From: TPA_inf: Saccharomyces
Lineage: Eukaryota
DNA length: 64,000 nucleotides
Assembly (NCBI GenBank): GCA_000146045.2
Contig: BK006947.3
Location: 608,001-672,000 of the forward strand
Direction of reading: 5' to 3'
Part shown: one piece after another, positions 1 through 64,000 of the stretch
Layout: every line of letters begins with the position of its first letter
Position numbering within the stretch: position 1 is the first letter of the stretch
The notes under the pieces: model-generated
The model's input: the letters and a program-made list of their open reading frames with translations, nothing else
The model's database searches: none
What the model was told of the DNA's origin: nothing
Position numbers and translations under genes: made by a program

Positions 1-1453
1 CGCTGACATTCTACTATTGGATGAACCAACAAATCATCTAGACACTGTTAATGTGGAGTGGCTGGTAAATTATTTGAATACTTGCGGAATTACATCGGTG
101 ATTGTCTCTCATGATTCTGGTTTTCTGGATAAGGTTTGTCAATACATCATACATTATGAGGGTCTTAAATTAAGAAAGTACAAGGGTAATTTATCAGAAT
201 TTGTTCAAAAATGTCCTACGGCACAATCATACTATGAATTAGGTGCCTCTGACCTTGAATTTCAATTCCCAACTCCTGGTTATCTAGAAGGTGTCAAAAC
301 GAAGCAAAAGGCAATTGTTAAAGTAAGTAATATGACTTTTCAATATCCAGGGACAACTAAACCACAAGTCTCAGATGTTACTTTCCAGTGTTCTCTATCC
401 TCAAGGATTGCAGTTATCGGACCTAATGGGGCTGGTAAGTCCACTTTAATTAATGTTCTTACTGGTGAACTGTTACCAACCAGCGGTGAAGTATATACAC
501 ACGAGAATTGTCGTATAGCGTATATTAAGCAGCACGCTTTTGCACACATTGAATCGCACTTAGACAAAACTCCATCCGAATACATTCAATGGAGGTTCCA
601 AACTGGTGAGGATAGGGAAACAATGGATAGAGCAAATAGGCAAATAAATGAAAATGACGCAGAGGCCATGAATAAAATATTTAAAATTGAAGGGACCCCA
701 AGAAGGGTTGCAGGAATCCATTCAAGAAGGAAATTTAAAAACACGTATGAGTACGAATGTTCGTTTTTGTTAGGTGAGAACATTGGTATGAAATCTGAAA
801 GATGGGTTCCAATGATGTCTGTCGACAATGCTTGGCTACCAAGGGGCGAATTGATTGAATCCCATTCTAAAATGGTTGCTGAAATTGATATGAAGGAAGC
901 TTTGGCTTCTGGTCAATTCAGGGCTTTAACAAGAAAAGAGATTGAATTACATTGCGCCATGTTGGGGTTGGATTCAGAATTAGTCTCACATTCAAGAATT
1001 AGAGGTTTATCGGGTGGGCAAAAGGTTAAATTGGTACTCGCTGCCTGCACGTGGCAAAGACCCCATTTGATTGTTTTAGATGAACCTACGAATTACTTGG
1101 ACAGAGATTCATTGGGTGCTCTTTCAAAAGCATTAAAAGCTTTTGAAGGTGGTGTCATTATTATTACGCATTCGGCAGAATTTACTAAGAATCTGACTGA
1201 CGAAGTTTGGGCGGTTAAGGATGGGAAAATGACACCCTCTGGCCATAATTGGGTTGCAGGACAAGGTGCTGGCCCAAGAATTGAGAAAAAAGAAGAAGAG
1301 GGTGATAAATTTGATGCTATGGGTAACAAGATTAATAGTGGGAAGAAAAAAAGCAAACTCTCTTCTGCAGAATTGAGAAAGAAAAAGAAGGAGAGAATGA
1401 AGAAGAAAAAAGAGATGGGTGATGAATACGTTTCTTCTGATGAAGATTTTTAA
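1..1453 (+). CDS. HEF3: eEF3-type ABC-F translation elongation factor, C-terminal ~480 codons (5' end upstream of window)
   Basis: Frame is open from the window edge ([14 protein letters not shown]...). The track 'start' at 17 is a TTG, not a real start. Second ABC cassette is present: Walker [10 protein letters not shown], signature LSGGQKVKL, Walker [13 protein letters not shown], lysine-rich C-tail. Stop at 1451-1453. HEF3 rather than YEF3 is inferred from the SPO1/YNL011C neighbourhood. Confidence 0.85.
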
Positions 1454-1538
1454 TTTGAAGTCGAGTACATCTCTTTCAGTGAGTAACTTATATATTTTTG
1501 AAGTTAACATCCTTATTCTTTTTTTATATTTTTATTTT

Positions 1539-1549
1539 TTTTATGTTTA
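1539..1549 (+). other. Candidate ARS consensus sequence TTTTATGTTTA (11/11 to WTTTAYRTTTW); a second match TTTTATATTTT lies at 1522-1532
   Basis: Two perfect ACS matches seen in the AT-rich HEF3 3' / SPO1 5' intergenic. ACS matches are common in AT-rich DNA, so origin function is unproven. Confidence 0.3.
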
Positions 1550-1567
1550 TTTTCTATTACTGATTTT

Positions 1568-1573
1568 CACAAA
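1568..1573 (+). promoter_or_regulatory. MSE-like core (CACAAA within tttCACAAAg) ~115 bp upstream of SPO1 ATG
   Basis: Matches the CRCAAA core of the middle sporulation element (Ndt80 site), but the flanks are imperfect. SPO1 is a known middle meiotic gene. Confidence 0.3.
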
Positions 1574-1685
1574 GAAAGGTAAAAAAAAACATACTTCAGC
1601 GGCTATACAACCATATTTAAGTAAATGCACTCAGAGAAAGTATACAAGTAAAAAACCTAAGTAAAGACATAAATATCCCAAAATA

Positions 1686-3665
1686 ATGCAAAAACTCCTC
1701 TTTGTCTTTTCTGTGTTATTGACAGTAGTACTAGCAACAGCACCATTTCAGGTACAATGTCCTAGCTCTCCACTTATTAGGGAGGCCAAAGTAAGTTAAA
1801 CTCTTTGCCACTTTAACAAATATGGGCCAAAACTAACCGAATATACCAAAACTTCGTATTCCTTTGTTTATTAGCATGAACTCTGTCCAGAAGAAACCTT
1901 GTATCTGAAGAAAAAAAAAATTAAAACGAAGAATAAACTGATTCAGTTTTTAAAATCCTTGACAGAGGCAAAGTTTAGTTCGAAGTTTTATAAACGCGTG
2001 TTGAAAGATCCTCCAAAAATTGGGATTGCTATATCTGGCGGCGGGTACAGATCCATGTTAGTAGGTACCGGATTTATTTCCCAAATGAACGATTATGGCC
2101 TTTTTGAATATTCGGATTATATTGCTGGATTATCAGGCGGAAGTTGGATCTTGATGGATTTGGTAGTTCAAAATTTTGAAGTAAAATCCCTGCTACAAGA
2201 GTGGGACCTTGAAGAGGATCTTTTATTAGGCATACCGGAATTCGATATTTCCGAAGAAGAAATTGTTACCAATGCAAAAAAGGAGTATAATGATAATGAT
2301 TTGAAGATGAAGAAGCGTCAGGGGGGTTCTCTGATTACAAGCTCTTCAAATTTTTATGAACAAATAGAGGAGATCATGAATTCCATAGAAGAAATCCCAG
2401 AAGACTATATGATAACGAAGAGAAACTTGAATCCATTAGCAAGACTAAAAAAAATATTCTTTCCTAACAACACTTTCACTGGAACTGATGCGAAGATTGA
2501 AACCTTTAAAAAAGTGCTAGACTTTTACAAAAGTTTGCATTTGAAAATTAAGCCTAAAAAAATGGAGGGTTTCCAAATATCGTTCACCGATTATTGGGGT
2601 AAAGCAATCGTTCAAAGACTAAAAAAAAATTTCGATGACGATCCCAACCATTCCTTTTCGTTTTCGAAGCTTGTAAACTCGTCTAAAAAATTTAAGGAAT
2701 GCAGTGTGCCGATCCCAATATTCGTTGCAAATTGCAAAAATGGACTTCTTTCAAACGTTATATTTGAATTTACGCCCTTTGAATTTGGATCTTGGGAAAA
2801 TATCCTCAGACTTTTCGTCAAGTTGCCCTATTTGGGCTCAAAAATTGTTTCTGGAAAGGCCGAGAAGTGTATTAATAACTTTGATGATCTAGGTTTTATT
2901 ACTGCGACGTCTTCTTCAATATTCAACAATGTGCTCATCTTCATCTGGAATTTGGCTTCTCAGTCCTCCAGAGAAGCAATGAAAGCTTTGAATATGGTTA
3001 TGGGAATTTTTGGCCTAGGTAAAGAGGAAATATTTAGTATTTCGAAAGACTCCTCGAGATTAGAGACAGACTATGCCGTATATCAACCCAATCCCTTTTA
3101 TCTTTATCCTGAAAAAGACAATGTCCTAACTAACAAAAATCATTTATACCTTGTAGACGGCGGAGAAGACGGCGAGAATATTCCACTCAGAACATTGGTG
3201 ATTCCTGAAAGGGAACTAGATGTAATTTTTGTTCTGGATTCTAGTTCGGATATTGACAACTATCCAAACGGCTCCAAGTTAAAAAGGATATTCGAAAAAT
3301 TAGATGAAGAGAACGTTCATTACCAATTTCCGAACAATGTAAAAACATTCACTCACCCCATTGTTATAGGATGCAATGCTACCAAAAGAACTGGACATGA
3401 TTCATTTTTGCCAATTATAATTTATCATGCCAATGCGAATCATGGAAACGCATCTAATACGTCGACATTCAAAATAACTTACAATCAGTCTGAAGTTAGC
3501 AGTATGTTACCCACTGGAAGGGGAGTGTTTAGCAATGATTATGACCTTTATTATAAAAATTGCTTAGGCTGTATATTAACCAAAAGAACAATGGACAGGC
3601 TCCCAAGAAAAAAGAAATTTTCGCCATTTTGCTTACAATGCTTTAAAGACTACTGTTACTCATAA
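1686..3665 (+). CDS. SPO1: Phospholipase B-like meiotic protein; spliced CDS join(1686..1790,1875..3665), 631 aa
   Basis: Exon 1 starts at ATG 1686 (MQKLLFVFSVLLTVVLATAPFQVQCPSSPLIREAK, a signal-peptide-like N-terminus) and ends at 1790, followed by GTAAGT. Exon 2 resumes in the track frame at 1875 (HELCPEETLYLKKK...). PLB lipase motif GIAISGGGYRSM. Total 632 codons. Confidence 0.85.
1791..1874 (+). other. SPO1: Spliceosomal intron of SPO1 (84 nt): 5'ss GTAAGT, branch-like AACTAAC at 1831-1837, 3'ss TTAG
   Basis: Seen directly. Splicing restores the frame between an ATG-initiated signal-peptide exon and the long ORF that otherwise has no ATG start (track start was TTG at 1899). Confidence 0.8.
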
Positions 3666-3835
3666 GAGAGTAGACTTTTTCTGTGAAATTTAATGAGTTT
3701 TTGTTCACCTTTTTTACTTTTCTTCTATGCCATATGGTTAAATAAAACATGGTTCAAACGCGATTCTTTTTTATTATCTATGTCTTTATTATGTAGTCTT
3801 CACTATAATAACCGTTAATGAGCGACATAGTTGCA

Positions 3836-5170
3836 TCAGTTTTTAAGGCCAATTTGATTCAGAACCTTTTCAAGTTCTTCACTTTCCATCTTATCCGAAG
3901 ACGCGATCTGGTGGCATCTAATACTATGCTTCTCGAATATCGTTTCATCAATTTCAATTTCACCATTTTTTAGGTAAACAATATCAGTAATAAAATCTTG
4001 CCATTCAAAGTCATCATTCTCTGAATGGACACCCTTAGATTGCCTATAGCCTGCTATTGCCCTACTCATAGAATCTATGATCATTTGAACGTAGTGTAAA
4101 CCGTCTAAACCAAAAACCTCTCTATCATATTTATTATTTATGAGCAAAACTTTTTTCGTATTATTAGATTCCAAAATTACTTCAGCAAGATTACCAAGAA
4201 TAAGGATTGGGAGTAAACTTGTCATTAAAGAACCGATAGAATAAACGACCATGTCAGCTTTTTTCACCTTGGAAATAGCTCTTGGATTTCCCATTGGTTT
4301 TATCTCTTCGCCATATGGGTTTATATACAATATCCTATGTACCGGAGCAGGTAGATTCTGTGATTCATCAAGCTTGTCAAAATGCAACTGGGAGTTTTTC
4401 AGTTCTGGAAGAATATAGATAGGATTGGCATACTCCTCTTCCGCTTCTTCTTCCTCATCGTCGAGGAGAATTTTCAAATGGTCGTCATAAGAGCCAAGTA
4501 AATGAATAAATTTAGCTGAATGTGCTATGCTATTATCTTTAGGAACAGATTTCGAGGGATGCGATATTTGTGATTGGCCAGTTATCATCTCACCATTCGT
4601 CAACAAAGCCGAGATATGATGTGTGTGATTGGTATTTATACATGGAATAACATGAACTAGAGGACTGCACCTTCCTATCCTCATCATTAGTTCAATAGAT
4701 GCGTCTAGAGAACCTAAAAACAATCTAGCACCAGTTAAGAAAAAATTTCCAATGGATGCACTCTCAAACTGAAATGGATTCGAGTGTTTGATTTTTTTCA
4801 AGAGTTCTGCTTGCATATGGATAATAAAAGAACGACACATTTCCTTAACTTCTATCGAAATATTTTTCCATATGGGATGCGAACCTTCCACTATTTCATT
4901 CCATTCTTTCTTAGCTAATAACTTATCATTAGGTAGCCTATGGCCAAACAACTCGACAAGCTGTTCATCTTGAAGTAGTCTCACTATTCTAGATCTGATA
5001 TCACCAATTGCTGGGCCACCAACTATTCGTAGAATTTCACTTGTGGACCCGCCATTATCTGATATTGGCAATATATACGTCAGCTCATGTCCTTTTAAGA
5101 TAGAAATATTAGAAAAGCAAGGAGTCAATGAATTTGTGGCAGTCCCACCGGAGCACACAACGACGTTCAT
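3836..5170 (-). CDS. Uncharacterised CofD/YvcK (UPF0052, 2-phospho-L-lactate transferase-like) family protein, 444 aa (YNL011C)
   Basis: ATG-initiated ORF. N-terminal MNVVVCSGGTATNS...ISDNGGSTSEILR matches the CofD/YvcK fold signature. Carries an acidic insertion DDEEEEAEEE. Confidence 0.85.
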   Translation of the reverse strand: MNVVVCSGGTATNSLTPCFSNISILKGHELTYILPISDNGGSTSEILRIVGGPAIGDIRSRIVRLLQDEQLVELFGHRLPNDKLLAKKEWNEIVEGSHPIWKNISIEVKEMCRSFIIHMQAELLKKIKHSNPFQFESASIGNFFLTGARLFLGSLDASIELMMRIGRCSPLVHVIPCINTNHTHHISALLTNGEMITGQSQISHPSKSVPKDNSIAHSAKFIHLLGSYDDHLKILLDDEEEEAEEEYANPIYILPELKNSQLHFDKLDESQNLPAPVHRILYINPYGEEIKPMGNPRAISKVKKADMVVYSIGSLMTSLLPILILGNLAEVILESNNTKKVLLINNKYDREVFGLDGLHYVQMIIDSMSRAIAGYRQSKGVHSENDDFEWQDFITDIVYLKNGEIEIDETIFEKHSIRCHQIASSDKMESEELEKVLNQIGLKN

Positions 5171-5634
5171 CTAGTAAACTATCTCACCACACTCTGCTAT
5201 TTTGTCCCCTTATTACCTCGAGGGAACAAAAGATTCCGTTTCCTCTCTTTCATAGTCCGCCTAAATAGCTTAAGAAATAAACCCAAACATCACACATTAG
5301 CGTTCTTTAGGAAATACGAAACAGGTTAATACAACAGTAGTAACTTTCCACATAATATCTAAGCATTACACGCTGAAAAAAACTCTTTATTGGATATCAA
5401 CAACCCAACACATTGTACGACATATTCTTTTATCGTTCTACTATGGTACCCTGTTCAAATCTCTTTTTCTAAAATGAGCGAAATTTTCGAAAATTATCGC
5501 ATAATTTTTCATCATCTTAAATTAAAAAAATACAGTGTCCTCTATTGTTTATCTCAACAGAACGCACACATTCTTGAAACTTGCTCACATAACATAAGCT
5601 GGAGTGACATAGCATTTATATATATACAAGGGAA

Positions 5635-6360
5635 ATGGTCAAAGCTGTTATTTTTACCGATTTCGACGGTACCGTTACTTTGGAAGATTCTAACGATTAT
5701 CTGACCGATACTTTAGGTTTCGGTAAGGAAAAAAGATTAAAGGTCTTCGAAGGCGTGTTAGATGATACTAAGTCTTTTAGGCAAGGTTTCATGGAAATGC
5801 TGGAATCCATCCACACCCCTTTCCCTGAGTGTATCAAGATCTTAGAAAAGAAAATTCGATTGGATCCTGGTTTCAAGGATACATTCGAATGGGCTCAAGA
5901 AAATGATGTCCCTGTCATCGTTGTTTCCAGCGGAATGAAACCAATTATCAAGGTTTTATTGACCAGATTAGTTGGACAAGAGTCTATTCACAAAATTGAC
6001 ATTGTTTCCAATGAAGTGGAAATCGATGCACATGATCAATGGAAAATCATCTATAAGGATGAAAGTCCCTTCGGACATGACAAATCCAGAAGTATCGATG
6101 CTTATAAAAAGAAATTTGAATCTACCTTGAAAGCAGGTGAACAAAGACCCGTTTACTTTTACTGTGGTGACGGTGTTTCTGATCTAAGTGCTGCAAAAGA
6201 ATGTGATTTGCTATTTGCCAAAAGAGGTAAAGATTTGGTCACTTATTGTAAAAAACAAAACGTCCCATTCCATGAATTCGATACCTTCAAAGACATCTTG
6301 GCTAGCATGAAACAAGTTCTGGCTGGTGAAAAGACAGTCGCTGAATTGATGGAAAATTAG
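5635..6360 (+). CDS. PYP1: HAD-superfamily phosphatase (phosphoserine-phosphatase-like; YNL010W, reported as polyol/sugar-alcohol phosphatase), 241 aa
   Basis: HAD motif I FTDFDGTVT and motif IV GDGVSD. ATG at 5635. Confidence 0.85.
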   Translation: MVKAVIFTDFDGTVTLEDSNDYLTDTLGFGKEKRLKVFEGVLDDTKSFRQGFMEMLESIHTPFPECIKILEKKIRLDPGFKDTFEWAQENDVPVIVVSSGMKPIIKVLLTRLVGQESIHKIDIVSNEVEIDAHDQWKIIYKDESPFGHDKSRSIDAYKKKFESTLKAGEQRPVYFYCGDGVSDLSAAKECDLLFAKRGKDLVTYCKKQNVPFHEFDTFKDILASMKQVLAGEKTVAELMEN

Positions 6361-6508
6361 TGCAAGACTCTTACGAAATATTAAAGTTTAATACCGTGTA
6401 ACTGCCTCTTACATATGTATGCATATATACGTACGTACTATATTTTTCTTGTATATCTTTTTTATTGTCTGAGAGAAAGAACATCAAAAAATAAAGGAAG
6501 ATCCTCCT

Positions 6509-6531
6509 CGGATTTAGCATGCTTAATGCCG
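6509..6531 (+). promoter_or_regulatory. Oleate-response-element-like site CGGatttagcatgcttaatgCCG (inverted CGG triplets, 17-nt spacer) ~290 bp upstream of IDP3
   Basis: Spacing fits the Oaf1/Pip2 ORE (CGGN3TNAN9-12CCG). The TNA half-site is imperfect. IDP3 is a peroxisomal, oleate-induced gene. Confidence 0.4.
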
Positions 6532-6820
6532 AATCTTTAATACAAAACGAATGATATTTCAAGTATACTAATTAGAAATCAATCAAACATACCAAAAGGG
6601 ACAGTAAAGAGAAAAGCAGGAGCTCTCTTTTAGGGGAAAAGTAAAATGTGATTAGTATTTCGTTGCGTGTACTAGTCAACTCTTCTTGTCATTCTTAAAT
6701 TTACATTAATTACCCCAATTTTGCATCTTCGTATATAAGAGTGTTCCCCTTATAAGCTTTCTCCTGCACATACCTGCAGTAAACACAAGCAACACTTTAG
6801 AGATAGTTGTCCAAGTTAAA

Positions 6821-8083
6821 ATGAGTAAAATTAAAGTTGTTCATCCCATCGTGGAAATGGACGGTGATGAGCAGACAAGAGTTATTTGGAAACTTATCAA
6901 AGAAAAATTGATATTGCCATATTTAGATGTGGATTTAAAATACTATGACCTTTCAATCCAAGAGCGTGATAGGACTAATGATCAAGTAACAAAGGATTCT
7001 TCTTATGCTACCCTAAAATATGGGGTTGCTGTCAAATGTGCCACTATAACACCCGATGAGGCAAGAATGAAAGAATTTAACCTTAAAGAAATGTGGAAAT
7101 CTCCAAATGGAACAATCAGAAACATCCTAGGTGGAACTGTATTTAGAGAACCCATCATTATTCCAAAAATACCTCGTCTAGTCCCTCACTGGGAGAAACC
7201 TATAATTATAGGCCGTCATGCTTTTGGTGACCAATATAGGGCTACTGACATCAAGATTAAAAAAGCAGGCAAACTAAGGTTACAGTTTAGCTCAGATGAC
7301 GGTAAAGAAAACATCGATTTAAAGGTTTATGAATTTCCTAAAAGTGGTGGGATCGCAATGGCAATGTTTAATACAAATGATTCCATTAAAGGGTTCGCAA
7401 AGGCATCCTTCGAATTAGCTCTCAAAAGAAAACTACCGTTATTCTTTACAACCAAAAACACTATTCTGAAAAATTATGATAATCAGTTCAAACAAATTTT
7501 CGATAATTTGTTCGATAAAGAATATAAGGAAAAGTTTCAGGCTTTAAAAATAACGTACGAGCATCGTTTGATTGATGATATGGTAGCACAGATGCTAAAA
7601 TCAAAGGGCGGGTTTATAATCGCCATGAAGAATTATGATGGCGATGTCCAGTCTGACATTGTGGCACAAGGATTTGGGTCTCTTGGTTTAATGACGTCCA
7701 TATTGATTACACCTGATGGTAAAACGTTTGAAAGCGAGGCTGCCCATGGTACGGTGACCAGACATTTTAGAAAACATCAAAGAGGCGAAGAAACATCAAC
7801 AAATTCAATAGCCTCAATATTTGCCTGGACAAGGGCAATTATACAAAGAGGAAAATTAGACAATACAGATGATGTTATAAAATTTGGAAACTTACTAGAA
7901 AAGGCTACTTTGGACACAGTTCAAGTGGGCGGAAAAATGACCAAGGATTTAGCATTGATGCTTGGAAAGACTAATAGATCATCATATGTAACCACAGAAG
8001 AGTTTATTGATGAAGTTGCCAAGAGGCTTCAAAACATGATGCTCAGCTCCAATGAAGACAAGAAAGGTATGTGCAAACTATAA
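6821..8083 (+). CDS. IDP3: Peroxisomal NADP-dependent isocitrate dehydrogenase, 420 aa, C-terminal CKL (PTS1)
   Basis: NADP-IDH motifs throughout ([35 protein letters not shown]). Ends ...GMCKL, a PTS1-type tripeptide. Confidence 0.92.
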
Positions 8084-8210
8084 ACCAATCCGCCATTCAT
8101 TTGAAAAGACAAGTCTGGCCTAGGGTTATAGTGTTCAGACTTGAGGTTGAACATATCCAAAAAAAAAAATTCCTATGATGTCTTAAATACGTATACCTAA
8201 TAAAATAATT

Positions 8211-10241
8211 CTAGACTATATTCAACTTACTGTAACCCTTCACCTCACTATCACAGCTGACGCATGTAGCAAATCCTTTATAACCCAGAGATATCCTACA
8301 ATCATCGCATAATGCAAGGCATCTACAGGGCCAAGTTACAATATTTCTTTTATTAACTTTGCAGATTAGGCAGGAGAGATCCATTTCCTCCACTTCGTCG
8401 CAACTATCAAAGGCAAAATCAAACTTGAACTCTAATTTGTCATCGTCCTTCATATTTAAACGTTTGTACATATACCTGGAGTTTGTATGATGCAGAAGGC
8501 GTTCAATAACAACATCGACTAGTACACCTTGTGGGTTTCTTTTACCATATTGTGATCTAGTCAACGGTCCATTAACCTTATTATGGACATCCATTTCATA
8601 ATTTAAAATAGACCACATGGAGATGTTCCAGGCTATTTCCTCTAAATCATCAGAATCGACAGCATTACTTGATAAATGTGTTAATTCTTTTTCTTCATCA
8701 ATAATCAACTGACTTTCCATATCACTATCAAACTCTTCATCTGAAACACTTTCATCGATTTTTCTGGGGGGAAAGTAGTCTTTTGATGAATCGTCTTCAG
8801 GAAGCAATAACTCCAGGCTTCTGAGATCACTCTCAATATTAAGCTCTTTGACGTCCGGTTTATATAAAAACTTTTTATAGTTTTTTTCTGTAACATATTT
8901 GTTTAAATCCCTCTTTTTACGCTTTCCCACTCTCGGTTTCTTATCTATACTGCTCTCAAAATTTTTACTCCACAGAAGATTTTTTAGGAGTCTAGAATAC
9001 GTCAAAATAATGGTTCTTACTAATTCAAAAAGGCCTAAATATGTCCTCGCAAAACCTGGTAACTGGGAATCGGTAGTCATTTCCTTACGAGATAACAGAT
9101 CCTCTGGTGTCGACTGGAGTTGGTTTAAATGTCCACTAACCACATAACTATTACTGAAAGCAGCGACTTCATCAACGGATTTTACGTTGTCTGATTTCTT
9201 AAATATTTTATAGTCATTCGACGTTAAAAGTAGACACAATGAAAGAGCTATTTCGTTAAACTCCTCTTCTCCATTGTAATTATTTGATCTCCACCATTTT
9301 TCCAAGTTTTTATATCTTGAATATAATGATCGGAACGGATTACTGGTGAACAAAGCCTTCAGGAAAATGCCTATAGACGCCAGTAATATGGTGGAAATAT
9401 AGAAAAAGCCAGGGAAATAATTGTGAATGAGACAGATGTTAATAAAATCTAATCCGTTCAAATAGGTCCTAGTGACGAATGCGGTAAAAAAACCCGCGTT
9501 TAATATAACTTCTCCACATAATCTATAGGCTCTTATATGAAACAATTCTACCAAATGAATTACTAATCTGTGAAAAACCGCTCCTAGTAGTTCAACATTA
9601 TCGCCAATATGCTGCTGCCCCGCGGGCATTTTGGATATGATATAAAGATTCAATGATAAACCCCATATGGAAAAATCAGAGCATATTAATGAAGGAACGT
9701 TCGTCGTTGAAGAAATAAAAATTTCAATGCAGTCAGACAGAGCTACAAATAAATAGACACTTAAAGCATAAAAATCTGTATCACTCACGTGCAGTTCATG
9801 CATGAGTCCAAATTGACTCAGAATTTGTAAAAGTGCTTTAACCAGTGAAAGAGTGGCTACTAAATGGAGCAAAGTTTTTGACCAAAGAGGTAAACGAATG
9901 TTTGTAGAATTTGATCTCAATGAAGACATTACAGTCAACCTATTCAAAATAATGGCGGTACTAAAACATAGAACAGCATACTTACTTACCGAATAGGAGA
10001 AAAACATTCTAATTCCTACCTTAGCTAGTTGCAAAGTGGTGAAGTTACCTTTCTCCATCAATGCTTGAAAAGAGTCCAAAGTTGGGGCTGAAACTATTGT
10101 AGAATTTGGACTTACAAAAACTTCCGGTTTCTGAGTTGTGTTATCTAGGTAATTAAGATTTCCAGTCTTGTTGTGAAAAAAGCTAAATACATCTCTGTTA
10201 TGGAGCAATTGCTTAACATGTTGCAATATATTTGTAGACAT
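8211..10241 (-). CDS. ASI3: Polytopic inner-nuclear-membrane RING ubiquitin ligase subunit (Asi complex), 676 aa
   Basis: Multiple TM segments. C-terminal RING-like CLICKVNKRNIVTWPCRCLALCDDC. Confidence 0.85.
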   Translation of the reverse strand: MSTNILQHVKQLLHNRDVFSFFHNKTGNLNYLDNTTQKPEVFVSPNSTIVSAPTLDSFQALMEKGNFTTLQLAKVGIRMFFSYSVSKYAVLCFSTAIILNRLTVMSSLRSNSTNIRLPLWSKTLLHLVATLSLVKALLQILSQFGLMHELHVSDTDFYALSVYLFVALSDCIEIFISSTTNVPSLICSDFSIWGLSLNLYIISKMPAGQQHIGDNVELLGAVFHRLVIHLVELFHIRAYRLCGEVILNAGFFTAFVTRTYLNGLDFINICLIHNYFPGFFYISTILLASIGIFLKALFTSNPFRSLYSRYKNLEKWWRSNNYNGEEEFNEIALSLCLLLTSNDYKIFKKSDNVKSVDEVAAFSNSYVVSGHLNQLQSTPEDLLSRKEMTTDSQLPGFARTYLGLFELVRTIILTYSRLLKNLLWSKNFESSIDKKPRVGKRKKRDLNKYVTEKNYKKFLYKPDVKELNIESDLRSLELLLPEDDSSKDYFPPRKIDESVSDEEFDSDMESQLIIDEEKELTHLSSNAVDSDDLEEIAWNISMWSILNYEMDVHNKVNGPLTRSQYGKRNPQGVLVDVVIERLLHHTNSRYMYKRLNMKDDDKLEFKFDFAFDSCDEVEEMDLSCLICKVNKRNIVTWPCRCLALCDDCRISLGYKGFATCVSCDSEVKGYSKLNIV

Positions 10242-10506
10242 CAGTCAAACTTTTGAAAATCCCTACGTAATGACTGTTCCTGACAAATTGTAGCCTCTCG
10301 GTGACCTTCTGTCAAGTCAACCATTCCTTACATACATCATTTATATGCCAGAGGGCAGGGTAATGCAGACATACAAAAACTTTAATTTACCGCGCACCGC
10401 ACCGCGCAATTTAAGATTATTGAGTCAAAATTAATGATGTATATTATATGATTTCTGTGGTGATAAATTTATTTGAGTTTATAATTATATTTGCTTAGGA
10501 TTACTA

Positions 10507-11565
10507 TTAAAAATTTTCATCTATAGCACGTTTTTGAGCGTCGTTTAGTGATATTGGATAGTCCACTTTATATTTTACAATCAAATTACCTCTCTGAGAT
10601 GGGTTCTTTGGAGTTGGCATACCTTGACCAGGATAAGTAGAAGTTTGTGAGGGTTGGACAGGCTGTACTCTCGACAAAGGTAAGGTTCTGCCATCAATTG
10701 TTTGGATAGTTTTTGAAAAACCTAACAATGATTCCTTGAAAGATAGTGGCAGAGTGTAAATTAGGTCATCACCGTCTCTTTTAAAGTTTGGATGGCTCTT
10801 TTCCTGGATGACAAACTGCAAAGTCTTTCTACGGCCCGTTTGAGGATTGTAATCACCCTGGTTCTTGTATGTTATTTTGGTACCAGCTTTCCAACCCGGT
10901 TTTAATTGAATGTCAATTTGTGTCTTTTCAGAGGCCCCATGTGGGCCCTTTCTTCCAATTTTAAATGACTTCTTTTTACCAACAAACAAATCTTCTAGAC
11001 TAACTGGTAAATTAACTTGAACTGTTTCTTCCTCTGGATACGTGGGAGAGCTTGATGCTGATCTAAAGCCGCCAGGCATACCTCCCATGCCGCCATGCAT
11101 TCCTCCCATTCCTCCAGGCATACCTCCCATACCAGCACCGCCGCCAGATGGATAACTAGAGAAACTGAAGCCACTGTCATCAGCACCACCGAATGGGGAA
11201 CTGCCGCCAAAGAATTGTGAAAAAATATTGAAAGCATCCTCATTACTGAACGCATGTCCTCCGGAGAATCCGCCCGCACCGCCAGGGAAGCCTCCAGCAC
11301 CTCCAGCACCGCCAGGACCACCAGGACCAAAGCTTGGACCACCAGATCTAGCAGCCTCGAGACCGTATTGATCATATATTTCCCTTTTTTGAGGATCATT
11401 TAAAATTTCAAAGGCCTCTGATATCTCCTTAAACTTTTCTGTGTCACCTGTTGGCTTATCTGGATGATATTTTAGAGCTGCTTTTCTATAACCCTTTTTC
11501 AGTTCTTGCTCATTAGCACTTGGAGATACTCCAAGTAAATCATAAAGTTTTGTCTCCTTGACCAT
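10507..11565 (-). CDS. SIS1: Type II Hsp40 (DnaJ) co-chaperone, 352 aa
   Basis: J domain with HPD (YHPDKP), then G/F-rich and G/M-rich low-complexity regions, then a C-terminal peptide-binding domain. Confidence 0.95.
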
Positions 11566-11887
11566 TATTAGTTCTGTATACTATACTCTATTATATTGAT
11601 GTGAATGTATTAAAAAAAAAATCTTAAAATGCAAACAACTTATCCTTTATCCTCTGAAGAGTTTCTGGATGGTTATACAATTCTAAGTCGTTAAAAGAAT
11701 TCGTGTAAGAGCTTAAATAATATTAATTAGAATTTTTGACAAGAAAGCGCATAAGTTTAAAAAGGGATTAACAATACGGTAAAGGGACGAGAAATCTATA
11801 CAATATATATTAAATCTCGAACTACCTTGGCAAGGAGTTTGTGCTGACAGTGGTTGAAAAACCCGTAAAAGGATATCCCATTCTTTT

Positions 11888-11910
11888 TCCAGAAGTTTCT
11901 GGAACGTTCA
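11888..11910 (+). promoter_or_regulatory. Heat-shock element: five contiguous alternating units TTCcaGAAgtTTCtgGAAcgTTC
   Basis: Perfect nTTCnnGAAn array ~325-345 bp upstream of the SIS1 ATG, in the divergent SIS1/LST8 intergenic. SIS1 is a known Hsf1 target. Confidence 0.7.
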
Positions 11911-12066
11911 TATAAACCAAAGAGGGTAACACAATACGTTAAGATTCAGAAAAGTAACGACTAGCTATTACTGATCATGTTATAGAAGAGTGCGACAACC
12001 ATATATTATTAGCGCAGCGATCAACGTGGCAGTCTTGTCATCCATATAAAAAAGGAGTTCTGATTG

Positions 12067-12978
12067 ATGTCTGTTATCTTAGTATCTGCTGGCTATGACC
12101 ACACAATAAGATTTTGGGAGGCTCTTACTGGGGTTTGTTCAAGAACAATTCAGCATTCCGACTCACAGGTTAATCGCTTAGAAATCACCAACGATAAAAA
12201 GTTGTTGGCAACAGCAGGCCATCAAAACGTACGGCTTTATGACATTCGGACGACAAATCCCAATCCAGTAGCATCCTTTGAGGGTCATCGGGGAAACGTT
12301 ACCTCCGTTTCTTTTCAACAGGACAACAGATGGATGGTGACCTCTAGCGAAGATGGGACCATTAAAGTTTGGGATGTGCGTTCTCCGTCCATTCCTAGAA
12401 ATTACAAACATAACGCACCAGTAAATGAAGTCGTAATTCATCCTAACCAAGGCGAGTTGATATCTTGTGATAGAGATGGTAATATAAGAATTTGGGACTT
12501 AGGAGAAAATCAGTGTACCCATCAATTGACACCTGAGGACGATACCTCTCTCCAGTCTTTATCTATGGCAAGTGATGGTTCGATGTTAGCGGCAGCAAAT
12601 ACTAAAGGTAATTGTTACGTATGGGAAATGCCAAATCATACTGACGCATCCCATCTAAAACCGGTAACAAAATTCAGAGCGCACTCCACATATATAACTA
12701 GAATTCTACTATCATCTGATGTAAAACATTTGGCAACATGTTCAGCGGATCACACTGCTCGTGTGTGGTCGATTGATGATGATTTTAAGCTAGAAACGAC
12801 ATTGGATGGCCACCAAAGGTGGGTTTGGGATTGCGCATTTAGTGCTGACAGTGCGTATCTAGTAACGGCATCGTCCGATCATTACGTGAGATTATGGGAT
12901 TTATCAACTAGAGAAATTGTCAGACAGTACGGTGGACACCACAAGGGAGCTGTATGTGTCGCATTAAACGATGTATAG
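12067..12978 (+). CDS. LST8: WD40-repeat TORC1/TORC2 subunit, 303 aa
   Basis: First ATG at 12067 (MSVILVSAGYDHTIRFWEALTGV). The track start 12064 is TTG. Seven WD repeats. Confidence 0.92.
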   Translation: MSVILVSAGYDHTIRFWEALTGVCSRTIQHSDSQVNRLEITNDKKLLATAGHQNVRLYDIRTTNPNPVASFEGHRGNVTSVSFQQDNRWMVTSSEDGTIKVWDVRSPSIPRNYKHNAPVNEVVIHPNQGELISCDRDGNIRIWDLGENQCTHQLTPEDDTSLQSLSMASDGSMLAAANTKGNCYVWEMPNHTDASHLKPVTKFRAHSTYITRILLSSDVKHLATCSADHTARVWSIDDDFKLETTLDGHQRWVWDCAFSADSAYLVTASSDHYVRLWDLSTREIVRQYGGHHKGAVCVALNDV

Positions 12979-13312
12979 TTTACAATTTATCAACTACCAA
13001 GCTTGAAGGACCGAAGTGACAAAAAACATTATGATTTTCAGTGTTTGCTTATCCGCCTTTTTGTAAATATAGATTTTACTATCCTGTGCATTTTAGTTAA
13101 TTGATTGTTCACAAAATGAAAGCAATCGCGATGCATATCATCAATGAAAGGAAGACGAGAATGTACAGTATAAACATATTCCCTTGCATGTAGCACTAAA
13201 TTTTAAGTTTCGTGTAGACGAAAGGTTTAGCTACTTGCGCGACAAAATAGTAATATTTACAGGCATTCTTAAACATTTTATATGTGTACATACTGTGCGT
13301 AAGGAAAGAAAA

Positions 13313-14437
<1,125 letters not shown>

Positions 14438-14914
14438 TTAGGTTAAGCTTGAAATATTATGACCACCCAAACTGGCGAGTTTTATTTTTACAATGAGCCA
14501 ACTTCATTCTTCAGTGAACTATCTTGAATGAGTCTCCAAAGAAAGAGCTTTAAAATTCAATAGCGGAACGTCAGATATCGAAACACCCAGTCATAACAGC
14601 CAAATTTGCATAATTGGTATAAAAACAGTGTGTATAACATTACAGAGAAGCCGTTGTGTGAAAATCTTTTTAGTACCTATTCAACCAAACAATTGAACTT
14701 GAACACCAAACTCTAGCCATCCTTATCCTCTTCTGGTCACTACATATACCTCAATTTACGTCTTTCCTTGGGTCGTTTCAAATGACTCTCTTTGTTTAGC
14801 GAGGGAAATGAAAAAGTAGAGTACTGGCTGAAAAATTTCATAATTATGTTTGCTCATGAGTTCGAAAACAGTTTGAATGAGCAGATAGAACGCCAAATAT
14901 TAAGTTAACAGGAT

Positions 14915-16621
14915 ATGTCTGATCAAGAACGAGGTTCAGAAAACGTATGTTTCATTGATAAGGGAGGTGAAGAAAAGTTTGTAAAATGAGACTTTATGAG
15001 GTCATTGGAATTAAATAGACATCAACGAATGGTGAGTCACCATTTAATGCTGCCTTCAAAACGCTTGCTTCAATGTGATTCCACTGGTTAAAGGGGGTTT
15101 TTTGAATGCATTGCTAATGTTTATCTACTGGCTATGAAAGTGAGAATATCAATTATAAATAAAACCCTGATTTTCTACCTGCCATGCTATAATGTACAGT
15201 TTATTCCAACTTTGAAACGCAATGACTTATTGGTCTCTCTCATTATGAAATTTAGTTACTTTTACTAATGTTATTCATTGTTGTAGAATAATCGAAGTAG
15301 ATCGAGGTCGAGATCACCTGTTCGTCGTCGGATGAGTGATGATCATGGTTATGAAAGAGACAACCATTTGTCCCGGAGGTCAGGTAATTATAACGGTAGG
15401 CGTAAGTTCGCAGATACGTACAGAGGAAGCAGAGATAGAGGAGAATATAGAGGAGGTAGAGAAAGGTCTGATTACAGAGAAAGAGAAAGGTTCAATAACA
15501 GAGATAATCCTAGATCTAGAGACCGTTACGATGATAGGCGCAGAGGAAGAGATGTGACTGGTCGTTATGGGAACAGACGTGATGACTATCCTAGAAGCTT
15601 TAGGAGTAGACACAATACACGTGATGACAGTAGGAGAGGCGGTTTTGGTAGTAGTGGAGCAAGAGGTGATTACGGTCCTTTGTTGGCACGTGAATTGGAT
15701 AGTACATACGAAGAAAAGGTCAATAGAAACTATTCCAATAGTATATTCGTGGGTAATTTAACATATGACAGCACCCCCGAAGATCTCACTGAGTTTTTTT
15801 CACAGATAGGAAAAGTAGTCCGCGCGGATATAATTACATCAAGAGGGCACCACAGAGGTATGGGTACAGTAGAGTTCACTAATTCGGATGATGTTGACAG
15901 GGCCATCCGCCAGTACGATGGGGCCTTCTTCATGGATCGTAAAATCTTCGTCAGGCAAGATAATCCACCACCGTCAAACAATATCAAGGAAAGGAAAGCA
16001 CTCGATAGAGGAGAGCTTAGACATAACCGAAAAACACATGAAGTTATTGTAAAAAATTTACCTGCTTCCGTTAATTGGCAGGCTTTGAAAGACATATTCA
16101 AGGAATGTGGGAATGTCGCACACGCTGATGTGGAATTGGATGGCGATGGAGTATCCACTGGATCTGGTACGGTGTCCTTTTATGATATTAAAGATCTGCA
16201 TAGAGCGATTGAGAAATACAACGGTTATAGTATAGAGGGTAACGTCTTGGATGTCAAGTCTAAGGAAAGCGTACATAACCACAGTGATGGAGACGATGTT
16301 GATATCCCAATGGATGATTCTCCCGTTAACGAAGAAGCTCGAAAATTTACCGAAAACGTTGTCGGTGGAGGTGAAAGAAATAGACTCATATATTGCAGTA
16401 ATTTGCCATTTTCAACTGCAAAAAGTGATCTTTACGACCTTTTCGAGACAATCGGAAAGGTTAACAATGCTGAATTAAGGTATGATTCCAAAGGGGCACC
16501 AACTGGAATAGCTGTCGTTGAATACGATAACGTCGATGATGCAGATGTTTGTATTGAAAGATTGAATAATTATAACTATGGGGGTTGTGATTTGGATATA
16601 TCGTACGCTAAACGCCTCTAG
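14915..16621 (+). CDS. HRB1: Poly(A)+ RNA-binding SR-like protein with three RRMs; spliced CDS join(14915..14944,15287..16621), 454 aa
   Basis: Exon 1 MSDQERGSEN is followed by GTATGT. Exon 2 starts after TTGTAG at 15287 (NNRSRSRSRSPVRRRMSDDH...), in frame with the track ORF (ATG 15332). RS/RD/RG/RE repeat N-terminus, then RRMs. Confidence 0.85.
14945..15286 (+). other. HRB1: Spliceosomal intron of HRB1 (342 nt): 5'ss GTATGT, branch-like TACTAAT at 15263-15269, 3'ss TAG
   Basis: Seen directly. First exon is only 10 codons. As read, the branch sequence is one mismatch from TACTAAC. Confidence 0.75.
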
Positions 16622-16974
16622 AACTACTCTCGATCTATATACTTTCTCACCTATTGGATCTGCGACAAGTATTTATTCATTCTTGACTTATTTCCAGGCT
16701 TTTTAACTTTATAATGTCATTGTGTATACGTATAATCTGAAAAAATTTCGAAGACTTTGAAGAAGACTGTGAAAAGAGTCTGATTTTTCCAATACAGTGA
16801 AAATGGGTTTAACAAATATCCAAAAAAGTACTTTGAACAGATATCGTAAATAGACGACTTTTTTATATGAATAACAAAAAATAAACAACAGACAAGAGGC
16901 CTCAGAAGGCTTACGTAAAGTACGTAAACGATCTACCTCTTACAACTGGTAGTTGCTTTTGCTCTATGTTTTCA

Positions 16975-17829
16975 TTACGCTCTCATTTCTCCAGCCGTTG
17001 GGAAACTTTTCGATAATAACGAATGAACAGTTTCATACATGCCTAGGAAGATAGCACCACCTGCACTGATCCACATTGTCCGGGGCCCCACTCCACTGAA
17101 AAATACAGCAGGACCTTCCTCTCTGTAAATCCTAATAATAACGCTTCCAAGTGAGGCGGTTGTTTTGTTGAGCATTAATCTGGTTTTCAAGAAATCTAAT
17201 GGTGTCGTTGTAGCTGCTGCGATCCCACCCGCAATAGAACCGCAGATAGCCCCTTTCCATGGCTCCACTTGACTTTGGCCATTGGCTTTTGCCCAAGTCT
17301 TTTTTAGATACTCGTATAAAGGAAACTGTATACAAGTAAACGGTATTTCTCTCATAATGGTGGTAGACCACCCTCTATAAAGATTTTTCCTTAAACCTTC
17401 CTTATTGTCATTTCGTAGAATTGACTGTAAAGTCTGCCAGGAAGAATTGGTAGAGTGAACTTGCGTCCTTTGCTTAACGACTTCTGCGGGAACTCGAACA
17501 AGACAAGCACAAATTTCACCAATGGAAGAGGAAAGCATGTGCGTTGTCGTATCAATCAATTGCTCAGATCCCTGTGAGTAAAGTTTGCTGATATATGGCC
17601 TTGATTTTACTTTCATATAATCATAACTAATAAAGAAAAGTGAAGCACCTGGCGCCGATGCTACAACAGCGCTTCCCAAACCACGATATATGCCTTTGTA
17701 TCCTCCATTAGCAAAGAATCCACCCTTAGCTTGAAGCCTGGTTTTAATTGTGTCTATAGGGAAAAAAACCAAATCCGTAGAGGTACCAGCAGCGGCGCCA
17801 CTTAGCAAGGAAAGAAAAAAAGTATTCAT
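16975..17829 (-). CDS. PET8: Mitochondrial carrier family protein (S-adenosylmethionine transporter), 284 aa
   Basis: Three mitochondrial-carrier repeats (PIDTIKTRLQ, PAEVVKQRTQ, PLDFLKTRLM). Confidence 0.9.
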   Translation of the reverse strand: MNTFFLSLLSGAAAGTSTDLVFFPIDTIKTRLQAKGGFFANGGYKGIYRGLGSAVVASAPGASLFFISYDYMKVKSRPYISKLYSQGSEQLIDTTTHMLSSSIGEICACLVRVPAEVVKQRTQVHSTNSSWQTLQSILRNDNKEGLRKNLYRGWSTTIMREIPFTCIQFPLYEYLKKTWAKANGQSQVEPWKGAICGSIAGGIAAATTTPLDFLKTRLMLNKTTASLGSVIIRIYREEGPAVFFSGVGPRTMWISAGGAIFLGMYETVHSLLSKSFPTAGEMRA

Positions 17830-18173
17830 AGCAAACTTTTCAAAGCGAATTTTAGTTCATCGGTGTGTCTAAACATATAAAATCGCCAAACAATTTACAA
17901 CAAGTGGAGCTTTAATGATCTCATATATTCTCGAGGGTGCACCCCACTGCAAATGTATTTATATACAAAACAGCGCTCAGTAAGCGAGGAAAAAAAGAGG
18001 CGCCCGTGCTTTTGCCGATACATAAACTAAAAACCAATAAACTTGCCAAAATACGTATATTCTTCAATCCATGAGGCACCACTAATTATATGCAAAAGCT
18101 CAATATCTGCTCCTTCAATGGCATTAGATAACTAACAACCTATGTACTATACAATTTTAAAATACTCTCTTAA

Positions 18174-19142
18174 TTAATTCAACTTGGCTAATAAAGAGTC
18201 AATGTCAACTTCGATAACTGGTGCTGTAGCTGCATTTGAAAATTGACGAGTTCTTGATTCAGCCTCCCGCTGTTTTATTTTCCTTAGCCTATTCAAAGAA
18301 CCAAATCCAGATACTTCTCTATTCAACTTGAATGGTTGTAAGAAGAAGTTACAAACAGAAAAAGACTCACCCATAGTGGCAATCTCATGAATAATATCTT
18401 CAACACAAATTATTCCATGATCTCCTAATTGCTCCTCGACAATATTGTTGTCATTAAGAACTATTTCGTGAGGTTCAGCCTCATTCTCACCCTTATAGAT
18501 TATTCTACCTCTCTTTTGAATCAAGGAACGGATAGAAGATAAAGAAGGCTTGCCAATCACTACGTATGGCGCAATAACCTTGAGCAACGGATATACGTTT
18601 TTGGTCAATTTGACGAAAACACCAGTATTAGTTTCAACTAATCTTAGCAAAGACAAAATCTTAAATGCTTTGTTTGGAATATTTACAGCAAGCGGACCTC
18701 TTACTCTGACAATGAAAAGTAAAGCAGGTTTGCCATCGTAAGTAGTCTTTTCTCTGATTAAACCATCGTCTTCTTCTTCTTCAGTCTCCTCCAAGTCGAC
18801 AGAGTTCTCTTCGGCGCCATTAGCTTTTTCTGTTATTTTCAGAATAAAATCTTTCCCAGATGCAATATGCTGCGTTTCATTCTTTGCCTTCTTATCTTCT
18901 AATATAGACACTCTTTTAATTCTTTCCTTTTCCCTAGAGGTAGCCAAAGTCTTTGCAACTATACTTTCAGCTCTGACAAATTTGTTCTTATTACTTCTCT
19001 TTTTTTTGATTTGTTCTTCCCTCTTTTTCTTAGCTAATTCTTGTCTTTCGATTCTAGTTCTATCAGCATTTCTTCTTTTCCTCAAAAGAATTTCTGGATT
19101 AGAATTAAGAGTTTGCGCTTTACTGTCTTGAGTTGAAGACAT
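18174..19142 (-). CDS. RLP7: Nucleolar uL30/L7-like ribosome biogenesis factor, 322 aa
   Basis: Lys/Arg-rich N-terminus, acidic stretch, uL30-like C-terminal domain. Confidence 0.88.
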
Positions 19143-19236
19143 TGTGACTTGTATATCTTATTCTTTTTCCCTGTGGCAGCCTCTTCTTTCTAGGAACTTA
19201 ATAACGAAAGTACCAAACAACTTAGACTTTTCTCAT

Positions 19237-19244
19237 CTCATCGC
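19237..19244 (+). promoter_or_regulatory. PAC motif (CTCATCGC = reverse complement of GCGATGAG) ~100 bp upstream of RLP7
   Basis: Exact PAC octamer, characteristic of the ribosome-biogenesis regulon. Paired with the RRPE 30 bp away. Confidence 0.6.
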
Positions 19245-19272
19245 TTCCCAGCTTTTTTTAAGCAGAGCTGAA

Positions 19273-19281
19273 AAAAATTTT
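19273..19281 (+). promoter_or_regulatory. RRPE motif AAAAATTTT upstream of RLP7
   Basis: Exact RRPE. The PAC+RRPE pair is typical of Ribi-regulon promoters. Confidence 0.6.
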
Positions 19282-19455
19282 CTTTTTACCAAAAATCCGT
19301 ACTGCGTGATGAAAGTGTACATACATTATTCAATATTCACCTAGTTTTGTATATTAATGTAAAATGTAATTTAATGAAGATCCCAAAAAATTAAGCATTC
19401 GTTGCTGCATCGTTGTCATTTTGTTCAATTATCGCATTCCTATCATAGCAAAAAT

Positions 19456-20616
19456 ATGAAGGTTATTAGTCTGAAAAAGGATTCTTTTAACAAAGGAGGA
19501 GCAGTGATTACTCTTTTACCGGAGGACAAGGAAGATCTGTTTACTGTTTATCAAATAGTAGACAAAGATGACGAGTTGATATTCAAGAAAAAATTCACCT
19601 CTAAACTTGATGAAGCTGGTAAGAAAAAAAGTACAGATTTGGTCAAGTTGAAGATTAAAGTAATATCCGAGGATTTTGATATGAAGGATGAATATTTGAA
19701 ATATAAAGGTGTTACTGTTACAGATGAAAGTGGAGCTAGTAATGTTGACATACCTGTCGGCAAATATTTGAGCTTTACCCTTGACTACGTGTATCCCTTT
19801 ACTATCATAAAACAAAACTTTAATAAATTCATGCAAAAGCTCTTAAATGAAGCCTGTAATATCGAGTATAAATCAGACACCGCGGCGGTCGTTTTACAGG
19901 AAGGGATCGCCCATGTTTGTTTAGTGACATCCTCCTCTACTATTTTAAAACAAAAAATTGAATATAGTATGCCAAAAAAGAAAAGGACTACTGATGTACT
20001 GAAGTTTGATGAAAAAACTGAGAAATTTTATAAAGCAATTTACAGTGCAATGAAGAAAGATTTGAATTTTGATAAATTAAAGACTATTATTCTTTGCTCT
20101 CCAGGTTTCTACGCTAAGATATTAATGGACAAAATTTTCCAGTATGCCGAAGAGGAACACAATAAGAAAATACTCGATAACAAAGGAATGTTCTTTATAG
20201 CCCACTGCTCCACGGGCTACTTACAGGGCATTAATGAAGTTTTGAAAAATCCACTATATGCTTCAAAGCTGCAAGATACTAAATACTCCAAAGAAATCAT
20301 GGTGATGGATGAATTTTTGTTGCATTTAAACAAGGATGATGATAAAGCTTGGTATGGTGAAAAAGAGGTAGTTAAAGCGGCTGAGTATGGCGCAATTAGT
20401 TATTTACTGTTAACAGATAAAGTTTTGCATTCAGACAATATTGCACAAAGAGAGGAATATTTGAAACTGATGGACTCCGTAGAGAGCAATGGAGGAAAAG
20501 CATTGGTATTAAGTACTTTGCATTCTCTTGGAGAAGAACTTGATCAATTGACGGGTATAGCCTGTATTCTAAAATACCCGCTCCCCGATCTTGATGAAGA
20601 CGATGGTGAGGAGTAG
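19456..20616 (+). CDS. DOM34: Pelota-like ribosome rescue / no-go decay factor, 386 aa
   Basis: First ATG at 19456 (MKVISLKKDSFNKGGAVITLLPEDKEDLF). The track ORF starts 18 codons upstream at a non-ATG. eRF1-like three-domain architecture. Confidence 0.92.
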   Translation: MKVISLKKDSFNKGGAVITLLPEDKEDLFTVYQIVDKDDELIFKKKFTSKLDEAGKKKSTDLVKLKIKVISEDFDMKDEYLKYKGVTVTDESGASNVDIPVGKYLSFTLDYVYPFTIIKQNFNKFMQKLLNEACNIEYKSDTAAVVLQEGIAHVCLVTSSSTILKQKIEYSMPKKKRTTDVLKFDEKTEKFYKAIYSAMKKDLNFDKLKTIILCSPGFYAKILMDKIFQYAEEEHNKKILDNKGMFFIAHCSTGYLQGINEVLKNPLYASKLQDTKYSKEIMVMDEFLLHLNKDDDKAWYGEKEVVKAAEYGAISYLLLTDKVLHSDNIAQREEYLKLMDSVESNGGKALVLSTLHSLGEELDQLTGIACILKYPLPDLDEDDGEE

Positions 20617-20757
20617 ATTTACTATGTAAGAAAAAAGTAATGTACACATAAAATTTGCAACCCTATAATAAATCGGATTATTCTCTTTACTTCTTCCCTA
20701 TAAGCAAGTAGATGTGAAGCCGCAATTAATTGAGTTGTTGTGAAATGGTTCTAGTTA

Positions 20758-20875
20758 GTCACGTGCAGCTTTTTAAAAATATTTTAAAACATTTTAAAAA
20801 ATATACATTTTTTTATTATTTTTTTATATATTAATGTTAAAATTTATTTATGTATTTGTCTTCCGAAAAGTAAAA
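20758..20875 (+). other. CEN14: Point centromere: CDEI GTCACGTG (20758-20765), 85-bp >90% A+T CDEII (20766-20850), CDEIII TGTATTTGTCTTCCGAAAAGTAAAA (20851-20875)
   Basis: All three elements have canonical sequence and spacing, including the central CCG of CDEIII. Located between DOM34 and CIT1. Confidence 0.92.
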
Positions 20876-21621
20876 TAACGTTCAAATTTGGTATTTAAGG
20901 ATATCTGCGTTTAGGCGCCTAGCAAAAAAATGCCGAACTAAGAAATTATATTAATGTGGTATAAGTTACTGTTTACTAAAAGTGCCCCAAACGGCGCTGG
21001 ACTGATAAGAATGAATACGGATTAGACAGCAGGTTTATGCTACCCTGCTCCTAGTTTTATGTGATTAAACTCAAAACCTTGCTGGTAGAAATATAAAACA
21101 CTGCTTTTAATTAGTATAAAAGTGACATTTATCTTGAGGTAAGAACAGAAGAAAAAAAGGAAAAAGAGAAAATTTTATGAGATTGCTTTTTTCACATGAC
21201 CATATTATATTCGCTTTATCAACTTTTTAGTGTATCTTCTACTCTAGGACAGATAAAGATGCATTAACCTTGTCATTTTGCTTCTTCTGCAGGTTCATAT
21301 ACATATAAACGTTAGTTACACCTTGACGTAGTATATCGACTACAGGCTAGATTTTACTGCTAAATCAGCGCGCCAGCCCACCACAATTCGATTTGAAAGC
21401 GCTTTGCAGGAATTTAAGAGCATTTTGTTTTCTATTCATTGATATCATTTGCCAAGTATATAACATAACCGGTAGGCATAGGGGACTCAAAGCGTAAAAA
21501 TCATGAAGTCATAGCCATTTCCTTATGTAATATATATTTATATAAATTATAAACTACTCATTCGTATATGAAAATACGTGTTTGAATAGTCGCATACCCT
21601 GAATCAAAAATCAAATTTTCC

Positions 21622-23061
21622 TTAGTTCTTACTTTCGATTTTCTTTACCAACTCCTTGTATTTTTCGGTGGAGAATGATTTTGGCCTTTCGATTGGAGCA
21701 CCAACAGCCCTATCGATGATTAATTGGGGTAACACACCAATAGCTCTGGCAACACCAAACAATACAGTGTAGAACGAAGCCTCAGTTAGACCATAGTATT
21801 GCAATAAAACACCGGAATGTGAATCAACATTTGGCCATGGGTTCTTAGTTTTACCATGCTTAGTTAAAACCCCTGGGGCAACTTCATAAATGGTGGAGAC
21901 CAACTTAAATAACTCGTAATCTGGGAAATGTTTCAATGCGAATTCACGTTGAGCCGTATAACGAGGATCAGTTTTTCTCAAAACCGCATGGCCATAACCA
22001 GGAACAACTCTCCCTGCGTTCAAAGTATCCCACAAGTACTTTTCAATTGTTTCTTTTGAATAGTCACCTTTCACTTCTTCTCTCAATTTAAATAGCCATT
22101 CTAAAACTTCTTGATTGGCACGACCATGTAATGGGCCAGCTAAACCATTCAAACCAGCGGCCAAAGATAAGTATGGCGAAGATAAGGCAGAACCCACTAA
22201 ATGTGTAGTATGGGCAGAAACGTTACCACCTTCATGATCAGAATGAATAGTTAAATATAGTCTCATTAAGTCAATAAAATCCTTGTTTTCGTAGCCCAAA
22301 AGTTGGGCCAAATTTTTACCATAGTCAGCATTAGGATCGGTTGAAGTAATTTTACCATCCTTGAACACATTACGATAAATTTTGGAAGCAATAACAGGTA
22401 ATTTACCCAGCAGATCTAACGAATCTTCAAATGTATAGCTCCAATATTCTTTCTTGGATACACCTTGAGCATATGCTTTGGCAAACTTAGACTCGCTTTC
22501 TAAAGCAGTCACGGCAATAGAAAATTGCGCCATTGGATGTAGATCTTTTGGGAGGCTATCTAAAAGTTGGATAACGTGCTCTGGAATTTCTGATCTGGCA
22601 GCTAAATCAGCAGAAAGGGCTTTAACTTGAGCGTCAGTAGGTATTTCACCAGTCAAAAGCAACCAAAATAAAGCTTCTGGCAAAGGTTCTGTACTACCCT
22701 CAGCCTTTGGTAGTTCCCTTTGAATTTCTGGAATAGTACGACCCCTAAATCTAATACCTTCTTCGGGGTCTAACACGGAACCTTCCCAAACAAGGCCTTT
22801 AATACCTCTCATACCACCATAAGCTTGCTCCAAAAGAACTTCACCAATAACGGTTTTACCGTGTTCTTTCTTGAATTTTTTAATTTCTTCTGCCTTTGCT
22901 GGGATAATTTCAGCAAATCTCTCCTTCAACGTTTGTTCGGAGGCGCTACTATAGTGGCGAGCATTCAATAGTGCAAAAAGAGCCTTTTGCATATTTTGAC
23001 ATTGTCTTGTGGAGCCCCTTGATAAGAAACTTTTGCTAGTTGTTGATAATATCGCTGACAT
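21622..23061 (-). CDS. CIT1: Mitochondrial citrate synthase, 479 aa
   Basis: Citrate synthase signatures ([13 protein letters not shown], catalytic His/Asp region) and an N-terminal mitochondrial presequence. Confidence 0.95.
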
Positions 23062-56269: not shown

Positions 56270-56944
56270 ATGAAGATTTTAACCCAAGACGAAATTGAAG
56301 CTCATCGCTCACATACGCTAAAAGGTGGTATTGAAGGTGCCCTTGCCGGATTTGCAATCTCTGCTATAATTTTCAAAGTCCTACCAAGAAGGTACCCAAA
56401 ATTCAAGCCTTCGACTCTAACATGGTCCATAAAAACCGCCCTTTGGATCACCCCTCCCACGGTCTTGACTGCTATATGTGCGGAGGAGGCCTCGAACAAT
56501 TTCGACGCTACAATGTACGGATCCGGTTCCTCCTCGGAAGACGCACTAGATGAGCACAGAAGATGGAAGAGTTTGAGTACAAAGGACAAGTTTGTCGAAG
56601 GTCTATCTAATAACAAGTATAAGATCATCACCGGTGCCTGGGCCGCTTCGCTGTATGGGTCGTGGGTAATCGTGAACAAAGACCCCATCATGACCAAAGC
56701 TCAGAAGATCGTGCAGGCAAGAATGTACGCTCAATTCATTACCGTCGGGCTGCTGCTGGCCTCCGTTGGTTTGAGCATGTACGAGAATAAGTTACATCCT
56801 AACAAACAAAAGGTCAACGAAATGCGCCGCTGGGAAAACGCACTGAGGGTCGCCGAAGAGGAAGAGAGACTCGAGAAAGAGGGAAGAAGGACCGGCTACG
56901 TTTCTAACGAAGAAAGAATAAACTCCAAGATCTTCAAGTCGTAA
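56270..56944 (+). CDS. RCF2: Respiratory supercomplex factor (HIG1/Hig-2 domain), 224 aa
   Basis: Two TM hairpins and a HIG1-like domain. Charged C-terminus. Confidence 0.85.
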   Translation: MKILTQDEIEAHRSHTLKGGIEGALAGFAISAIIFKVLPRRYPKFKPSTLTWSIKTALWITPPTVLTAICAEEASNNFDATMYGSGSSSEDALDEHRRWKSLSTKDKFVEGLSNNKYKIITGAWAASLYGSWVIVNKDPIMTKAQKIVQARMYAQFITVGLLLASVGLSMYENKLHPNKQKVNEMRRWENALRVAEEEERLEKEGRRTGYVSNEERINSKIFKS

Positions 56945-57338
56945 ACCTCGTCGGTTTATCTGCCTCAACTTTATTTCCGCTCCTCGTCTTTTATAAAATT
57001 CCTTTCATCAATACATCTATATATTCGAATATATAGATAAACCAATACAAAAACATACTGAAATTTTTTGAAAACAACTAAAACTATTCATTGCAGTTAC
57101 ACGTGAATGCTAAACTTTATATCGCTCTTGTCGGTCCCGCGGAGTTAACATTTAACGGCTTCTCGCGCAATAACCGGAAAAATTCCAACAGTTTCTTTGT
57201 AATATTATTAAGCCTTCTTTTTTCCCGGAATCTATAAGAGGGGACGAAAATTAGCCGCTATTAATTCTGGTATTGCCACCTAGACAAGAAGTAAACAGAC
57301 ACATTACGTTAGCAAAAGCAACAATAACAAACACAACC

Positions 57339-59267
57339 ATGGACAAGAAGAAGGATCTACTGGAGAACGAACAATTTCTCCGCATCCAAAAGCTCAACGC
57401 TGCCGATGCGGGCAAAAGACAATCTATAACAGTGGACGACGAGGGCGAACTATATGGGTTAGACACCTCCGGCAACTCACCAGCCAATGAACACACAGCT
57501 ACCACAATTACACAGAATCACAGCGTGGTGGCCTCAAACGGAGACGTCGCATTCATCCCAGGAACTGCTACCGAAGGCAATACAGAGATTGTAACTGAAG
57601 AAGTGATTGAGACCGATGATAACATGTTCAAGACCCATGTGAAGACTTTAAGCTCCAAAGAGAAGGCACGGTATAGGCAAGGGTCCTCTAACTTTATATC
57701 GTATTTCGATGATATGTCATTTGAACACAGGCCCAGTATATTAGATGGGTCAGTTAACGAGCCCTTCAAGACCAAATTCGTGGGACCTACTTTAGAAAAG
57801 GAGATCAGAAGAAGGGAGAAAGAGCTAATGGCCATGCGCAAAAATTTACACCACCGCAAGTCCTCCCCAGATGCTGTCGACTCAGTAGGGAAAAATGATG
57901 GCGCCGCCCCAACTACTGTTCCAACTGCCGCCACCTCAGAAACGGTGGTCACCGTTGAAACCACCATAATTTCATCCAATTTCTCCGGGTTGTACGTGGC
58001 GTTTTGGATGGCTATTGCATTTGGTGCTGTCAAGGCTTTAATAGACTATTATTACCAGCATAATGGTAGCTTCAAGGATTCGGAGATCTTGAAATTTATG
58101 ACTACGAATTTGTTCACTGTGGCATCCGTAGATCTTTTGATGTATTTGAGCACTTATTTTGTCGTTGGAATACAATACTTATGCAAGTGGGGGGTCTTGA
58201 AATGGGGCACTACCGGCTGGATCTTCACCTCAATTTACGAGTTTTTGTTTGTTATCTTCTACATGTATTTAACAGAAAACATCCTAAAACTACACTGGCT
58301 GTCCAAGATCTTCCTTTTTTTGCATTCTTTAGTTTTATTGATGAAAATGCATTCTTTCGCCTTCTACAATGGCTATCTATGGGGTATAAAGGAAGAACTA
58401 CAATTTTCCAAAAGCGCTCTTGCCAAATACAAGGATTCTATAAATGATCCAAAAGTTATTGGTGCTCTTGAGAAAAGCTGTGAGTTTTGTAGTTTTGAAT
58501 TGAGCTCTCAGTCTTTAAGCGACCAAACTCAAAAATTCCCCAACAATATCAGTGCAAAAAGCTTTTTTTGGTTCACCATGTTTCCAACCCTAATTTACCA
58601 AATTGAATATCCAAGAACTAAGGAAATCAGATGGAGCTACGTATTAGAAAAGATCTGCGCCATCTTCGGTACCATTTTCTTAATGATGATAGATGCTCAA
58701 ATCTTGATGTATCCTGTAGCAATGAGAGCATTGGCTGTGCGCAATTCTGAATGGACTGGTATATTGGATAGATTATTGAAATGGGTTGGATTGCTCGTTG
58801 ATATCGTCCCAGGGTTTATCGTGATGTACATCTTGGACTTCTATTTGATTTGGGATGCCATTTTGAACTGTGTGGCTGAATTGACAAGATTTGGCGACAG
58901 ATATTTCTACGGTGACTGGTGGAATTGTGTTAGTTGGGCAGACTTCAGTAGAATTTGGAACATCCCAGTGCATAAGTTTTTGTTAAGACATGTTTACCAT
59001 AGTTCAATGAGTTCATTCAAATTGAACAAGAGTCAAGCAACTTTGATGACCTTTTTCTTAAGTTCCGTCGTTCATGAATTAGCAATGTACGTTATCTTCA
59101 AGAAATTGAGGTTTTACTTGTTCTTCTTCCAAATGCTGCAAATGCCATTAGTAGCTTTAACAAATACTAAATTCATGAGGAACAGAACCATAATCGGAAA
59201 TGTTATTTTCTGGCTCGGTATCTGCATGGGACCAAGTGTCATGTGTACGTTGTACTTGACATTCTAA
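57339..59267 (+). CDS. ARE2: Acyl-CoA:sterol acyltransferase (MBOAT family), 642 aa
   Basis: First ATG at 57339 (MDKKKDLLENEQFLRIQ...), 22 codons inside the track ORF. MBOAT FYRDWWN-like motif FYGDWWN and the catalytic His region. Confidence 0.93.
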   Translation: MDKKKDLLENEQFLRIQKLNAADAGKRQSITVDDEGELYGLDTSGNSPANEHTATTITQNHSVVASNGDVAFIPGTATEGNTEIVTEEVIETDDNMFKTHVKTLSSKEKARYRQGSSNFISYFDDMSFEHRPSILDGSVNEPFKTKFVGPTLEKEIRRREKELMAMRKNLHHRKSSPDAVDSVGKNDGAAPTTVPTAATSETVVTVETTIISSNFSGLYVAFWMAIAFGAVKALIDYYYQHNGSFKDSEILKFMTTNLFTVASVDLLMYLSTYFVVGIQYLCKWGVLKWGTTGWIFTSIYEFLFVIFYMYLTENILKLHWLSKIFLFLHSLVLLMKMHSFAFYNGYLWGIKEELQFSKSALAKYKDSINDPKVIGALEKSCEFCSFELSSQSLSDQTQKFPNNISAKSFFWFTMFPTLIYQIEYPRTKEIRWSYVLEKICAIFGTIFLMMIDAQILMYPVAMRALAVRNSEWTGILDRLLKWVGLLVDIVPGFIVMYILDFYLIWDAILNCVAELTRFGDRYFYGDWWNCVSWADFSRIWNIPVHKFLLRHVYHSSMSSFKLNKSQATLMTFFLSSVVHELAMYVIFKKLRFYLFFFQMLQMPLVALTNTKFMRNRTIIGNVIFWLGICMGPSVMCTLYLTF

Positions 59268-59313
59268 GGCATCCTGCAACTGTTCTGTGGAGCTATTAAA
59301 TCTTTATAGTAAA

Positions 59314-59319
59314 TTTTTT

Positions 59320-59350
<31 letters not shown>
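59314..59350 (+). repeat. Homopolymeric T tract: T9-AC-T26
   Basis: 26 consecutive T seen between the convergent 3' ends of ARE2 and ATP23. Confidence 0.9.
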
Positions 59351-59409
59351 ATTATTTACAAGCGTCTATATATTTTCTATTATAGAATATTGTCATTTAT
59401 TACATTGGT

Positions 59410-60093
59410 TCATCTGTAAATCTCATCAAACGGTCTCGTATCGGCGAAGCAACTGTCCCAAACTTCATCTACAATTTTTGCTGCATGTTCTTTGCTTTGG
59501 CAGTTGGGGTTCCCCGAAACACTAATTATTGCCCTCCTTCTAACACAATCTTGGTGTCCCCTTGCCACATGGAATCCTGTCCTAAACCCTCTTCTCTTGA
59601 ACTCTTCCCAAAACCTGCATTCCCCACTTAACGAAGAGGCTCTGATTTCAGAACATGCATGATGCTTCAGATTTAACCAATCTATTTGCCATTTTAGATC
59701 ATCGAAATAATGAATTAATTCATGCGAAAGCGTATCCTCTAAATGCCACTTATCACGTAACCTGTTCTGGCACAATAGGATTCCCAATTCAGGATGAAAG
59801 CCACCGCCCTTCCAGTCGGGACAGTAATCGCAGATGATCTTCGAATCGTCGAATTTACTGTCGCTACCCTTATTAAGTTTCGTAATAGCTTGTACCATAA
59901 AGCGAACTGTGGGAGAGTATTTAAGCATCCAATCTCGATACTCATAACATTTCAGACATTCCTTTTTTAGTTCTCGAGCTTTAGAGTCGTCTTCGTATCG
60001 AGTTTTCTCCTCCGGTGTCAAGCCTATACCAGTCTTGTACTGCATGGTCCGTCTCCACCACTCAAACCCAGCATTATCCCCACTGCTATTCAT
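59410..60093 (-). CDS. ATP23: Mitochondrial inner-membrane HEXXH metalloprotease and F1Fo assembly factor, 227 aa
   Basis: First ATG (MNSSGDNAGFEWWRRTMQ...) at 60093. The track ORF is extended 52 codons from a TTG. HELIH zinc motif. Confidence 0.9.
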   Translation of the reverse strand: MNSSGDNAGFEWWRRTMQYKTGIGLTPEEKTRYEDDSKARELKKECLKCYEYRDWMLKYSPTVRFMVQAITKLNKGSDSKFDDSKIICDYCPDWKGGGFHPELGILLCQNRLRDKWHLEDTLSHELIHYFDDLKWQIDWLNLKHHACSEIRASSLSGECRFWEEFKRRGFRTGFHVARGHQDCVRRRAIISVSGNPNCQSKEHAAKIVDEVWDSCFADTRPFDEIYR

Positions 60094-60376
60094 ATCGTGC
60101 CAAAAAAAAAAAAAATTCGGTACTATCAGCTTTCCTTGGTTTTGGTTGTACAAATTATGCCTTACTCTTCTGATCATTTTGATATTAGAACTCTTATTTT
60201 TCTTATTTGTTCGCATCGTCATAAATGATAATTGGCGAAAACGCGCCAAAAAGTGAAAAAGTGAGAACTACTTGAAAAAAAAAAGTTTGATATTATAGGT
60301 ATTATTGCTCAAATAGGTACGATATTGTTGTAGGCATAAAAATTAGATTAGCAGAACCCTTTTCCATTTCATTAAC

Positions 60377-61591
60377 ATGTCTAGTTCAATATTTGGCCCA
60401 CTTACGGGTTTTTTGGAGCGTGTCAATTCACTCAATGCGCCCTACCAAGCATTATCATATGACGAACAAAAGGCCATGACTATTTGGCAAAGAGTCAAAT
60501 TCTACAACTGGACTTTTGAATTGTGTGCTCTAGGTGTGTTGTTCTTGGTTTATGCTTTCTACAAATTTGGTAACTCCGTTAATTTGAAGCGCGGAAATCA
60601 GATTTTCCAATCTTTGCATTCATTTTTGGCCAACGACTTAAAGTTCTCCCGTGTAGGGTTCAATATCAATGATTCCAAAATCTTTACAGTGGAACACCAA
60701 AATACATGGTTCTCTTCTTTTGCTACCGGTAGATCCGCCATCAAGAGCATCAACCTAAACCTTCATCTGGTAGCCCGTAGCAACCCTTTCTCTATGTGTC
60801 TAGAGTACCTGCTTGGATTTTTTTTTGCAAGTTTGAAAAGTAAGCAATTGGAAGAATTTATGGAGATCGTGATCAGGCCAAATGGTATTTTAGTTACTAG
60901 TGAATCTGCTCATCCTAACAAGAATGCGCATGAAATTTTGACCAAATTTAGATTTGTCACTTCTATTGTTAACAAAGAATTCATGAATCAAGCTAGAACT
61001 GAAAACTATTTCCTGTCTATTGCACACACTAGTGAAAACGATAAACTACCAAATAACTTCGTCTACATGTCCGATGTTAATCAATTATCAGGGTTCATGT
61101 TTCATTACTCCAAGCCCTATGAGGTTTTGTCCCAAGCTGGTAATCTTTTGAAATATATAAGTTTCACCGATTTGCCTGTCAACCCGCCACGCGATGATAA
61201 AGAATGGGAATCTTCAATTGAACCAAAGGCTATCATTCGTTGCGCTGTTCCCCAAAATGAGAATGAATTGAAGTTGTTAAACCAAATTATTTCCTTAGTC
61301 GTAGAAATCTACGATGGGTTCACTCAAGATTTAGTCCAACAGTCTCCAAACTTATTCATTACCAACGACATCTTGAAAAGAACTACCAACTTGCGTCAGC
61401 AAGAACTGAACAAGATCAAAAAGTTTATGAAAGAAACTGAATTGGAATTGGCAAAGGAGAAGAAATTAGAATTGGAAAAAGCCAAAAGACGTCAATTGAA
61501 GGCCTCTGGTCAACAAGAAAAGGTAGATCAAAAAATGAAAGAGAAAAGAGAAAGACGTCTCAAAAACAAGCAAAGAACAAGATTTCAGTAA
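60377..61591 (+). CDS. Uncharacterised ER membrane protein with N-terminal TM and C-terminal Lys/Glu-rich coiled coil (YNR021W; CCDC47-like, DUF1682), 404 aa
   Basis: ATG ORF. One N-terminal TM (LCALGVLFLVYAFY) and a KEKKLELEKAKRRQLK coiled-coil tail. Confidence 0.8.
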   Translation: MSSSIFGPLTGFLERVNSLNAPYQALSYDEQKAMTIWQRVKFYNWTFELCALGVLFLVYAFYKFGNSVNLKRGNQIFQSLHSFLANDLKFSRVGFNINDSKIFTVEHQNTWFSSFATGRSAIKSINLNLHLVARSNPFSMCLEYLLGFFFASLKSKQLEEFMEIVIRPNGILVTSESAHPNKNAHEILTKFRFVTSIVNKEFMNQARTENYFLSIAHTSENDKLPNNFVYMSDVNQLSGFMFHYSKPYEVLSQAGNLLKYISFTDLPVNPPRDDKEWESSIEPKAIIRCAVPQNENELKLLNQIISLVVEIYDGFTQDLVQQSPNLFITNDILKRTTNLRQQELNKIKKFMKETELELAKEKKLELEKAKRRQLKASGQQEKVDQKMKEKRERRLKNKQRTRFQ

Positions 61592-61773
61592 GAACCACTT
61601 TGTTCTTCTTTCCTCCTTATAATTTTCTGAACCTCTTCAGTTTTTGTATACGAACGTTTTCCATGTATCCATACATTTAAATAGTAAGTATGTAAATTGG
61701 TATGTGGTGTTTTGAATTGCGATGTTGCCTATATACAAGATTGTACGCTATCTGAATACATACTCTTTACCAA

Positions 61774-62220
<447 letters not shown>

Positions 62221-62417
62221 TTAGTTAGCCTTTTATATTCCTTACGGTATAACGTAACTTAACTGCCCTTTGAGTTTGCTTTTTCATCGGAAAGAACAAA
62301 TGAACTAAAAACTTGCAATAATAAACAAAAAAAATACAAAATAACGTGGATGTATTAAACCAAAAACAAAATAAGACAACTCTAAAGCTGTCAAACAGAG
62401 ATCTAACGGATTGAACC

Positions 62418-64000
62418 ATGTCCAAAGTAATGAAACCCAGCAACGGAAAAGGTTCTAGAAAGAGTTCAAAAGCAGCCACACCTGATACTAAAAATTTCTT
62501 TCATGCAAAGAAAAAGGATCCGGTGAACCAAGATAAAGCAAATAATGCTTCTCAAATTACGCCAACAGTGCCACATTCTCATCCATCAGATATGGTTATC
62601 CCTGACCATTTAGCCGAATTGATTCCTGAGCTGTATTCTTTCCAACAACTGGTGGATTCCGAGAAAAGATTAGATCATTTTATTCATCTGCGAAACTTAC
62701 ATATGAAGCGAATGGTTGCGCAGTGGGAGAGGTCAAAGCTATCCCAAGAGTTTCTTTATCCTCATTTAAATTTTCCAAATGTAAAATTTCTCCGAATCTT
62801 CATTTCAAATGTTAGTGAAAACCAACCCTGGCAAATGGACACAAACAATGAGGCTGACCTTATGGCACTGGAGAATGCCACTTGGACGATGAGAATCGAA
62901 GGTCGATTATTGGACAATGTGCAAGCTAATGATCCAGCAAGAGAAAAATTTAGCTCATTCATAGAATCGATAGTGGTAGACTTCAAAAATAAGGAAAACG
63001 ATAATGTGCCATCGACTAAATTTAATGCGGCCCCTGAAGAAAATGCCACCGAAGGACCCAGTGATAAGAAATTGAACTTAAACTTACCGTTACAATTTTC
63101 ACTGCCGAATGGTGACAACTCTACTACGACTAATACCGACCAAAATAATGCCACGATGGGGGAGGAGACTGCCAAAAAGGATATGAGTTCTACAACTCCA
63201 AAACTAGAATCAGTGAAATGGCAGTATGACCCGAATAATCCTGTAGACTTCGATGGTCTCGATATTAAGAGGGTAGGGTCTGAAAATGTAGAATGCACTA
63301 TAAGCATCCTGCGAAAATCATCCCCAGAAGAGCCATTTATGAGCTACTCTCCACAACTAACCGCAATAATAGGATTGAAGAGCGGTACATCACATGATGC
63401 AATATTTTCCATATATAAATACATCCATTTAAATGAATTGCTTACCAATGATGAGTCTGCATTCGAAAATTTGATGGGCAACAGGAACAATCACAATAGC
63501 AACACCAGTACTAGTAAGATGCTTGATGCAGCCTCCAGTCAAGTTTCTATTGTAAAATTAGACACTCAGCTTATTACCTTATTACCCAGCAGTCTTAAAG
63601 AATCTTCTCCAGATACAATGAAATTAACGGATTTACTGTCCCTTATTAATAGTACTCACCTGCTCCCATTACAGCCAATTGAAATTGATTACACAGTACG
63701 CGTTGATAAAGCTTCCACTTATGGTGAGTTGGTTCTTGATATTGAAGTACCTGATGTCAACGCTCTAAAATTCAATAATACACAAAGAGAAAGTCAAATT
63801 GGGGCTGCTGAATTGAATGAAAATGCCAGGGAATTGGAACAAATCAAACCCAAGATAGCTTTACAGGACAAAGAAATAACGTCCGTTCTCTCGAATCTAC
63901 ACGAGAGCAACAAACGATACCGTTTCTTCAAGAAAATTAGTGAGGACCCAGTTAAAGCATTAAATGAATGCATTGCTTCTACCTCGAATGCTTTGAAAGT
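62418..64000 (+). CDS. SNF12: SWI/SNF complex 73-kDa subunit (SWIB/MDM2 domain), first ~527 codons; 3' end beyond window
   Basis: ATG at 62418 ([23 protein letters not shown]...). The frame is open to the window edge. It is absent from the track only because there is no in-window stop. SWIB-like segment [35 protein letters not shown]. Confidence 0.85.

Follow-up and report, generated by a model that had tools for sequence, protein, structure and literature searches.

The window analysed here, a 64,000-nucleotide stretch of Saccharomyces chromosome XIV, carries at positions 3836..5170 of its minus strand (the strand of all features given below) a single ATG-to-stop reading frame in the window's ORF listing. 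This is a complete ORF of 444 amino acids, S. cerevisiae YNL011C, encoding a CofD/YvcK-fold protein (ORF listing, Pfam PF01933, AF2, Foldseek). The product equals an S. cerevisiae protein except for the polymorphisms T410R and S430G, its nearest relatives carry the YNL011C label in other Saccharomyces species, and residues G40, L66, F115 and C168 with their coordinates agree, at a window offset of 608,000, with the chromosome XIV positions of YNL011C in PMC9578706. Both the gene and its CofD-family assignment are already found in databases. The gene is non-essential (PMC9731477), the protein has been detected by mass spectrometry, and alignments of 34 yeasts and of 70 fungal representatives indicate strong purifying selection across fungi. 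It is neighboured by a phospholipase-B-like ORF and a HAD phosphatase ORF. Linkage to the latter, the divergent gene YNL010W, is seen in Lachancea too but not in Komagataella or C. albicans, and we therefore regard it as ordinary Saccharomycetaceae synteny and reject a conserved functional linkage. YNL011C also appears in screens for direct-repeat recombination and the Pol delta network, in a motuporamine dosage suppression (on a five-gene fragment) and in an Nfs1 pull-down; these are non-specific and were not used.

The earlier note on this DNA had recognized a CofD/YvcK nucleotide-binding signature in the protein (VVCSGGTATNS, residues 3-13, and DNGGSTSEILR, residues 38-48 of the translation) and had named a profile HMM search as the way in which this placement could fail. 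The search upholds it: the Pfam CofD model PF01933 matches residues 3-426 over model positions 1-273 of 290, with 149.2 bits against a cut-off of 30 (E 1.9e-43). A structure prediction compared with CofD and YvcK, also proposed there, leads to the same fold. The AF2 model (pLDDT 80.5, pTM 0.82) has as its top Foldseek matches the YvcK/UPF0052 crystal structures 2ppv, 2q7x, 2o2z and 2hzb (TM 0.74-0.79) and fits CofD/FbiA less well (TM 0.54-0.61); Foldseek probability is 1.00 for these four as well as for 3c3e and 6uvx, and no other fold was retrieved at E <0.05. A profile of the fungal YNL011C family matches YvcK structures in the PDB at E 1e-19, and hhalign aligns the fungal family with YvcK at a probability of 99.9% (E 2e-32). 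Thus profile HMM, profile-profile and fold comparison agree that YNL011C belongs to the CofD/YvcK (UPF0052) superfamily. Ten long fungal homologues scanned with Pfam show the CofD domain alone, with no fused domains, and the papers found to mention YNL011C assign it no biochemical function, in line with the note's statement that its role is undefined.

Given the name of the Pfam family, the shared fold and a shared pair of metal-binding aspartates, one might ask whether the protein is a genuine CofD, i.e. an LPPG:Fo 2-phospho-L-lactate transferase, or makes an F420-like cofactor. Fungi are not known as producers of F420 or Fo, and yeast has no F420. The curated NCBIfam model F420_cofD (TIGR01819, cut-off 257 bits) gives no match to the yeast protein at E<=1, whereas an FbiA control scores 410.7 bits; the fungal profile finds no CofD or FbiA chain in the PDB even at E<=10; and the fold is clearly less similar to CofD than to YvcK. 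In addition, the Fo-pocket motif of FbiA/CofD, HFQ(E/D)(W/F)W, is replaced in yeast by GQSQISHP, and the 69-102 segment by an unrelated 50-residue helical insertion. A true CofD function is effectively refuted.

The other two curated subfamilies fare little differently. Against TIGR01826 (YvcK/GlmR, cut-off 196) the yeast protein reaches 82.8 bits, spread over three separate stretches, while a Halalkalibacter YvcK control reaches 411.5. TIGR04357, the model for the "GAK-system CofD-like" proteins, is the top-scoring curated model for yeast and for the other fungal, plant and bacterial relatives tested, and the YNL011C and GAK families align end to end (probability 99.96%, E 8e-39), but the yeast score is 103.9 bits against a cut-off of 340, and genuine members score 487-494. 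Judged by sequence, the YNL011C protein is not YvcK/GlmR, true CofD or GAK-system CofD-like, as it falls below all three curated cut-offs. On tree and motif evidence it is the yeast member of a distinct clade, defined here and represented by no curated model in the libraries searched, that includes fungi, land plants (MEE18), protists and some bacteria. The combined clade was recovered in 192 of 200 neighbour-joining (NJ) bootstraps (96%), with GAK as its sister in 54%. Its signature, consisting of W90, H98, W101, GQxxISHP, N345 and DRE, is invariant or nearly so within the clade and different in GAK and YvcK (the residue table samples 10 fungal, 8 plant or protist and 10 bacterial sequences, plus GAK and YvcK). 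The note's picture of a eukaryotic member of a prokaryote-dominated family holds as to membership, but the protein is no isolated oddity, since its clade spans these eukaryotic groups as well as some bacteria.

Bacterial clade members are about 380-400 amino acids long, and at least one comes from a Parachlamydiaceae-like genome; the yeast protein aligns with a bacterial member over its full length at 30% identity (E 2e-59). No conserved operon or gene neighbourhood was observed at the eight bacterial loci examined. PlsC/Cls and PlsC-Cmk-CdsA-UppS neighbours of some members are convergent, and NUDIX genes lie within 5 kb (<=5 kb) at three loci, where they are neither adjacent nor co-oriented and can serve as a lead only. 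A link to anti-phage defence was considered and rejected, as no PADLOC model matches the yeast protein, a GAK CofD-like protein, a chlamydia-like homologue or two GAK cassette proteins.

The conserved residues cluster in a few motifs. The glycine-rich SGGTATN loop (residues 7-13, positions 5132..5152), a putative nucleotide/phosphate loop by conservation and alignment with YvcK, has G8, G9, T10 and N13 conserved at >=95% in the 70 fungal representatives, and T10 corresponds to T13 of Bacillus halodurans YvcK, a residue that contacts NAD (PMC5482804). The next motif, SDNGGSTSEILR (residues 37-48, positions 5027..5062), holds the first putative metal-binding aspartate, D38, as well as G40, the site of the G40V change discussed below; D38, G40, G41 and S42 are invariant in fungi, plants, bacteria, GAK and YvcK. 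GDIRSR (residues 56-61, positions 4988..5005), whose RS(R) extension is common to GAK proteins and not found in YvcK, supplies the second putative metal-binding aspartate, D57. In a transitive alignment from yeast to YvcK to FbiA, D38 and D57 are the equivalents of FbiA D45 and D57, which coordinate the metal (Mg2+/Ca2+) and the GDP beta-phosphate (PMC7253369). The route through YvcK was taken because aligning the fungal and FbiA profiles directly gave an untrustworthy, visibly mis-registered result (probability 8.6%); the YvcK-FbiA profile alignment, at a probability of 94%, pairs D37 and the aspartate of GD in YvcK with D45 and D57 in FbiA. Both yeast aspartates are invariant in all groups sampled.

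Further along, SIGSLMTS (residues 311-318, positions 4217..4240) aligns with GPGSLYTS of YvcK and APSNPVVS of FbiA and is a candidate diphosphate-binding loop, in which G313, S314, T317 and S318 are invariant. NNKYDRE (residues 345-351, positions 4118..4138), whose DRE is a clade signature by alignment, has as its counterpart in FbiA loop 239-254, the one closing over GDP (PMC7253369); its N345 corresponds to YvcK N217, a contact for NAD or UDP-sugar (PMC5482804), and its E351 aligns with YvcK E224 and FbiA E254. The clade-defining motif, GQSQISHP (residues 198-205, positions 4556..4579), emerges from the residue table and the alignments, where it is matched with "GESxIP" of YvcK and "HFQEWW" of FbiA, and it falls within residues 145-189 of FbiA, a subdomain forming the Fo pocket (PMC7253369). 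Fungi and plants show no variation at its G198, Q199, I202, S203, H204 and P205, 9-10 of 10 bacterial members keep these residues, and they differ in GAK and YvcK.

A genetic lead comes from a published evolution experiment with sec53 lines. YNL011C changes G40V, F115L and C168F were found in sec53-V238M lines and L66F in sec53-F126L lines, and the gene was called a known SEC53 genetic interactor by the authors (PMC9578706); the supplement table of that paper contains no nonsense or frameshift change in YNL011C. G40V lies in the DNGGS loop. According to the supplement it always occurs with EXO70 C434S and MIC10 R62H, each five times, and since it invariably travels with these two it must represent a single lineage; we therefore reject the published "7 missense" in sec53-V238M as independent events. 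A local mutation hotspot or hitch-hiking may also lie behind the changes, because one synonymous YNL011C change is present in sec53 lines as well. The SEC53 evidence for YNL011C is weaker than published. Taken with the authors' description of the gene as a SEC53 interactor, the four independent missense changes suggest that YNL011C acts in the cytosolic metabolism of hexose phosphates or nucleotide sugars.

A genetic interaction with SEC53 would suit a non-catalytic sensor or regulator of hexosamine or hexose-phosphate flux, comparable to B. subtilis GlmR, that binds UDP-GlcNAc or another UDP-sugar and modulates glucosamine-6-phosphate synthase (Gfa1) or another enzyme by contact. GlmR, a non-catalytic regulator, stimulates GlmS and is released by UDP-GlcNAc (PMC7525490), so that a conserved site is in itself no proof of catalysis, and YvcK proteins are the solved structures closest to YNL011C in both sequence and fold. 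Of the four YvcK contacts for NAD or UDP-sugar (T13, N217, Y264 and R300 in B. halodurans numbering), two are conserved in the yeast family, as T10 and N345. Y264 is kept in part, its counterpart Y399 being Y, F or H within fungi and V or other residues in plants and bacteria, while R300, without which B. subtilis GlmR does not bind UDP-GlcNAc, stands opposite a gap in the alignment and is matched by no conserved basic residue. The low YvcK model score given above, a 50-residue insertion that YvcK does not have and the lack of a YvcJ/RapZ or WhiA partner adjoining YNL011C also speak against a GlmR-like sensor, and the aspartate pair and its surrounding loops, invariant all the way from chlamydia-like bacteria to plants, look more like those of an enzyme. 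We consider such a regulator rather unlikely.

Far less probably, YNL011C would back up Qri1, Ugp1 or Psa1 as an auxiliary nucleotidyltransferase for sugar 1-phosphates, the activity put forward for Listeria GlmR (GlcNAc-1-P + UTP to UDP-GlcNAc + PPi). Yeast D38 does align with Listeria GlmR D40, and a side activity forming nucleotide sugars could interact with a defect in GDP-mannose supply. However, two of the three residues mutated in Listeria GlmR are not kept in the YNL011C family (D41 is N39 in 8 of 10 sampled fungi, including all ascomycetes, and N198 of the LPN motif is I322), and YNL011C lies outside the YvcK subfamily.

The protein carries two insertions. The first (residues 86-135, positions 4766..4915; hhalign, AF2 and residue table), a 50-residue helical insertion that the earlier note did not mention, holds the conserved W90, H98 and W101 as well as F115, the site of F115L. 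AF2 predicts helices at 83-95 and 106-127, with block-mean pLDDT of 93-96 (residues 81-120) and 72-78 (121-140). Its length is 46-57 residues in almost all members of the clade, two basidiomycete sequences being shorter; the corresponding segment between the HRL and SIGN motifs has 46 residues in GAK proteins and 3 in YvcK, and the yeast insertion is collinear with that of GAK and alike in sequence.

The second insertion (residues 208-275, positions 4346..4549) is, by segment lengths and AF2, a fungus-specific and mostly disordered loop expansion. Segment 206-277 has 72 residues in yeast and 46-89 in other fungi, compared with 15-22 in plants, protists and bacteria, and its counterpart has 10 in GAK and 7 in YvcK; predicted pLDDT is <50 at residues 210-249 and 262-269. 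It contains the acidic patch DDEEEEAEEE (residues 237-246, positions 4433..4462) to which the note had drawn attention, and which does lie in an insertion relative to bacterial homologues, predicted to be disordered. In a composition test this run, with 9 of 10 residues acidic in a protein with 13% D+E overall, was matched by none of 20,000 shuffles. The loop also includes PELKNSQLHFDK (residues 255-266, positions 4373..4408), a segment conserved in Saccharomycotina, in which P255, L257, S260 and K266 are invariant in 34 yeasts and AF2 places a short helix (255-262) at low confidence.

Could the acidic insertion be a functionally important novelty, e.g. a docking site for a basic partner? Its composition is far from chance, an acidic run recurs directly upstream of E(Y/F)ANP in most Saccharomycotina, and the loop sits in a segment homologous to the acceptor-pocket subdomain of FbiA. 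The position, length and sequence of the patch are nevertheless unconserved, so much so that this stretch is mostly gaps in a pan-fungal alignment; the expanded loop is confined to fungi and predicted disordered, its acidic fraction is only 0.04-0.20 in the other fungi sampled, and all four sec53-line missense changes fall at residues 40-168, outside it. We hold an important role for it to be quite improbable. By the alignments, what the note called an acidic insertion is a loop expansion specific to fungi and poorly conserved, and insertion 1 is the more informative of the two.

Given these features, YNL011C most likely acts on, or binds, a metabolite linked to a nucleoside diphosphate in a Mg2+-dependent manner, as far as can be told from the conserved residues. 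The protein would bind an NDP-X (e.g. a nucleotide sugar) together with a divalent cation and pass phospho-X to a hydroxyl acceptor with release of NMP, as in CofD/FbiA; at minimum the ligand would be bound. In the sequence alignment, GQxxISHP and the fungal loop would lie in the segments that build the FbiA acceptor (Fo) pocket, and the helical insertion beside them. Because the parts that differ from YvcK and FbiA map to or next to these acceptor-pocket segments, the chemistry may be the same as that of FbiA with another donor and another acceptor, and the acidic patch would be a disordered, fungus-specific decoration of the loop outside the conserved machinery. Taken as a whole, the account of a soluble CofD/YvcK-fold orthologue of MEE18, on a distinct branch, that binds or acts on NDP-X and a divalent cation in a SEC53-related pathway has in our estimate about an even chance of being right. 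A far more speculative extension, which we put forward as improbable, is that the clade performs a reaction new to eukaryotes. In a Mg2+-dependent step, phospho-X would pass from an NDP-activated donor, either a nucleotide sugar or a small molecule activated by CDP or GDP, to a hydroxyl acceptor. The phosphodiester or bisphosphate metabolite thereby formed or broken down would adjust phosphomannomutase and N-glycosylation capacity in yeast, and plant plastids would require it in gametophyte or embryo development. On this view environmental chlamydiae and early eukaryotes would have exchanged the gene.

YNL011C is among the yeast ORFs still lacking an assigned function, and its plant orthologue MEE18 is known for a phenotype in reproduction rather than for a mechanism. 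A putatively complete CofD/FbiA NDP and metal site, combined with acceptor-side elements of its own and distinctness from GlmR, leads to a short list of testable biochemistry, and the missense changes in sec53, a PMM2-CDG model, suggest looking at sugar-phosphate or nucleotide-sugar pools. Medical relevance is indirect, since humans appear to be without the gene (no human homologue is among the homologues listed). The Parachlamydiaceae-like relatives add one more case to the debate on gene sharing between chlamydiae and eukaryotes.

Among known systems, YvcK/GlmR (B. subtilis, L. monocytogenes; 2HZB, 2O2Z, 2PPV, 2Q7X) provides the closest solved structures and characterised relatives. The GGT loop, D-x-GGS, GD-x-R, GS-L-x-TS, N217 (yeast N345) and E224 (yeast E351) are common to both. 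YvcK differs in having an E and a shorter loop where yeast has Q199 and ISHP, Q-x-E where yeast has DRE, and neither of the two insertions; its linkage to yvcJ/rapZ (and whiA) is not seen at YNL011C, operon logic being inapplicable in yeast. GAK CofD-like proteins, seen on plasmids of Rhodobacterales and Alteromonadales, share with yeast the 50-residue helical insertion, SGGxAxN, GD-x-RSR, GQxQI and the C-terminal KYD, but have DPE rather than DRE, no H204 or P205, and T instead of P at position 35. On two plasmids they stand in a cassette with an APH/PhoU phosphotransferase, a RimK-type ATP-grasp protein, an HprK-related kinase B, a histidine phosphatase, a metallophosphoesterase and an amphi-Trp protein (and a NUDIX protein in one of the two). 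A GAK-like cassette is found neither near YNL011C nor at the eight bacterial clade loci examined, and a literature search for the "GAK system" found none.

Within the clade the closest comparison is Arabidopsis MEE18 (At2g34090, "maternal effect embryo arrest 18") and its plant orthologues, many of which NCBI names "uncharacterized protein YNL011C". A Solanum MEE18-like protein is 35% identical to the yeast protein over 380 residues (E 2e-70), and the plant proteins have the 50-residue helical insertion and GGTxxN, DxGGS, GDIRSR, GQxxISHP, GSLxTS and N..DRE as in yeast. They add a Ser-rich N-terminal extension of 45-75 residues and are without the expanded acidic loop (17-22 residues vs 72 in yeast). 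In tomato the orthologue turned up in the proteome of the chloroplast stroma (PMC10493611). For MEE18 a gametophyte/embryo phenotype is reported, as cited in PMC6134632, whereas YNL011C is non-essential. Finally, CofD/FbiA (3C3D/3C3E, 6UVX-6UW7) shares the fold (Foldseek E 1e-8 to 1e-6) and, by transitive alignment, the two putative metal-binding aspartates, the diphosphate loop and the nucleotide-closing loop. Direct sequence similarity to the yeast protein is undetectable and the acceptor-pocket segments are entirely different, but CofD/FbiA is the best mechanistic template for YNL011C, with the reaction NDP-X + ROH -> NMP + X-P-OR.

The open reading frame on the reverse strand at window positions 3836-5170 (444 codons, ATG to stop) encodes all three strings quoted in the earlier note, namely VVCSGGTATNS (residues 3-13), DNGGSTSEILR (residues 38-48) and the acidic DDEEEEAEEE. 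Its product differs from the database representative, from S. cerevisiae strain YJM1388, at two residues (T410R and S430G), which lie in the weakly conserved C-terminal part. The proteins nearest to it in other Saccharomyces species carry the label YNL011C, and the coordinates of G40, L66, F115 and C168 coincide exactly with the chromosome XIV positions published for YNL011C (taking the window to start at about 608,001). The assignment to the CofD/YvcK (UPF0052) family made in that note is borne out by a profile HMM search, in which Pfam CofD (PF01933) matched residues 3-426 with 149 bits (cut-off 30, E 1.9e-43). Among the curated NCBI models, the "GAK system CofD-like protein" model (TIGR04357) scored 104 bits against a cut-off of 340, the YvcK model (TIGR01826) 83 bits against 196, and the true CofD model (TIGR01819) gave no match; as positive controls, FbiA scored 411 bits on TIGR01819 and a Bacillales YvcK 411 bits on TIGR01826. 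Sequence searches of the PDB, using YNL011C alone (E ~1e-11) or a profile of 34 yeast sequences (E 1e-19 to 1e-14), returned YvcK-type chains only, the CofD and FbiA chains being undetected even at E<=10, and in a profile-profile comparison the yeast family matched YvcK over 300 columns (probability 99.9%, E 2e-32). An AlphaFold2 model built from the yeast alignment was confident (pLDDT 80.5, pTM 0.82) except at residues 43-49, 210-249 and 262-269, and the structural comparison suggested earlier gave the same ranking: in Foldseek against the PDB the best matches were the YvcK structures 2ppv, 2q7x, 2o2z and 2hzb (E 1e-14 to 1e-13, target TM 0.70-0.79), followed by CofD and FbiA (E 1e-8 to 1e-6, TM 0.54-0.61), with no significant fold beyond these three. 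For practical purposes, YNL011C can be ruled out as a factor in F420 synthesis.

The neighbours of YNL011C are ORFs for a phospholipase-B-like protein, for a HAD phosphatase (divergent) and for an isocitrate dehydrogenase. The first of these (1899-3665, forward strand) has a TTG as its mechanical start, and its true start probably lies in an upstream exon; SPO1/YNL012W has a 5' intron. The HAD-family phosphatase ORF (5635-6360, forward strand) is separated from YNL011C by a 464-bp intergenic region (5171-5634). This pair is kept in Lachancea and is absent from the loci of Komagataella and C. albicans, so that a deep functional linkage is not implied. Further along the window there is a point-centromere-like element (20759-20867, forward strand; TCACGTG, a 95-bp very AT-rich stretch, then TTCCGAA), a pattern matched once against 0.01 expected by chance, which fits CEN14 given the place of the window on chromosome XIV, as well as two tRNA genes predicted by ARAGORN and confirmed by Rfam, tRNA-Pro(AGG) at 23845-23917 on the reverse strand and tRNA-Asn(GUU) at 24598-24673 on the forward strand.

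Searching with YNL011C yielded 1,226 clusters in a 90%-identity database and 1,863 representatives in a separate 50%-identity library, 241 of them below E 1e-30. Named relatives come from Saccharomycotina, Pezizomycotina, Basidiomycota, Mucoromycota and chytrids, one cluster contains a marine protist transcript, and one further relative is encoded on a compact eukaryotic contig, where its neighbours are TOM20, SET and kinase genes. The plant relatives go by the name "maternal effect embryo arrest 18" (At2g34090, MEE18) or "uncharacterized protein YNL011C"; the yeast protein is 35% identical to a Solanum protein over 380 residues (E 2e-70). Plant orthologues carry an N-terminal Ser-rich extension of 45-75 residues, and in tomato the orthologue of At2g34090 has been found in the chloroplast stroma (PMC10493611). 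The lower part of the best 150 matches includes proteins of 376-405 aa, and eight such proteins, some drawn from a follow-up search with one of them (P0231), are encoded on contigs whose gene content and packing are bacterial. P0231 itself aligns with the whole of YNL011C at 30% identity (E 2e-59), and its motifs include GQSSISHP and HDRET; the search with it gave about 45 metagenomic matches and then a long run of land-plant proteins with Mucoromycota interspersed. On the 1.78-Mb contig that encodes another member, P0309 (JBGAGC010000001.1), LepA is 90-93% identical to that of Candidatus Protochlamydia/Parachlamydiaceae. This indicates that at least the P0309 host is an environmental chlamydia, and hence that the closest prokaryotic relatives of the plant and fungal gene include amoeba-associated chlamydiae. 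The neighbourhoods of the bacterial members at the eight loci gave no hint of a pathway. At one locus (L093, 4941-8309) the gene is convergent with a PlsC-type acyltransferase and cardiolipin synthase, at the P0309 locus (8001-12256) it is convergent with PlsC, cytidylate kinase, CdsA and UppS, and NUDIX genes occur within 5 kb in three others (L092, L096 and L098); such proximity may be due to chance, eight loci being too few to judge.

In a small, distance-based neighbour-joining tree of 38 sequences (200 bootstraps), fungi, plants, protists and bacterial members grouped together in 192 replicates, a grouping we refer to as the YNL011C/MEE18 clade; plants plus protists were recovered in 191, fungi alone in 168, YvcK in 199 and GAK in 195. 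The clade shares the signature GGTxxN, P35, DxGGS, E45, G52, GDxRS, RL(78-79), W90, H98, W101, F133, GN, GQxxISHP, Y282, GSLxTS, N345 and DRE. A sister position of the GAK proteins, weak in the tree (107 of 200), is supported also by a shared 50-residue insertion. Proteins annotated as GAK system CofD-like were matched when plasmids were searched by tblastn with YNL011C, contiguously over yeast residues 2-217, and the yeast profile aligned with two of them end to end over 346 columns (probability 99.96%, E 8e-39). Like YNL011C they have insertion 1, SGGxAxN, GDxRSR, GQxQI and a C-terminal KYD, but they lack insertion 2. On two Rhodobacterales plasmids (L087, 462-8086; L088, 1802-9080) the CofD-like gene faces a cassette encoding an APH/PhoU phosphotransferase, a RimK-type ATP-grasp protein, an HprK-related kinase B, a histidine phosphatase, a metallophosphoesterase and a small amphi-Trp protein, with a NUDIX gene in L087 only. 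We found no literature on the GAK system.

The two insertions are defined by the profile-profile comparison with YvcK (residues 86-135 and 208-275). The first, modelled as two confident helices, is 46-57 residues long (segment 85-136) in all but two basidiomycete sequences of the clade, 46 in GAK and 3 in YvcK. The second is disordered in the model and contains the acidic patch (residues 237-246; 4433-4462, reverse strand), which thus lies in an insertion, as the earlier note had stated; nine of its ten residues are acidic, against 13% D+E for the protein overall, a run not matched in any of 20,000 shuffles. Segment 206-277 measures 46-89 residues in fungi, 15-22 in the plants, protists and bacteria of the clade, 10 in GAK and 7 in YvcK, and acidic residues account for a fraction of 0.22 of insertion 2 in S. 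cerevisiae, compared with 0.04-0.20 in the other fungi; the sole stretch of the insertion conserved among budding yeasts is PELKxSQLHFxK. Thus, judging by these lengths and compositions, the acidic insertion is a lineage-specific loop expansion.

Four residues contact NAD in B. halodurans YvcK, and of the B. subtilis GlmR mutants at these positions two abolish UDP-GlcNAc binding and two weaken it slightly to moderately (PMC5482804). Mapped through one of the 80 Bacillales YvcK genes recovered, which retains the B. halodurans numbering, T13 corresponds to yeast T10 (T or S in fungi, T in plants), N217 to the invariant N345, and Y264 to Y399 (Y, F or H in fungi, not kept in plants or bacteria), while R300 falls in an alignment gap with no conserved basic residue. 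The main rival to an enzymatic role is that YNL011C is a GlmR-like non-catalytic sensor. An accessory uridylyltransferase is less probable: Listeria GlmR has three proposed catalytic residues, D40, D41 and N198 (PMC10128056), aligned with D38, N39 and I322 in yeast, and two of the three are not kept. In a profile alignment of YvcK with M. smegmatis FbiA and M. mazei CofD (probability 94%; sequences taken from PDB alignments), YvcK D37 and the GD aspartate align with FbiA D45 and D57, which, along with the GDP beta-phosphate, coordinate the catalytic cation (PMC7253369). The putative metal-ligand pair in yeast, mapped transitively through YvcK, is thus D38 and D57.

None of the nine publications found to mention YNL011C addresses its function, which agrees with the earlier view that its biochemical role is undefined; the gene appears as a neutral, non-essential integration site and the protein is seen in published proteomes. 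In an experimental evolution study of sec53 (phosphomannomutase) mutants, YNL011C, listed by the authors as a known SEC53 genetic interactor, acquired multiple mutations in sec53 populations only, tallied as seven missense and no loss-of-function changes (posterior 0.99 for selection on non-loss-of-function; PMC9578706). According to its mutation table and supplementary file 12, sec53-V238M lines carried G40V (chrXIV:613,052, window 5052; five clones), F115L, C168F and the synonymous A329A, and sec53-F126L carried L66F, all heterozygous. EXO70 C434S and MIC10 R62H also occur exactly five times each, and all three changes are found together in both clones that were read completely, which indicates that G40V represents one lineage and that the seven missense changes overcount independent events. 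The corrected count is four missense and one synonymous in a 1.3-kb gene; four independent missense events are well above the roughly 0.1 expected for a gene of this size (about 620 nonsynonymous mutations over nearly 6,000 genes), yet weaker than published, and hitch-hiking or a local hotspot might also account for them. G40 is part of an invariant loop, two positions past D38, the putative metal ligand, and F115 lies in insertion 1. Since CofD and FbiA are dimers, a dominant-negative effect would be consistent with heterozygous missense-only changes.

Public databases already list the gene as non-essential and assign it to UPF0052/CofD (every homologue comes with a precomputed Pfam domain, and plant proteins bear the YNL011C name at NCBI), so the family finding as such was known. 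What is added here is its position outside all three curated subfamilies, a clade with plant, protist and chlamydia-like members, its signature motifs, the finding that the acidic loop is specific to a lineage, a correction to how the sec53 data are read, and the mapping of conserved and variable parts on the FbiA mechanism. The best-supported reading places YNL011C, as the orthologue of plant MEE18 in yeast, on a branch of its own within the CofD/YvcK superfamily, with an intact putative nucleoside-diphosphate and metal site and predicted acceptor-side elements specific to its clade. The most economical mechanism would be chemistry of the CofD type, with an NDP-activated donor and an acceptor other than those of CofD, or at a minimum specific binding of an NDP-activated ligand, and the pathway is probably hexose-phosphate or nucleotide-sugar metabolism. 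In FbiA, segments 69-102 and 145-189 form the pocket for the acceptor Fo; insertion 1 starts three residues past the former, and GQSQISHP (yeast 198-205) and insertion 2 fall inside the latter, whereas NNKYDRE (yeast 345-351) falls within loop 239-254, which closes over GDP. With D38, D57 and the loops kept and the divergent parts located at the Fo-pocket segments, the alignments argue that the donor and metal side is conserved between YNL011C and FbiA and that the acceptor side is what differs.
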